Below are positions 1 to 64,000 of a DNA stretch of 64,000 nt, one piece after another. The DNA is from Dehalococcoidales bacterium (GTDB lineage: Bacteria; Chloroflexota; Dehalococcoidia; Dehalococcoidales; RBG-16-60-22): assembly GCA_050018395.1 (NCBI GenBank), contig JBEKAC010000001.1:6192-70191 (forward strand), given 5' to 3'. The notes below the pieces were generated by a model. It saw only the letters and a program-made list of their open reading frames with translations. It had not been told where the DNA came from and did not search any database. How positions within the stretch are numbered: position 1 is the first letter of the stretch; each line of letters starts with the position of its first letter. Both the position numbers and the translations under genes were made by a program.

Positions 1-2
1 AC

Positions 3-1157
3 CCCGTCGGCTGGGTCCCCCGGGAAACGTTGCGTGGCTATATCGAGGGCAACGACCCTGTTTCCGGTGCGCTACTAATGGATGAATTAATCTCCGCGCT
101 GACACAGCCGCTGACGGACGCAGAGCTGCACCCAAAAGCATGGCAAAGACCCACCTGGCCGCGGCTGCTCGAGCCGGACACCGAGGAAAATTTACACCGT
201 CTTTTCCTGGAAAACGGCTGGACGGACGGTTTACCGATTCTCCTGCCGACGGAAGAGCGCGTGGCGGAAATGCTCACCGGCACCGGCCACGCTCCCCAGG
301 AATACGTGGGCATGATGTCCGTGACCACTCACGAGGAGCGACTGCAATATACCGTGGAAAAACTGGCGGTCATCGCCGTGATGGCCGGGGCACGACCGGA
401 ACATTTCCCCGTCATCCTGGCCCTGGGCGCTTCCGGGCGGCCTTCCATGCCCAGCTCGACCACCTCCTTCGCCAGCATGATGGTCGTCAACGGCCCCATC
501 CGTAACGAAATCGGCATGAACGGCGGGCTCGGCGCCTTAAGCCCGATCAACTATGCCAATTCCGTCATCGGCCGCGCCTGGACACTGATGAGCATTAACA
601 TGGGGGATGTCCGGCCCGGCGCCACGTTCACCGCCAGCACCGGCACCACCATCAACTACAACAACATGTGCTGCGCGGAAAACGAGGAGCTAAGCGTCTG
701 GGAGCCCTTCCACGTGCGCAAGGGCTTCAAACCGAACGAGAGCGTGGTGAGCCTTTTCCGCGGCTGGACAGTACTCGGCTTCAATACCGGCCCGCTGACG
801 CGGATGGTGGAGGTGATGAAAAACATCGGCGGCCCGTTCGGCGGTTCATTTACTTTCGTTATCGACCCGCTGGTGGCCAAGAGCCTGAAAAACGACGAAG
901 GCTACGCTGACCCGGCCAAGCTAAGCGAGTGGCTGGTGGACAAGCTGAACTTCCGCTTCAAGCGTCCGGAAGCGGTGAACTTCGTGGTGGTGGGCGGGGA
1001 AATGAATCCCATGTGGGTGACGACAGATTTTTCCTACTTCCAGTCGGTGTCAATCGACCCGTGGATTCCTAAGGCGGGCATCAAGAAAGACGCAAGACCA
1101 CTGCGGATGCCGGCGGCAGCAGTCTGCAAGGACGGCTCCTGCGGGATTGACCACTAG
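3..1157 (+). CDS. UGSC-family (seleno)protein paralog, C-terminal part; 5' end lies before the window
   Basis: The frame is open from base 3 (PVGWVPRETLRGYIEGNDP). It has GWTDGLPILLPTEERV, AVMAGARPE and NGPIR motifs, is collinear with the 3347-5143 paralog, and ends in CKDGSC. Confidence 0.85.
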   Translation, partial: PVGWVPRETLRGYIEGNDPVSGALLMDELISALTQPLTDAELHPKAWQRPTWPRLLEPDTEENLHRLFLENGWTDGLPILLPTEERVAEMLTGTGHAPQEYVGMMSVTTHEERLQYTVEKLAVIAVMAGARPEHFPVILALGASGRPSMPSSTTSFASMMVVNGPIRNEIGMNGGLGALSPINYANSVIGRAWTLMSINMGDVRPGATFTASTGTTINYNNMCCAENEELSVWEPFHVRKGFKPNESVVSLFRGWTVLGFNTGPLTRMVEVMKNIGGPFGGSFTFVIDPLVAKSLKNDEGYADPAKLSEWLVDKLNFRFKRPEAVNFVVVGGEMNPMWVTTDFSYFQSVSIDPWIPKAGIKKDARPLRMPAAAVCKDGSCGIDH

Positions 1158-1187
1158 ACTGGTACATAATAATGTAATCAACATATT

Positions 1188-1308
1188 CCTCTCCCTTGAC
1201 GGGAGAGGGGTAAAAATTAGCAACTTCTCTCCCCTTGTGGGAGAGATTAGAGTGAGGGGTAATACTGGCATTCACCCTCACCCTGCCCTCTCCCATTGAG
1301 GGAGAGGG
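1188..1308. repeat. REP-like intergenic palindrome cluster (CCTCTCCC-N4/5-GGGAGAGG units)
   Basis: Three CTCTCCC..GGGAGAG hairpins, plus GTGAGGG/CCCTCAC inverted arms. Confidence 0.75.
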
Positions 1309-1365
1309 ATTAACATGGATTGTTTACAAAAATAGGTTTAGTTATAGAGAAAAGAGAAATCAGCC

Positions 1366-2319
1366 ATGAAGGACTTTAAAGGGAAAACAGCTTTTATCAC
1401 CGGCGGGGCCAGCGGCATCGGGCTGGGAATTGCTAAAGCCTGCGTGAAATACGGTATGAAGGTAGTCATCGCCGATGCGCGGCAAAGCGCGCTGGATGCA
1501 GCGATGGCCTATTTCAAAAAAGCCAAAGCTCCCGTCCACCCGATCAACCTGAATGTCACCGACCGCGTCGCTTATGTCAGGGCCGCCGACGAGGCGGAAA
1601 GAGTCTTCGGGAAGATACACCTGCTGGTCAGTAATGCCGGCGTGGGCTCCGGCACCGGCCCCATCGATAAACTGACCTATAAAGACTGGGACTACAGCAT
1701 GGGGGTGAACGTTTGGGGCTGCATCAACAGCATGATGACCATCGTGCCGCGTATTCTTAAGCACGGGGAGGGCGGCCACATCGTCGCCACGTCATCCACC
1801 TGCGGCCTGATGGCCTCGGGCAACTTCACTATCTATTGCTCTACCAAGGCTGCCGTCTGTGCCATTATCGAGTGTCTCGCCACGGAGCTCCAGGACAAGA
1901 ACATCGGGGCTTCGGTGCTAATCCCGGGGCCGACGAATACCGATCTGGGCCGGTCTTCCTTCGAGAATAAGCCGGCCGAATTGAGGAACGAAGGCGAGAC
2001 CTGGCCGCCGCAAATGCCCCCGCCGCGCCCTCAAGGCGCCCCGCCCCGCCGTACCCCGCCGGGAGATATGACCGATGTTATTATGGACCCTATAGAGACC
2101 GGCGAGCGAGTGATACGGGGTATCAGGAACAACGACCTTTATATCCACACCCACCCGGAGTTCAAGGACGGGTACATCGCGCGGCACAACGCCATCATCC
2201 GCGCCATCCCCGACGAGCCGCGGAACGAAAAGCGCTGGGAGGTCGTGAAAAACTTCGGGACGATTATTTATAACGATATTTATGACAAACAGCAGCCGGT
2301 AGGCCCGCCGGACTGGTAA
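1366..2319 (+). CDS. SDR oxidoreductase, LigL/LigO-like Calpha-dehydrogenase family
   Basis: TGGASGIG, NAG and YCSTK motifs; TYKDWDY, NIGASVLIPGP and NDLYIHTHP segments resemble sphingomonad LigL (recalled, not aligned). Confidence 0.85.
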   Translation: MKDFKGKTAFITGGASGIGLGIAKACVKYGMKVVIADARQSALDAAMAYFKKAKAPVHPINLNVTDRVAYVRAADEAERVFGKIHLLVSNAGVGSGTGPIDKLTYKDWDYSMGVNVWGCINSMMTIVPRILKHGEGGHIVATSSTCGLMASGNFTIYCSTKAAVCAIIECLATELQDKNIGASVLIPGPTNTDLGRSSFENKPAELRNEGETWPPQMPPPRPQGAPPRRTPPGDMTDVIMDPIETGERVIRGIRNNDLYIHTHPEFKDGYIARHNAIIRAIPDEPRNEKRWEVVKNFGTIIYNDIYDKQQPVGPPDW

Positions 2320-2335
2320 AATAACGGAGGGAACC

Positions 2336-3325
2336 ATGAAGGATTTTAAAGACAAGATATTATTCATCACCGGGGGGGCCTCCGGAGCGGGGTTGGGGCA
2401 GGCCAAAGTCTTTGCCGAGGCCGGCTGCAAGGTCGTCATCGCAGACATACGGCAGGACCACATCGACGAGGCGATGGCCTATTTTAAAAGCAAAAAGGCG
2501 CCGGTACACGCCATCAAACTGGATATTACGGACCGGAAAGCCTACACCGCCGCCGCGGACGAGGTGGAGGCGGTGTTCGGGGGACCGCCGCAGCTGCTGT
2601 TCAACACGGCGGGCGTTAACGCCTTCGGCCCCGCCGAGGCTTCGACTTTTGAAGACTACGACTGGATTATCGGGGTCGACCTTTTCGGGGTGATTAACGG
2701 GCTGGTGACCTTCGTGCCGCGCATGATTAAAGCCGGCAAGGGCGGACACATCGCCGCTGTGGCCTCGATGGGCGGCCTGATGGGCGGCCCCACCACCGCC
2801 CCCTATTCCGCCGCCAAGGCCGCCGTTATCAATCTCATGGAGAGTTATTACCTGTCCCTCAAGCCCTACGGCATCGGCGTTTCCTGCCTCTGCCCCGGCG
2901 GCATCCGGACGAACATCGGCGAATCTTCCTATACCCGGCCTAAAAAGTTGGAAAACACCGGCTACAACACCAACGAAACGACCATCTCGTTCATGCGGCA
3001 CCACTACTCCTTCGGCATCGACCCGGAGGAACTGGCACGCATTCTCAAGAAGGGCATCGAGGAAGATATCCTTTACGTGCTACCCGTGCCGGAGCCGGAG
3101 AAAATGATGCAGGGCGTGGCGGAGCGGCTGGTCAACTACACGACGCCGGAGGGCATGAAACGGCAAAATGAGCTGGAGACCAAACGCCGCGAGGAGAGGC
3201 GCCTGCACCCCGCCCCCAGCATCGCGGGGGGAGAGGAAGCGGGGTGGGGCAAGGCGCGGCCGGACTTGACCTGGGTAAAGCCATCATCGCGGTGGTCAGG
3301 CAAGGTACCTAAAAAGAAAAAATAG
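2336..3325 (+). CDS. SDR oxidoreductase, LigD-like Calpha-dehydrogenase
   Basis: TGGASGAGLGQAKVF, AADEVEAVFG, NTAGVN.FGP and PYSAAKAA.INLME closely match LigD as recalled; GGAGG RBS. Confidence 0.9.
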   Translation: MKDFKDKILFITGGASGAGLGQAKVFAEAGCKVVIADIRQDHIDEAMAYFKSKKAPVHAIKLDITDRKAYTAAADEVEAVFGGPPQLLFNTAGVNAFGPAEASTFEDYDWIIGVDLFGVINGLVTFVPRMIKAGKGGHIAAVASMGGLMGGPTTAPYSAAKAAVINLMESYYLSLKPYGIGVSCLCPGGIRTNIGESSYTRPKKLENTGYNTNETTISFMRHHYSFGIDPEELARILKKGIEEDILYVLPVPEPEKMMQGVAERLVNYTTPEGMKRQNELETKRREERRLHPAPSIAGGEEAGWGKARPDLTWVKPSSRWSGKVPKKKK

Positions 3326-3346
3326 AACTTAACCCGGAGGCACATT

Positions 3347-4972
3347 ATGTCTATTGAAATACGCTATACCGTCATGAGCCCCGAGGTGCGAGGGGAGAAA
3401 GTGACCGGACCGCCGCCGCATATGCCCGGGCCGCCACCCGCGGCCGGACCCGCGGCGCCGCCGTCTAAAAATACTTTAGCCAAAAGGCTGAACACGCTGG
3501 ACAAAAAGACGGTCTACCTGGTGGATACCGGCTTCGGCGGCAGCTACAACTTCATGCTGCAACTGCAAATATGGTTCAAAGAAAATATGCCGTCCGTGAC
3601 CACGGTACGCAAGCGCAAGCCGGGCAACGTGTTCATGGACGATAACAACGAGCTCTGGGAGGAAGTTAAAGTAAAAGGGGACGCGGTGGTCCTCGGGGTG
3701 GCGGGCTGACCGGGCTGCGTTGGAGCGGTCGCTTCAGGCAGCAGAAAACTGGAAACGAGCTACGGCATCCCGGTAGCGCCCATATCGACACTGGCGTTCC
3801 GTAATGTGGTGGAAGAGACACGACCAACCTCCCCGTTACCCCTGCCGATGATTTTCACGCCTCACCCGGTCATCGGGCTTTCCCCGGAAGCACTGGACAA
3901 ATACATCGTCGGCGATGACCCGGAAACAGGCAAACCGGTCATCCAGGAAATCATCGACGTCCTGACCAGACCGGTAACCATGTCCCAACCGGCAGGAGCC
4001 ATACCATCAACAGCTAAAGCGGCCCCGATTCAAACGATGCTGGGGCCCGACACCGAAGACAATCTGCAGCGCCTGTTCTACGAAAGAGGCTGGACGGACG
4101 GACTGCCGATAATCCTGCCCACCGAGGAGAGGGTGAAAAAGATGCTGGCGGGGACCTGCGCCAAACCGGAGGAGATCGTCAGCGAATCATTCCTGATTGA
4201 TACCAGGGAAATCGTCAAACACACTGTTTCCAGTCTCGCCGTGATTGCCGTCATGGCCGGCGCCAGACCAGAGTATTTCCCGGTCATACTGGGCATCGCG
4301 GCCACGCGGCAGTCATCACTGATGCCTTCGACAACCCCTTTCGAGGCAATGGTCCTGGTGAACGGGCCGATACGCAAAGAAATCGGTATGAACTGCGGCA
4401 TCGGCGCCTTCAGCGCGGTGAACATGGCCAACTCGGTCATCGGCCGGGCGTGGACGCTGATGAGCATCTGCTGGGGCTACGCCAAGCCCCGCGTCACGCT
4501 GTGGAGCTCGCAGGGAAACAACCACACCTACAACAACATGTGCGCTGCCGAGAACGAGGAGCGGAGCGTCTGGGAGCCTTTCCATGTGACTAAAGGTTTC
4601 CGGGCGGAGGAAAGCGTGGTCAGCGTCTTTCGCGGATGGGCGATGGTGAACAGCTACGGGGCCGCTTCCAAACGGTCATTGACCGAAGAATTGAGCTACC
4701 AGCTGGCCATCATGCCCCCGATGCGTTCCGCGGCGACGATTATCATGGACCCGCTGGTGGCCAAAAACCTGAAGGAGAACGAGGGCTTTGCCACCAAGCA
4801 GGACTTCACCCGGCACCTTTCCAAGAATATCAAGATGACGGCGGGGCAATACTGGAAGACCGACCACATCGATATGCTGGTGGCCTCGGAGGCCTACAAG
4901 GGCGTGGAGCCTTACGCCTCCTGGAAAAAGCTGCCGGACGAGTCGCTGATCGCGCCTTATGACAAGCCTTAA
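3347..4972 (+). CDS. UGSC-family selenoprotein (Sec UGA at 3707-3709, U-P-G-C motif) fused to the GWTDGLP domain
   Basis: ORFs 3347-3709 and 3806-4972 are in the same frame. The 32 codons between them are open (PGCVGAVASGSRKLETSYGIPVAPISTLAFRN), and a SECIS hairpin follows the UGA. Confidence 0.85.
3710..3742 (+). promoter_or_regulatory. Bacterial SECIS element
   Basis: Lower stem GCUGC/GCAGC. Upper stem UGGAGC/GCUUCA starts after an 11-nt spacer from the UGA. The apical loop is GGUC, as in the E. coli fdhF SECIS. Confidence 0.8.
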
Positions 4973-5143
4973 AATATCAATATCATCGTCGTTGGTGGGG
5001 AGACGAGCCCCCTGTGGAAAGCCGCCGACTACAGCCATGCCGGGAGCGTGTCCATCGATAAATGGCGGGCGCCTCCCGCCGGCGCGGAATGTAAAGACGG
5101 CGAATGCGGGCTGCCGGACGCCCCGGGCGATTACGATAAATAA
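4973..5143 (+). pseudogene. Detached in-frame C-terminus of the UGSC selenoprotein, after a premature TAA at 4970-4972
   Basis: Reads NINIIVVGGETSPLWKAADYSHAGSVSIDKWR...CKDGECGLPD, homologous to the end of paralog 3-1157 (AVNFVVVGGEMNPMW...SVSIDPW...CKDGSCG). Confidence 0.75.
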
Positions 5144-5222
5144 ATCTTAATCGGCCTGTTTGCCGGCTATCGAAATTTACGGGGTTCAGCGGGTTCGGCT
5201 TAAAAAGGCCGCCCGCTGAATT

Positions 5223-6968
5223 TCATTCCGTGTTATGGTCCGGCTTGTCCTTGGTATCCTGGTCAGGGGTAACTTTAACCACCAGTTCGCCCTTTTCACG
5301 GTAGACGTATTTGCCGCCGCGGAGCCACGACGCGCCGGCGGCGATAAGGCACATCGCGATGGAAAAAGACAAAACAACCATCAGCCCGTGATGGAAGGAC
5401 TGTGAAATCAGTTGCGGGAAAAACGTCCGCGAGGTAATCGCGGCTGCCTGGTCGGGCGGGAGTGCCTGCAGGACTGAGGCCGGGATAACCGTCTGTAAAG
5501 GATTTTTACCCAGGAAAGCGGCGAAAAGATAACCTACGGGCGGGGCGTTAGCCACCTGGTGGGCAATATCGCTGGGGACGGCGTGCTGGACAAGGCCGTT
5601 ATACATCACGGTCGGTATGGACGCGTTCAAGCCTACGGTCATCAAAGTAAAAATGATGGCGGTGGAGAGCGGGCTGCCGACATTGAAAAGCGTGGAACGC
5701 ATACCGGAACCGGCCCCGCGGTGCTGCTCCGGGAGACTATTCATCACCGCGGAAGTATTGGGCGCCATGAACATACCCATCGCCAGGCCGTCCAGCAGGA
5801 TGATCAGCGCGAAGAACGGGTAATGAAAATTGACAGGCAGCAACATCAGCAAGGAAAAGCCGATTGCCGCCACAATCATGGCGGCCGTGGAAAAATAGCG
5901 CGCCCCGTAAGCATCGGAAAGCCGCCCGGAAAGCGGCCCGGCCATTAAAACGCCGAGGCTGGAAGGCAGCATAAAAACACCTGCCCACAGCGGCGTAATT
6001 TCATAATTGTAGCCGTGCAGCGGGAGCCAGATACCCTGGAGCCAGATAGCCAGCATGAGCATCAATCCGCCGCGGGCAATCGCCGCCATTAGAGAAGCCA
6101 TGCTGCCCGCCGCGAAAGCCCGTATGCGGAAAAGGTTGATGCGGAACATGGGGGACGGGACATGCTGCTCGATGATGATGAAAATAATCAGCAGTGCGGC
6201 GCCGCCGCTCAACATGCCGATGACGAAGGGCGTGCCCCAGCTCATATCGGAAGTAGCGCTGGCCTGGATGCCGAAATTGATCCCGACAAGCACCATCGTG
6301 AGGCCGGCGGCGAAGGCGATGTTGCCCAGCCAGTCGATGGACTCTTTTTTACGATAACCAATCTCCTGAAGCTTCAAATAGGCCCAGATGGTGCCGGCAA
6401 TGCCGATGGGTACGTTAAAGAGAAATACCCAGCGCCAGCCGACCTGCGATAAAAACCCGCCGACAAGGACGCCCAGGAAGGAACCCGCGACAGCGGCGAT
6501 CTGGTTCAAACCGAGGGCCATGCCGCGCTGGTTTATCGGGAAGGCATCGGTGAGAATTGCCGCCGAGTTAGAAAACAGGAATGCCCCGCCGACCCCCTGC
6601 ACCATCCTGAACAAAATCAGCTCGACCGCGGCGATGGGGCCGTGGCCCAGCGTGCAAGTTGCCAGGATGGAACCCACCGTAAAAACCGCGAACCCCAGAT
6701 TATACATCTTGGTCCGCCCGTACATATCCCCCATGCGCCCCAGCGTCACGACGAGGACCGCCATGGCCAGCGTGTAGCTCATCATCAGCCAGAGGAGGAA
6801 GGAGAAACTATCACGCGCCAGCGGATCGATGCCGATGCCGCGGAAAATGACGGGCAATGACAGCAGCAGGCTGGCGGCGTTGACCGAAGCCAGCAGCATG
6901 CCCAGCGTGGTATTGGAAAGCACGACCCATTTATACCTTGGGCCGACGGGGCGGGGCGGCGATGACAT
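5223..6968 (-). CDS. MFS transporter, 14-TMS DHA2 (EmrB/QacA-like)
   Basis: GRMGDMYGR motif A, RMVQGVGGA, many hydrophobic helices; start could be 6968-6980. Confidence 0.9.
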   Translation of the reverse strand: MSSPPRPVGPRYKWVVLSNTTLGMLLASVNAASLLLSLPVIFRGIGIDPLARDSFSFLLWLMMSYTLAMAVLVVTLGRMGDMYGRTKMYNLGFAVFTVGSILATCTLGHGPIAAVELILFRMVQGVGGAFLFSNSAAILTDAFPINQRGMALGLNQIAAVAGSFLGVLVGGFLSQVGWRWVFLFNVPIGIAGTIWAYLKLQEIGYRKKESIDWLGNIAFAAGLTMVLVGINFGIQASATSDMSWGTPFVIGMLSGGAALLIIFIIIEQHVPSPMFRINLFRIRAFAAGSMASLMAAIARGGLMLMLAIWLQGIWLPLHGYNYEITPLWAGVFMLPSSLGVLMAGPLSGRLSDAYGARYFSTAAMIVAAIGFSLLMLLPVNFHYPFFALIILLDGLAMGMFMAPNTSAVMNSLPEQHRGAGSGMRSTLFNVGSPLSTAIIFTLMTVGLNASIPTVMYNGLVQHAVPSDIAHQVANAPPVGYLFAAFLGKNPLQTVIPASVLQALPPDQAAAITSRTFFPQLISQSFHHGLMVVLSFSIAMCLIAAGASWLRGGKYVYREKGELVVKVTPDQDTKDKPDHNTE

Positions 6969-7385
6969 CAAAGCAAGCACTCCTTAGGCACATTCATCAA
7001 ACATCCACAGCCGCGCACTCAGGTAATGGAGAAGCAAAAAGGTATTTAGGTGAAGGTCAATAAATGACGATGTTTTTTCCTTAAAGTGTGCGGCGGCAAG
7101 TAACACACCAAAAAATTATATACATTGAAAGTATAGAATTTATCGAGTAACTTTTCAATAAAAGCCGGAACCCACGTAGGACATGCCGAAGAATGCCGAT
7201 ATATGAATTCGTTGCAACGGAACAGTTTAATGCAGGTTTAACCGCGAGCCTCAAGATAACACCAGCCCGCACGGGAAAATTGAACGAGGCTGACTGCCCC
7301 CGAATAGCTAGAAAAAACCTAAGTTTTTTCCGGAAGCAGCCAGCCCCGTATCTTCTGACACTTAAAAACTATCGATCAGACGCGT

Positions 7386-7868
7386 TTATTTTTTACCGGC
7401 TTTTTTATCCGGCGGTTTGGTGAAATTCTGGCCGATAATAACGGAATCGAAAGATTCCGCCATCATGATATGCCCGAACATAATCGGCTTGTCCACCCGT
7501 TTGAAATTGAGCGGGCAATGCGGCAGGTTGCCGGGGACATAGACCCAGGTGGTATTCTTGATAACATGCATTTCCGCGTCTTTGCCTTCACCGAGGGTAA
7601 ACTCCACCTCTGCCCCGAATTCCTTAAAATTCATCGGGTCGCCGCCGATAAAATAGAGGATTTCGGCCACGGCATGCGCATGGGGTGTAGGTATCATCAA
7701 GAAGGGCCGGTAAATGGGGCGCAGCACCTGGACCAGGGGCTCATCCCACCCTTTGACACGTTCATGCTGGCCGATGCCAATGTACACCGGCGCGTCCGCC
7801 GGCGTGCCCGGATGATTGATTCCCCAGGGTTCCGTCAAAAAATACTTATCAAATTTTCCCTTAGCCAT
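7386..7868 (-). CDS. Cupin-like protein (paralog 1)
   Basis: HAH..AEILYFIG.DP, GAEVEF.LG and VPGNLPHCP motifs; AGGAG RBS. Confidence 0.8.
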   Translation of the reverse strand: MAKGKFDKYFLTEPWGINHPGTPADAPVYIGIGQHERVKGWDEPLVQVLRPIYRPFLMIPTPHAHAVAEILYFIGGDPMNFKEFGAEVEFTLGEGKDAEMHVIKNTTWVYVPGNLPHCPLNFKRVDKPIMFGHIMMAESFDSVIIGQNFTKPPDKKAGKK

Positions 7869-7988
7869 TTTCAACTCCTTTTTTATTTATCGTTGATTGC
7901 TAACATTTAAGCATAATATACTTTTTTAATCAATTTTTTTCAATATATTGCGATATTACGCCATTTACCTCCCGAAGTAAATCCGGCT

Positions 7989-9314
7989 TTATTTATAGAC
8001 GCCGTATTCCTCGACGGCTTCTATCATGGCGCGCAGGTTATCCGGGTTGCCCTTATCGATGCCCGCGCCGGAAGTAAGGACGTAACCGCCGCCTTCACCG
8101 CAGACTTCGATAAGGTGCCGGCAATAAGCCTTCACCACTTTGGGTGTGCCGGTGATTAATAACGAAGCGGGCACGTTGCCGGCAATGCAGGCTTTGCCGC
8201 CGAGCAGTCGCTTGGCCTTATCCATATCGGTCTGGTCGAAGTGCCAGTAAACTTTCTTTTTCGGCAGGTCCGTTACCAGGTCGAGGCGGTTGGTATATTT
8301 GCCCTCGGCGAAGAGACACGGCACGCAGCCTTCATCTATCAGGCCCAATACCACCTTCTTCAAGCCCGGCCAGTAAAATTTCTGGAACTGAGCATCGGAC
8401 ATGAATACATCGTCCCCCTTGTGCAGGGCGAAGAAAACTATCGGGTTGCGGGAGGCATTGGCCATCTGCACACCCACATTGATATTCATCGGGGTCAGCA
8501 TCTCGATGGCTTCGAGTATCTTCTCCGGCTGCCGATACATATCCATGACGATGCCCCGGGTGCCCCTCAACGTGTCCGCCAGGATATCAAAAGGCGCATG
8601 GGACTGCCCGCCCCAGAAAGACGGATAGCCCGCCTCCAACCCTTCCCGGGCGAACTCCATAAAGGGTTTGTTCCAGTTTTCTTCCTCGATGCCGTAATCG
8701 ATGATGGCCTGGAAAGCCGCGCGCACGTCCGCCCTGATGGCCGGCATTACGAACCGGTTGGCCATACCCAGCATGTGTGAAAGCGGTGAAAAGCTGGCAA
8801 AAGGCTGGAGCGCCCCCAGCGAACGCGGCAGATAAAAGCGGAAACACCAGTCGCCGGGATCTTTAACCAGCAGATCATATTCATCCGCCTTCATGTATTC
8901 GCCTTCCACGAAGTTGGGCAGGCTGGCGTCATCCGGCAGACCATGGCCCGGCCAGCGCATTGTCAGACTTTGGAGGATCTCCGATCCCCGGGCGGACATG
9001 GCGCCACCACCGGAAAAAGTATCGCTTTGCGGGAAATCCTTGAAGAATTTACGGTAGGCGGCGCAGGCTCTTTCATTATCGTACATGGCTTCTTTAAGCG
9101 TCATCCCGGAATAATGGAGCGGAAAGGAAGGTAGCAATAACGGCACACGGTCAGGTATCTCGCAGTTAATCGCCTTGATCAGCCGTGTTACCCGTTTTTT
9201 ATAGTTTGTTTCCGCGGCTTTGCCGGAAAATTTAACATTCTCCGGCGATAGCCAGCGCGCGAATCTTTCGGCGCGCTTTTCCTCCGGCGTCATCTGGTCC
9301 CAGTTTTTCTTCAC
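7989..9314 (-). CDS. Uroporphyrinogen decarboxylase (URO-D/CIMS-like) family protein
   Basis: PDRVP, PFD.LADTLRG, F.KFYWP, CIAGNVP and GGGYVL motifs; GTG start with AGGAGG RBS. Confidence 0.85.
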   Translation of the reverse strand: MKKNWDQMTPEEKRAERFARWLSPENVKFSGKAAETNYKKRVTRLIKAINCEIPDRVPLLLPSFPLHYSGMTLKEAMYDNERACAAYRKFFKDFPQSDTFSGGGAMSARGSEILQSLTMRWPGHGLPDDASLPNFVEGEYMKADEYDLLVKDPGDWCFRFYLPRSLGALQPFASFSPLSHMLGMANRFVMPAIRADVRAAFQAIIDYGIEEENWNKPFMEFAREGLEAGYPSFWGGQSHAPFDILADTLRGTRGIVMDMYRQPEKILEAIEMLTPMNINVGVQMANASRNPIVFFALHKGDDVFMSDAQFQKFYWPGLKKVVLGLIDEGCVPCLFAEGKYTNRLDLVTDLPKKKVYWHFDQTDMDKAKRLLGGKACIAGNVPASLLITGTPKVVKAYCRHLIEVCGEGGGYVLTSGAGIDKGNPDNLRAMIEAVEEYGVYK

Positions 9315-9407
9315 GTAAGTTCCTCCTGAAAAATAGATTTTATCTTAAAATACGGTCTTTCTAACTAAAAATTCACCTTATTGACGGCCTGTGATATAAT
9401 GGGGCAA

Positions 9408-10235
9408 ATGTTAAAACAAGAAAAAATTCCCAACCGACGGAAATATAACACAATTTCCGCTGGTTCGACAACTGAAACAACTTCCCTGCGGCGGGCGACC
9501 GATATTCTCAACTGCCTCGGTAACGATATCAACACCGTCACGGATATCGCCGCTTACCTGGGATACAGCACCTCCACGGTACACCGGCTGTTGCAGAATA
9601 TGAGCAAACTCGAGTGGGCGACCCAGGATGTCAATAACCATAAATACTACCTGGGCCCGATGGTAACACAACTGGCATCAAACCAGATCGCTGCCCATAA
9701 GTATCTGATTATGCACGCGCTGCGTGAGATGACGCACCTTTCCACCATCACGCAGGAGACAATCAGCCTGGCGATTATGGTACAACTGCGTTATGTACTA
9801 TTACACGAAATTTCCAGCACCTACACTCTAAAAATAACCGAGGAAAGCAAAATATTAAGCCCGGTTTACTCCGGTGCCACATCTAAAGCGCTGCTTGCCC
9901 AGCTCGATGATAAAGAACTGAAGGCAACCTTAAAGCACGTCCGGTTCGACCGGGCCGCCGACAACCCCACGATAGATAAAAACATTCTTTCAGCCCAACT
10001 GCAGGAAATCAGGCGGCAGGGATATTGTGTGACCAGCGGTGAAAGGATTTCCGGGGGCCTGTGCATCTCCGCACCGATTAAAAATTACATTTATCCCGCC
10101 ACGTTAAACATCCTGGGGCCGGAAGAGCGCCTGAAACCAAAGGTCGACCAGTTCATCAAGGAATTGCAGGCCAGCGCCGACCGGATTTCTGAAGATATTG
10201 AGGGAGCATTTAATAACAAAGGAGGTGATGAATGA
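9408..10235 (+). CDS. IclR-family transcriptional regulator (possibly leaderless)
   Basis: N-terminal HTH STVHRLL, GATSKALLA, IRRQGY and ISAPI motifs; TGATATAAT ends 7 nt before ATG 9408. Confidence 0.9.
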   Translation: MLKQEKIPNRRKYNTISAGSTTETTSLRRATDILNCLGNDINTVTDIAAYLGYSTSTVHRLLQNMSKLEWATQDVNNHKYYLGPMVTQLASNQIAAHKYLIMHALREMTHLSTITQETISLAIMVQLRYVLLHEISSTYTLKITEESKILSPVYSGATSKALLAQLDDKELKATLKHVRFDRAADNPTIDKNILSAQLQEIRRQGYCVTSGERISGGLCISAPIKNYIYPATLNILGPEERLKPKVDQFIKELQASADRISEDIEGAFNNKGGDE

Positions 10236-10288
10236 CTTAAGTGTTTGTTATCCGTCATCATACACACAACTTTAAGGAGGAAAAAGTA

Positions 10289-11941
10289 ATGAGGAAATTC
10301 CTATTCATTTTTATTGCCGTGCTATTAATCGGTGTGATGGTACTGAGCGGATGCAGCAAATCCACTCCCACCACCTCACAGTTGCCCCCAACCTCAAAAA
10401 CGCCTTCGGCCACCCCTACGGCTACTACCCCGCCCGCCCCCAGCCCCGTCTCGGGCGGCACGCTGAGAATTATTGGCGGCGCCATTCCTAAAGACATCGG
10501 TTACCCGCCGGAATATGCCCCTAACGATTCTTTCCAGGAGCTGCCGGTCCTGGAACGTCTTTGCCAATGGGGAGATAATAAGGGCAATCTGGTTCCTATC
10601 CTGGCCACATCATGGGACGTCGATCCCACCGCCAAGACCATTACCTGGCATATAAGGCAAGGCGTAAAATTCACGGATGGTACTCTTTTAAATGCTCAGG
10701 CGGTGGATTGGAACTTACAGTTGGAAACGACTACTAGCGCTATAAGCGGTGGCCAGTTCATCCAATCAACCGAAGTCAAAGATGACTATACCCTCGTGAT
10801 GCATCTGAGCCAATTTAACTGGGTGATGGTAGAAGACTACGGTTTACTACAGGCTCTATCCCCGACAGCCTTCTTAACTGCCGGCGGCACGATTCCGTCA
10901 GGCAGTGATAATGCAACGGAAATAGCCTGGGCGCGCTCTCATGTGGTCGGGACCGGGCCCTTCACCGTCAGTGATTGGGTCAGAGATGACCATATCACTT
11001 GGGTGAAGAACCCCAACTACTGGCAGCCGGGCAAGCCGTACCTGGATTCGATAACCATGAAAGCGATTACCGACACCACGGTTGCCTCCGCTTCATTACA
11101 GGCCGGCGAAGCTGATGAGTGGATGGATACCTCTTCGGTGAATGATATCCTGACACTGGAGACAAAGGGCTTTAAAACTGTTCAGGGCCCTGGTTATTTC
11201 AACCTGTTGCTTATGAGTGATGTCGATACAGCCAGCCCGCTTAACAATATAAAAGTACGCGAGGCTATCGAGTATGCCATTGACCGGCCGACTATGGCCC
11301 AGACATTAGGGCAGGGCCTCTTTGAGCCGCTCACCCAGATGACTTGTAGTACCTCTCCCGCCTACATCCCGGGTTATGACCCGCGGCCTTACAACGTTGC
11401 CACAGCCAAACAACTCCTGTCTGACGCTGGTTATCCCAATGGCCTCACGATGAAGATTCTGGGAGCATCCGGTGGAAATACCAATGATGTGATGGCCCTG
11501 TTTAAGTACGACCTGGGCCTGGTGGGCATTACCGTTGAGCCTGACATCGCCGATCTGGGCCGCTACTTTGGCGCGATATTCGGTGGCGCTAAAGGTGGCT
11601 GGGATGGTCTTTGTTTTACGGCTTCCGGTATCAACCCGGACGCTTCGGACCTGTACGTTCACTTCGGCCCGAACCCGATGACGTTCGCCACTCCCAACAT
11701 CTTGAAAACCGATACATTCACACAACTTTGTAACGCGGGGTTGGATCCCAGCATTACGAATGCTGCTCAGGCCATGCCCAAGATGCAGGCAGCCTTTAAG
11801 CAGTGTGAAGAAGACTGCTTGTTCATTCCGATCTTCAGGAGCTATGAAGCCACCGTTGTATGGCCTTATGTACATACAGACTATCCCGCGATCCATGGCA
11901 TCATCTGGCATCCTGCTGAAGACTGGATGGAAAAACACTAA
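10289..11941 (+). CDS. ABC transporter substrate-binding lipoprotein, family 5 (DppA/OppA-like)
   Basis: Lipobox LSGC, Thr/Pro linker, RQGVKFTDG, VGTGPF, VREAIEYAIDR. Confidence 0.92.
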   Translation: MRKFLFIFIAVLLIGVMVLSGCSKSTPTTSQLPPTSKTPSATPTATTPPAPSPVSGGTLRIIGGAIPKDIGYPPEYAPNDSFQELPVLERLCQWGDNKGNLVPILATSWDVDPTAKTITWHIRQGVKFTDGTLLNAQAVDWNLQLETTTSAISGGQFIQSTEVKDDYTLVMHLSQFNWVMVEDYGLLQALSPTAFLTAGGTIPSGSDNATEIAWARSHVVGTGPFTVSDWVRDDHITWVKNPNYWQPGKPYLDSITMKAITDTTVASASLQAGEADEWMDTSSVNDILTLETKGFKTVQGPGYFNLLLMSDVDTASPLNNIKVREAIEYAIDRPTMAQTLGQGLFEPLTQMTCSTSPAYIPGYDPRPYNVATAKQLLSDAGYPNGLTMKILGASGGNTNDVMALFKYDLGLVGITVEPDIADLGRYFGAIFGGAKGGWDGLCFTASGINPDASDLYVHFGPNPMTFATPNILKTDTFTQLCNAGLDPSITNAAQAMPKMQAAFKQCEEDCLFIPIFRSYEATVVWPYVHTDYPAIHGIIWHPAEDWMEKH

Positions 11942-11964
11942 TACCTGAATACCGGGTTACCTTG

Positions 11965-12012
11965 GGCCGACTGGTCCGCTGGCATGGCAAGCCGCCGGAG
12001 GGCCAGTCGGCC
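11965..12012 (+). terminator. Intercistronic stem-loop after SBP gene
   Basis: GGCCGACTGGTCC...GGGCCAGTCGGCC; no U-tract. Confidence 0.5.
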
Positions 12013-12095
12013 GGACAAATTAGTAACTGTTCCGCCACGGACATTAAAACCGGATAAGGAATATACTTTATCAGCCTGACACCGAGGTGTAAAAA

Positions 12096-13055
12096 TTGAC
12101 AACATACATTATACGGAGAATATTACTGGCCATCATAGTGCTCATCATCGTTACACTGATTGTCTTCTTCTTGATGCGGCTATTACCCGGAGACCCTATA
12201 TTGATTTATGTCGGGCAGCAATCTTCGGTTCAGGCTATGCCGCCGCAGCAGGTTGAAGCCCTCCGGCATGAGTACGGCCTGGACCAAAATATTGCGGTTC
12301 AGTATTTTAAGTGGATTGGCGGTATTTTGCGGGGTAATTTCGGCACCTCTATTTATTATCATGAGGAAGTGAGTCATCTTTTGGCGGAACGCCTCCCGAA
12401 AACCGTGTATATCGGGTTTCTTTCTCTTGTTTTCGGAGCAATAGCCGGTATTGCTATTGGTATCTGGGCCGGCGTAAAAAGAGGTAAATGGCCGGATAAG
12501 GTAATTACGCCGCTGACATATGTGGGCATTACCATACCGGTATTCTGGTTAGGAATTTTGATGATATATGTATTCGCGCTGAAATTACACTGGCTGCCGA
12601 CCTCAGGATATACTTCACCGTTCAAAGATTTCTGGCTCAGTACCCGCCAGCTTATTATGCCGGTTTTTTGTTCCTCACTGTTTGCCATCGCAGCTAATGC
12701 ACGGCAAATGCGTTCCAGCATGCTGGAGACCATTGGTCAGGATTTCATCAGAACTGCCTGGTCCAAAGGGTTAAGCGAACGTGTTGTGGTACTGAAACAC
12801 GCATTAAAAAACAGCCTGATACCTGTGATTACACTGGTGGGGATGGGGGTCGGGGGAATACTCGGCGGGTCGGTCCTTATCGAGACCGTATTCGCTATCC
12901 CGGGCGTCGGCCGTTTGTTGGTTAGCAGTATTTTCGGCCAGGACTATGTCGTCGTTCAAGCGATTACTCTGGTTATTTCCGTCTCAATTTTAGTCATGAA
13001 TCTTCTGGTAGATTTATCATATGGTTGGCTCGATCCCAGAATTAGGTATGGATAG
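12096..13055 (+). CDS. ABC permease (DppB/OppB-like)
   Basis: PGDP, RSSMLE..QDFIRTAWSKG, HALKN, DPRIRY. Confidence 0.93.
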   Translation: MTTYIIRRILLAIIVLIIVTLIVFFLMRLLPGDPILIYVGQQSSVQAMPPQQVEALRHEYGLDQNIAVQYFKWIGGILRGNFGTSIYYHEEVSHLLAERLPKTVYIGFLSLVFGAIAGIAIGIWAGVKRGKWPDKVITPLTYVGITIPVFWLGILMIYVFALKLHWLPTSGYTSPFKDFWLSTRQLIMPVFCSSLFAIAANARQMRSSMLETIGQDFIRTAWSKGLSERVVVLKHALKNSLIPVITLVGMGVGGILGGSVLIETVFAIPGVGRLLVSSIFGQDYVVVQAITLVISVSILVMNLLVDLSYGWLDPRIRYG

Positions 13056-13063
13056 GTAAAGAT

Positions 13064-13960
13064 ATGGCAGAAGAAAAAGCCCAAACAATGGAATTTTCAG
13101 AAAACAAGAGCCGGGGCAGCGAATGGAGACGGTTCCGGCGGGTATTTTTCGCCCGCGGCGCGGTCATGGTCGGCCTGATAATATTATTAATAACATTCAT
13201 TGTAGCTATCTTCGCTCCTTTTCTAGCGCCTTACAATCCCTATACGCCCGGTGTAGCGAAGTCTCTGGCGCAACCCAGCGCCCAGCATTGGCTCGGAGCG
13301 GATTTACTGGGCAGGGATACGCTAAGCCGATTGATTTATGGTTCCAGAACGGCACTGGAGGTGGGTTTTATTGCGGTTGCCGTAGGTTCCATTATCGGTA
13401 TTACTTTGGGCATCGTTGCCGGGTATACGCGGGGAATTGTCAGCACCATCATTATGCGAGCGATGGATGCGATGATGTGTTTCCCGATGTTAATCCTTTC
13501 CCTGGTTATCGCGGCCCTGCTGGGTAACGGCATCGTTAACGTCATCATCGCCCTGAGTATTTCCTCGATACCGGGTTATGCCCGTGTGGTTTACGGGCTG
13601 ACGCTAAGTATCAAGGAAAATGATTATATCCTGGCACAAAAAGCCCTGGGTTCAGGGAGCTGGCGTACCATGCTTGGCCATATCCTGCCGAACGCCTTTC
13701 CCCCCCTGATCGTCCTTGTGACCATGCAGCTGGGCGGCCTTATCCTGGCGGAAGCCGGGCTAAGTTTCCTGGGCATCGGTATTAAACCACCCGGGGCGGC
13801 CTGGGGCGCCATGGTCAACGCCGGTTACCCATACCTGACAACAAATGTCTGGCTCTCCTTTGCCCCTGGCGTGGCCATCATGCTGGTTGTCTTTGCATTT
13901 AACATGGTCGGCGATGGCTTAAGGGACGCCCTTGATCCCAAGCTGAGGGGATTGTTATAG
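13064..13960 (+). CDS. ABC permease (DppC/OppC-like)
   Basis: HWLGAD.LGRD.LSR, EAGLSFLG, GDGLRDALDP. Confidence 0.93.
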   Translation: MAEEKAQTMEFSENKSRGSEWRRFRRVFFARGAVMVGLIILLITFIVAIFAPFLAPYNPYTPGVAKSLAQPSAQHWLGADLLGRDTLSRLIYGSRTALEVGFIAVAVGSIIGITLGIVAGYTRGIVSTIIMRAMDAMMCFPMLILSLVIAALLGNGIVNVIIALSISSIPGYARVVYGLTLSIKENDYILAQKALGSGSWRTMLGHILPNAFPPLIVLVTMQLGGLILAEAGLSFLGIGIKPPGAAWGAMVNAGYPYLTTNVWLSFAPGVAIMLVVFAFNMVGDGLRDALDPKLRGLL

Positions 13961-14024
13961 CTTAATACTTGATATTTGTCCCTCACGGTATAATTCCCAT
14001 AAATAAAAGGAACAGGAGTAAAAA

Positions 14025-15974
14025 ATGAGCACGTGGCATGAATACTTAAAAACACAGGGTCATGCACCGGACTGGCCATATCCGGTCAGCTATGACAAAG
14101 AGCAGGAGATCGATGCCGATGTCCTGGTGATTGGCGGCGGCATCGCGGGCTGCTGGGCGGCCATCGCCGCGGCCAGGCAGGGATTGAACGTGGTTCTGGC
14201 GGAAAAGGGCGATACCGTACGGAGCGGCGCCGGCGGCCCGGGCTGCGACCACTGGTGTAACGCTCCCGCCAACCCGCTGTCCAACGTTGACCCGGACGAG
14301 TGGGCGGAGCACATGGCGGACCGGCCGTATTGCAACGGCATCGGCCTCCAGATACAGTGCCGCGAAGACTGGGACACGTTGCTCGAAATGGAGCAAATAG
14401 GCGGCAAAATAAGGGATACCAAAGACGAACATAAAGGCGCACAAGGCCGGGATGAAAAGACCAAACTGATGATATCCCCGCGCTACACTAAAGTCCACAG
14501 CTACGTCCCGGATATGATCAAACCGATTACCTTCAAGAGCAATCCGGACGAAAAACTCAACAACGTGGTTATCCGGGTCTGGGGAAGCACCTTTAAGCCA
14601 GCTTTGAAAAAAGAATGCAAGCGCCTGGGGGTGAAAATCTACGACCGGGTGATGGTAACCGGCCTCCTGACGGATAAAGGCGTCCAGGGCGGCAGGGTCA
14701 TCGGGGCGTTAGGCTTCAACAATCGCACCGGCGAGTTCATGATTTTCAAAGCTAAAGCCACCATCCTGGCAGCCGCCGGAGGTGGCTCGATGTGGCTGAT
14801 CAACACCGAACTGGGCGGGTACTCTAATATGATGTCCCGGACGAGCACCGGTGACGGCACCGTCATGGCCTGGCGGGCTGGGGCCGAATTGACCAAGATG
14901 GAAGCCACCGGCATGATCGGCATTGCCACCGGCCTCAAGCACAAATGGTACACCGGCGCAGGCGACGCGAGCTATGAGAACGTCCCGCTCGTGGATGCCA
15001 ACGGCAAACGGCTCCCCCTGCCGATACAGGGGTGGGAAGATGCCGGCGCGATGATGCCCAGTATGGAAGTGGAAAAGAAAATCCGGGAAGGCATTAAGAG
15101 CGGCGAATACGCCCTGCCTTTCTACGGCGATTTCCCGGGCATGCCGGACGCCGAAAGAAAAGCCACCTGGAGACTGATGCTGGGCGAAGAGTCCACCACC
15201 AGAATTATCATCGATACTTTGAATAAGGCCGGCTATGACGAGAGCCGTGACCTGTTGCAGAGCTATAAGTACATCGAGGGCAACAGCCTGCCGCAGTGGC
15301 GCGATGCCGGGTACGGCGGTGGTATCGTCGTTGACTGGAACCTCAAGTCCAGTCTGGACGGGCTTTATGCCGCCGGCACGCAGATGTTTAGCCCGGAAGA
15401 CCACAGCTATTGCGCGGCCACCGGCAGGTACGCCGGCAGAAAAGCGGCCGCCTATGCCAGGAAGGCCGGGGCGGTCACGGTTTCCCGCGAACAAATCGAC
15501 CGCGAAAAAGTCCGTGTCTATGCCCCCACCAAGCGCACCAGCGGGATGGACTGGAAAGAGGTCCACGCCGGTATCGCCAGGGCGATGCAGTATTACGTGA
15601 GCGAGTACAAGGACGAAAATCTCCTCACCATGGGACTCGGGACGCTGCAAAAAATCGAGGCGGAAGCGGTGCCTTTAATGTATGCCATGGACCCCCACAA
15701 GCTGATGCGCAGCCTGGAAGACACCAGCCTTTTAACCTACGCCCAGATCATCATCGAGGCTTCGCTGGCGCGCAAAGCCAGCAGTATGCCGCTCAGTTTC
15801 CAGCGGATAGATTACCCCCAGTTGGACCCGCCGGATTGGAACCATTTCCTCACCATCAAACTGGTGAACGATAAGGTCAAGACCGGCAAGCTGCCGCTGA
15901 CTTTCTGGGGCGACATGAAAAAACAATACGAAGCTTACAATAAAGACTACACCGGCGTTTACAAGGTGAAATAA
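14025..15974 (+). CDS. FAD-dependent oxidoreductase, AprA/SdhA/FrdA superfamily (AprA-like)
   Basis: DVLVIGGGIAG, RSGA, TGDG, GLYAAG and C-terminal RIDYP motifs. Confidence 0.85.
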   Translation: MSTWHEYLKTQGHAPDWPYPVSYDKEQEIDADVLVIGGGIAGCWAAIAAARQGLNVVLAEKGDTVRSGAGGPGCDHWCNAPANPLSNVDPDEWAEHMADRPYCNGIGLQIQCREDWDTLLEMEQIGGKIRDTKDEHKGAQGRDEKTKLMISPRYTKVHSYVPDMIKPITFKSNPDEKLNNVVIRVWGSTFKPALKKECKRLGVKIYDRVMVTGLLTDKGVQGGRVIGALGFNNRTGEFMIFKAKATILAAAGGGSMWLINTELGGYSNMMSRTSTGDGTVMAWRAGAELTKMEATGMIGIATGLKHKWYTGAGDASYENVPLVDANGKRLPLPIQGWEDAGAMMPSMEVEKKIREGIKSGEYALPFYGDFPGMPDAERKATWRLMLGEESTTRIIIDTLNKAGYDESRDLLQSYKYIEGNSLPQWRDAGYGGGIVVDWNLKSSLDGLYAAGTQMFSPEDHSYCAATGRYAGRKAAAYARKAGAVTVSREQIDREKVRVYAPTKRTSGMDWKEVHAGIARAMQYYVSEYKDENLLTMGLGTLQKIEAEAVPLMYAMDPHKLMRSLEDTSLLTYAQIIIEASLARKASSMPLSFQRIDYPQLDPPDWNHFLTIKLVNDKVKTGKLPLTFWGDMKKQYEAYNKDYTGVYKVK

Positions 15975-16013
15975 GGAAATAATCTTTGTGAATGCTGGTT
16001 TAAGGAGAAGAAA

Positions 16014-16310
16014 ATGGCTAAAGAAAAAGTAATCGCGATGCCGAATTTAACAACGCCGAATAATCCGGTGACTTTTAACGAGGCTATCTGCAACGGGTGC
16101 AATCACTGCGTGGAAGTCTGCCAGATTGATGTGTACATCCCGAATCCCGAGAAAGGCAAACCTCCGATGATCCTGCATCCGGACGAGTGCTGGTATTGCG
16201 GCTGTTGCGTTAATGATTGTCCCCGCCCCGGCGCCATAAAATTCAACTGGGCGCTGCAGCACCGCCCCTACTGGAAGAATAAAGCCACCGGCGTAGTCCA
16301 TCAAATATAG
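16014..16310 (+). CDS. 2x[4Fe-4S] ferredoxin (AprB-like partner)
   Basis: CNGCNHCVEVC and DECWYCGCCVNDCP. Confidence 0.9.
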   Translation: MAKEKVIAMPNLTTPNNPVTFNEAICNGCNHCVEVCQIDVYIPNPEKGKPPMILHPDECWYCGCCVNDCPRPGAIKFNWALQHRPYWKNKATGVVHQI

Positions 16311-16349
16311 TATAATTTACTTTTTAAATAATCTACCGGAATAAAAGAT

Positions 16350-16386
16350 GAACGGGAGTGTGTTGCCACTCCCGTTCCCGTTTTTT
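16350..16386 (+). terminator. Intrinsic terminator
   Basis: GAACGGGAGTG-loop-CACTCCCGTTC followed by a T-tract. Confidence 0.7.
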
Positions 16387-16519
16387 CAGCTTTATTGAAT
16401 TCCCGGTGTGTCGCGATTGGTATTTGAAATATTGCCCCTCTGAATCCCATAAAAAAAGCGGAGCCTGCCTGCCTCCGTTTCCAGATGACTAAAGAGATAT
16501 TTTATCTGGCTCTGTTTTT

Positions 16520-17419
16520 TTACAAAATGCCTCTTAACCTGGGGTCGAGCGCGTCTCTTAGTCCGTCCCCTACCATGTTGAAGCCAAACACTACCAGCAT
16601 GATGGCAATGCCCGGCGCGAAGGAAAGGATGGGATTGGTGGTCAGGTACTGGTAGCCATCGCTGATCATGCCGCCCCAGGTGGAGGTGGGGTATTCGATG
16701 CCGATACCGAGATAGCTCAAACCGGCTTCGGCCAGGATCGTCGTGCCCATCATCATGGTTACCATCACCATGATCGGCGGCAGGCTGTTCGGAATGATAT
16801 GGCGCAGCATGATGCGCCAGTTCGTGGAACCCATGGATCTACCCGCCAGGACATAGTCGTTTTCTTTTATAGTGAGGACCTGACCGCACATTATCCGGGC
16901 ATATCCGGGCATCAGCGAGATACCCAGGGCCACCATGACGTTGACGAGTCCCCCGCCCAGCAGTGAGGTGATGACCAGCGCCAGCAATATCATGGGAAAC
17001 GCCATCAGCGCGTCCATGAACCTCATGATGATGGTGTAGCGCCACTTTCCAAAATATCCGGCGATCAGCCCCAGTATCATTCCGGCCACGGCCGCGATAC
17101 CGACGGCAATAACACCTACCATCAGCGCGATCCGGCTGCCGTAGATAACGCGACTTAAAACATCTCTGCCGAACGAATCCGTGCCCAGCAGGTGGGCCCC
17201 CGAAGGCGAGGCCAGTGTGTCAAGCAGGTTCTGTTTGTTCGGATTGCTTGGCGCGATAAAAGGGGCGAACGCGGCCATAATCAGGAATACGATGATAATA
17301 ACCATGCCGATCAGTACCAGTTTGCGGCTGAGAAACACGCGCGTGAAACGCCTGAATTCGTTACGGCGCGGCGGCATCTCGCTAACGGTACCCATAACCT
17401 GCTGGTTCTCTGACATCAT
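16520..17419 (-). CDS. ABC permease (DppC-like)
   Basis: HLLGTD.FGRD, EAGLSYLG, GDGLRDALDP. Confidence 0.93.
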   Translation of the reverse strand: MMSENQQVMGTVSEMPPRRNEFRRFTRVFLSRKLVLIGMVIIIVFLIMAAFAPFIAPSNPNKQNLLDTLASPSGAHLLGTDSFGRDVLSRVIYGSRIALMVGVIAVGIAAVAGMILGLIAGYFGKWRYTIIMRFMDALMAFPMILLALVITSLLGGGLVNVMVALGISLMPGYARIMCGQVLTIKENDYVLAGRSMGSTNWRIMLRHIIPNSLPPIMVMVTMMMGTTILAEAGLSYLGIGIEYPTSTWGGMISDGYQYLTTNPILSFAPGIAIMLVVFGFNMVGDGLRDALDPRLRGIL

Positions 17420-17427
17420 CCGTATCC

Positions 17428-18384
17428 TTATTCGTACCTTACTCTGGGGTCCAGCCAGCCGTAAGAAATATCTATGAGCAGGTTAACCAAAATAATGGCG
17501 GCGGCGATCACCAGGGTGATACCCTCCGTAACCTGGTAGTCCCGGTTAAGGACCGAATAAACTGCCAGCCTCCCCATGCCGGCAATATTAAAGACGTTCT
17601 CCACCAGTACCGAACCGCCGATAATCGTGCTGAGTTGCAGGCCCGCCAGAGTAAAAACCGGGATAAGGCCATTTTTCAGGGCATGTCTGAATATTACCGC
17701 TTTTTCTTTCATGCCCTTGGACCAGGCGGTGCGTATATAGTCCTGCTGCATGACCTCCAGCATGCTGGACCGGGTTTGACGCGCCGTTGACGCCAGGGGC
17801 AATATCGCCAGCGCAATCACCGGCATGATAATCTGTTTGGTGTTCAGCCAGAAGTTAGTAAACGGCGAGGTGTAGCCCATCACCGGCAGCCAATGAAGCC
17901 AAACCGCGAATACATAAATCATCATGATGCCCAGCCAGAAGGTGGGAATAGTAATGCCTAGATTAGCCAGAACCGTGACCAGATTATCCAGCCATGTACC
18001 GCGCCGTACCGCAGATATTACCCCGGCACCGATACCTAACACTTGGGACAAAAGAAAGGCCAAAATACCTAGATGCAGGGTGAGAGGTATCCTCTCCTTC
18101 ATCAGCCCTCCCACGCTAAAGTGGAATCTGATGGAGGTGCCGAAGTTGCCGTGGACTACTCCCCCCAGCCAGTCAAAGTACTGGACTGCCAAAGACTTGT
18201 CCAAGCCGTATTCATGCCGGAGTTGCTGGATTTGTTCCGGTGTGTACTGCTGGGTCTGTTCCACGGTCAGCAACAGGTAAATGGGGTCACCGGGCAGAAG
18301 ATGCATCGCCAGAAACACGATGATGCTGACCAGCAGTAGGACAAATACAGCTTGTATGCATCTGCGGATGATAAAAGTTATCAT
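17428..18384 (-). CDS. ABC permease (DppB-like)
   Basis: PGDP, RSSMLEV.QQDYIRTA, DPRVRY. Confidence 0.93.
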   Translation of the reverse strand: MITFIIRRCIQAVFVLLLVSIIVFLAMHLLPGDPIYLLLTVEQTQQYTPEQIQQLRHEYGLDKSLAVQYFDWLGGVVHGNFGTSIRFHFSVGGLMKERIPLTLHLGILAFLLSQVLGIGAGVISAVRRGTWLDNLVTVLANLGITIPTFWLGIMMIYVFAVWLHWLPVMGYTSPFTNFWLNTKQIIMPVIALAILPLASTARQTRSSMLEVMQQDYIRTAWSKGMKEKAVIFRHALKNGLIPVFTLAGLQLSTIIGGSVLVENVFNIAGMGRLAVYSVLNRDYQVTEGITLVIAAAIILVNLLIDISYGWLDPRVRYE

Positions 18385-18498
18385 GATGAAATTGTTCGAG
18401 CCTTATATTTATAGTCGCCCCGAAGATACTAATGTGCTATGATTTCCCCCGGAAAATAACTATAAATAATGCGATTAAGTGATCGTTTATGTGTCTCA

Positions 18499-18527
18499 GG
18501 GTGGGTTGAGCGCGGCTCAACCCACCC
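18499..18527. terminator. Stem-loop after SBP gene
   Basis: GGGTGGGTTGAGC-GCG-GCTCAACCCACCC, a perfect 13-bp stem. Confidence 0.6.
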
Positions 18528-18560
18528 GTTTTACACTTTGATGCCGGTTAAAGTATCAGG

Positions 18561-20138
18561 CTATTTATCCAGCCAGACCGTACCCGGCCACCAGAAAAAG
18601 GCGCTGGCATCCTTAAGGAACCCGCCGCCCTTAACGTAGGACTGGACAACCCAGGCACGCACTACGTTCCAAACCGGGATCACCATTTCATTATTGGTGA
18701 CGTAATCTACCACGGCTTTTTCCTTGGCGGGGTCATACAGCACAGACTTAGCCGCGGCATTCCAAAGGTCGATGTACTGCTGCGGAATGTCGACGCTGAC
18801 GTAAGATTTCTTATCGGGATCGATGACACCCTTCAAGGTCGAGTGCCAGTTGCTCGGGCCGGTAGGCGCCCCGTAAAGCAGGCCGCTCCAGCCGGAATTA
18901 CCGAGTTCCTGGAACTTGGCAGATTCGAGGATCTTGATGTCCGCCTTGATGCCGATTTCCGCCCACTGGTTGACAATGGCTTCGGATATCGACTTGGCCG
19001 GATCATCGTTGGTTACGTTGAAGTCAAACTCGATGCCGTTGGGATATCCCGCATCGGATAGTAACTGTTTGGCTTTAGTTTGATCGAATTTCTTTTGAGC
19101 CAGGGATGAATCGTAAGCCGCCGAGCTGGGCGGGGCATATTGATATGCCGGACCCCAGAAATTGTAGCTGAACGCCTTGGCGATTGCATCTTTATCGATG
19201 GCATATTCCAGGGCCTCGCGCACCTTTTCTTTAGACAGGGGTGAGCTGGTATCGGAGCTGCTCGGGAAATAGCCGCCAACGCCCAGGGTCCCGGTCACGG
19301 CCACCAGGCCGGCACTCACGAGATCGGCCAGGTTCTTATCCGCGCCAGAAGCCTCGCCATCAAGTTCTCCGCTCTTCAGAGCGGCGATGGCGGTCATCGG
19401 ATCGGCGATGCACTTGTAAACAAGTTTATCCAGATAGGGCATCTTGTTACCTTGATCGTCTTTCCTCCAGTAATCCGCGAACTTGGCATATTCCACCTGG
19501 GTATCGCGCTGGTAGCCGGTCTGCATGAAGGGGCCGGTCCCGACCATGTTGGCTTCGGACCAGGCCTTGCCGTTCTTGTCAAACGCGGCCTTGGAAACGA
19601 CAAAGTTGCCGCCGCCCATGGCAAACTGCGCCAGCGTGGAGTTCGTGTACTTCTTGAGGTTTACCCTCACGGTATTGGCATCGACAGCGTCCACGGAAGC
19701 CCAGTCAATGTTCGAAGGTTTGCCGGTAGGAATTTGCAGGTCAAAATTCCACTTGACGACGTTGGCATCTAGGGTCGACCCGTCATGGAACTTGACGCCT
19801 TGCCTTAACGTAAAGGTGATGGAACTGCCGTCCGTGGCAACGGTCCATTTTGTGGCCAGGAGCCCGGAGAAAGTGCCGTCAGCAGTTTCCAGAAGCAGAG
19901 GTTCGAGGGCCGGCTGCTGGAAAATAGGCTCGGCGAATCCAGCTTCCGGTGGATAGCCCAGAGGCCCGCCGGGGAAGATGGGTTCGGCCACCGTCAGGGT
20001 GCCGCCCATTTTAGGTTTTCCGGCGGGGGATGTGGTCGCCGTTGATGTCGATGTTGATTTGGAGCAGGCTGTAAGCATGCCCGTCAGCATACTGCTGAGC
20101 AATATAAGTGCCAGGATAACAAATAATAACTTTTTCAT
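18561..20138 (-). CDS. ABC substrate-binding lipoprotein, family 5
   Basis: LTAC lipobox, LRQGVKFHDG, VGTGPF, VREALEYAID. Confidence 0.92.
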   Translation of the reverse strand: MKKLLFVILALILLSSMLTGMLTACSKSTSTSTATTSPAGKPKMGGTLTVAEPIFPGGPLGYPPEAGFAEPIFQQPALEPLLLETADGTFSGLLATKWTVATDGSSITFTLRQGVKFHDGSTLDANVVKWNFDLQIPTGKPSNIDWASVDAVDANTVRVNLKKYTNSTLAQFAMGGGNFVVSKAAFDKNGKAWSEANMVGTGPFMQTGYQRDTQVEYAKFADYWRKDDQGNKMPYLDKLVYKCIADPMTAIAALKSGELDGEASGADKNLADLVSAGLVAVTGTLGVGGYFPSSSDTSSPLSKEKVREALEYAIDKDAIAKAFSYNFWGPAYQYAPPSSAAYDSSLAQKKFDQTKAKQLLSDAGYPNGIEFDFNVTNDDPAKSISEAIVNQWAEIGIKADIKILESAKFQELGNSGWSGLLYGAPTGPSNWHSTLKGVIDPDKKSYVSVDIPQQYIDLWNAAAKSVLYDPAKEKAVVDYVTNNEMVIPVWNVVRAWVVQSYVKGGGFLKDASAFFWWPGTVWLDK

Positions 20139-20395
20139 GGTGAGCCAATTCCTCCTTAAAGTATAACCAGACCCCGGTTCTCTAGATGAATCATGAGGGG
20201 AATTATAGAATAAAATAAATATTGGCTTTTGTTGTCAGTACCTCCTTTCCTTATTATGCTGAAGTTTCTAACAAAGTCCATTAGTCAGCTTTATCTGACC
20301 GAGTTAATGGACCGAACGAATTTCAAAGTTTCGTCCTTTCACCAGTTCCACGAAGACGATATGAGATAACGACTGCGGGACATTATTGGGGTCGA

Positions 20396-20448
20396 TAGTC
20401 GCATACGATTAGTCACGAGATTATAACAAAACGGATAAGCCTTGTCAA
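20396..20448 (-). promoter_or_regulatory. Sigma70 promoter with downstream TCG-N4-CGA operator
   Basis: TTGACA-17-TATAAT on the minus strand (20448-20420); palindrome TAGTCGCATACGATTA at 20396-20411. Confidence 0.7.
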
Positions 20449-20593
20449 TATTGTTTAAATAGGAGGTACTATTTGCATTTTATGGCTGGTGGCACGTAAT
20501 ATTTGGGGAATATTTCCCATACAATCGAGGGGTTAATGTGTACCCGATAATGCTAATTACCGGCGACCAATAAAAGAGAAAATATGCTTATTC

Positions 20594-20641
20594 TTGACCT
20601 TTTACGGCTTCTCGTGTAATATCTATTATCGTATCCGACTG
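20594..20641 (+). promoter_or_regulatory. Promoter with TCG-N4-CGA operator
   Basis: TTGACC-17-TAATAT, then TTATCGTATCCGACTG at 20626-20641. Confidence 0.55.
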
Positions 20642-20663
20642 TTTTAGGAGGGAGAGCAATAAC

Positions 20664-21125
20664 ATGGCAAAATCTAAATACGATGAGCTGAAGACGCCGA
20701 ACATTACCCGGAGCACCATCTATCCACCGTTTAAAAACATGATCTATTATGCCTTAAAAGATACCAACTTCCAGATCAGGTTTACCCACGTCAGCGTGCC
20801 TTTCGAGGGGAAAGAACAATCCCATAAACATGATTTTGCGGAAGTCTTCGTCTTCGTTCCCTGCGATGAAGATTTAAATGCTTACGATGCGGAAACCTGG
20901 CTGTACTTAGGCGATAAGGGCGAAAAGATGATCATCAAGGAGACATGCGCCGTACACATTCCGGCCGGCCAGGTCCATTGCCCGATCGTGCACAAACGGG
21001 TGGGAAAGCCGTTCTTCTTCGTTAATAGCCCGATTACCCCCGCCTATTCCGCGATAATCGGTGAGAAAAAACTGCAATATCCCGTTGACCGGAAGATCCT
21101 TCCCAAGGATATGGGGGGAATGTAA
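20664..21125 (+). CDS. Cupin-like protein (paralog 2)
   Basis: HKHDFAEVF and IPAGQVHCP motifs; AGGAGG RBS. Confidence 0.8.
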   Translation: MAKSKYDELKTPNITRSTIYPPFKNMIYYALKDTNFQIRFTHVSVPFEGKEQSHKHDFAEVFVFVPCDEDLNAYDAETWLYLGDKGEKMIIKETCAVHIPAGQVHCPIVHKRVGKPFFFVNSPITPAYSAIIGEKKLQYPVDRKILPKDMGGM

Positions 21126-21266
21126 GGCACTAAATCAGCCGATATCCGGTTAATAATTTTACTGGTTCGATATCAGTTATTGTGCTACAATACAGGCAAT
21201 AATATTTTAGTATTTTGCTTATCGCAGAATACCGGACCTGACTTTTGCTAATGATTATTTAATAAA

Positions 21267-21740
21267 ATGCAGGACATTTATTCGGACTATTATTTTTGGG
21301 TCCTTTTTTCCCAGACCCGGGATGCTATTTCTAAAGCGCGCGAAAGAGAATTACTGACCCAGCGCATTTCTGAAAGGCATGCCCAGATACTATTCATCAT
21401 CAAGTTAATCGGCCATAATGCCACCCCGGCCAAGATAGCCAGGTGGCTTTTCCGCGAACCTCATTCTATCTCGGAAATAATCGATAGGATGGAAAAGCAG
21501 GGGTTATTGATAAAAGTTAAGGACCTGGACCGGAAAAACCAGGTCAGGATAGAAATAACCGAAAAAGGACTGGACCAATATCAGCGTTCCTTCATTCCCA
21601 AGAATATCCCGGAGGTATTATCCGTTTTATCCGATGATGAAAGAAAACAGTTCATTTCGTCGTTGCTGAAACTGCGCAAAGCCGCCATAAAGCGCAACGG
21701 CATTAAGTATGATGTCCCGCTGCCGCCGATAGACCAGTAG
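21267..21740 (+). CDS. MarR-family transcriptional regulator
   Basis: IDRMEKQGL, DLDRKN..IEITEKG winged-helix signature. Confidence 0.9.
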   Translation: MQDIYSDYYFWVLFSQTRDAISKARERELLTQRISERHAQILFIIKLIGHNATPAKIARWLFREPHSISEIIDRMEKQGLLIKVKDLDRKNQVRIEITEKGLDQYQRSFIPKNIPEVLSVLSDDERKQFISSLLKLRKAAIKRNGIKYDVPLPPIDQ

Positions 21741-21919
21741 TTTTTCCGACACAAGCCACAATAATTCATTTTATTAACAGGTTCTTTCCTGTCATTTGAC
21801 CATACAGAATTTTCCTTGTTCGGGATAACATTTTCTGCTTTCCATATCTATAATTTGTAAATCATTTTTTACGCAAAATCTCCCTGGTTTTCACGCATTT
21901 TCTAACTATTAAAATTTCT

Positions 21920-21986
21920 TTGACAGGGGGTATATTATTTGTTATAATTACTCGCTATTATCGCATACGACTATCGCCTCCGAATA
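21920..21986 (+). promoter_or_regulatory. Consensus sigma70 promoter with tandem TCG-N4-CGA operators
   Basis: TTGACA(21920)-17-TATAAT(21943) with extended TG; TTATCGCATACGACTATCGCCTCCGAATA at 21958-21986. Confidence 0.75.
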
Positions 21987-22056
21987 TCAATTGCACAATA
22001 TGTTTTAAAAGATAGTAGAATAAAAACAGAAGGCAGGAAGGAAGGCTGCGAAAATA

Positions 22057-22521
22057 ATGCCAGAACTCAAGTACGCCAAATATATTTATACCCAACCCAA
22101 GGCTTCTAAATATAAAAAAATGGCCGAGGGCCCGTCGCTTGATACCGTATTGATGATGAACGGGGAAAACGTCCCGGGCGCTTTCCATGTTCACTGCGCC
22201 TGGGTGCATCCGGGGCCGAACCCGGGCGTATATGAAGCCCATGTTCACCCCCATGATGAAATACTCGGGTTTATCGGGACCAACCCGGATGACAACAGCG
22301 ACCTGGGGGCGGAAGCAACCCTTTGGATAGGTGATGAAAAATATGTACTCACCAAGAGCTTCATGGCGTTTCTCCCCAAAGGCCTGGTGCATTGCCCTTT
22401 AACGGTAATCAATGTCCAACGCCCAATCCTCCATTTTGATATCCAGCTCGCCAGCGGCAGGCCGGAATTCACCTGGGTAAAAGACCTGCCGGCCAAAAAA
22501 GTGAAAGGGGCTAAAAAATGA
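22057..22521 (+). CDS. Cupin-like protein (paralog 3)
   Basis: HVHPHDEILGFIG.NP, PKGLVHCP. Confidence 0.8.
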   Translation: MPELKYAKYIYTQPKASKYKKMAEGPSLDTVLMMNGENVPGAFHVHCAWVHPGPNPGVYEAHVHPHDEILGFIGTNPDDNSDLGAEATLWIGDEKYVLTKSFMAFLPKGLVHCPLTVINVQRPILHFDIQLASGRPEFTWVKDLPAKKVKGAKK

Positions 22522-23984
22522 TCGCTCAAGAAAAGCTTACCAGTATCTTCGGCGCCAAAAATGTAATCAATCAACCGGCGACCCTCGAACAATACGCCAG
22601 TGATATGAGCTTTGTCGGCGCTACCAAACCGGACTTTATCGTTAAACCGGAAAACAGAGAAGGCGTGGAGAAGTTAGTGAAACTGGCCAGGGAAACCGGA
22701 ACCCCTTTGATACCGGTCAGCTCCGGGCCGCCGCACTTCCGCGGGGACACCGTCCCCAGCATCGGCGGGGCCATCATGGTCGACATGAGCGGGATGAAAA
22801 AAATCATCCGCGCGGACCGGTTGAACCGGGTGGTCATGTTCGAGCCCGGCGTTACCTTCGGCGAACTGATTCCGGCCGTAACCAAGGAAAAACTAAGGCT
22901 GAACATGCCGTTAATGCCGCGGAGCACAAAATCGGTTACCGCCAGCATGCTGGAAAGGGAACCGGTCGTCCTGCCTATTTATCATTGGGATATTATGGAC
23001 CCGATGGACTGCGTGGAAATCATCTTCGGCACCGGCGACCTGTTCCGCACGGGCGCTGCGGCCGGCCCGGGCACGCTGGAAGAGCAGTGGGAGGCGGGCG
23101 GGGCTCAAGTTGAAGCCGCCGGGCCTTCTTCAGCCTCCTGGTACCGGCTAATCGGGGGGTCGCAGGGGACGATGGGCATCGTCACCTGGTCTTCGGCAAG
23201 ATGTGAAATCACTCCCAGCCTCGAAGAGCCTTATGTGGCCGGCTCGGCCAAACTCGATGAACTGATGGAAATGGTGCACTGGCTGATCAGACTAAGAATC
23301 CCCAACGAGTGCTTTATTATCAACAAAATGAACCTGGCGTCAATGATGGCTAGGAAATGGCCGAATGACTACACGGAGATTAAAGAAAGCCTGCCGGACT
23401 GGATACTGTTTTATAACCTGGCCGGCTATAACTACTTCCCGGAAGAAAGAGTCAAGGTCCACGAAACAGATGCCCGGGAAATAGCCCAAAAAGCCGGCGT
23501 AACGCCGGCGCGGTCGGCCGGCAAAGTCTCCGCCTTCGAGCTGCTCAAAGCCGCCCAGGCGCCGTCTCCGGAGCCTTACTGGAAACTCCGCCATAAGGGC
23601 GCCTGCCAGGATATTTTCTTCATTACCAAATTCCAGGGCGTCGCCGAAACCATCGCCTATATGTATAAAGCAGCGGACGAGGCCGGCTACCCCGTACCCG
23701 AGATGGGTGTTTACGTCCAGCCGCTGGTGCAGGGAAGCAATTACCACGTCGAGTTCAACCTGTTCTATGATCCGGAAAACCGGAAGGAAAAGAGCCGGGT
23801 GAAAGAACTGACGGCCAATACGATTAACCCGCTGATTTCCCGGGGCGCCTTTTTCTCCAGGCCTTACGGCGAAAACGCCCGGACGATTATGAATAAGGAC
23901 GCCGCTACCGTTTTTGCCCTGAAGAAAGTCAAGAGCATCGTCGACCCGAACAATGTCATGAACCCGGGGAAACTATGTTTTTAA
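22518..23984 (+). CDS. FAD-binding oxidoreductase, VAO/PCMH/GlcD family (subunit type A)
   Basis: IPVSSG, VDMSGM, FEPGVTF, GSQGTMGIVT, DPNNVMNPGK. Confidence 0.88.
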   Translation: MIAQEKLTSIFGAKNVINQPATLEQYASDMSFVGATKPDFIVKPENREGVEKLVKLARETGTPLIPVSSGPPHFRGDTVPSIGGAIMVDMSGMKKIIRADRLNRVVMFEPGVTFGELIPAVTKEKLRLNMPLMPRSTKSVTASMLEREPVVLPIYHWDIMDPMDCVEIIFGTGDLFRTGAAAGPGTLEEQWEAGGAQVEAAGPSSASWYRLIGGSQGTMGIVTWSSARCEITPSLEEPYVAGSAKLDELMEMVHWLIRLRIPNECFIINKMNLASMMARKWPNDYTEIKESLPDWILFYNLAGYNYFPEERVKVHETDAREIAQKAGVTPARSAGKVSAFELLKAAQAPSPEPYWKLRHKGACQDIFFITKFQGVAETIAYMYKAADEAGYPVPEMGVYVQPLVQGSNYHVEFNLFYDPENRKEKSRVKELTANTINPLISRGAFFSRPYGENARTIMNKDAATVFALKKVKSIVDPNNVMNPGKLCF

Positions 23985-24024
23985 GAAATATCCCGCTGAA
24001 TGTCAAATATAAGGAGAAAATAAC

Positions 24025-25293
24025 ATGGCGTTAGAAGATTATCGTACTGAAATGGAAACATGCCGCCGGTGTTCACCGTGTAAATTCATCCCCTTTGAGA
24101 AAGTAACGCAATTCGAGAATGTCAACGTTTGTCCCAGTATCACCAGATATGAATTCCATACCTATTGCGGCGGCGGGCGCATGGTCATGGGTACCGCCCT
24201 GCTGGAAAAACGACTGGACTATACACCCAAGCTGCTGGAGGTAGTCTACAACTGCCAGGTGTGCGGGGCCTGCGATACATCATGCAAGTATTCCATGGAT
24301 ATGGAAGTGACCGAGCCCATTGAGGAAATACGGATAAGTTGCGTTGAATCCGGCCACACCAATCCCGCCCTGGATAAAGCAGTCAATAACATGCGCAAGC
24401 TGGGCACGATGGTGCCGGGCGCTAAAACCAAACGGGGCGATTGGGCTGCCGGCCTCGGCATCAAAGATGCCACCAAAGAGAAAGTGGATGTCCTTTACTT
24501 CGTGGGCTGCCAGACCAGTTACAACAAAAATATGTGGAAGATAGCCCAGGCCACCGCTAAACTTCTCCAGAAAGCCGGCGTTAACTTCGGGATTTTAGGC
24601 GAGCATGAGACTTGCTGCGGCGGGCGCGCTTACCAGATGGGCTATAAACAGGACTTCCTGGACCAGACAAAAAAGAACCTAGACCTTATTAAGAAATCCG
24701 GCGCAAAAACTATTATCACTAGCTGCTCGGAAGGCTATCACACCTTCAAGGTCCTTTACGAAAAATTCAACCTCAAAGGCGACCTGGAAGTTTATCACAT
24801 CACGGAATACCTCGCCCGCCTGATAAAAGAGGGCAAACTCAAGCCGCAGAAGAAACTGGACATGACGGTCACCTACCACGACCCGTGCCATCTCGGCCGC
24901 ATGGGCGAGCCTTATATTCACTGGAACGGCAAAATAGTCATCGATGAAATACGCACTTTCGACCCGCCGAAAGAATACCGCCGCGGGACCTACGGCATAT
25001 ACGAGCCGCCGCGCGATATCCTCAAAAGCATTCCCGGCTTAAGACTGGTGGAAATGGACCGCATTAAAGAATACGCCTGGTGCTGCGGCGCCGGCGGCGG
25101 CGTAAGTGACTCCAATCCGGATTTTTCCATGTGGACGGCGCTGGAAAGAATCAAAGAAGCCGAGGCCACCGGGGCCGATGCCATCGCCACCGCCTGCCCC
25201 TGGTGTGTCAAGAATTTCAACGAAGCGATAGCGAAAAAAGGCAGCAACCTCAAGGTCTACGATGTCATCGAGTTGCTGGAGAAAGCTTTTTAG
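24025..25293 (+). CDS. Fe-S/CCG-domain protein (GlcF/HdrD-like)
   Basis: CRRCSPC, CQVCGACDTSC, TCCGG, YHDPCHLGR, WCCGAGGG. Confidence 0.9.
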   Translation: MALEDYRTEMETCRRCSPCKFIPFEKVTQFENVNVCPSITRYEFHTYCGGGRMVMGTALLEKRLDYTPKLLEVVYNCQVCGACDTSCKYSMDMEVTEPIEEIRISCVESGHTNPALDKAVNNMRKLGTMVPGAKTKRGDWAAGLGIKDATKEKVDVLYFVGCQTSYNKNMWKIAQATAKLLQKAGVNFGILGEHETCCGGRAYQMGYKQDFLDQTKKNLDLIKKSGAKTIITSCSEGYHTFKVLYEKFNLKGDLEVYHITEYLARLIKEGKLKPQKKLDMTVTYHDPCHLGRMGEPYIHWNGKIVIDEIRTFDPPKEYRRGTYGIYEPPRDILKSIPGLRLVEMDRIKEYAWCCGAGGGVSDSNPDFSMWTALERIKEAEATGADAIATACPWCVKNFNEAIAKKGSNLKVYDVIELLEKAF

Positions 25294-25306
25294 GAGGTCA
25301 TGAGCC

Positions 25307-26851
25307 ATGACGGTAAAAAATAGAGATTTTTATAAAGCATTGGAAGACATCCTGGGGCCGGATTTCGTTTCCGAAGACCCGGTGATTACCGAAACTTACG
25401 CCAACCCGGTGCGGCACGGCATGAACGTAGCGCCCCGTTTTGCCGCGATTACCCTGCCGGACAGTACCGAGCAGGTTCAGGCCATCGTCAAGCTGTGCAA
25501 CAGGTACAAGATGCAGTATAAAGCGGGCAGCACCAGCTGGCTCTACAGCGACTCCGCCAACCCCGACTGTATCAAAATCGACCTGCGCCGCATGAACCGC
25601 ATTATCGAAATCAACGAGAAAAGCATGTATGCGGTGGTGGAGCCTTACGTCGTCGGCGCACAGCTTCAGGCCGAATGCATGAAAAGGGGCCTTAACTGCA
25701 ACCTGACCGGCGCCGGGGCCAACTGCTCCGCCCTGCCGTTAGCCGCCCACGTTAACCTAGGCCATTTAAGCCAGTCCGGCAGCTACGGCGAAAGAAACCA
25801 GCTCGCCCTGGAATGGGTGATGCCGGATGGAGAAATCATCCGGCTCGGCTCGCTGGGAACAATGGACGAATGGTTCTGCGGCGACGGGCCGGGGCCTTCC
25901 CTCCGCGGCATCGTCAGAGGCAACACCATGCCGCTGGGCGGGCTCGGCGTTTACACCAAAGCCGCCCAGAAGCTTTACCACTGGCCCGGCCCCCATACCT
26001 TCCCCATGGAGGGGGTGTCGCCCAAATACAAGCCGGCTTATATCCCGCCGGGGTTCCTGGTACGCTATTTCTCCTTCAAAACGCTGGACGCGATGATCGA
26101 TGCCACGCTGAAGATAGGCGAAGCGGAAATAGCCACCGAGTTGATGTGCTTTAATGCCGCCATGATGGCCTCCAACCTGGCCACGAAAAATATGGAAGAG
26201 GAAATTGCCATCTACAATAAGTTCAAAGATACGGTGCTCGGCCCGGGCTTCATGGTACTGATCGCGGCCAACTCGAGCGGCGACTTCGAATACAAGAAGA
26301 AGGTGCTGCAGACCATCATCGACGAGTGCGGCGGGGTGCCTCTTAAAGAAGTCGAAGACCCGGAAAATCAGGGGGGCTATATCTGGCGCTACTTTAGAGA
26401 GACCGGCTCGATCAAAGAGACGGGACGGGTACTTTCACCCCAGGCAGGTATGGTCGGCGGCGGCGATTCCTTCCCGCTGATGAGCTACTTTATCAAAAGC
26501 TGCACCAAACTGAAAGCCAGGCTCATCGCCGAAGGTTCCCTTTTCGATGATGGCACGTCGCCTTTCATCCAGTCCATCGAGCACGGGCATACCGGCCACG
26601 GCGAAATCCTGGCCCGCATCTCCATGAGGGTAAAAAGTCCCATGGAGGTCAATAGAGTAATCAATAACGGCGCCAATGAGATTTCCATCAAAGAACACTT
26701 CGGGGTGCCGCAGCACGTCTGGAGCGATGCCCTCCACGATATGTATGGCCCGAATGCCAGCAATTACCATCTCTGGCTAAGGAAAATCAAGAAGACTTTT
26801 GACCCCAACGGGGCTTCGGAAGCTTCCACCTATATCAACGCCAAGGAATAG
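25307..26851 (+). CDS. FAD-binding oxidoreductase, VAO/PCMH family (subunit type B)
   Basis: IDLRRMNRIIEINEKSMYAVVEP, LEWVMPDGE, KKTFDPN. Confidence 0.85.
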   Translation: MTVKNRDFYKALEDILGPDFVSEDPVITETYANPVRHGMNVAPRFAAITLPDSTEQVQAIVKLCNRYKMQYKAGSTSWLYSDSANPDCIKIDLRRMNRIIEINEKSMYAVVEPYVVGAQLQAECMKRGLNCNLTGAGANCSALPLAAHVNLGHLSQSGSYGERNQLALEWVMPDGEIIRLGSLGTMDEWFCGDGPGPSLRGIVRGNTMPLGGLGVYTKAAQKLYHWPGPHTFPMEGVSPKYKPAYIPPGFLVRYFSFKTLDAMIDATLKIGEAEIATELMCFNAAMMASNLATKNMEEEIAIYNKFKDTVLGPGFMVLIAANSSGDFEYKKKVLQTIIDECGGVPLKEVEDPENQGGYIWRYFRETGSIKETGRVLSPQAGMVGGGDSFPLMSYFIKSCTKLKARLIAEGSLFDDGTSPFIQSIEHGHTGHGEILARISMRVKSPMEVNRVINNGANEISIKEHFGVPQHVWSDALHDMYGPNASNYHLWLRKIKKTFDPNGASEASTYINAKE

Positions 26852-27021
26852 GAGCAAAATAAAAACGGATATAACCGTATCCGTATAAAAATTAGGCCTC
26901 CTCTTCTTGCTGGAGAGGATTAAGATAGGCCGCTTAGTCGAGGCTGATTCTGATTCTCTCCAGCAAGGTAAAAAGTTAATAAAGAGAATAAATAAAATTA
27001 AATATACAGGAGGAAACACCA

Positions 27022-27807
27022 ATGCAGCTTAAGGACAGGACAGCTATCATCACAGGCGGGGCGCGGGGGATGGGGCGGGCTATCGCTCTGCGATTTGCCA
27101 AAGAAGGGTGCTCATCGGTAATCGCCGATATGCTGGATAAGGAAGGCGAAAAAACCGTAGCCGATATCAAGAAAGCCGGCAAAGACGCTCTATATATCCA
27201 TTGCGACGTTACCAATAGCGCCAACGTCAAAGACATGGTAGCTAAGGCCATCGCCAAATTTAAGAAAATAGATATTATGGTAAATTGCGCCGGCATCGGC
27301 CGGCCTCCTACTCCCATCTCAGCCATTACCGAAGCCGAATATGACAAAGTGGTGGCCGTGAACATGAAAGGCATTTTCCTTTGCCTCCAGGCCATCGAGC
27401 CGCACATGAAGGCCAATAATTACGGCAAGATTGTCAATATAGCCTCGCTAGCGGGTATCTCCCCCACTGCTATCTCCATGCATTATGCCGCGGCCAAAGC
27501 CGGTGCCAAATTCCTCTCGGAGTGCTTTGCGCTAGCGGTGGCCCAGTACAACGTTACCTGCAACGCCATTCTACCGGGCATGATACGCACGGATATGACG
27601 CGTGATTTTGCCCCACCTTCCATCAAAGATCTGGATGGCTTCATGAACATGCTGGCGCAAGGCATACCCCTCGGCCGCGAAGGCACCGTGGACGACATTG
27701 CCTCGGCGGCACTTTTCCTGGCTTCCGATGAGTCTTCGTACATCACCGGCGATTGCATCCGTGTCGGCGGTGGCATGCCGGCCCAGGCGGGACCCAAGAA
27801 CAAATAA
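27022..27807 (+). CDS. SDR oxidoreductase (FabG-like)
   Basis: TGGARGMG, YAAAK, SSYITG. Confidence 0.9.
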   Translation: MQLKDRTAIITGGARGMGRAIALRFAKEGCSSVIADMLDKEGEKTVADIKKAGKDALYIHCDVTNSANVKDMVAKAIAKFKKIDIMVNCAGIGRPPTPISAITEAEYDKVVAVNMKGIFLCLQAIEPHMKANNYGKIVNIASLAGISPTAISMHYAAAKAGAKFLSECFALAVAQYNVTCNAILPGMIRTDMTRDFAPPSIKDLDGFMNMLAQGIPLGREGTVDDIASAALFLASDESSYITGDCIRVGGGMPAQAGPKNK

Positions 27808-28170
27808 GGTCGAAAATAATATCGAAATAATTGATATCTCTGGACCTTACGGAATAGATGGATTACCACTAAATAAGGATTGTTAAAGAAAGTCCGCCGA
27901 AAATCATTGGTGAGAAAGGAGGGGCGAGATGGATTTATGCTCCTTTCCGGGGTGGCCAGCAAAGGCGAGAGCGGCCGGTTCATGCCAACCCTCTCAACAA
28001 AGGAGCAATAACAAAAGCCGCGTATTTCACAGGCGGCTATTGGGTATAATCTATTTTTGATAGGAAATGTTTCAATACTAAGGTAAACTGATAATAGAAA
28101 AATAGCGGGAAAATTTCAAAATCAGGCGAATGCCTTAATATATAATCTAGTAATACTGAAGGAGGATAAA

Positions 28171-29838
28171 GTGAAAAAGGCACTATCAATCGGTATCGTT
28201 GCTGGACTCGTCTGCATCATGCTGATTATTTCAAGTTGCAGCTCTTCGACGAAGACGACAACACTAGGCCCAACTTCGACGCCAACAGCAACCACGCCTA
28301 AACCCACCCAAACTACTGCCCCGCCGACCAGTCCATCTTCGACGCCGACGGTAACCACCACCACTCCTAAACCCACCCAGACCACTCCCCCGGCGACAGC
28401 TACGCCTAAAAAAGGCGGCATCATGAAAGTCGCCGGACCTCCAGATCCAGGCGGCCCCTTCGGCTGGCCGGCAGATATTATCGGCCCCGCCGCCGCCACC
28501 GCGCAACCCTGCCTGGAAACGCTTTACCGGCAGCTTGCGGATGGTTCTTATGTTCCGTGGCTGGCCACATCCTATGATTTATCCCCGGATAAACTGACCA
28601 TCACTTTCCATCTCCGGCAAGGCGTCAAATTCCATGATGGCACGGACTTCAATGCCGATGCCGTTAAATTCAATTTTGATGCCATCATTGCCTCCCACAT
28701 GCAGCCTTTCTGGTCCTCTACCGAGGTCGTTGACACCTATACGCTGAAACTCCAATTAACCTCCTGGTCCAACCTGATTCTGGGGTCTTTCGGTGATGCT
28801 TCCTCTATAGCTTCACCTACAGCGTACAAGACAAACGGTAAAGACTGGGCGGATGTCCATCCAGTGGGCACCGGTCCTTTTGTATTCGATAGCTATCAAC
28901 CGAACACCAAGTCCACTTTCAAGCGTTTCGATGGTTACTGGAACGCCCCCAAACCTTACCTTGATGGCATTGAAATCGACTACATCATGGATCCTCTAAC
29001 CCTGAAAGCCGCGATGCAGTCCGGCGACCTGGATATGACCAACATATCTCTGGGCCAGCAACAGATCGATTTCCAGAATGCCGGTTTCAATGTCTCGGTA
29101 AATCCCATGACCACTTATGTTCTCGTCCCGGACACTGCTAACCCCGATTCACCATTCGCCAACCTGGCGGTACGGCAGGCGGTAGAATGCGCCATTGACA
29201 GAGATGCCATGGCTAAAGGTCTGAGCTTTGGAACGTGGGTTGCTCCTTATCAAATACCCCCGCCAACAAACGGAGCTTACGATCCTAATTTCAAGGGTGG
29301 CCTGAAATACGATCCTGCTAAAGCAAAAACATTGTTGGCCTCCGCAGGATTCGGGAGCGGTTTCAACACGGCGATAATATCCCAACCGGCCTCCAGACAG
29401 TCTGACGTTGAAGCGGCCCTGCAGTCTTACCTGAATGCCGTAGGGATTAAGACCACGCTGAAAGACGTTGACCAGGGCACTTTCGTCAACTACCAGGCTA
29501 ATGGTTGGCAGGACGCGATGATGATTTCCCCGATCGCGGCTTTTGGCAACTACAATGCTACGTTGAATTTCTATTTTGGTTCCACATCCACCCAGTTCAA
29601 GAGCTGGAAGTTGACCGATCAATTCCTGTCGCTTCTCCAAACGAGCCTTCTAGCCGATACGCCTGATGTAAATCTTATCCGCGCTGTCACCAACTACGTG
29701 ACCAATAATAGTCTTATCATCCCGGTTTCCCAAAGCGGATTAGGTTTTGCATTCGCTAAATACGTGAAAGATGGCGGTTTTAACGAGCGCGGCTTCCCCA
29801 CTAACTGGAACATGGAGAGTGTCTGGCTGGACAAATAG
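28171..29838 (+). CDS. ABC substrate-binding lipoprotein, family 5
   Basis: ISSC lipobox, long Thr/Pro linker, LRQGVKFHDG, PVGTGPF. Confidence 0.92.
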   Translation: MKKALSIGIVAGLVCIMLIISSCSSSTKTTTLGPTSTPTATTPKPTQTTAPPTSPSSTPTVTTTTPKPTQTTPPATATPKKGGIMKVAGPPDPGGPFGWPADIIGPAAATAQPCLETLYRQLADGSYVPWLATSYDLSPDKLTITFHLRQGVKFHDGTDFNADAVKFNFDAIIASHMQPFWSSTEVVDTYTLKLQLTSWSNLILGSFGDASSIASPTAYKTNGKDWADVHPVGTGPFVFDSYQPNTKSTFKRFDGYWNAPKPYLDGIEIDYIMDPLTLKAAMQSGDLDMTNISLGQQQIDFQNAGFNVSVNPMTTYVLVPDTANPDSPFANLAVRQAVECAIDRDAMAKGLSFGTWVAPYQIPPPTNGAYDPNFKGGLKYDPAKAKTLLASAGFGSGFNTAIISQPASRQSDVEAALQSYLNAVGIKTTLKDVDQGTFVNYQANGWQDAMMISPIAAFGNYNATLNFYFGSTSTQFKSWKLTDQFLSLLQTSLLADTPDVNLIRAVTNYVTNNSLIIPVSQSGLGFAFAKYVKDGGFNERGFPTNWNMESVWLDK

Positions 29839-29858
29839 ACTGACCTCACTTCATGCAA

Positions 29859-29886
29859 CGGGCGGGCTGGATATCCAGCCCGCCCG
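29859..29886. terminator. Stem-loop after SBP gene
   Basis: CGGGCGGGCTGG-ATAT-CCAGCCCGCCCG. Confidence 0.6.
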
Positions 29887-30018
29887 ATAAAATTATAAAT
29901 CTTAGTATATTTGACCCTTTAAATTTTACTCTTACTTTAAAGCTCAACTCGCATTAGTAAAAATGTCGCGTATTTAGATATAAGTCTATATCGATTAATC
30001 AGGGAAAAGGAGACTGGT

Positions 30019-30675
30019 ATGACTGTTCAGGAACTCGAAGCCAAGGTGAAAATGCTGGAGAATAAAGTCCGGACGCTGGAAGACACCGAGGCGATCAAGA
30101 AACTGCAAAGGGCCTACGGCTATTACCTGGAGCACTGGATGGCCGAAGACTTGATCGACCTGTTTTCCGATAGTCCCGAAGCTGTGCTTAGAATTGCCGC
30201 CGGCGAATACCACGGCAAAGAAAGCATCCGCCGGTTCTTCCGGCACGGCAAAGAAAACACCCCTATTCCCAAGGCCGATAACGGGGAATTCCTGCACCAG
30301 GTGATGCAGCTTTCCGGCATCGTGGACGTGGCCGCGGACGGCAAGACCGCCAAGGGCCGCTGGTACGGCTTCGGCGCCAACGCCTTCCCCATCCCGGGAG
30401 GTAAGGTAAATCCGGGCTGGATGAACGGGGTCTATGAAGTGGAGTACATTAAGGAAAGCAATATCTGGAAGATGCTGAAAGTCCGCTGGTGCATGACCTT
30501 CCACGCGCCCTGGACCTTGAGCTTCGTCGATCCCGCCAAGAGGGAGGATAAGTTCATGAACCGCCCCTATGAACGCGCCGAGGCACTGCGGCCTACCGGG
30601 GCCCCGGAAGATACCCAATATCCGTCCGGTTTTGTCTGTCCCTTCCACTTTAAGAATCCCGTTACCGGAAAATAG
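30019..30675 (+). CDS. SnoaL/NTF2-like protein (SnoaL_4)
   Basis: LED.EAIKKLQRAYGYY, HQVMQL, TAKGRW, YEVEYIKE..WK, PFHFKNPVTGK. Confidence 0.88.
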   Translation: MTVQELEAKVKMLENKVRTLEDTEAIKKLQRAYGYYLEHWMAEDLIDLFSDSPEAVLRIAAGEYHGKESIRRFFRHGKENTPIPKADNGEFLHQVMQLSGIVDVAADGKTAKGRWYGFGANAFPIPGGKVNPGWMNGVYEVEYIKESNIWKMLKVRWCMTFHAPWTLSFVDPAKREDKFMNRPYERAEALRPTGAPEDTQYPSGFVCPFHFKNPVTGK

Positions 30676-30786
30676 AAACATTAACTGGCGGCCTGAATTT
30701 AAGCCGCCGCTGACTTTAGCAGGAAAAACGGAGTGAACCAGGTTGCTGTTTGTCAGTATATTAATCCCTGGCAATAGAGGGTCGTC

Positions 30787-31743
30787 ATGGTAGCATTCAT
30801 CATACGGAGACTGGTCCAGTCTTTAGTGGTGCTGGTCATAATTATGACGGTGGTTTTCATCGCCGTGCGCCTGTTACCCGGCGACCCTATTCGTATGTAT
30901 GTCACCGCCAATACCCAGGCGGGATATACGGAAGAAGAAATTGCGTTGGTGCGGCATGAGGTAGGTCTGGACAAGCCGCTGTATTTACAATACGTCGATT
31001 GGGTCAAGGGAATATTCCGGGGAGACCTGGGCAGGTCTATTTTACGTAAGGAGCCGGTTACCAAGGAAATTTTCCGGCGTTTACCGGTTACTGCATACGT
31101 CTGTGGCCTGGCATTTGTTTTCGGAATCATGGTAGGCGTTCCGCTGGGCATCATCACCGCCGTGAGAAGAGGCAAATGGGTTGATACTTTGCTGACCCTG
31201 TTTGCTTACATCGGCATCACGATACCCGTTTTCTGGCTTGGTTTGTTACTGATGTATTTGTTCGGGGTCTACCTGAAGTGGCTGCCGGTAATGGGGTTCA
31301 CCTCCCCGTTTACGAACTTCTGGCTGAGCACCCGCCAGCTCGTGATGCCGGTTATCTGCCTCGCCTTCTTTTCCATTGCGGCGACCGCCCGGCAAACGCG
31401 TTCCAGCCTGCTGGAGGTAATGCGCCAGGATTACATTCGTACCGCCTATTCCAAAGGCCTCCGGGAACGCGTCGTTATCTGGCGGCACGCTTTAAAGAAC
31501 AGCCTCATCCCCATCGTCACTCTGGTGGGTCTGGGCATCCCGATGATCATCGGGGGAAATGTACTGGTGGAGACGGTATTTAATCTACCGGGTATCGGGG
31601 TGCTGTTGTATAACGCCGTCCTCAATGAAGATTATCCCTATGTACAGGGCATCGTTTTAATTATCTCCGCGGTGATCCTGTTATCCAACTTCGCGGTGGA
31701 ACTGACCTACGGCTGGCTGGACCCGAGGATTCGCTATGACTAG
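30787..31743 (+). CDS. ABC permease (DppB-like)
   Basis: PGDP, QDYIRTA.SKG, DPRIRY. Confidence 0.93.
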   Translation: MVAFIIRRLVQSLVVLVIIMTVVFIAVRLLPGDPIRMYVTANTQAGYTEEEIALVRHEVGLDKPLYLQYVDWVKGIFRGDLGRSILRKEPVTKEIFRRLPVTAYVCGLAFVFGIMVGVPLGIITAVRRGKWVDTLLTLFAYIGITIPVFWLGLLLMYLFGVYLKWLPVMGFTSPFTNFWLSTRQLVMPVICLAFFSIAATARQTRSSLLEVMRQDYIRTAYSKGLRERVVIWRHALKNSLIPIVTLVGLGIPMIIGGNVLVETVFNLPGIGVLLYNAVLNEDYPYVQGIVLIISAVILLSNFAVELTYGWLDPRIRYD

Positions 31744-31757
31744 GAGAAAAACGGAAA

Positions 31758-32654
31758 ATGGCTGTTGATGCTTCATTCCGTAACGAAATGACGGAGATAG
31801 CCCCGCGCGTCAGCGAGTGGAAACGTTTTTATAAAGTGTTTTTCAGTCGCGGCATCGTCATGTTCGGCCTGGTGATTATCGTTCTGTTTATTTTCGTCGC
31901 CATTTTTGCCAGGCAGCTGGCGCCTTACGGCCCCAATGACATAGATATGAACGCCACCCTGCAAAACCCGACTGCAGCTCACTGGCTGGGAACCGATGCT
32001 CTAGGCAGGGATACACTTAGCCGTATCATCTACGGGACCCGCGTTTCCCTGGAAATAGGCCTGATCGTGGTCGGTATCGGCACGGTGATAGGGATGGCCC
32101 TGGGGACCATCGCCGGCTATTTCGGCGGCTGGGTTTATACCATCATTATGAGGTCCATCGATGCTCTGATGTGTTTCCCGATGATAATCCTGGTCTTACT
32201 CATTGCCTCCATGTTGGGCCCAGGTATGAGAAACTTAATAATAGCGCTCACGGTGGGCTTAATGCCCGGCTATGCCCGCTTGATGTGCGGCCAGGTTTTA
32301 ACGGTCAAACAGGAAGACTATATCTTAGCTGCCCGGTCACTCGGCTCCAGTAACACGCGCATCATCATGCGACACATCGTTATGAACTGCCTGCCGCCTT
32401 TGATTGTTCAAATAACGATGATGCTGGGTGCGACCATATTAGCGGAAGCCGGCATGAGTTTCCTGGGTATAGGGATCCAGCAGCCCACGGCAACCTGGGG
32501 CGGTATGATTACCAACGGCCGCCAGTATCTGACCAACCACCCGGTCCTCTCTTTAGCTCCCGGCCTGGCGCTGATGCTGGTGGTTTTTGCCTCTAACATC
32601 GTCGGTGACGGCTTGAGAGATGCGCTGGACCCACGGCTCCGGGGACAAATATAG
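31758..32654 (+). CDS. ABC permease (DppC-like)
   Basis: HWLGTDALGRD, GDGLRDALDP. Confidence 0.93.
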   Translation: MAVDASFRNEMTEIAPRVSEWKRFYKVFFSRGIVMFGLVIIVLFIFVAIFARQLAPYGPNDIDMNATLQNPTAAHWLGTDALGRDTLSRIIYGTRVSLEIGLIVVGIGTVIGMALGTIAGYFGGWVYTIIMRSIDALMCFPMIILVLLIASMLGPGMRNLIIALTVGLMPGYARLMCGQVLTVKQEDYILAARSLGSSNTRIIMRHIVMNCLPPLIVQITMMLGATILAEAGMSFLGIGIQQPTATWGGMITNGRQYLTNHPVLSLAPGLALMLVVFASNIVGDGLRDALDPRLRGQI

Positions 32655-32780
32655 CTTAATGAGGAAGCTTTAAACGGTTTTATCAGGACATCGGGAACAA
32701 AGTTGACGGTTGTATTTCGTTATCACTTAAAGATGAAGATTCCATGCAATTCGAATTGAAAAAATTTTAGGAGGAATAAT

Positions 32781-33536
32781 ATGGACTTAGGATTCAAAGG
32801 AAAAGTAGCCATCGTAACCGGGGCCGGGAGCCAGATTGGATTTGGTAAGGCCATCGTCATGACCCTGGCCAAAGAAGGGTGTGACATCGTCGCCTGCGAT
32901 ATCGACCTGGAAGGGGCCAAGAAGACAGCTGCGGACGTGGAAGCCATCGGTCAAAAAGCAATTGCTTTAAAAACCGATGTCACCAAATATCAGGATGCGC
33001 TTGATATGGCCGAGGCGACCATGAAGAAATTCAAGAAAATCGATATCCTGATCAATAATGCAGGCTCCTGCACGCCGCCCAAACCGTTCATGAAGATGGT
33101 CGAGGCGGAATGGAACCGCGATATCGCGACCAATTTGAATGGCACGATGAATTGCACCCAGGCGGTGCTGCCCCACATGATCGCTCAAAAGAGCGGGAAA
33201 ATCGTCAGTATTACTTCGGGGGCGGGCATTCAGGGTGGTATGTTCACGGCCGGCTATTCCGCGGCTAAAGCCGGCATCATCGCCTTCAGCAAGGGGCTCT
33301 CCAGGGAAATGGGACCGAATAAAATCAATATCAACCTGGTCTCCCCGGGCATCGCCAATACCGGCTTTGCCAAACAGGCTCCGCCCGGCCTTCTGGAGAA
33401 CGCCGTCAAATCGATTCCTCTCGGCAGGCTGACCACGGCCCAGGATATTGCCAACGCCGTGGTTTTCCTGGCTTCGGAAGCCGCCAGCGATATTACCGGT
33501 CAGGTTCTCATCGTCACCGGAGGCCCGGATTCTTAG
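32781..33536 (+). CDS. SDR oxidoreductase
   Basis: TGAGSQIGFG, NNAG, YSAAK. Confidence 0.9.
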   Translation: MDLGFKGKVAIVTGAGSQIGFGKAIVMTLAKEGCDIVACDIDLEGAKKTAADVEAIGQKAIALKTDVTKYQDALDMAEATMKKFKKIDILINNAGSCTPPKPFMKMVEAEWNRDIATNLNGTMNCTQAVLPHMIAQKSGKIVSITSGAGIQGGMFTAGYSAAKAGIIAFSKGLSREMGPNKININLVSPGIANTGFAKQAPPGLLENAVKSIPLGRLTTAQDIANAVVFLASEAASDITGQVLIVTGGPDS

Positions 33537-33590
33537 TTAACTACCTTAAGAGTTTACCAGAGTGCGGTGTTCGCGAATCGGGAGGTCAGG

Positions 33591-35057
33591 ATGATTGAAA
33601 AAGCCAAACTGGCCGAAATAGTTGGCACAGATAACGTTATCCTGGAAAATGCGGTACTCAAAGCATATGCCAAAGACATGAGTTTTACGCAATCTATCAA
33701 GCCGGCTTGCGTGTTGAAACCTAAAAATGCGGAGGAGATTGCCCGTATTGTCAACCTGGCCAGAGAGACGTTGACACCTCTCGTCCCGGTGAGCTCCGGC
33801 CCTCCGCATTTCCAGGGGGACACTATCCCCGGCACCGGCGGAGCGATAGTCGTGGACTTGAGCGAGATGAAAAAAATCATCCACGTCGACCGTAAAAACC
33901 GGGTGGTCATGTTTGAGCCGGGTGTCAATTTCGGTGAGCTGTCTGCGGCCGTCGCCGAACAAGGCTTAAGGCTGAATATGCCGCTTCTGCCCCGCCCTTC
34001 CAAGTCCGTCGCCGGCAGTTTACTGGAGAGAGAGCCAGTCCTGATGCCCAAATATCACTGGGACATCGCCGACCCCCTGGCCTGTACCGAGGTGATATTC
34101 GGCACCGGGGAAACTTTTCGCACCGGGGCCGCCGCCGGTTCCGGTACGTTGGAGGAACAATGGGCCGCCGGCGGCGTGCAAAAAGAAGCGGCCGGACCGT
34201 CCGCAGCTTCCTGGTACCGGTTGATCCAGGGCTCCCAGGGCACGATGGGCATCGTTACCTGGGCTTCGGCCCGCTGCGAGCTTATGCCGACTCTGGAAGA
34301 GCCTTTTTTCGTCGGCGCGGCAAACCTGGAAAAAATTCTGGAAGCGCTGCACTGGCTGCTCCGGCTGCGTCTGGTTAACGAGTGCCTGGTCTTGAACAAC
34401 ACCAACGTGGCGCAAATCTTGGCCGCTCACGGAAAACAAGAATATGCCCGGGTAAAAGAAGACCTGCCTCCGTGGGTCCTTTTCTTCAATATCGCCGCTT
34501 ATGATTTCCTGCCCGAGGAGAGGCTCAAAGGCCAAACGGAAGATATGCAGGAACTAGCACAACGCCTCGGGATAAACCCGGTTAAAGCTTTAGGCAATAT
34601 CACCGCGGAAACGTTTTTAAAACTGATACAACGCCCTTCAACAGAACCGTACTGGAAGCTAAACTACAAAGGCGGCTGCCAGGATATTTTCTTCCTGACC
34701 ATCTTTGATAAACTGCCGAATCTTATTCAGGAGATGTATACCGCGGCGGAGGCGGCTGGTTACCCCGGTTCGGACCTGGGGATATACCTTCAACCAATCG
34801 TCCAGGGAGTTAACTGCCATTGTGAATTCAATTTATTCTTTGACCGCCGGGACCCCGCTAAAGCAAAAAGCATCAAGGATTTGTCCATCTCGGCGACTAA
34901 AAAATTGCTGTCTCAAGGCGCTTTCTTTTCCCGTCCTTACAGCGAATTCACCGGCCTCATCATGAACCAGGACGCGGCCACGGTTAGCGCGTTGAAAAAA
35001 GTTAAGGCGATAGCGGACCCGCTGGGTATTATGAACCCCGGGAAACTGTGTTTTTAG
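33591..35057 (+). CDS. FAD-binding oxidoreductase, VAO/PCMH/GlcD family (type A, paralog of 22518)
   Basis: VPVSSGPPHF.GDT, GSQGTMGIVTW, MNPGKLCF; GGAGG RBS before ATG 33591. Confidence 0.88.
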   Translation: MIEKAKLAEIVGTDNVILENAVLKAYAKDMSFTQSIKPACVLKPKNAEEIARIVNLARETLTPLVPVSSGPPHFQGDTIPGTGGAIVVDLSEMKKIIHVDRKNRVVMFEPGVNFGELSAAVAEQGLRLNMPLLPRPSKSVAGSLLEREPVLMPKYHWDIADPLACTEVIFGTGETFRTGAAAGSGTLEEQWAAGGVQKEAAGPSAASWYRLIQGSQGTMGIVTWASARCELMPTLEEPFFVGAANLEKILEALHWLLRLRLVNECLVLNNTNVAQILAAHGKQEYARVKEDLPPWVLFFNIAAYDFLPEERLKGQTEDMQELAQRLGINPVKALGNITAETFLKLIQRPSTEPYWKLNYKGGCQDIFFLTIFDKLPNLIQEMYTAAEAAGYPGSDLGIYLQPIVQGVNCHCEFNLFFDRRDPAKAKSIKDLSISATKKLLSQGAFFSRPYSEFTGLIMNQDAATVSALKKVKAIADPLGIMNPGKLCF

Positions 35058-35061
35058 GAAG

Positions 35062-35134
35062 AGTTAAAAGTGAACAGTCAACAGTCAACGGCTCCTTGCC
35101 CTTCTCCCCCACTGTAAACTGTTAACTGTAAACT
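35062..35134. repeat. Inverted heptanucleotide tandem repeats
   Basis: (AGTNAAM)x4, a spacer, then (ACTGTWA)x3 as the imperfect inverted arm. Confidence 0.6.
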
Positions 35135-35152
35135 ACCCCAGGAGGTACCATC

Positions 35153-36424
35153 ATGGCTCTGGCAGATTATCAACAGGATATGGAAACCTGCTGCCGTTGT
35201 TCGGCCTGTAAATTCATCACCCTGGAGAACGTCAAAGGGGTAGAAAACGCTTATATTTGCCCCAGTATCGCCCGGTACAACTTCCACGGCTACTCCGGGG
35301 GAGGCAGAGTCGCTACCGGCATCGCGCTGCTGGAAAAAGAGCTGGACTATTCCGCTAAACTGCTGGAGGTGGTCTACAACTGCCAGATGTGCGGCGGCTG
35401 CGATGTGGCCTGTAAATACGCGATGGACATGGAAGTGTTCGAGCCGCTCAGTGAAATCCGCATCGCCTGTGTGGAAAAAGGCAAGACCCTGCCGGTATTC
35501 GATAAAATGATAGAAAGTTTGCGACACACCGGACGCCTTGTCCCAACCGCCAGGCCCCAGCGTAAAAACTGGTTCGACGGAATGAAAATAAAGGATTACA
35601 AGAAGCAAAAGGTGGATATCATCTTTCACGCCGGCTGCCGTACTGCCGCCGACCAGTCGTTATGGAAAGTAGCCCAAGCCAGCCTGGCCCTGATGCAAAA
35701 GGCCGGCATTAACGTGGGCATCGCCGGAGCTGAAGAACAATGCTGCGGCGGCCGGGCTTATTACCTGGGTTATAAAGCGGACTTTCTTAAACAAGCCGAG
35801 CACAACATGAAGCAATTCTTACAATCCGGCGCCAAGACACTGGTTACCGGCTGTGCCGAGTGTTATCAGGCCTTCAAGGTGCTTTACGACAGGTTCGGTT
35901 TTAAGAGTAACCTGGAAGTCCTGCATACCTCGGAGTATTTTTTGCGCCTGATGCGCGAGGGAAAACTCGTCCCGTCAAAAAAAGTTGACCTGAAGGTAAC
36001 CTATCACGACCCCTGCTACCTGGGCAGGCTCGGTGAGCCGTGGATCCACTGGCACGGCAAGCAAATTCCCGGCCAGATACGCCTGTTCGACCCGCCACGG
36101 GAATTCCGCCGCGGCAGCTACGGGGTTTACGCTCCGCCACGCGAACTGTTGAAGAGCCTGCCGGGTCTGACGCTGACGGAAATGGACAGGACCCGCGAAA
36201 ACGCCTGGTGCTGCGGCGCCGGCGGCGGGGTCGAAGAAAGCAACCCGGATTTTGCCGCCTGGACGGCCGATATCCGGCTCAAGGAGGCCCATGCTACGGG
36301 AGCGGAGGCCCTGGTAACTGCCTGTCCTGGCTGTGAAAAGGGCTTTACCTGTGCGCTTAAGGGCACCGAAAATTCGTTCCAGGTATATGACATCGTCGAA
36401 TTGCTGGCCAGGGCTACCCTGTAA
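35153..36424 (+). CDS. Fe-S/CCG-domain protein (paralog of 24025)
   Basis: CCRCSAC, CQMCGGCDVAC, CCGG, YHDPC, WCCGAGGG. Confidence 0.9.
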   Translation: MALADYQQDMETCCRCSACKFITLENVKGVENAYICPSIARYNFHGYSGGGRVATGIALLEKELDYSAKLLEVVYNCQMCGGCDVACKYAMDMEVFEPLSEIRIACVEKGKTLPVFDKMIESLRHTGRLVPTARPQRKNWFDGMKIKDYKKQKVDIIFHAGCRTAADQSLWKVAQASLALMQKAGINVGIAGAEEQCCGGRAYYLGYKADFLKQAEHNMKQFLQSGAKTLVTGCAECYQAFKVLYDRFGFKSNLEVLHTSEYFLRLMREGKLVPSKKVDLKVTYHDPCYLGRLGEPWIHWHGKQIPGQIRLFDPPREFRRGSYGVYAPPRELLKSLPGLTLTEMDRTRENAWCCGAGGGVEESNPDFAAWTADIRLKEAHATGAEALVTACPGCEKGFTCALKGTENSFQVYDIVELLARATL

Positions 36425-36438
36425 GGGAGGTTTCCGCA

Positions 36439-37992
36439 ATGGCATTGAATAAAAACCAGTATACCGCCTTTGAAGACATCGTCGGGCCGGAAAATATCTC
36501 GTCGGACCCGGTTATTCTCTACTCCTATGCCTGGCGGTCGGGGCTGATGGCCGGCGCGGCTAAGTTCACCCCCAGGTTCGAAGCCGTTATCCTGCCCGCC
36601 AGCACCGGGGAAGTGCAGGCCGTCGTCCGCCTGTGCAATAAACTAAAGTTGCAATTTAAGGCTTCCAGCACTGGATGGGGGTCCTACAACGATGTTTCCG
36701 GCCCCGGCGCGGTGCGCCTCGACCTGCGCCGGATGAACAAAATCATCGAAATCAATGAGAAAAACATGTACGCCGTCGTCCAGCCTTACGTCATCGGCGC
36801 GCAATTACAGGCGGAATTGATGAAAAGAGGGCTGAACTGCAACATGTGCGGCGCCGGTTCCAACTGCTCGGCGCTGCCGATAGCCGCCCACCAGGGCATC
36901 GGCCACATGAGCCAGAGCGCCAGCTACGGCGAGAGAAATTTGCTGGCCGTCGAATGGGTCACTCCGGAAGGCGAAATTGTCCGCCTGGGTTCGCTGGGTT
37001 CGTCCAACGAGTGGTTCTGCGGCGACGGTCCAGGGCCGTCCCTGCGCGGGATAATCAGGGGCAACGTCGTGCCCCTCGGCGGGCTGGGGGTCTTTACCGC
37101 CGCCGCCGCCAAGGCATACCACTGGCCGGGGCCCGCCAGCCTCCCCCTTGAAGGCGTGTCCCCCCGGTATGCGCCGTCCTATTATCCCGGGAATTTCCAC
37201 ATCGGTTTCTATTCCTTCCCTTCCCTGGACGCCCTGGATGAGGCGCAGCGCCTGGTGGGAGAGAGCGAAATCGGTTTCCAGCTGATGGGTTTCAATGCCG
37301 CCATGGCGGCTTCTAATATCGCCACCAGCAACGAAGAAGACGTGAAGCTGTTCACGGAATTCAGTAAATATGCCAAAGGCCCCTGCTTCATGATCGTCCT
37401 GGCCGGCAATTCCGCCAGGGACTTCGATTACAAGATGAAGGTGCTGGCGCAGGTCATCGAAAAAACGGGCGGCCAGCTAATCCCTAAAATCCTCGACGAC
37501 CCCAAGATAGCAGCGGGCTGCCTGTGGCGCTATTTACGGAGCACCGGCTCGATCCGCGAGGTGTTTAGAGCGACGGGGTGTTTCGGCGGCGAAGTGGGAC
37601 AGACCGACGTCTTTCGATTGATGGCCGATTACATTTCCGTGAGCGGCAAAAACAAGCTCGACTTGATCCAGCGCGGCATCGTCTATGACGATGGCTTCTC
37701 CCCGTTCACCCAGTCCTTCGAACACGGTCATTTCGGCCATGGTGAACTGTTGATACGTTACATGCCCACGCCGAGCACGTTTAAAGCGCTGACCCAGGAG
37801 TTCGGGAGTCAGGCCAACGAGATTGCCATTCGCGACCACTTTGGCGTTCCCGGGCATGTCTTCGGCGATGCTCCCCATGATTTGTACGGGCCACACGTCT
37901 CTAATTATCACCTCTGGTTAAGAAGGATTAAGCAGGCCTTCGACCCCAATGGCGCGTCGGAAGCTTCCCACTATATCACCAACCGGGAATAA
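36439..37992 (+). CDS. FAD-binding oxidoreductase, VAO/PCMH family (type B, paralog of 25307)
   Basis: LDLRRMNKIIEINEKNMYAVV, WFCGDGPGPSLRG, FDPNGASEAS. Confidence 0.85.
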   Translation: MALNKNQYTAFEDIVGPENISSDPVILYSYAWRSGLMAGAAKFTPRFEAVILPASTGEVQAVVRLCNKLKLQFKASSTGWGSYNDVSGPGAVRLDLRRMNKIIEINEKNMYAVVQPYVIGAQLQAELMKRGLNCNMCGAGSNCSALPIAAHQGIGHMSQSASYGERNLLAVEWVTPEGEIVRLGSLGSSNEWFCGDGPGPSLRGIIRGNVVPLGGLGVFTAAAAKAYHWPGPASLPLEGVSPRYAPSYYPGNFHIGFYSFPSLDALDEAQRLVGESEIGFQLMGFNAAMAASNIATSNEEDVKLFTEFSKYAKGPCFMIVLAGNSARDFDYKMKVLAQVIEKTGGQLIPKILDDPKIAAGCLWRYLRSTGSIREVFRATGCFGGEVGQTDVFRLMADYISVSGKNKLDLIQRGIVYDDGFSPFTQSFEHGHFGHGELLIRYMPTPSTFKALTQEFGSQANEIAIRDHFGVPGHVFGDAPHDLYGPHVSNYHLWLRRIKQAFDPNGASEASHYITNRE

Positions 37993-38004
37993 AGGAGGCA
38001 ACTA

Positions 38005-38514
38005 ATGCCAGCATCAAAATACGAGAAATACGTCACCCGGAAAGCGGAGACCGTGCTCGGGCCCGGGCCTGACGGGGTGGTGAGATTCGGGTTTCCCAAG
38101 ACCTATAAGATCACCGATAAAAATATCACGACCACCGGGCCGAGGATGATCTTTTCCAACGATCACGTCCAGGAAGCCACATCTAAAATTGAATACGGAT
38201 GGATACTGGCCGATATGACGCTGCTTACCAGCGGCAAGAACTATGGAGCGCATAAGCATGACTACCCGGAGATTTTCATCTTCTTCGGTAATGACCCGTA
38301 CGATACCAGCTATTTAGGCGGTGAAGGCGAGTTCTGGCTGGGCGAAGGCGATGGCACGGAAAAGATCAAGTTCGATACGTCCGCCAGCATTTATGTACCG
38401 GCGGGTGTCGGTCATTTCCCGCTGTTTTTCAAGAATGTCAGGTCTCCCATTGCGATGAATGTGATAGTTCCTAAAGTTGGAGATTTAAGATTGACTCCTG
38501 TAACCCGTTCTTAA
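38005..38514 (+). CDS. Cupin-like protein (paralog 4)
   Basis: HKHDYPEIF.FFG.DP, GEGEFWLG, VPAGVGHFP. Confidence 0.8.
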   Translation: MPASKYEKYVTRKAETVLGPGPDGVVRFGFPKTYKITDKNITTTGPRMIFSNDHVQEATSKIEYGWILADMTLLTSGKNYGAHKHDYPEIFIFFGNDPYDTSYLGGEGEFWLGEGDGTEKIKFDTSASIYVPAGVGHFPLFFKNVRSPIAMNVIVPKVGDLRLTPVTRS

Positions 38515-38541
38515 TAAGTCTAAAAACCAGGGAGGCCGAAG

Positions 38542-39681
38542 ATGGCGCCGGACAAGATGACCATAAGAGAAAGACTGGAAGCCGCCGTCACTCTAAAGAA
38601 ATGCGACCGGGTGCCCGTTGGTTTCCCCATATCCTGGTTCGCTGCCAGACATGCCGGCATAACCATGGCCGAATTCGCCAACAATCCTGAAGTTAATGCC
38701 GCCGCGGTATACAAAACCTATCAAGACCTGGGCGGCATCGATTTGCTTTCATTCAACATCTCCCCGCTGGGATTGAGCACCGCGTTGCCGATAAAACAAA
38801 AAGTCCCCGGCAAAGACCTGCCGCCCGATTCCATTATTCAGTACAACGAGCAGGAAATAATGACTCCCGACGAGTACGATATCGTTATCAGTAAAGGCTG
38901 GCGTTACTTTAACAAAGAATATATCCTGCCGCGTACGCACCCGGAATTCAGCGGCCCTGCCGGAGAAATCGAGCTGCAAAAAATACAGAAGGAAGTTAAC
39001 CGGGTCGTTGAGAAAACAAAACCTTTATTTGGCAATAGCATATTTTTTACCGATAGTTTCATGATCATGCCGCCTTTTGAGACGCTCTCCATGGCGCGCT
39101 CTTTCGGCCCGTTTTTGCTGGATTTATACCGGCGCCCGGACAAGGTAATCGCCGCCATGAATGTCATGCAGGCGGAGGCGATCGAATCGATAGCGCCCCA
39201 GTTGAAAACGACGACGAAGATATTCGGGAACACGGCCATTTCCCGCAGCGCCGGCTCTTTTATTTCCGCCGAACATTTTAAGAAATTTGTCTTTCCTTAC
39301 GTTCAAGAGTTGGCCGATTTATATATATCAGCGAATCTTATCATGATATTCCACCTCGACCAGAACTGGATAAAATTCCTGCCTTATTTCAGGCATTTGC
39401 CCGAGGGAAGGTATATTTTGCAGCTGGACGGCCTTACCGATATGTTCGAGGCAAAAAAAATCGTGGGCGACCGCATGTGTCTCATGGGCGATGTGCCGGC
39501 GCGTCTGTTCAAGTTGGGGACCGCTTATCAGGTAGAGCAATACTGTAGGAAACTGATCGACTTCGTGGGCAAAGGCAGCGGCTTTATTTTGAGCTGTGGC
39601 TGCGACGTGCCGGTTGATGCCAGATTCGAAAACGTAAAAATTATGGTTGATACCGCCAAGAATTACCTGTCTCCCAGATAG
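38542..39681 (+). CDS. URO-D family protein
   Basis: DRVP, PFE.LS.ARS, F.KFVFP, CLMGDVP, GFILSCGC.VP. Confidence 0.85.
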   Translation: MAPDKMTIRERLEAAVTLKKCDRVPVGFPISWFAARHAGITMAEFANNPEVNAAAVYKTYQDLGGIDLLSFNISPLGLSTALPIKQKVPGKDLPPDSIIQYNEQEIMTPDEYDIVISKGWRYFNKEYILPRTHPEFSGPAGEIELQKIQKEVNRVVEKTKPLFGNSIFFTDSFMIMPPFETLSMARSFGPFLLDLYRRPDKVIAAMNVMQAEAIESIAPQLKTTTKIFGNTAISRSAGSFISAEHFKKFVFPYVQELADLYISANLIMIFHLDQNWIKFLPYFRHLPEGRYILQLDGLTDMFEAKKIVGDRMCLMGDVPARLFKLGTAYQVEQYCRKLIDFVGKGSGFILSCGCDVPVDARFENVKIMVDTAKNYLSPR

Positions 39682-39878
39682 AAAAAATCTAAAGGCTTTT
39701 GTTTCTCCTGCGGAAAGATTTGATGGTAAAATCTTTCCCGATATTCACCATCCAATGGCTATATAAGCGCTGGTACTTTTTCCAATATGGCGTCTAAGTT
39801 GGCTTGTTCACACATAAGATTTAACATTTCTTCAAATATTGGCGTATCAATAATTTTGGCTGACTTAAGGAGAAATAA

Positions 39879-40343
39879 ATGGAAAAGAATTTACAGGCAA
39901 AACAAAATTTACCCAGAATCTGGGATGCGGCGGTAGTCGTCAAAGACCTGGAAAAAGCCAGACAACGTGTCCAGGAGCTGGGCATCGGCCAATTCGTTCA
40001 GGGCCACCCGCCTGCCGGCGCTGAAGGCCTGTTTTACCATGGTAAACCCTCAGTATCGAACTTCAAGGCGTTTATCGTGCAGATAGGAAATATGCAGCTG
40101 GAATTCATCCAGCCGGGCGATGAACCCAACCCCTGGACAGAATTCCTGAACACCAGGGGCGAAGGGATCCACCACATCGGGTTCCAGGTTAAGGACGTCG
40201 AAAAAGAAGCAAACCGCCTTATCAGTCTGGGCGCGGAAGTGCCGTTCTACGGGAAAATAAAAGGTAAAATGGGAGCGGCCTACGTCGACCTGAAAGTCGC
40301 CAACCTGGTCCTTGAGCTGACCAGCTTCTGCGACATAACCTAA
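39879..40343 (+). CDS. VOC/glyoxalase-family protein (methylmalonyl-CoA epimerase-like)
   Basis: VVVKDLE, LEFIQP, GEGIHHIGFQV. Confidence 0.85.
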   Translation: MEKNLQAKQNLPRIWDAAVVVKDLEKARQRVQELGIGQFVQGHPPAGAEGLFYHGKPSVSNFKAFIVQIGNMQLEFIQPGDEPNPWTEFLNTRGEGIHHIGFQVKDVEKEANRLISLGAEVPFYGKIKGKMGAAYVDLKVANLVLELTSFCDIT

Positions 40344-40380
40344 CGGCTAGAACTAATGCATCTGTCAGGAGGAAATGAAA

Positions 40381-40818
40381 ATGGCTAAAACAAAGTATGG
40401 GAAATACATTATCGAGGATTTCAACGGCCGACCGATGGATGACGTCCGGGCTGAAGACGCATTCCAGAAGATACTTTTTGATATCGCCAAGCCGATTCTC
40501 TATCTCGACGATAATATGATCAAGGGCAGCTTTTGCGCGGAGTTCATGTGGTATCACACCGCGTCCGATGTTAAAGTGGAAGCCCATACGCACGATGTTG
40601 ATGAAATCCTGGGTTTTATCGGGTCCGACCCGAGAGATTATCATGATTTATGCGGAGAAATCGAGTTCTGGCTGGGTGATGAAAAACATCTGCTGACTAA
40701 AACATGCCTGCTGTTCGTTCCCAGAGGGCTAAAACATTCGCCGATGGTCTTGAGAAGAATCGACAGGCCTGTTTTCCATTTTTCAATCCTGCGCGGCGAG
40801 GTATATAATAAACACTAA
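40381..40818 (+). CDS. Cupin-like protein (paralog 5)
   Basis: HTHDVDEILGFIGSDP, LCGEIEFWLG, VPRGLKHSP. Confidence 0.8.
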   Translation: MAKTKYGKYIIEDFNGRPMDDVRAEDAFQKILFDIAKPILYLDDNMIKGSFCAEFMWYHTASDVKVEAHTHDVDEILGFIGSDPRDYHDLCGEIEFWLGDEKHLLTKTCLLFVPRGLKHSPMVLRRIDRPVFHFSILRGEVYNKH

Positions 40819-40855
40819 AGAGTATATACATTAATGGGAAAAGGAGAATTGAATC

Positions 40856-41671
40856 ATGGATAAAAGCATTTTCGATCTGACCGGCAAGGTCGCTCTGATT
40901 ACCGGGGGGAGCCGCGGTATCGGCCGGGCCTACGCCGAAGCTGTTGCGGCATTCGGGGCGAATGTCGCCATCGCGGCCCGCGACCAGGGGAAGATTGATG
41001 AAACGCTGGCCATATTGGCCAAGTATAAAGTTAAGACCCTGGGTATATCCGCCGATATGACCAAAGAGCAGGATATCAAGAGAATGGTCGACGAAACGGT
41101 CAAGAAATTCGGCCGCATCGATATCCTGTTCAATAATGCCGGCATTGCCCGGCCGCATCGCCCCATACACGAAGAAATTGTGGCTGACTTCGATATCATC
41201 ATCAGCACCAACCTGCGGGGCCCCTTCCTGGTACTAAAATATGTCCTGCCGGTTATGATAAAACAGAATAAGGGTGCGATTATCAACACCTCGTCCACGG
41301 CCGGCATCAGGGCAGAATTCCCGGAAATCGCTCCGGTCGCCTACTGCGCGGCCAAAGCCGGGATTAATATTATGACCCAGGTCGCCGCCATCGAGTATGC
41401 CAAATATAATATCCGGGTAAATTGTATTGCCCCGGGCATGCATCATTCCGAACTCGGCCATGATAATCCCAGGCCAAACACCCCGCCCAACCCGCAGCAA
41501 ATGGCCGCCATGCAGGAAATGATGAAGAGAACCAATGAGGATATCCCGATGAACCGCTTCGCCGAAGCCGATGAGCTGGCCGGTTTAGCGGTGCTCCTGG
41601 CTTCGGATGCTTCCAGTTACATTACAGGTCAGGTCTTTGCCCAAGACGGCGGAAGGTCAGCGAAACACTAG
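40856..41671 (+). CDS. SDR oxidoreductase
   Basis: TGGSRGIG, NNAG, YCAAK, SSYITGQ. Confidence 0.9.
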   Translation: MDKSIFDLTGKVALITGGSRGIGRAYAEAVAAFGANVAIAARDQGKIDETLAILAKYKVKTLGISADMTKEQDIKRMVDETVKKFGRIDILFNNAGIARPHRPIHEEIVADFDIIISTNLRGPFLVLKYVLPVMIKQNKGAIINTSSTAGIRAEFPEIAPVAYCAAKAGINIMTQVAAIEYAKYNIRVNCIAPGMHHSELGHDNPRPNTPPNPQQMAAMQEMMKRTNEDIPMNRFAEADELAGLAVLLASDASSYITGQVFAQDGGRSAKH

Positions 41672-41736
41672 GATTTTAGACCAGTGGCATCTGAATCTAT
41701 ACGCGTTTCTCTATTATTTATTAGAGGCGGTCCAGC

Positions 41737-42522
41737 ATGGTCAACAAGAGCTTTCGTCTTAATATTGGCGCTTTCAAATGCATGGTGGTGAGCGACGGAA
41801 TCATCCGCGTACCAAGTCCGCCACCCTCTAAAAAGCCCGGAGAGCTGATGGATGTGAGCTGTCTGCTCATCGAGCAAGGGCAGCGCAAAATACTGGTAGA
41901 TACCGGCTGCGGGAGCGGATTTCAGGCCAGCGCCGGGAAACTCTTGAAGAATTTATTAAAAGAAGGTGTAAATCCAGGCCAGATAAATACCATCATTTAC
42001 ACTCACGGCCACACGGACCATGTGGGCGGTTCATTCGACTCACACGATAGACCTGTTTTCCCGCAGGCGCGGCATATGGTGTTGAGGAAGGAGTTCGATT
42101 CCTGGGCGACCATGCCTGACACTGCCAAACATTATGAGATGTTTGCCGCCGCCCGAAAGTACCTCCTGCCCATCCGGGACCAATTTGACTTGGCGGAAGA
42201 AAATGCAGAAATAATACCCGGCATTAAACTCCTGCCGGCCTACGGACACACGCTGGGCAATGCCATGCTGGAGATATCCTCGGGCAAACATAAGATTTTA
42301 TGCATCGGGGACCTGATTCACAGTCAGGTGGAACTTGCTAACCCGGATTATTATGCGTTTCTTGATTCTGTTCCCGAACAGGCAGTCAGGCTCAGGACCG
42401 AAGGAATATCGAAGATAGCTGAATCAGGCGTACTGGTATTTGCCTGTCATTTCCCGTTGCCGGGCATCGGTCACTTTGTGCATAAAGGCGGTATTTTGAG
42501 CTGGCAGCCTGTTCATGAGTGA
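41737..42522 (+). CDS. Metallo-beta-lactamase fold hydrolase
   Basis: LVDTG, THGHTDHVGG, GHT, GDL, CHFP. Confidence 0.88.
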   Translation: MVNKSFRLNIGAFKCMVVSDGIIRVPSPPPSKKPGELMDVSCLLIEQGQRKILVDTGCGSGFQASAGKLLKNLLKEGVNPGQINTIIYTHGHTDHVGGSFDSHDRPVFPQARHMVLRKEFDSWATMPDTAKHYEMFAAARKYLLPIRDQFDLAEENAEIIPGIKLLPAYGHTLGNAMLEISSGKHKILCIGDLIHSQVELANPDYYAFLDSVPEQAVRLRTEGISKIAESGVLVFACHFPLPGIGHFVHKGGILSWQPVHE

Positions 42523-42576
42523 TTTTTCCGACCTTTATTCTCGTCAATTTCGGCCCAGCATATCCCTGGCATTAAC

Positions 42577-43299
42577 TTATTTTTTTACACCCTTAACACG
42601 CACATTTCGTTTTTCCTCGGTACTGGCCTTACCGGTAACCGGGTGTTTGAAGTGAAAAGGCAAGATATAACCCGAAGGATACTCATAGTCGATACCCTTT
42701 GGCGGAAGGTCAGGCTTCCACCAGGCAGGCATTCCAGTCTTGCCTTCCTGGGGTGTTTTTGGTTGAGCAAGCCTCTCCGGTTTTACCCAACCTTCTACCG
42801 GTGTAGCCCGGAAAAGCGGGACCCACTTTATTTTCCACATTTTCCAAATTCCATCTTCTTTGATGTACTCATTCTCGTAGACGCCGCAGGCAAAAGCTTG
42901 CGCGACACCTTCATCCATCGGTGTTTGATTAATCCTTTCACTCTTAGGCATGGCCATAGCCCCGAATCCCCACCACCTGCCCCTGGCTGTTTTGCCATCT
43001 TCGGCAACGTCAATGACACCCTGTATCTGCATCAACTGATGCATAAATTCCGGATTCATATCCTTATTCGAGTTGCCGAATGATATTTTTACGCCACTCT
43101 TACCTAAATAAGTGCCTTCCGGCCACTCCAAGGATGTCTCAGGACTTTCCGAAAACAAACTGATTAACTCATCGTTCATGAAGGTCGTAAGATAGTAACC
43201 ATAAATGCGCTGCAGCCTGGTTATCGCCTCGATGTCTTTTAATCTCTGAAGTTCTTTTTCCAGCGTTTTAACTCTAACCTCAAGCTCCTTGTCAGTCAT
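42577..43299 (-). CDS. SnoaL/NTF2-like protein
   Basis: DIEAI.RLQRIYGYY, TARGRW, YENEYIKEDG.WK, PFHFKHPVTGK. Confidence 0.88.
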   Translation of the reverse strand: MTDKELEVRVKTLEKELQRLKDIEAITRLQRIYGYYLTTFMNDELISLFSESPETSLEWPEGTYLGKSGVKISFGNSNKDMNPEFMHQLMQIQGVIDVAEDGKTARGRWWGFGAMAMPKSERINQTPMDEGVAQAFACGVYENEYIKEDGIWKMWKIKWVPLFRATPVEGWVKPERLAQPKTPQEGKTGMPAWWKPDLPPKGIDYEYPSGYILPFHFKHPVTGKASTEEKRNVRVKGVKK

Positions 43300-43479
43300 G
43301 ATGGCCTTTCCTCCTTATATTTTTGTGTGTATTTTTACTTCAAATCAAAGAAGTCTCAGCAGGCAGATATTACCGGGAAAAACTGTAAGCAAAAACAATC
43401 CCGTCAAGAAGAAAACGGGGACGCCAAGTAAACTGGTATCACCCATATTTCCTACTCTTAGCTCAAGTTTTTTGCTATT

Positions 43480-44151
43480 TCACATTCCTAAAGAGGCGTT
43501 CCATTTTCTCTCATTGGTTTCCTTTCCGGTCACGGGATGTTTGAAAGAAAACGGAAGGATATATCCGGAAGGATATACTGGTTTGATAGTATCTGGAATG
43601 TCGGGTTTCATATGGTCTTCCGCAACATAATTGGGGTCTATAGCCGCAACTCGTTCTGGTTTTACAAAACCTTTGCCCGGAACAGCGTAGTAAGTAGGAA
43701 TGTGCCTGGCTATCTTGATTTTCCATTTTCCGTCTTGTTTAATATAGTCGTTTTCGTACATTCCGCCGAGAAATTCCTGCGTTACGCCTCCTCCCTGGGG
43801 TATGGCAAGCACTCCCCACCCGTTCCACCTGCCCCTGGCAGTTTTGCCGTCCGGATCGACCGTGACAATCCCGGAACTCTGCATAACCTGATGTAAAAAT
43901 TCCGGGTTCTTTCCCATGTCATTTTTAAAAAATTGCCGGACATGCTTTGGACCAAGAAAGGTACCTAATCCGATCAAGTGTATGGCGACATCCGGAACAT
44001 CGGCGAACAGGTCTATTAACTCATCGGACATCCAGTGTTCGATGTAATAACCATATGCCCTTTGAAGCTTTTCTATCTCTTCGATGTCCTGGGAAATCCG
44101 GAATTTGGCTTCTAGAATTTTAAGCCTGGCTTCTAATTCTTCAATCTTCAT
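43480..44151 (-). CDS. SnoaL/NTF2-like protein
   Basis: DIEEIEKLQRAYGYY, HQVMQ, TARGRW, YENDYIKQDGKWK; alternative start at 44166. Confidence 0.88.
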   Translation of the reverse strand: MKIEELEARLKILEAKFRISQDIEEIEKLQRAYGYYIEHWMSDELIDLFADVPDVAIHLIGLGTFLGPKHVRQFFKNDMGKNPEFLHQVMQSSGIVTVDPDGKTARGRWNGWGVLAIPQGGGVTQEFLGGMYENDYIKQDGKWKIKIARHIPTYYAVPGKGFVKPERVAAIDPNYVAEDHMKPDIPDTIKPVYPSGYILPFSFKHPVTGKETNERKWNASLGM

Positions 44152-44259
44152 AATAATACTCCCCATACATTAGTACCTCTATATGATGTCAATAAATATT
44201 ATTTCCTTTGTCCCGATGTTATATTTTAAGAGTAACCAGGTGCATTATCAGTGCGCTGG

Positions 44260-45156
44260 CTATATTGTTCCCCTTAACCTTGGGTCAAGGGCATCCCTTA
44301 ATCCATCCCCAACCATGTTGAGAGAAAATACGACAAGCATAATCGCCACACCGGGAGCAAAACTGAGTATCGGGTAAGTGCGTATACGTTGATAGCCATC
44401 ATTGATCATACTGCCCCAGGCTGCCCCCGGCGGCCTTATGCCTACACCGAGAAAACTCAAGCCTGCTTCGGCTAAAATAGTAGATCCCAACATCAGAGTC
44501 ACCATGACTATCAGCGGCGGTAAACAGTTAGGTAAAATATGGTGCCATATCATGCGCCCGTTACCGGCGCCCATAGACCTGCCAGCCATGATATAATCAT
44601 TTTCCTTAACGGAGAGGACCTGACCGCACATCAACCGGGCGTACATGGGTACCAGACCTACACCGAGAGCGATAATGATGTTTTTCAACCCTTCCCCGAG
44701 CAGAGAGGCGATGGCCAAGGCAAATAATATCATCGGGAAAGACATGAGTGCGTCTATAAATCTCATAATAATAAGATTCGTGATACCGCCGAAATATCCG
44801 GCAACCAATCCCAGGGTCAAGCCGACAGCAGCACCAATACAGATAGCAGAAATACCGACCAGCATTGAAGTCCTTGCGCCGAATATCAAACGGCTTAAAG
44901 TGTCTCTTCCTATGGCATCGGTGCCCAGAAGATGGTGCCAGTTAGGAGAAAGCAGTGTATTATCCAGGTCTGGTTTATAAGGATCGTAAGGAGCCAGTAA
45001 CGGCGCAAAAACAGCCGCTATTACCGTGATTAAAATAATGATGAGACCGAATAGAACTAATTTGCGGCCAAAAAACACCCGCGTAAAGCGCCGGAGCTCG
45101 CTGACCCGGGGCGGAGCTTCGGAGAAAGATAGAGAGACGGGGCTCTCTTTAGACAT
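44260..45156 (-). CDS. ABC permease (DppC-like)
   Basis: HLLGTDAIGRD, GDGLRDALDP. Confidence 0.93.
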   Translation of the reverse strand: MSKESPVSLSFSEAPPRVSELRRFTRVFFGRKLVLFGLIIILITVIAAVFAPLLAPYDPYKPDLDNTLLSPNWHHLLGTDAIGRDTLSRLIFGARTSMLVGISAICIGAAVGLTLGLVAGYFGGITNLIIMRFIDALMSFPMILFALAIASLLGEGLKNIIIALGVGLVPMYARLMCGQVLSVKENDYIMAGRSMGAGNGRMIWHHILPNCLPPLIVMVTLMLGSTILAEAGLSFLGVGIRPPGAAWGSMINDGYQRIRTYPILSFAPGVAIMLVVFSLNMVGDGLRDALDPRLRGTI

Positions 45157-45169
45157 AAATCAGACTCCT

Positions 45170-46126
45170 TTAGTTATATCGTATCCTGGGATCCAGCCAG
45201 CCATAGGAGATATCCACCAGGAAGTTTATCGAAGTCACCATGATAGCAATCAGGAGAACAACAGCCTGGATAACCGTATAATCCAAAGAGCGGACAGCAT
45301 CCACCGCCAGCCTGCCCATCCCAGGAATGTTGAATACGGTCTCGATAAGTACAGTTCCGCCAATGATACTGCTGAGTTGCATCCCGGATAAGGTAGTAAT
45401 CGTAATGAGACCGTTTTTAAGGACGTGTCTCATTACCAACGTGCGCTCCCGCAGACCTTTGGCCCGGGCAGTCCGGATGTAGTCCTGGCGGATTACCTCA
45501 AGCATGCTGGAGCGGGTCTGGCGGGAAATGGCCCCAATGGTGAAAACGGACTCGCAAGCCACCGGCATAATCATCAGCTTTATGCTCAACCAGAAATTTT
45601 CAAACGGGGATATATAGCCGTTGGTGGGGAGCCATCCCAACCTAAAGCCAAACACATAAATCAGCATTATGCCCATCCAGAAAATAGGTATGGTTACCCC
45701 GATATTGGCTAATATCGTTACAACCATGTCAATTTTCGTGCCGCGCCTCAATGCTGAAATTGTTCCGGCCAGTATGCCAAGGATATTAGCAATAACAAAA
45801 GACACTAGACCCAGGTAAAGAGATACCGGTACACGCCGGGCAAGGAGAGTGCTCACGGGTTCAAGGTGAGAGGTCGATTTCCCAAAGTCGCCGTGAAACA
45901 GACCGGGCAACCAACGGATGTATTGCACTATTACCGGTTTGTCCAGCCCGTATTGATGCCTTAAAATCTGGAGCTGTTCCGGGGATACCGATGTGTATTG
46001 GTCCCGGCTCATCATCATTAAAAGGGGATCGCCGGGCAAAATGCGCACCATAAAAAACACTATCAGGGTTACGAGCAGAATGGTGATAACCGCAAGTAGC
46101 AACCGACGAGTGGCATATGTAATCAT
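45170..46126 (-). CDS. ABC permease (DppB-like)
   Basis: PGDP, QDYIRTARAKG, DPRIRY. Confidence 0.93.
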   Translation of the reverse strand: MITYATRRLLLAVITILLVTLIVFFMVRILPGDPLLMMMSRDQYTSVSPEQLQILRHQYGLDKPVIVQYIRWLPGLFHGDFGKSTSHLEPVSTLLARRVPVSLYLGLVSFVIANILGILAGTISALRRGTKIDMVVTILANIGVTIPIFWMGIMLIYVFGFRLGWLPTNGYISPFENFWLSIKLMIMPVACESVFTIGAISRQTRSSMLEVIRQDYIRTARAKGLRERTLVMRHVLKNGLITITTLSGMQLSSIIGGTVLIETVFNIPGMGRLAVDAVRSLDYTVIQAVVLLIAIMVTSINFLVDISYGWLDPRIRYN

Positions 46127-46284
46127 TAATAACTTCCCTTAAATGGCGATATCGGCCGGATTTGCCGCCAATGCAGAGATATGCCTGGGGGAGACCTCTT
46201 AATACCAGCAGGTTGTGACCTCTGAATGTAAAGAAGCCTCCCCCTTTATGGTTTAGCCAGAATGTTCCTAGCAATAAGCTTATT

Positions 46285-47931
46285 TTATTTCTTTATTTTA
46301 TCTAGCTCCATCCATGCATGGGCATAATCCCACCTGTGGAATTGTTGGGCTTCATAACGAGCATCGTGGAGATAGGGCTGCATGACCTCGTTGCTTACCC
46401 AATCCCATAGAGGAATAGCCAGAGCATGCGCAGATATATAAGATACAATATCCTTGCCCATGGTGATTTGTTTTGCAGAATCGGGTTCCGCCATAAAATT
46501 TACTAACATTGCCTGTAATTCTGGTGGTCTATAAAGAGCAGTCCAGTATATTCCGTGTGACCACTGGGGTGCATCGGGCGTCCACCAGAAGCGTGAGAAG
46601 TAGTTGGCTAAACTCGGGTCATTTCCCGTTGGGGATATCATAAGACCGTCCTGCCAACCGTTAGTCTCCATGTCTATCCACTTGGCGATGGTGGTCATTT
46701 CTACCGTCGTCCTTATGCCGACGGCATTGAGATAAGACTGGATTAGAGGTATCTCATCCCCACCGAGGTGAACCCCGCAATAAAGTGTCGTATCGAAGCC
46801 ATTGGGATATCCTGCCTGTGTTAAAAGGTCCTTGGCCTTAACCGGATCGTAGGTGCGCGGTACAAAGTCAGGTTTGGCTGGTCTTAAAATAGGAGGCGCA
46901 TACTGATAGACGGGCTGATAATAGCCATTGAAAACGGTATCACATATCTTTTGCTTGTCGATGGCGTATTCTATGGCCATGCGTACCAGTTCATTGCCAA
47001 GAGGACCGGTATTGGCCACGCCGACTTTATTGGGGTCACCGCTGGCAGCAACCAGAGACGTCTTAAGGTCCGGCCAGGCATCGATGGTGTATCCCTTAGG
47101 CCCCAGGTCACGAGCTAGAAGGTATCCTTTACCCATTATACTGATAGCTTCGTCTTCCCCGGATTCGAAGGCTAACTGCGCCGTCACGGCATCAGGAATC
47201 AAAACACTTTTTACGGCATCGAGGTAAGGCTTGCCGCCCCAGTAGTCGTCGAACCTTTCCGTTAGAACATAATTATCAGGCTTATATTCCTTAAACTTGA
47301 ACGGCCCTGTCCCGACCGGGTTCATGTTGGCCCAATCTTCGCCATTCTTTTGGTACGCCGTCGGCGATATCATATAGGAATAAGGGCTATTAATATTGGC
47401 CGCGGTTACCATGGGTAAAAGCGCAGCATCATACTTAGCCATGTGTATCTTAAAGGTGTATGGATCGGGAGTCTCCGTCGAGGTTATCAGATCATAGCCG
47501 GCCGATTTGGCGGCTATAGCCTGGTCATAATTCCATTTGACGGCCGCGGAGTTGAAATCGGTTTCATCCTGGAATTTAACGCCATGTCTGAGGTGCAAGA
47601 TAAGTGTGGTATAGTCGGTGGACCATTCGAAGCTCTGAGCGAGTATGCCGGTGTATTCTCCACTCCTCTCTTGAATCAGCAATCTCTCGAGAATTAAGTC
47701 AACCACATCAGTATTGGAGCCGGTCATTTTCCACGGTAAGCCGAGAGAAGCCGACCCAAACTCGGTCATGATAATTCTCAAAGTACCGCCGGACTGCGGT
47801 TTCAGGGTAGAGGCCGGCGTTGGAGTGGCTGACTTTGTTGCTGTGGTTGTTGTCGATGATTTGCTGCAGCCAACTAATAGCATTGCCAGTGCCAGCAACA
47901 TCACAGATGACAATATTAGGAATTTCTTCAT
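46285..47931 (-). CDS. ABC substrate-binding lipoprotein, family 5
   Basis: LVGC lipobox, LRHGVKFQD, PVGTGPF; start at 47931 or 47937. Confidence 0.92.
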   Translation of the reverse strand: MKKFLILSSVMLLALAMLLVGCSKSSTTTTATKSATPTPASTLKPQSGGTLRIIMTEFGSASLGLPWKMTGSNTDVVDLILERLLIQERSGEYTGILAQSFEWSTDYTTLILHLRHGVKFQDETDFNSAAVKWNYDQAIAAKSAGYDLITSTETPDPYTFKIHMAKYDAALLPMVTAANINSPYSYMISPTAYQKNGEDWANMNPVGTGPFKFKEYKPDNYVLTERFDDYWGGKPYLDAVKSVLIPDAVTAQLAFESGEDEAISIMGKGYLLARDLGPKGYTIDAWPDLKTSLVAASGDPNKVGVANTGPLGNELVRMAIEYAIDKQKICDTVFNGYYQPVYQYAPPILRPAKPDFVPRTYDPVKAKDLLTQAGYPNGFDTTLYCGVHLGGDEIPLIQSYLNAVGIRTTVEMTTIAKWIDMETNGWQDGLMISPTGNDPSLANYFSRFWWTPDAPQWSHGIYWTALYRPPELQAMLVNFMAEPDSAKQITMGKDIVSYISAHALAIPLWDWVSNEVMQPYLHDARYEAQQFHRWDYAHAWMELDKIKK

Positions 47932-48119
47932 GAACAACTGCTCCTTTTCAGACTATTGGAATTCCCTGTAACCGTTGAACATTTAAAGCAGAAATTACAT
48001 TTAATCTTGACTTAATATACACCTCCTTTCAGCGAATTTTAGAGTGACCCACGTCGAAAACTCAGGCAACGAACAATACCAAAACTATATAACTTATTTT
48101 CATTCTCTGCCACCGCTGT

Positions 48120-48803
48120 TTATATCGGTTTAATGATGGCGCGGGCCGGGGCGGCATCACCATTTCTCACTCTAAGGGGTAAGCAAATAAGTTCATAAGG
48201 GCCGGGCTTTACCCCAGACAGATTAATCGCTTCGAGAATCCATACGCCGTTCTTGAAAAAAGTCATATGTGTCTCCACATTCTTGTCCCGGTAAAGACGG
48301 CTGCCTACGGCAATATAATCTATACCGACGACTGATATCTTCTTATCAACGAGGAAATGTGCCGCCTCCGGAGAAATATAGATGTAATCTTTGATAAAAT
48401 CGTCTGTTTTGTAGCATTTTAAAGAGTTTTGCGTTTTAAAGAGAACACGCTCACCGGGCTGAAAATCGTAAGGAACCAGTTCCTCTGCCTTTATCGATTC
48501 AGCGTCTTTACTTTCGATAACCCGTGCCGGACCGATGAGAGCATCCAGGGGCATGGTATCAATCGTTGCCCCATCGGGAATGAAATGAAGCGGTGCATCG
48601 ATATGTGTTCCGGTGTGCGATATGATATCCAAACCGATGCAATCGGTATGACCGCCTTTACTTCTTAACTCGAAGAATTCTATCTTAGGCGGCTTATTCT
48701 CCGGCCAATACCTCATGCCCGTGTACAATGGCCAGGAAATGTCTATCCAGCCAGATTTAGCAGGTTTAGACTTTCCGGAGCCGCTTCCTTTTGTAATATT
48801 CAT
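48120..48803 (-). CDS. Cyclase family protein (kynurenine formamidase-like metal hydrolase)
   Basis: HTGTHIDAPLHF, VGID, LPL....DAAPARA. Confidence 0.88.
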   Translation of the reverse strand: MNITKGSGSGKSKPAKSGWIDISWPLYTGMRYWPENKPPKIEFFELRSKGGHTDCIGLDIISHTGTHIDAPLHFIPDGATIDTMPLDALIGPARVIESKDAESIKAEELVPYDFQPGERVLFKTQNSLKCYKTDDFIKDYIYISPEAAHFLVDKKISVVGIDYIAVGSRLYRDKNVETHMTFFKNGVWILEAINLSGVKPGPYELICLPLRVRNGDAAPARAIIKPI

Positions 48804-48924
48804 TATGTTTCCCCGTTTTCTCTCCCGGCGTATTATAAATAAGTCCCTCAAGAAAATAAATATTTGCTAATAATTAGCAGTATCAATATATAATATTGTA
48901 ATATAATAGATTATAATATTAGAG

Positions 48925-48944
48925 ATAGTAATATATATTACTAT
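48925..48944. promoter_or_regulatory. Perfect 20-bp palindrome, candidate MarR operator
   Basis: ATAGTAATATATATTACTAT in the divergent cyclase/marR intergenic region. Confidence 0.45.
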
Positions 48945-49012
48945 GGTGTTATGCGTGTGTCAATATTTAATCAATACCAATAATTTAGTAATTGGGTTGT
49001 GGGAGGGTATCT

Positions 49013-49549
49013 TTGGACGATCGACTTAAAAGAAAAATAGAGTCAGCGGCAGAAGGAATTCGTTCCAGGGCAAATGATCCGATAGTTAGGGCTTATACCG
49101 CTTTTTTCTTAACTTATGATATTTTAGACAACTATGTTACCAATGAATTAGGCGAACACGCCGTGTCCCGTACCGGTCAAAATATCCTTCATATTCTGGT
49201 GATGAACGGCGGTAGTATGATCGCTACCGAAATAAGCAAACAAGCCTGGCGTTCTAAATTCTCTATCACCAAAGTCATCGACACTTTAGAGAAAAATGGA
49301 TATGTCATCAGGGATAATCCGGACTCCGAAGGGGATCGCAGGAAAAAAATGATCTCCATTACGGAAAAAGGCCTGGAGCTTACGACAAAAATTGTGAGAA
49401 CATCCACCCATCACCTCTGCAACCAGGTATTACGAGGACTAACCCCGGAACAAATCGATGATTTATATCAATATTTATTACATATCGGGAAAAATACTTT
49501 TGAACTAATAAACGATTCCAGCAATCCCTACATTTTCAGGATGACATAG
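49013..49549 (+). CDS. MarR-family transcriptional regulator
   Basis: ITKVIDTLEKNGY, DRRKK.ISITEKG; TTG start after GGGAGG. Confidence 0.88.
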   Translation: MDDRLKRKIESAAEGIRSRANDPIVRAYTAFFLTYDILDNYVTNELGEHAVSRTGQNILHILVMNGGSMIATEISKQAWRSKFSITKVIDTLEKNGYVIRDNPDSEGDRRKKMISITEKGLELTTKIVRTSTHHLCNQVLRGLTPEQIDDLYQYLLHIGKNTFELINDSSNPYIFRMT

Positions 49550-49623
49550 TGTGATAAGGCTTGCTAAGTCAGTGGTAGATGGAACGGCAAAGGCATTAAA
49601 AATAGAGAAATTGGAGGGTAAAA

Positions 49624-50085
49624 ATGGCGACAAGAAAATTCGCAAAAAATTTTGTGTATGGCGGTCAGACCCAACCTCCATTGAGACATCAAGAAATACG
49701 CACTCCCGGGACGGAGTTATTCTATGTGCATGATGGCATTATCAAAGGGGCCTTTATGATGTGCGGCACATGGCAAACGGCAATAGTCCCGGGTTCACTG
49801 ACCAGGGTATACCCGCAGCACGCGCACGATATGGACGAATACATAGTATTGGTCGGGAGTGATATCGAACATCCGTATGAACTTTGCGGAGAAGTCGAAT
49901 TCTGGTTCGAGGACGAAAAATACGTTATTACTAAAACCTGCGCAATTTTTATCCCCAAGGGAGTCCGTCATGCACCGTTAATCGTCACGAGAGTAGATAA
50001 GCCATTATTCCTCCTTTCCACCACACCCGATATAAAACATAATGTTCATGAGTTTGCAGAACCGCAATACATGAAGAAACATTAA
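49624..50085 (+). CDS. Cupin-like protein (paralog 6)
   Basis: HAHDMDEY...GSD, LCGEVEFW, IPKGVRHAP. Confidence 0.8.
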   Translation: MATRKFAKNFVYGGQTQPPLRHQEIRTPGTELFYVHDGIIKGAFMMCGTWQTAIVPGSLTRVYPQHAHDMDEYIVLVGSDIEHPYELCGEVEFWFEDEKYVITKTCAIFIPKGVRHAPLIVTRVDKPLFLLSTTPDIKHNVHEFAEPQYMKKH

Positions 50086-50206
50086 ACGGGAGCGGCGTCC
50101 CACGATATACAGGTCGGTCAAGCGAATACTTCAGAGCCACCGGCCCAGACATGGCAATCCAGGAAGCGGCGGTGAATACAATCCGGGCACTTTATGAGAT
50201 ACCAGG

Positions 50207-50659
50207 TTATTTGGTCGGATTCCGGGTATCCAGTAAAGCTGTTAGCTTTTGCCGGCGGTCATCTCTTAACCTTGCCATGATAGAAAAAGCCCGGGGAACA
50301 TCTGCCATCAGGGGTTTGGCTTGCTGGGCGGCTTTATCGTAGAACCGGGCGGTTTTTTCTTCCATCCGGATGGCTGTTTCGATGGCATCGGAATAGGTTT
50401 TATTCATGGAGACATCAGGGTTGAAGGTGTATTCATCCGGGTCTAAATCGAACGCAAACCCGCCCTCGAGAGCGTCCGTAATGGCGCTGTAATACGCCCT
50501 TTCAACCCTCGTAATGTTCTTCTTGTTTTCATTAACGAAACCCCGCAGCACTTCACTATCCTTGGCGTATTGTTTGGCTGCGGACTCGTAAAAACCGGCC
50601 CCGTCTTCCTCGAGTTTCCTGGCGAAACTGATGACCTGGGAGACGGTGTTAAACTTCAT
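50207..50659 (-). CDS. Ferritin/rubrerythrin-like protein
   Basis: A.KLEE....FY and AIRMEE....FY helix pair; the His ligands appear to be absent. Confidence 0.7.
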   Translation of the reverse strand: MKFNTVSQVISFARKLEEDGAGFYESAAKQYAKDSEVLRGFVNENKKNITRVERAYYSAITDALEGGFAFDLDPDEYTFNPDVSMNKTYSDAIETAIRMEEKTARFYDKAAQQAKPLMADVPRAFSIMARLRDDRRQKLTALLDTRNPTK

Positions 50660-52150
50660 CTAGTACCACCTCTGTATAACGACTTTGCCTTCGGTAAAGA
50701 AACGCACGGCGTCTTTGCCCTGCCCGTGTAGAATCCCGAAGAAAGAATCTTTCATGCCGCCAAACGGGAAAAAAGCCATGGGCGCCGTGATGCCGATGTT
50801 GATGCCTATGTTGCCTGATTCTACGCGGTACTGGAATTCCCGCGCCGCCTTGCCGTTAGAGGTGAAGATGGCGTTCCCGTTGCCGTACCGGCTGTTATTG
50901 ATTGTTTTGATTGCCGTATCGAGGTCTTTTACCCGCATTACGCTGGCCACCGGCCCAAAGATTTCCTCCCGGGCTATCGTCATGTCGGGAGTCACATTTT
51001 CGAAGATGCTCGGCCCTAGGAAGCAAGTATCGGGGTAGTCGCCGATTATTTTCGGCTTCCGGCCGTCGAGAATGAGCCTGGCCTTTTCGGCGATGCCCTT
51101 TTGAATGTAGCCCAGCACCCTTTCTTTGCCATCGACCGACTGCATCGGGCCCATCTGGATAGCGTCATCCAGCCCGTAACCGACTTTTATCTTGGCTACC
51201 GCTTCGGCAAATGCATCCACGAATTTGCGGTAGAAAGCATCATCCCCGATGATTACCAGGTTGGCGCCCGAAAGACAGCGCTGTCCCGTGCAGCCGTAGA
51301 AAGAGGTCAGCAGCGCCGGGATGGTTGCCGTTACGTTGGCGTCCTGCATGACTACCATGAAATTTTTGGCGGCGCCCTGGACGATAGCTCGCTTGCCGGT
51401 TTCGCCGCATTTCTTGTAAACGACATCCCGCCCTACCGCCGTTGTCCCCACAAAAGTTACCCCTTTAACGTCCGGGTTATCCAATAAAGCTACGGCGGCA
51501 TCGCCTCCCCCGTTCACCAGGTTGTACACGCCGGCCGGTATATCGGCTTCCTCAATGAGTTCTGCCAGCTTTATCTGGCTGATGGGGTCCCTGGGCGAGG
51601 GTTTGCACACAAAGGTATTACCCGTGGCCATGGCAAAGGGGGAAAACCAGAGCGGCACCATAAACGGGAAGTTAAATGGGGCGATATGGCTGAAAACTCC
51701 CAGCGGCTGGTAGATAACATATTCGTCGATGCCGGAAGCGATGTCCTCCAGGTTATAGCCCATCATCAAGGATGGTATTCCGGAGGCTACTTCGACCATC
51801 TCAACACCCCGCCTCGTCTCCCCTCTGGACTCGTCGATGGTCTTGCCGTGCTCCATCGTTTGTACGCAGCTTAATTCTTCAAAGTGCTCTTCCAGCAGCT
51901 CACGTAATTTAAAGAGGTATCTGGCCCTTACCAGCGGCGGTGTCCGGCGCCACTCCGGGAACGCTTCTTTAGCGGCGGCGACGGCCGCGTTTACCTCATC
52001 CGGGGAAGACATCGGCACTTTAGCGATTGTTTTTTGGGTGGCGGGGTTCTTTACATCAAGTGTCTTACCCGAGGTCGATTTTACCCACTTGCCACCGATA
52101 TAATTTTTAAGCTCCAGGACTTCCTTGATTGGCTCATTTAACAAAGACAT
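50660..52150 (-). CDS. mmsA: CoA-acylating (methyl)malonate-semialdehyde dehydrogenase
   Basis: PFNFPFMVPLW, AKNF.VV, GC.GQRC, EEIFGPV, GNG.AIFT, PMAFFPFGG.KDSFFG.LHGQG. Confidence 0.85.
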   Translation of the reverse strand: MSLLNEPIKEVLELKNYIGGKWVKSTSGKTLDVKNPATQKTIAKVPMSSPDEVNAAVAAAKEAFPEWRRTPPLVRARYLFKLRELLEEHFEELSCVQTMEHGKTIDESRGETRRGVEMVEVASGIPSLMMGYNLEDIASGIDEYVIYQPLGVFSHIAPFNFPFMVPLWFSPFAMATGNTFVCKPSPRDPISQIKLAELIEEADIPAGVYNLVNGGGDAAVALLDNPDVKGVTFVGTTAVGRDVVYKKCGETGKRAIVQGAAKNFMVVMQDANVTATIPALLTSFYGCTGQRCLSGANLVIIGDDAFYRKFVDAFAEAVAKIKVGYGLDDAIQMGPMQSVDGKERVLGYIQKGIAEKARLILDGRKPKIIGDYPDTCFLGPSIFENVTPDMTIAREEIFGPVASVMRVKDLDTAIKTINNSRYGNGNAIFTSNGKAAREFQYRVESGNIGINIGITAPMAFFPFGGMKDSFFGILHGQGKDAVRFFTEGKVVIQRWY

Positions 52151-52179
52151 GTGCTGGTCACCCTCCTATTTTATTTCTA

Positions 52180-53340
52180 TCAATAAGCCTGTCGGTAAAT
52201 TCCGGCCATTTCTTCTCTGGTGGCTATCCTCGGGTTATTATCGGGACTGCCGCTGGCTATAGCTGCATCTATCATCTGGGGAATCAACTCATTGAATCTG
52301 GTTTTATTGATATCCAGGTCGCGAAGCCGGGGTATCTCGAGTTGTTTGATCAGTTTCCTCACGGCCAGTGCTCCCTTTTCCGCCGCGGTCATATCGTCCA
52401 GTCCCGCCACATTTTCTCCAATAGCGGCGGCGATTTCCGCATAACGTCCGGGATTACCGGAAAGGCTGAATTCCATCACCGGTCCCAGCAACACCGCGTT
52501 AGATAATCCGTGGGCGACGTGAAAGCAGGCGCCGATAGGCCGGGACATCCCATGGACCAGGGCTACCGAGGCATTCCCGAAAGCCAATCCGGCCTGATAT
52601 GCACCGAGCATGGTTTTTTCCCGCGCCTCCAGGTTCTTACCATTCTCCCAGGACAGTGGCAAATTGACGGCGAGCAGTCTCATCGCTGATAGCGCCAGGA
52701 CATCAGTCATCGGCTGTGCTTTCCGTGATACGTAGGACTCGATGGCATGGGTCAGGGCATCCAGCCCGGTCGCCGCGGTAAGTCCGCGGGGCATGGAAAC
52801 GGTTAACATGGGGTCGATAATGGCAAGAGCCGGCATTAAATACGGGCTGGAAATCAGCATTTTGACGCTTGTTTTGGTGTTGGTAATGATGGTGAATATA
52901 GTAACTTCGCTGCCGGTGCCGGCCGTAGCCGGAACAGCTACCAGGGGCAGTCCCGGGACGGGTATCTTGTTGGCTCCCATGCAGTCTTCTATTTTACAGC
53001 GGTTCCGCGCCATGATAGAAATCGCCTTGGCGGTATCGATGGGCGTCCCTCCTCCCACAGCCAGGATGATATTGCAGCCGGCTTCTTTGAGCAGCTTGAC
53101 GCCATCTTCCACGAACTCCACCGTGGGCTCGGTGGGAAGTTTATTATAAACCTGGAACTCCAGTTTTTCGGCAGTTAAACCGGTAATTGTGTTATTTAGT
53201 GCACCCATTTTCCAGAGGATCTCGTCAGTAACGATGAAAACTTTCTTTGCTCCCAGGGCTTTGAGTTCAGCGCCGGCATTATCGGAAGAACCGCGCCCGA
53301 AGATTGTGGTAGGCATCCGGAACGTTCGTGTGCTAACCAT
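52180..53340 (-). CDS. Iron-containing alcohol dehydrogenase
   Basis: GGGTPIDTAK, TAGTGSE, DALTHAIE, VHGMS, HGLSNA. Confidence 0.92.
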   Translation of the reverse strand: MVSTRTFRMPTTIFGRGSSDNAGAELKALGAKKVFIVTDEILWKMGALNNTITGLTAEKLEFQVYNKLPTEPTVEFVEDGVKLLKEAGCNIILAVGGGTPIDTAKAISIMARNRCKIEDCMGANKIPVPGLPLVAVPATAGTGSEVTIFTIITNTKTSVKMLISSPYLMPALAIIDPMLTVSMPRGLTAATGLDALTHAIESYVSRKAQPMTDVLALSAMRLLAVNLPLSWENGKNLEAREKTMLGAYQAGLAFGNASVALVHGMSRPIGACFHVAHGLSNAVLLGPVMEFSLSGNPGRYAEIAAAIGENVAGLDDMTAAEKGALAVRKLIKQLEIPRLRDLDINKTRFNELIPQMIDAAIASGSPDNNPRIATREEMAGIYRQAY

Positions 53341-53620
53341 GTTGACACCTCTACTAAAACGTAATGTTGCCAACATTATATAGCTTACAGGTTATTTTGA
53401 GAAGTTGACATCAATATTGAAATGGTGAAACGGTGAAAACGGGAGGCCAACAGGTAGAACCTTTTCAATCTCATTTGGGTTTGCAGTTTATCAGTGGCTC
53501 ACGAGAAGTACCGGGCGGTGTGGTCGGGTGTGTGGAAATAACCATATTTTATCTGCGGACATTTGCTATTACAATTATTTCAGATATATCAGGAGGTCGC
53601 GAGAACTTTTGTTGAAGCTA

Positions 53621-53666
53621 TGGTCGGGGCGGGCAGATTTGAACTGCCGACCTTCTGAACCCCATT
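53621..53666 (-). other. att site: 3' half of tRNA-Pro(GGG)
   Basis: The minus strand reads ATGGGGT-TCAGA-AGGTC-GGCAGTTCAAATCTGCC-CGCCCCG-ACCA (anticodon loop, T-arm, acceptor 3' strand, CCA). The 5' half and D-arm are missing. Confidence 0.85.
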
Positions 53667-53674
53667 TGGCCGTG

Positions 53675-53704
53675 AAAAAAGGCGGAGGCCGCTTGCCTCC
53701 TTTT
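53675..53704. terminator. Bidirectional terminator-like hairpin next to att
   Basis: A6...GGAGGC-CGCTT-GCCTCC-T4. Confidence 0.55.
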
Positions 53705-53735
53705 CTGGACACATTATAGTATCATCGTGCTAAAA

Positions 53736-53766
53736 AGGCAATCATCTTACCAGGCAATCATGTTAC
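53736..53766. repeat. Tandem direct repeat, candidate integrase arm sites
   Basis: AGGCAATCATCTTAC / AGGCAATCATGTTAC, 16-bp period, ~70 bp inside att. Confidence 0.5.
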
Positions 53767-53917
53767 GCCCTGGCGGGCGTTTCCCAGTTCGCTCGGTTAG
53801 TCTGAAAGGTTAAGGGGCAGTTTAACTTCGCTCTTTGGGCTTAATGTAAACTGAATTGTCCAGGGAGGCGAGGAAGTGATCCTCGCCCCACTGACCTTGA
53901 GTAAATTTGGCCTTTTC

Positions 53918-56900
53918 TTATCTCACTATGTTGAAGTCTGCATCGCTGATATCGAAGACGGAACCTCCCAAGGCAACAATCCGTATTCTGGCATGAGAAG
54001 ATGCCAGCCCGGTCACTTTCCAGCTCAGGTGGCCATTACTTTGGGCGGTAGGAATGATGGTAGACCAGGTAACGCCGCCATCGCGGGATATATCTATTCT
54101 TACCTGCGATACTCCCGTCGAATCCCAGGTAATCGTCTGGGTGGAGCCAATTTTCCAGTTTTCTCCACCGTTAGGAGAGGTCACCGTAATCGATTGAACG
54201 ATATTGAAATTGGCATCACTCGTATCAAAAACAGCCGGATTAGAAACGCTTACGATCTTTATTCTGGCCTGTGATGTTGCCGGGCCGGTGACTGCCCATG
54301 ATTGAGTCCCGTCATTGGGAGTATTCGAGATAACAGGCGTCCAGCTTGTTCCACCATCTCTAGAAATCAGGATATTGACATTACCGGTAATTCCCGCTGA
54401 AGACCAGGTGATGACATGATTAGTGCCTGCCATCCAGCTTTCTCCACCATTAGGTAAAGTTAACGTAAGCGATTGAACGATATTGAAATTGGCATCGCTA
54501 ATATCAAAAACAGTCGGGTTGGAAACGCTTACCACCTTTATTCTGGCCTGTGATGTTGCCGGTCCGGTGACTGCCCATGATTGAGTCCCATCATTGGGAG
54601 TATTTGAGATAACAGTCGCCCAGCTTATTCCACCATCACGAGAGAGCAGGATATTGACATTACCGGTAATTCCCGCTGAAGACCAGGTGATGACATGACT
54701 GCTCCCCACTACCCAGCTTTCACCACCATTGGGTGAGGTCACCGTAATCGATTGAACGATAGTGAAATTGGCATCACTTGTATCAAAAACTGCCGGACTG
54801 GAAACGCTTACCACCTTTATTCTGGCCTGTGATGTTGCCGGTCCGGTTACTGCCCAGGATTGAGTCCCATCATTGGGAGTATTTGAGATAACAGGCGCCC
54901 AGCTTATTCCGCCATCCCGAGAGACAAGGATATTGACATTGCCGGTAATTCCCGCTGACAACCAGGTGATGGCATGATTAGTACCAGCCATCCAGATCTC
55001 TCCACCGTTGGGTGAGGTCAACGTAAGCGATTGAACGATATTGAAATTGGCATCACTAATATCAAAAACGGTCGGGTTGGAAACGCTTACCACCTTTATT
55101 CTGGCCTGTGATGTTGCCGGACCGGTTACTATCCAGGATTGAGTCCCGTCATTACGTGTATTTGAGATGACAGGTGTAGGCGCCCAGCTCGTTCCACCAT
55201 CCCGAGAGAGAAGGATATTGACATTGCCGGCAATTCCCGCTGACGACCAGGTGATGGCATGACTGCTCCCTACGGCCCAGCTTTCGCCGCCGTTAGGCGA
55301 AGTAACCACGATGGGATTGATGGCGAAACTGGCCGAAATAGTATGGTCACCGGTTAAGTTGGAGAATTTATAGGCAGTCACCGCACCTACCGAAGCGCCA
55401 TCCGCCAAAACATCGGCGACATGATAGTTGGTATCCGGGGTGATGGTGAAGGTCTGGTTGTCACTATATTCAACCGTGATATTACCGGAAGGCGATATGC
55501 TGCCATGGGCGCCGGCGCCGGCTTTAATGGTAAAGGTGTTACGGGTAAATGTAGCGGTGACGGTCTTGTTGCTGTCCATTGTAATGGGTGTCGGGTTGGT
55601 GGTGCCGCTTAAGTCCCCGCTCCAGCCGGCAAAGCTCCAACCCAGCTCGGGCTTGGCGGTAAGCTCTACCAGGTTGCCCTGGGCGTAATTGGATTGATCA
55701 GGGTTCCTGTCTACCGTACCCTGCCCGGTGGTATTTATGGTCAGGTTGTAGTATTGTATGCTCTGCGGTAGATAATATACGGATACCCCGCGGTTAATCA
55801 GGGTCGTGATATCCACCATGTTCTGGGAGCCGGGGTTAGTATCCAGGAAATTGTATTCTAATTCTATGCTATCACCTGACCCCAATCCCGGGTTAGCGAC
55901 GAGTGGGGATATATCGGTTATCTGGTTATTCTCCAATTCAAGATTTATCAAATTAGGTAGGTTTTGCAGGATATCGATACTGGTTATTTTATTTCCATTT
56001 AGCCATAGAATTTGAAGGCCGGTCAGGTTTTGCAGGGTATCGATATTGTCTATATGGTTACCACCAATATAAAGCGACGTAAGGCTGGTGAGGTTGTGCA
56101 AGGCATTGATATTGTCTATCTGATTGGCACTCAAGTTAAGATTTTGCAGACCGGTCAGATTTTGCAGGCCATTGATATCATTTATCTGGTTGGTATCCAA
56201 GTAAAGACATTGAAGACTTGTAAGGTTTTGTAAAGCATCGATATAGGTTATCTGATTGCTATAAAGACCGAGGAAGGTCAATTTTGTGAGATTTTGCAAG
56301 GATGAGATATCGGTTGTCTTGTTCATTCCAAGATCAAGCGAGATTAGGTTGGTCAAATGTTGCAGAGCATCGATATTGTTTATCTGATTGTTACTTAGGT
56401 TAAGACTTTGCAGGTTAGTCAGGTTTTGCAAGGCGCTGATATCGGTTATCTGGCTGCTATCTAGTCGAAGAGATGTGAGGCTGGTCAGGTTTTGCAACGG
56501 ACCTAAATTACTTATCTGATTGCCCCACAGGTAAAGAGATTGCAGGTTGGAGCAGTACTCCAAGCCGGAAAGGTTGGTGATGTTTTTGCCTCCAGCATCT
56601 ATGGAGATAATACCTAACAAGTCGCTGGCATAAATATCACCATTTGGCTTATTGATAGCGCTGCGGATAGCTGCCTCCAGGTTGTGATCGGGGAAAGTGA
56701 CCACCACTTGTTTTACGTTCTGGGGCAGATAAGTTACGTTTGCGCCGCGGTTAATCAGGGTCTGGATATCCAGCATATTTTGGGAGCCGGGGTTGGTATC
56801 CAGGAAATTGTTTTGTAAGGTGATGGAATCGCCGGAGCCCAGCCCCAAGTTAGTAACCAGAGGCGATATATCAGTTATCTGGTTGGATTCTAAGTAGAGT

Positions 56901-59900
56901 CCTTGCAGGCTGGTCAGGTTTGCCAGGGATGTTATGTCGCTTATCTTATTATTGTAGAGGACAAGAGTTGATAAATTAGTCAACTCCTTTAACACAGTAA
57001 TATCGATGATGTTGTTATAGCTTAAGTCAAGATATGATAGATTAGTCATTACGAACAAGGCGGAAATATCGCTGATTTGATTAACGTCGATGGTCAGATT
57101 CAAGAGATTAGTTAGACCAGATAATGCAGTAATATCAATGATATTGTTATAACTAAGGTTAAGATTATTTAAGTTAGTCAGATCGGACAAAGCAGAAACG
57201 TTACTTATCTGGTTACTCCAGAGGTCAAGAGTTATCAAGTTGGTCAGGTTTGACAGATGCGATATATCGGCTATCTTATTTTGTGATAAACTAAGATCTC
57301 GCAGACTGGTGAGATTTTGCAGGGCATTAATATCGTTTATCCGGTTGTTACTTAAGTCAATCCAGGTCAGGTTGGTCAGGTTTTGCAGGGCACTGACATC
57401 GCTTATCTGGTTGTTATCTAATATAAGACCTGTCAGGCTGGTCAGGTTTTGGAGCGGTGAGATATCACTTATCTGGTTACGACCTAGTTGAAGCCAATTA
57501 AGACTAGTCAGGTTTTGCAGGGCACTGATATTACTTATTTGATTGTTCCACAGTTCAAGTTCTCGCAGGTTGGTCAGGTTTTGCAGGGCGCTGATATCAC
57601 TTATCTGATTGTTCCACAGGTTAAGACTTTGCAGGTTAGTCAGGTTTTGCAGGGCGCTGATATCGGTTATCTGGCTGCTATCTAGTCGAAGAGATGTGAG
57701 GCTGGTCAGGTTTTGCAACGGACCTATATTACTTATCTGATTACCCCACAGGTAAAGAGATTGCAGGTTGGAGCAGTACTCTAAGCCGGAAAGGTTGGTG
57801 ATGTTTTTACTTCCAGCATCTAAGGATGTAAGACCTAACAGGTCGCTGGCGTAAATATCACCACTCTGCTTATTGATAGCACTGCGGATAGCTGCTTCGA
57901 GATTGGGGTCTGGGAAAGTGACAACGACCGGCGGTGGTAAGGTGATCGCCAGCGCGGTGAACGTAGCGCCGCCATCATTGGAAACGAAGATAGTACCTTC
58001 AGCACTGGTGGTGGCGTACATCCTGGAGCTGGTAGCGAAATCGTTGGTTAAGGCCAGGTAGGTCGGCCCGTCGCCGGTTAACCCGATGCTGGAACTCCAG
58101 CTGCCGATTGGCGAAACCCCCATGGGCACGGTATTCTTAACAATCATATCTTTATTGGCCAGACCGCCAAAAAGTGTGCCGTCAGCATAAGTGCCGGAAT
58201 AAACCAGACTCTGAACGGAAAAATCTGCCGGAGGCAAGAACCACGTGGGCGGGCCCATAGGTATGCCCGCACCAGTCTCCGCCGGGAGAGGAGTGCCGGC
58301 CGCCACGGCAATACGGTATACGTTATTAACGGCGAGAGCTGGATTGGCTACAATGCTCACGAAGCAGATGCGGGTGAGTATGGAGCTAGCATTGAAGTCA
58401 GATGGGAGAGCAATGGAGCTGCTGATGATATTAGCACCTGTAGAGTTGGTATCCAGAACTCTGCTATCAATAAGCGCATAAGGTATGGTTTTATCCCAGG
58501 CGGGAGTGCCGGCTATGTTATCATCACCCACCATGGTGTGCAGCACGGTGCCCGCGGCCGCGGTAGAACCGACGGCAAGTCTGGTGGAATCGAGTAGGAA
58601 GTTGGGAGAATATGCCACGCTGGTAATATCTTCGTTGAGGTTCTGGATTTTCCAGGCTTCAACGTTGTCTTTGCCCCAGATATGAACGTTGCCAAAACCG
58701 GGCGCGATTCCAACCGTGCCAACCATTATCTCACCTTCGCCATTATTGTAGATCGGGGAGACAGCGAGACTGGTACCGATGTAGCTACCAGCAGGGCCAA
58801 TGGTTCCGCCGAGGACGGAGAATAATGCACCACCGTTGGTCGAGATGTATACCTGCGGCGCGGTCGTGACGTTACCGGAGCTAAGTGCAAACACGGTATG
58901 GTCAGTCGTGTAATTCGGTGAGATTTTCAGATCCACAATCACTGCGCCTGGGATAGCAGCGGAAGCTGTCCAAGTAGAACCGCCGTCCTCAGACTTGTCG
59001 ACAATGTTACGGGCCACATTGTCAACGACAAAAACGGGGAAGTTAACCACCTGCTTAAATGTAGCGGTAATAGTCTTGCTTCCATCCATCCCTATGCCTG
59101 TTGGGCTACCAGCACCGGTAAGGTCGCCGCTCCAGCCAACAAAGACCCAGCCGGGTGCCGGGTTAGCGGTGAGCGTTATCAGTTCACCTTGTAAATAATC
59201 GGGCTTATCGGGGTCCCTGGCCACAGATCCCTGCCCAACAATATTGATGGTTAAGACACACGGTAAATAATATACGGACGCGCCGCGATCAATCAGAGCC
59301 TGAATATCCAGCATAGCCTGGGAGCCGGGGTTTGTATCCAGGGAATTGTACTGCAAATTTATGTAGTCACCTGACCCCAACCCCGGGTTAGTTACTAAAG
59401 GTGAAATATCGTTTATCTGATTGGAACCCAGGACAAGAGTTTGCAGACCGGTCAGGTTTTGCAGGGCACCGATATTGCTTATTTGATTGTTATCCAGGTA
59501 AAGACTCTGTAAATTGGTCAGGTTTTGCAGGGCACTGATATCGGTTATTTGATTGTTACTTAGGTAAAGATTTTGCAGACCGGTCAGGTTTTGCAGGGCA
59601 CTGATATCATTTATTTGGTTGTCATCCAGGTAAAGAGTTTGTAGATTGGTGAGGTTTTGCAGGGCATTGATATTGTTTATCTGGTTGTACTGCAGGTTAA
59701 GGAATTGCAGGTTAGTACAGTATTCCAGGCCGGAAAGATTAGTAATGTTTCCGAAATAAGCAATTAAGGTGGTAAGAGGCAACAGGTCGCTCTGGAAAAT
59801 ATCACCGGTTGGCTTATTGATAGCATTTCGTATAACCGTTTCCAGATGGGGGTCCGGGAAAGTGACCACCACCGGCGGCGGTAAGGTTATGGGTAGCGCG

Positions 59901-61258
59901 GTGAACGTAGCGCCGCCGTCATTGGAGACGAAAATAGTACCTTCAGTACTAGTGGTAGCGTATATCCTTGAGCTGGTGGCGAAGTCCTGCGCCAGGGCCA
60001 GAGATGACGGGGAGGCGCCCGTGAGGCCGCCGATGCTGGAAGTCCAGGTGCTCTGTAGAGCGCTGGTGGAGCCGGCCATCGGAGCGGTGTTCCAGACAAT
60101 CATCGGTCCGGGACCGCCGGGCGGAGGAAGAGTGGCGTAGCAGGCGCCGTAGAGAGTGCCGGCCGCGTAGGTGCCGGAGTAGGCAAGGTCGGTGACCTGG
60201 AAAAGGCCTGCGGCCGCAGCCCACCAGGTGGGCGCGCCCAGAGCGATGCCTACACCGGTAGCCGGTGCAGTGGGAGTGCCAGCGCCGACGCCGATGCGGT
60301 ACACGTTATCAGGAACCGCAGGTGGGATACCAGTACCGTTGGTGACAATGCTGACGAAGCAAAGACGTGCGAGCACCGAGCTGGCATTGAAGTCCGAAGG
60401 GAAGGCAATGGAGCTCTTGACGATAGCAAGGCCACCCGTAATATCAAGAACCGTGTTATCAATCACGGAACCGATATACGTTGCCGGAATTGGGGAACCG
60501 GGCAGGGTCTTGTCCCACTGGGGAACAAAGCCGATGTTATCATCGCCTACCAGGGTGTGCAGCGCCGTGCCGCCAGTGGGGCCTGCGGCGGTAGAGCCGA
60601 CGGCCAGTCTGGTGGAGTCGATCAGGAAGTTGGGCGAATAGGCAACGCTGGTGACATCTGCGATGAGGTTCTGGCTGCCCCAGTTGAGCGTGCCATCTTT
60701 GCCCCAGATATAAACGTTGCCATAGGCAGGGGCGCCGGCTTCGGTACCGGCCATGACTTCGCCGTTGCCGGCAGCATAGCTGGGAGAGACGGCGAGGCAG
60801 GTGCCGATATCGCTACCGGCCGTGCCAATGGTTCCGCCGAGGACGGCGAATATGGCCCCGCCGCTGGCGGAGATGTAGACCTGCGGCGCTACCGCCGGTA
60901 AGATCGAACCGGAAGAAAGTACGAACACGGTATGGTCGGTGGCGTAGCTGGGTGAAATCGCCAGGTCAACCAGTTTGTTGGGGGCGGCAAGCCCTAAAGA
61001 TAACGAGGGAACCCAGCTTAAACCGCCGTTGGTGGACTTGAAGACCATGCTGTTGGCTTCATCAAGGGCAAAAATATCGCCGTTGGAGGCTACCTGTACC
61101 ATAGCAAAATTAGCGCCCGAAACAATATCAGGGTTAACAGTATTGGGAACATTTTGTGTTGACCAAGTAGCTGCTGAAGCCTTTGGTACCGCTCCTACAA
61201 AAATCGAAGAGAGCAGAATTACTACCAGCAACAAAGACGAGAATAATAACTTCTTCAT
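53918..61258 (-). CDS. Giant secreted/surface protein: BNR/Asp-box propeller x2, internalin-like LRR blocks x3, InlB B-repeat-like domains, 5 C-terminal PNGGE Ig-like repeats
   Basis: Signal peptide, S.DGG..W/F Asp-boxes, 22-aa LxxLxLxxNxIxDIxxL repeats with FPDxxLE caps, GW.F.GWSGD, five T(S/L)PNGGE.W repeats; GGAGG RBS. Confidence 0.9.
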   Translation of the reverse strand: MKKLLFSSLLLVVILLSSIFVGAVPKASAATWSTQNVPNTVNPDIVSGANFAMVQVASNGDIFALDEANSMVFKSTNGGLSWVPSLSLGLAAPNKLVDLAISPSYATDHTVFVLSSGSILPAVAPQVYISASGGAIFAVLGGTIGTAGSDIGTCLAVSPSYAAGNGEVMAGTEAGAPAYGNVYIWGKDGTLNWGSQNLIADVTSVAYSPNFLIDSTRLAVGSTAAGPTGGTALHTLVGDDNIGFVPQWDKTLPGSPIPATYIGSVIDNTVLDITGGLAIVKSSIAFPSDFNASSVLARLCFVSIVTNGTGIPPAVPDNVYRIGVGAGTPTAPATGVGIALGAPTWWAAAAGLFQVTDLAYSGTYAAGTLYGACYATLPPPGGPGPMIVWNTAPMAGSTSALQSTWTSSIGGLTGASPSSLALAQDFATSSRIYATTSTEGTIFVSNDGGATFTALPITLPPPVVVTFPDPHLETVIRNAINKPTGDIFQSDLLPLTTLIAYFGNITNLSGLEYCTNLQFLNLQYNQINNINALQNLTNLQTLYLDDNQINDISALQNLTGLQNLYLSNNQITDISALQNLTNLQSLYLDNNQISNIGALQNLTGLQTLVLGSNQINDISPLVTNPGLGSGDYINLQYNSLDTNPGSQAMLDIQALIDRGASVYYLPCVLTINIVGQGSVARDPDKPDYLQGELITLTANPAPGWVFVGWSGDLTGAGSPTGIGMDGSKTITATFKQVVNFPVFVVDNVARNIVDKSEDGGSTWTASAAIPGAVIVDLKISPNYTTDHTVFALSSGNVTTAPQVYISTNGGALFSVLGGTIGPAGSYIGTSLAVSPIYNNGEGEIMVGTVGIAPGFGNVHIWGKDNVEAWKIQNLNEDITSVAYSPNFLLDSTRLAVGSTAAAGTVLHTMVGDDNIAGTPAWDKTIPYALIDSRVLDTNSTGANIISSSIALPSDFNASSILTRICFVSIVANPALAVNNVYRIAVAAGTPLPAETGAGIPMGPPTWFLPPADFSVQSLVYSGTYADGTLFGGLANKDMIVKNTVPMGVSPIGSWSSSIGLTGDGPTYLALTNDFATSSRMYATTSAEGTIFVSNDGGATFTALAITLPPPVVVTFPDPNLEAAIRSAINKQSGDIYASDLLGLTSLDAGSKNITNLSGLEYCSNLQSLYLWGNQISNIGPLQNLTSLTSLRLDSSQITDISALQNLTNLQSLNLWNNQISDISALQNLTNLRELELWNNQISNISALQNLTSLNWLQLGRNQISDISPLQNLTSLTGLILDNNQISDVSALQNLTNLTWIDLSNNRINDINALQNLTSLRDLSLSQNKIADISHLSNLTNLITLDLWSNQISNVSALSDLTNLNNLNLSYNNIIDITALSGLTNLLNLTIDVNQISDISALFVMTNLSYLDLSYNNIIDITVLKELTNLSTLVLYNNKISDITSLANLTSLQGLYLESNQITDISPLVTNLGLGSGDSITLQNNFLDTNPGSQNMLDIQTLINRGANVTYLPQNVKQVVVTFPDHNLEAAIRSAINKPNGDIYASDLLGIISIDAGGKNITNLSGLEYCSNLQSLYLWGNQISNLGPLQNLTSLTSLRLDSSQITDISALQNLTNLQSLNLSNNQINNIDALQHLTNLISLDLGMNKTTDISSLQNLTKLTFLGLYSNQITYIDALQNLTSLQCLYLDTNQINDINGLQNLTGLQNLNLSANQIDNINALHNLTSLTSLYIGGNHIDNIDTLQNLTGLQILWLNGNKITSIDILQNLPNLINLELENNQITDISPLVANPGLGSGDSIELEYNFLDTNPGSQNMVDITTLINRGVSVYYLPQSIQYYNLTINTTGQGTVDRNPDQSNYAQGNLVELTAKPELGWSFAGWSGDLSGTTNPTPITMDSNKTVTATFTRNTFTIKAGAGAHGSISPSGNITVEYSDNQTFTITPDTNYHVADVLADGASVGAVTAYKFSNLTGDHTISASFAINPIVVTSPNGGESWAVGSSHAITWSSAGIAGNVNILLSRDGGTSWAPTPVISNTRNDGTQSWIVTGPATSQARIKVVSVSNPTVFDISDANFNIVQSLTLTSPNGGEIWMAGTNHAITWLSAGITGNVNILVSRDGGISWAPVISNTPNDGTQSWAVTGPATSQARIKVVSVSSPAVFDTSDANFTIVQSITVTSPNGGESWVVGSSHVITWSSAGITGNVNILLSRDGGISWATVISNTPNDGTQSWAVTGPATSQARIKVVSVSNPTVFDISDANFNIVQSLTLTLPNGGESWMAGTNHVITWSSAGITGNVNILISRDGGTSWTPVISNTPNDGTQSWAVTGPATSQARIKIVSVSNPAVFDTSDANFNIVQSITVTSPNGGENWKIGSTQTITWDSTGVSQVRIDISRDGGVTWSTIIPTAQSNGHLSWKVTGLASSHARIRIVALGGSVFDISDADFNIVR

Positions 61259-61354
61259 GCCTGCGTATACCTCCCAGCCAAATTTTTGTATATATTACTA
61301 AAACAATAGTTGCATCTTAAAGCTTATGATAATAAAATTGCTCTGCCTCGTAAC

Positions 61355-61383
61355 AAAAAAACCGACCTTTTCAAAGTCGGTTT
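61355..61383 (-). terminator. Riboswitch expression-platform terminator
   Basis: ACCGACUUU-GAA-AAGGUCGGU then a U-tract; the 5' arm overlaps the aptamer 3' end. Confidence 0.8.
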
Positions 61384-61448
61384 CACTACTAGCTCGCCAT
61401 CACCCAAGTGACCACTTACAGGTGACGGTTCAATGCCTCATTGCCAGG
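61372..61448 (-). ncRNA. c-di-GMP-II riboswitch
   Basis: CAAUGAGGCAUUGAA-CCGUCACC-UGUAAGUGGUCACUUG-GGUGAUGG-CGAG-CUAGUAGUGAAACCGAC-UUUG. It has the UGA/GAG kink-turn, UAGUAGUG.AACCGAC, and a pseudoknot UCAC/GUGA that covaries with the usual GCAC/GUGC. Confidence 0.88.
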
Positions 61449-61527
61449 TATTATTTACTACATTTAGTCTATTTCAATCAATCTCCTCAATATTTTTAAT
61501 ATGGCAATAATCTCAAAAGATGGGTAT

Positions 61528-61556
61528 ATTATAGTTGATAAAGGTTTTCTGGTCAA
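61528..61556 (-). promoter_or_regulatory. Sigma70 promoter of the riboswitch/adhesin transcript
   Basis: TTGACC-17-TATAAT. Confidence 0.7.
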
Positions 61557-61607
61557 CGTAACTTATCTTAACATTACTTAACAATATCTACACTAGTGAT
61601 GATTTAT

Positions 61608-62870
61608 TCAACTCAAATGTGCATAACGTGCCTTTTGAATTAATCCTGCCTCAATAATTTTACAAGTTAGTCTATGGCCACATTCAAGCTGAAGAAGCTT
61701 TGTTGCCACTTCCTCACCTTCATTGGCAGCTATTATTGCCCAAGCACTTGCCAAGCACCCATCAGATTGTTTTACCAAGTGTTTCCAATCCCTACTAGAT
61801 AACTTAAAGGGTAGAATTCCACGCCGCTCCCCGAACAGTGGAGCACAGTCTTGAAAATCCTTCCAGTAATCAGTAACCTGTGCGCGCTCTTTGCGGGTGG
61901 CAGTATTTGGATCGATTATCCTTATAAATTTATCAGTTCCAAACGCCCATAAGTCCGACTTCGATTCTAAAAATGTGTTGAAATCCATGACCTTATCGAA
62001 CATCCGCAAGCCATTGCGCCTGAACTGTAACTCAAACCTAGAAACGGGATGATCCTTTTCCCTGCCGTTAGCTGCCCATATAGGGATAAAGTGCTCTTGA
62101 TGTTTAACGGAAATTTCGTAAGCCTTGTCATAGAAACGACAGACAAGCATCCCTTTTTTCCCGAATTGATATCCTGTATCCCGTTGACCACTTATAAAAT
62201 CACCACCAAAATACAGGTCCTTTTTTCGCAATCTTGTTACTAACTGCTTTTTTCGATCCACATTAGGTAATGGTATCAGCATATCTACACATAAATCAGC
62301 TCGTGATACCCTAGAATAATCAGGGTATGTAAATCGATTTAGGAATTCTATCAACTTGTTGTATGCCAGTATGTCACCTTCATGCCATAGATATTCTGAC
62401 CGCAGTATCGCTCTAAGTTCAGGAGAAGGTTTACCACCTTTAGCATTAGGCATAATCTGTAATGTTATGTCGCCGTTAGTTAGCAGATATTCATAGCCAC
62501 CGGTTGAACCGCGTGGCAGCACCATGAATTGCTCCCCGAACCAATCCACCGCTACACCTTTGCGGCCTTTATAACCGGATGTTATCGCCTCCGATTTCGC
62601 TTCGGTAAGGCGTTTAAACGCTTCTGGGTTAATGTATTCGTTAATCCCAAAGTTTAACTCCAAAGTATCAACACCAGCAGCAACGATATTCGGGTACTTA
62701 TTTTTATCAATTTTATAGCTAACACTGGCGTTTGAGGCCCCCGTGATACATGGGAACGGGGGCCGGGTTTCCGGGTGATATTCCTCTTCAATAACCTCTG
62801 CGCCATAATGCTCAATGACATAATCCACAAGGTGCGAGGTGCCTGGTACATATTTACTCTTGTTTTCCAT
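61608..62870 (-). CDS. Replication initiation factor, Rep_trans/MobT-like
   Basis: GVDTL, VSRADLCVD, TGYQFGK, RFYDK (catalytic Tyr), RFELQFR. Confidence 0.78.
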   Translation of the reverse strand: MENKSKYVPGTSHLVDYVIEHYGAEVIEEEYHPETRPPFPCITGASNASVSYKIDKNKYPNIVAAGVDTLELNFGINEYINPEAFKRLTEAKSEAITSGYKGRKGVAVDWFGEQFMVLPRGSTGGYEYLLTNGDITLQIMPNAKGGKPSPELRAILRSEYLWHEGDILAYNKLIEFLNRFTYPDYSRVSRADLCVDMLIPLPNVDRKKQLVTRLRKKDLYFGGDFISGQRDTGYQFGKKGMLVCRFYDKAYEISVKHQEHFIPIWAANGREKDHPVSRFELQFRRNGLRMFDKVMDFNTFLESKSDLWAFGTDKFIRIIDPNTATRKERAQVTDYWKDFQDCAPLFGERRGILPFKLSSRDWKHLVKQSDGCLASAWAIIAANEGEEVATKLLQLECGHRLTCKIIEAGLIQKARYAHLS

Positions 62871-62986
62871 GTATATATTTACCCGCCCATGTGACAGGTG
62901 TAGAATATGCGCGGGGGAACAAGGCAATTTTAGGGCGGGCCGCAATCCTTCCTCTAAATATTTTGCCTTTATTCCCCCACCGCTTT

Positions 62987-63169
62987 TTAGGTGTTATTTT
63001 TCCTCGGCCTGCCTCCTTTCTTACCCCAAGTTGAAGCCATCCCAGGATAGCGTTTTCTTAGGGTTTCTTGCCCCTTTTTCCCAATTTCAACGAAGTGGCC
63101 GCGCCCCCTCTTATCGAGGAGGGACAGGCCACCCCTTCGACCCGCTATTTTTACCGTCATATCTCCCAT
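62987..63169 (-). CDS. Small basic KGG/GsiB-like protein with C-terminal GRPRK
   Basis: MTVKIAGRRGG, FVEIGKKG, WGKKGGRPRK. Confidence 0.55.
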   Translation of the reverse strand: MGDMTVKIAGRRGGLSLLDKRGRGHFVEIGKKGQETLRKRYPGMASTWGKKGGRPRKNNT

Positions 63170-63192
63170 ATCTACACTCGTTTTCAAGGCAT

Positions 63193-63230
63193 AAAAAAAG
63201 GGGTGACGACGCATATTCTGCGTTGTCACC
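63193..63230 (-). terminator. Strong intrinsic terminator/attenuator just upstream of the KGG and rep genes
   Basis: AAGGGGTGACAACGCA-GAATA-TGCGTCGTCACCCC followed by a T-tract on the minus strand. Confidence 0.75.
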
Positions 63231-63325
63231 CCTTAACTTTACTTCGTTTACTATCGGGTATTTACCCGATAGATTAGAGGGTTAACCTTAAATTGTTGAA
63301 AACCTCCTCTTACTGGCTTCCCTTA

Positions 63326-63356
63326 ATTATACAGCATGCCTTTTGGTTAATGTCAA
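63326..63356 (-). promoter_or_regulatory. Sigma70-like promoter with a 19-bp spacer
   Basis: TTGACA-19-TATAAT. Confidence 0.5.
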
Positions 63357-63459
63357 TACTTTTCACCACAATTTACCTAGCAGGCGTGCGCGGCGGCGCC
63401 GACCGCACGCTCTGCCTATTGCCTCGCTTTGAATTTTTGGTTATTCATAACGTTAAACT

Positions 63460-64000
63460 TTACTTAAATCCCATCACGTCAGCAGGGCTGGCTTTTTCGT
63501 GCGCTTTGAGCGCGTCTTCCACACCCAGGGTTGATGTATAACGCCTCACCATTTCTAACTCACTATGCCCCAGCAGGTACTGAAGGTTAAACACGTTTTT
63601 ATCTACCCTTAAGAAATTCAGCGCGAACGTATGCCGGAAACGATGAATATTTCCGTCTCCGCCTACCCCCGACCTTTGTTTTAGTCTCTTCATCATACAC
63701 TGGACACCGACGGGGGTTAGAGGCTTACCTTCTTCGGTAAGCCATAACTCTTCCCTGCCATTCGCTGTACGGTGCATGAGATAACGCCAGACTGATTTTT
63801 GAGCCGTTTTACCTATACGGACGACTCTTTCTTTACTCCCCTTGCCCAAAACCCGAATATTTCCATTTTCGTTGTTGATGTCCTGTATTTTTATACCAGT
63901 TAGTTCCATTAATCTTACACCAGAATCAAGGAGAACCAGGACAATGGCACGGTTACGACTACCTAAAAACTTGGCGTTGCTTTCGTAGTCCTTATCACAG
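63460..64000 (-). CDS. Tyrosine recombinase/integrase, C-terminal catalytic part (5' end beyond the window)
   Basis: The frame is open to the window edge: RNRAI..LLDSGVR, GKGSKER, HRFRH, LGH, RRY. Confidence 0.92.
   Translation of the reverse strand, partial: CDKDYESNAKFLGSRNRAIVLVLLDSGVRLMELTGIKIQDINNENGNIRVLGKGSKERVVRIGKTAQKSVWRYLMHRTANGREELWLTEEGKPLTPVGVQCMMKRLKQRSGVGGDGNIHRFRHTFALNFLRVDKNVFNLQYLLGHSELEMVRRYTSTLGVEDALKAHEKASPADVMGFK

Follow-up and report, generated by a model that had tools for sequence, protein, structure and literature searches.

Organization of the locus

The window analyzed here, i.e., the whole stretch of 64,000 nt from the genome of a Dehalococcoidales bacterium (genome G000; an assembly of 2.5 Mb, 93% complete), carries a same-strand run that consists of a U-D-G-C paralogue, two short-chain dehydrogenase (SDR) genes and, as its last member, the gene that starts at position 3347 (gene 3347), followed by a hairpin (Table 1). 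In gene 3347, the ATG opens 120 codons that lead to a TGA within VLGVAG-U-PGC, and a further 32 open codons lead in frame to a GTG at 3806, where a second ORF had been predicted. A sequence-only reading of the window had proposed that selenocysteine (Sec) read-through joins these two ORFs, and the sequence agrees with its account of the motif and of the open codons. The joining of the ORF at 3806 to the upstream ORF also stands, but the reading had overlooked that the ORF's own end is a premature TAA. The full frame ends at a TAA at 5143, 56 codons past the premature one; orthologues with 69-77% identity are 561-619 aa long, and their termini coincide with position 5143 or fall 20-25 residues short of it.

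The hairpin at 5181-5224 is a likely terminator between convergent genes; a consensus terminator scan did not pick it up, a promoter scan gave results at chance level and no RNA dataset was among the runs listed as containing the stretch. Further downstream (5223-13960) are genes for an MFS transporter, a 162-aa protein without a Pfam match, a URO-D-like protein, an IclR regulator and a family-5 ABC uptake system.

Table 1. Features of the gene 3347 locus (window coordinates)
Feature	Position	Strand	Basis or remark
3' part of intact U-D-G-C paralogous fusion gene	3..1157	+	Its UGA is outside the window, 157 nt to the left (G000:C1:6035)
Second short-chain dehydrogenase	1366..2319	+	Best solved match 4YA6 (LigO-type C-alpha-dehydrogenase), E 3.2e-64
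LigD-like short-chain dehydrogenase	2336..3325	+	21 nt upstream of gene 3347; E 7.5e-94 to PDB 4Y98
Shine-Dalgarno GGAGG	3336..3340	+	6 nt 5' of ATG 3347; from the sequence
Entire UGSC/Unknown_1 fusion frame	3347..5143	+	598 codons; UGA is codon 121, premature TAA is codon 542
UGSC domain, residues 41-185	3467..3901	+	PF24696; hhalign 95.1%; L014 model; predicted flavodoxin-like alpha/beta fold
UGA in frame, presumed Sec residue U121 (U-P-G-C)	3707..3709	+	Frame and homologue column
Cys124 of UxxC motif	3716..3718	+	Cys in 40/40 distinct UPGC-clade sequences
SECIS-like hairpin	3720..3737	+	GU tip 3728-3729 closed by pair 3727/3730; folding and comparative data
Large Unknown_1 (GWTDGLP) domain, ~350 aa	4028..5071	+	Fig. 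S1A match; pLDDT 94.9; VIA best Z 5.1
Premature in-frame TAA, codon 542	4970..4972	+	Sense codon in 26/26 orthologues; same letters in 4/4 runs
Conserved C-terminal 56 codons past TAA	4973..5143	+	Three predicted strands, VVGG and DKWR motifs, CxDGxC tail 5090-5107
Strong hairpin past the natural stop	5181..5224	+	z -5.3; 0/200 shuffles fold as well

Conservation of the UGA column and presence of the Sec machinery

Seventy-five related genes, from 64 loci of a genome collection and from several phyla, cover the UGA column; the nearest relatives among these loci are labelled Dehalococcoidales. The column holds TGA in 68 genes, TGC in 6 and CTG in 1, and never TAA or TAG. An alignment to homologues with Cys at this position, which the sequence-only reading had called for, is provided by the six TGC genes, which are from Proteobacteria and encode the motif H-C-S-T-C. 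That reading had also named three findings that would count against it, namely a genome that lacks Sec machinery, homologues with neither Cys nor Sec at this column, and two parts made as separate proteins; each of them turned out the other way. The genome carries selA, selB and selD (their products score above the cut-offs) as well as a tRNA-SeC(tca) on contig C16, which is the sole tRNA with a TCA anticodon in this genome, and the selD gene carries a TGA of its own. The column is dominated by TGA and TGC, as stated above, and in the Cys homologues both parts lie in one fused chain of about 550-570 aa. Moreover, each of the seven UGSC paralogues in the genome has one TGA at the equivalent site (7/7), and CxxC was found in 12 of 35 distant representatives that cover the site.

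A SECIS-like hairpin supported by covariation

The hairpin with a GGUC apical loop (3727-3730) behind an 11-nt spacer, which had been read from the letters, was reproduced by folding: the U-A pair 3721/3736 follows the 11-nt spacer, and RNAfold adds a U-G pair, 3720/3737, for a spacer of 10-11 nt. The claim that this is the geometry of the E. coli fdhF SECIS was close to correct. In both elements the stem starts after 11 nt and GU lies at the tip within G-GU-C, but G-GU-C is found at +18 to +21 in gene 3347 as compared to +19 to +22 in fdhF, i.e., one base nearer the UGA, the bulged U of fdhF is absent, and in relatives of gene 3347 the closing pair switches between G-C and A-U. The loop falls within the range of 16-37 nt after the UGA that PMC10778597 gives for bacterial SECIS apical loops.

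As a single sequence, the hairpin is not unusually stable relative to shuffles (z -0.3 to -2.0 in four stretches and +0.5 in a fifth). An Rfam scan of 3300-5300 returned five chance-level matches with no SECIS family among them, and RNAalifold found no consensus stem over 60 nt. Among the 40 distinct U-P-G-C sequences, a clade that was chosen by the U-P-G-C motif itself, G+19 and U+20 are invariant, and the pair +18/+21 is G-C in 22, A-U in 14 and C-U in 4, the latter four pairing in a shifted register. Since +18 and +21 each fall on the third position of a codon (one for Ala, one for Val), these letters are not forced by the protein. The mutual information of this pair ranks first of 8,128 conserved four-fold site pairs (32/32 complementary; 37 sequences), and its A-U state requires 5 changes on the 37-row tree, at least 3 of them forced by well-supported branches. 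Covariation over the 8-pair stem was 0.30, as compared to 0.17 in shuffles (0/500) and at most 0.19 with slid partners; the outer pairs are more variable, with +12/+27 unpaired in 18/38. A GU-tipped stem of at least 6 bp, a rule modelled on gene 3347 under which 5 of 7 other examined Sec genes score 0 with their different hairpins, was found in 2 of 922 TGA-ending ORFs, i.e., the UPGC fusion gene at 3347 and its closest paralogue. The hairpin at 3720-3737 therefore very likely acts as a SECIS element, with support that is comparative and does not come from single-sequence stability. Because the open frame and a Pfam domain span the UGA, the UGA column alternates with Cys, the Sec machinery is present and the hairpin covaries, the UGA at 3707-3709 is almost certainly decoded as Sec.

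Membership in the UGSC family and in a published fusion

The read-through protein matches Pfam PF24696 (UGSC) with 47.7 bits (cut-off 25) across the UGA; the ORF before the TGA alone reaches 19.1 bits and the downstream part has no match. All 36 aligned members match PF24696 at E<=0.01, and two database homologues have been named UGSC family by NCBI. NCBIfam NF041046, a strict equivalog, gave 41.6 bits and its curated cut-off of 125 was not reached. By these profile matches, gene 3347 is assigned to the Pfam UGSC family and to a published fusion, outside the strict NF041046 equivalog. Many full-length homologues, P0122, P0124, P0170 and P0175 among them, lack both Cys and Sec in the motif (SxxT, MxxL or TxxS instead), which suggests that these may be non-redox members of the family.

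UGSC-containing selenoproteins have been described in PMC1976440, and a "UGSC/Unknown_1" fusion was published by Zhang and Gladyshev in 2008 (PMC2398784, Fig. S1A); a 2026 review still counts the UGSC family among the uncharacterised ones and places it with Trx-like proteins (PMC13188914). The published fusion and gene 3347 share Sec as the first residue of UxxC and the Unknown_1 domain as the C-terminal part of the same chain, and the Fig. S1A block matches, by eye, residues ~298-351 (AVMAG...VNGP) of gene 3347. The fusion to a large GWTDGLP domain that the sequence-only reading had described is thus matched by this published block and by the fused Cys homologues. The gene differs from the published fusion by a U-P-G-C instead of a U-G-S-C motif and by an Ala in place of the conserved Unknown_1 Cys, and it also differs in its link to LigD-like SDRs and in its premature TAA. 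The recoding is of an ordinary kind, the UGSC family (catalogued 2007-2008) and the fusion (2008) are already known, and gene 3347 is a further member. As stated, the recoding finding mainly corrects annotation, with close homologues present in databases only as pieces. No report of a homology between UGSC and GrdB or of an SDR module was found in the literature covered, outside of which lie most subscription journals.

Homology of the Sec domain to GrdB and PrdB

An AlphaFold model of L014, an intact orthologue with 77% identity to gene 3347, had a pLDDT of 90.7 and a pTM of 0.91. The best VIA match of its Sec domain was flavodoxin/Rossmann-like (Z 10.8, rmsd 3.6, 136 aligned residues), as were all of the top 50 matches, a list that may omit other families. 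When the Sec-domain profile was compared by hhalign with 21 C-terminal regions of the GrdB/PrdB family (28 were extracted and 7 wrongly oriented ones left out), the probability was 95.1% (E 3e-8) with UxxC in register, as compared to 1.7% or less for four alpha/beta controls. This profile alignment shows homology between the Sec domain of the UGSC fusion and the part of GrdB/PrdB (PF07355) that carries Sec. A PDB sequence search with the family profile gave no match at E<=0.001, and single-sequence NCBIfam matches to PrdB and GrdB (1/36 each) were discarded as no better than one to DsbE.

In contrast to the GrdB/PrdB systems, genome G000 gave no match in an HMM search for the GRDB family (PF07355) and no GrdE/PrdA-type partner was found in it, and the Sec domain of gene 3347 is fused to an unrelated 350-aa domain; GrdA was not found either, in a search that had no positive control. 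The UGSC fusion would thus be at most GrdB-like in action, and outside the GrdB/PrdB family. In GrdB-type proteins, Sec acts as a nucleophile on polarised C-N and C-F bonds, according to PMC10838667. Placing UGSC with GrdB/PrdB instead of with thioredoxin points to carbon-heteroatom bond cleavage.

The large Unknown_1 domain

Modelled alone, the large domain of the orthologue had a pLDDT of 94.9, and a Foldseek search with the full and domain models yielded no match at E<=0.001. A match to class I fumarate hydratase was distrusted (E about 2e-3, TM 0.23, rmsd 17). VIA returned capsid-like and small alpha/beta folds with a best Z of 5.1, which is within background and no proof of a new fold. 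Homology of this domain to GrdE/PrdA (0.04%) and an internal repeat were both rejected. The conserved polar residues of the domain are D257, N345, N368, R373, E408 and H419 (L014 numbering), and the domain is also found in stand-alone proteins of ~350 aa.

LigD-like dehydrogenases as neighbours

An SDR neighbour was found in 31 of the 64 loci. The LigD-like SDR adjoins the gene in 26 of the 40 UPGC loci and is not adjacent in the other 14. These 14 take in the branch formed by the second U-P-G-C paralogue, and two of them have short upstream flanks; an adjacent LigD-like SDR was not seen in Cys-type or Acidobacteriota loci. Among 41 related genomes, which are kin and not independent, the SDR is present in 22. 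A close homologue of the fusion (E<=1e-100) occurs in 21 genomes, every one of which has the SDR; the remaining one is a 56% complete genome with partial fusion matches. It is absent from the 2 genomes that have distant UGSC genes only and from 17 of 17 without a homologue. The sequencing runs in which half or more of this DNA is present come with peat or wetland labels (10 rows, of which 3 are possibly the source sample).

In the Lig pathway, a dehydrogenase makes the ketone that allows glutathione-dependent ether cleavage. The SDR at 2336-3325 is, by eye, ~54% identical to LigD over 276 residues, as compared to 40% between LigD and LigO. Both upstream SDRs match C-alpha-dehydrogenases of the Sphingobium SYK-6 beta-aryl ether pathway best, the PDB entries concerned (4Y98 and 4YA6) being those of a study of LigD, LigO and LigL (PMC4858972). 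The locus differs from the SYK-6 pathway in that neither a glutathione S-transferase (GST) nor a glutathione synthetase was found in the 93%-complete genome by searches whose controls were positive, and in that a selenoprotein occupies the neighbouring place.

In another reading, Sec is real but the protein would be an oxidoreductase of a general thiol/disulfide or peroxide type, which is what has been suggested in the literature for UGSC, and the SDR a mere neighbour. This is unlikely. Many homologues lack an SDR or C/UxxC and other paralogues have other neighbours, which argues against a cleavage chemistry; on the other hand, the Sec domain best matches flavodoxin/Rossmann-like folds and the GrdB/PrdB profile, and both the adjacency and the co-occurrence of the SDR are tight in the close clade.

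A premature TAA in a conserved gene

Codon 542, the site of the premature TAA, is a sense codon in all 26 orthologues with at least 69% identity and encodes Asp or Glu in 25 of them. Contigs of all four sequencing runs that were compared cover 4970-4972 with no other letter (the runs fall under four studies; X2 may be the source sample and X4-X6 are not marked so), and the three database entries of the protein cluster all end at the premature stop. Since the four runs agree and all three entries end there, the TAA is taken to be a real allele, and an assembly error was rejected as its source. One database variant, P0001, shows three residue differences from the window protein and the identical premature stop.

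The TAA cuts off 56-57 conserved residues, including near-invariant ones, and three strands that the model predicts confidently and that are inferred to belong to the core. All 92 near-full-length alignments (in which some loci occur twice) extend to column 575 or beyond. In the truncated copy, 6 of 263 conserved columns are broken (orthologue range 0-11), and of 18 such columns after the TAA none is; with no decay seen elsewhere in the gene, the lesion looks recent. No premature stop was found in the two SDRs flagged for TAA. Because the TAA cuts conserved residues and recurs across the four runs, this copy of the gene has probably been inactivated; intact alleles may possibly exist elsewhere.

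It is unlikely, by comparison, that the allele still functions, either as a working 541-residue protein or through low-level read-through of the TAA. The absence of other decay before and after the TAA and the persistence of the allele, identical in contigs of four runs from four studies, would fit such a function, and recoding of UAA to Sec has been reported in some species (PMC10778597). However, near-invariant residues and predicted strands would be missing, no near-full-length relative ends so early, TAA is an ordinary stop in this genome, so that general read-through was rejected, the only tRNA-Sec has the anticodon TCA, and no hairpin was found after the TAA (z +0.7). The inactivated copy thus remains the preferred reading of the TAA.

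Alternative readings of the TGA

A TGA that is a true stop, leaving two separate proteins or a split pseudogene, is very improbable. In its favor, databases contain the downstream piece only, the large domain also occurs alone in proteins of ~350 aa and the gene carries a second stop. The best 120 database matches each cover at most 77% of the read-through protein; this is expected if gene callers stop at the UGA, and it agrees with the sequence-only reading, which had stated that such callers would miss the fusion. Against a true stop, 68 of the 75 genes, which come from several phyla, retain the TGA, which aligns with Cys and is never replaced by TAA or TAG, the Pfam domain spans the TGA, silent sites beyond it covary and, by reading, the sequence upstream of GTG 3806 holds no Shine-Dalgarno-like run.

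A different genetic code, in which TGA would mean Trp, Gly or Cys throughout the genome and for which in-frame TGA in several genes could speak, can be dismissed as next to impossible, since 922 long ORFs end in TGA, the sole TCA-anticodon tRNA is tRNA-Sec and the clear cases of read-through are selenoprotein sites, e.g., SelD and a formate-dehydrogenase-like (FdhA) CARL-U-H.

Paralogues and other candidate selenoproteins

The U-D-G-C paralogue of which the window holds the 3' part is intact (G000:C1:5651-7348), and its UGA is followed by a strong hairpin. The two paralogue-plus-SDR pairs are divergent rather than tandem in several relatives. The C-terminal tail CxDGxCG is common to many U-P-G-C and U-D-G-C paralogues and absent in others; it could be a mobile redox arm, in a region where model confidence is low. 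A second U-P-G-C paralogue, L149 (G000:C13:45770-47479), is intact, is 59% identical to gene 3347 and is followed by genes for an FAD_binding_2 flavoprotein and a 4Fe-4S dicluster ferredoxin, which are a possible electron supply. A U-S-T-C paralogue, L153 (G000:C38:17697-19397), lies directly 3' of genes resembling the E1 alpha and beta components of 2-oxoacid dehydrogenases.

Further TGA codons that lie in frame and are flanked on either side by sequence that looks coding were found on the minus strand at G000:C17:29916, C24:8637, C42:11627 and C1:77705; the last resembles a formate dehydrogenase and the other three are candidate selenoproteins. At Acidobacteriota loci L066-L071 and L076, these selenoproteins come as tandem pairs whose N-terminus has a signal-like leader of the RR type, and an ammonium transporter is encoded nearby.

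Proposed mechanism and implications

In the proposed mechanism, the UGA of gene 3347 would be decoded as Sec through the downstream SECIS hairpin, the GU tip of which is almost certain to be bound by SelB, giving a UGSC/Unknown_1 fusion selenoprotein. The neighbouring NAD-dependent dehydrogenase would oxidise a secondary alcohol to a ketone, Sec121 would attack the carbon beside the ketone and displace a leaving group, Cys124 would release the product and an outside reductant would reset the Se-S bond, while the large domain would bind the substrate. By analogy with GrdB and with the Lig pathway, this sequence of ketone formation, displacement and release, with substrate binding by the large domain, is offered tentatively, as one that may well be wrong. 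In the allele of the window, loss of the three predicted strands would probably disable the protein. Taken as a whole, an explanation that combines Sec insertion via the SECIS element, a likely GrdB-type cleavage and a copy likely inactivated by the TAA is slightly more likely right than wrong.

Taking the analogy further, the substrate could be a lignin-type beta-aryl ether, although this is doubtful, and it is a correspondingly speculative suggestion that, in Dehalococcoidia of peat, the UGSC/Unknown_1 selenoproteins serve as beta-aryl etherases that need no glutathione. In them, a GrdB-type Sec domain, fused to a substrate domain for which no solved fold was matched, would cleave the ketone made by the LigD-like SDR. 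The LigD-like neighbour names a purchasable substrate, which makes the function of the family directly testable; such functional tests need an intact orthologue because the copy in gene 3347 is truncated. If the etherase reading were true, it would give a function to a long-unexplained selenoprotein family, and anaerobes would gain a route to break the main linkage of lignin.
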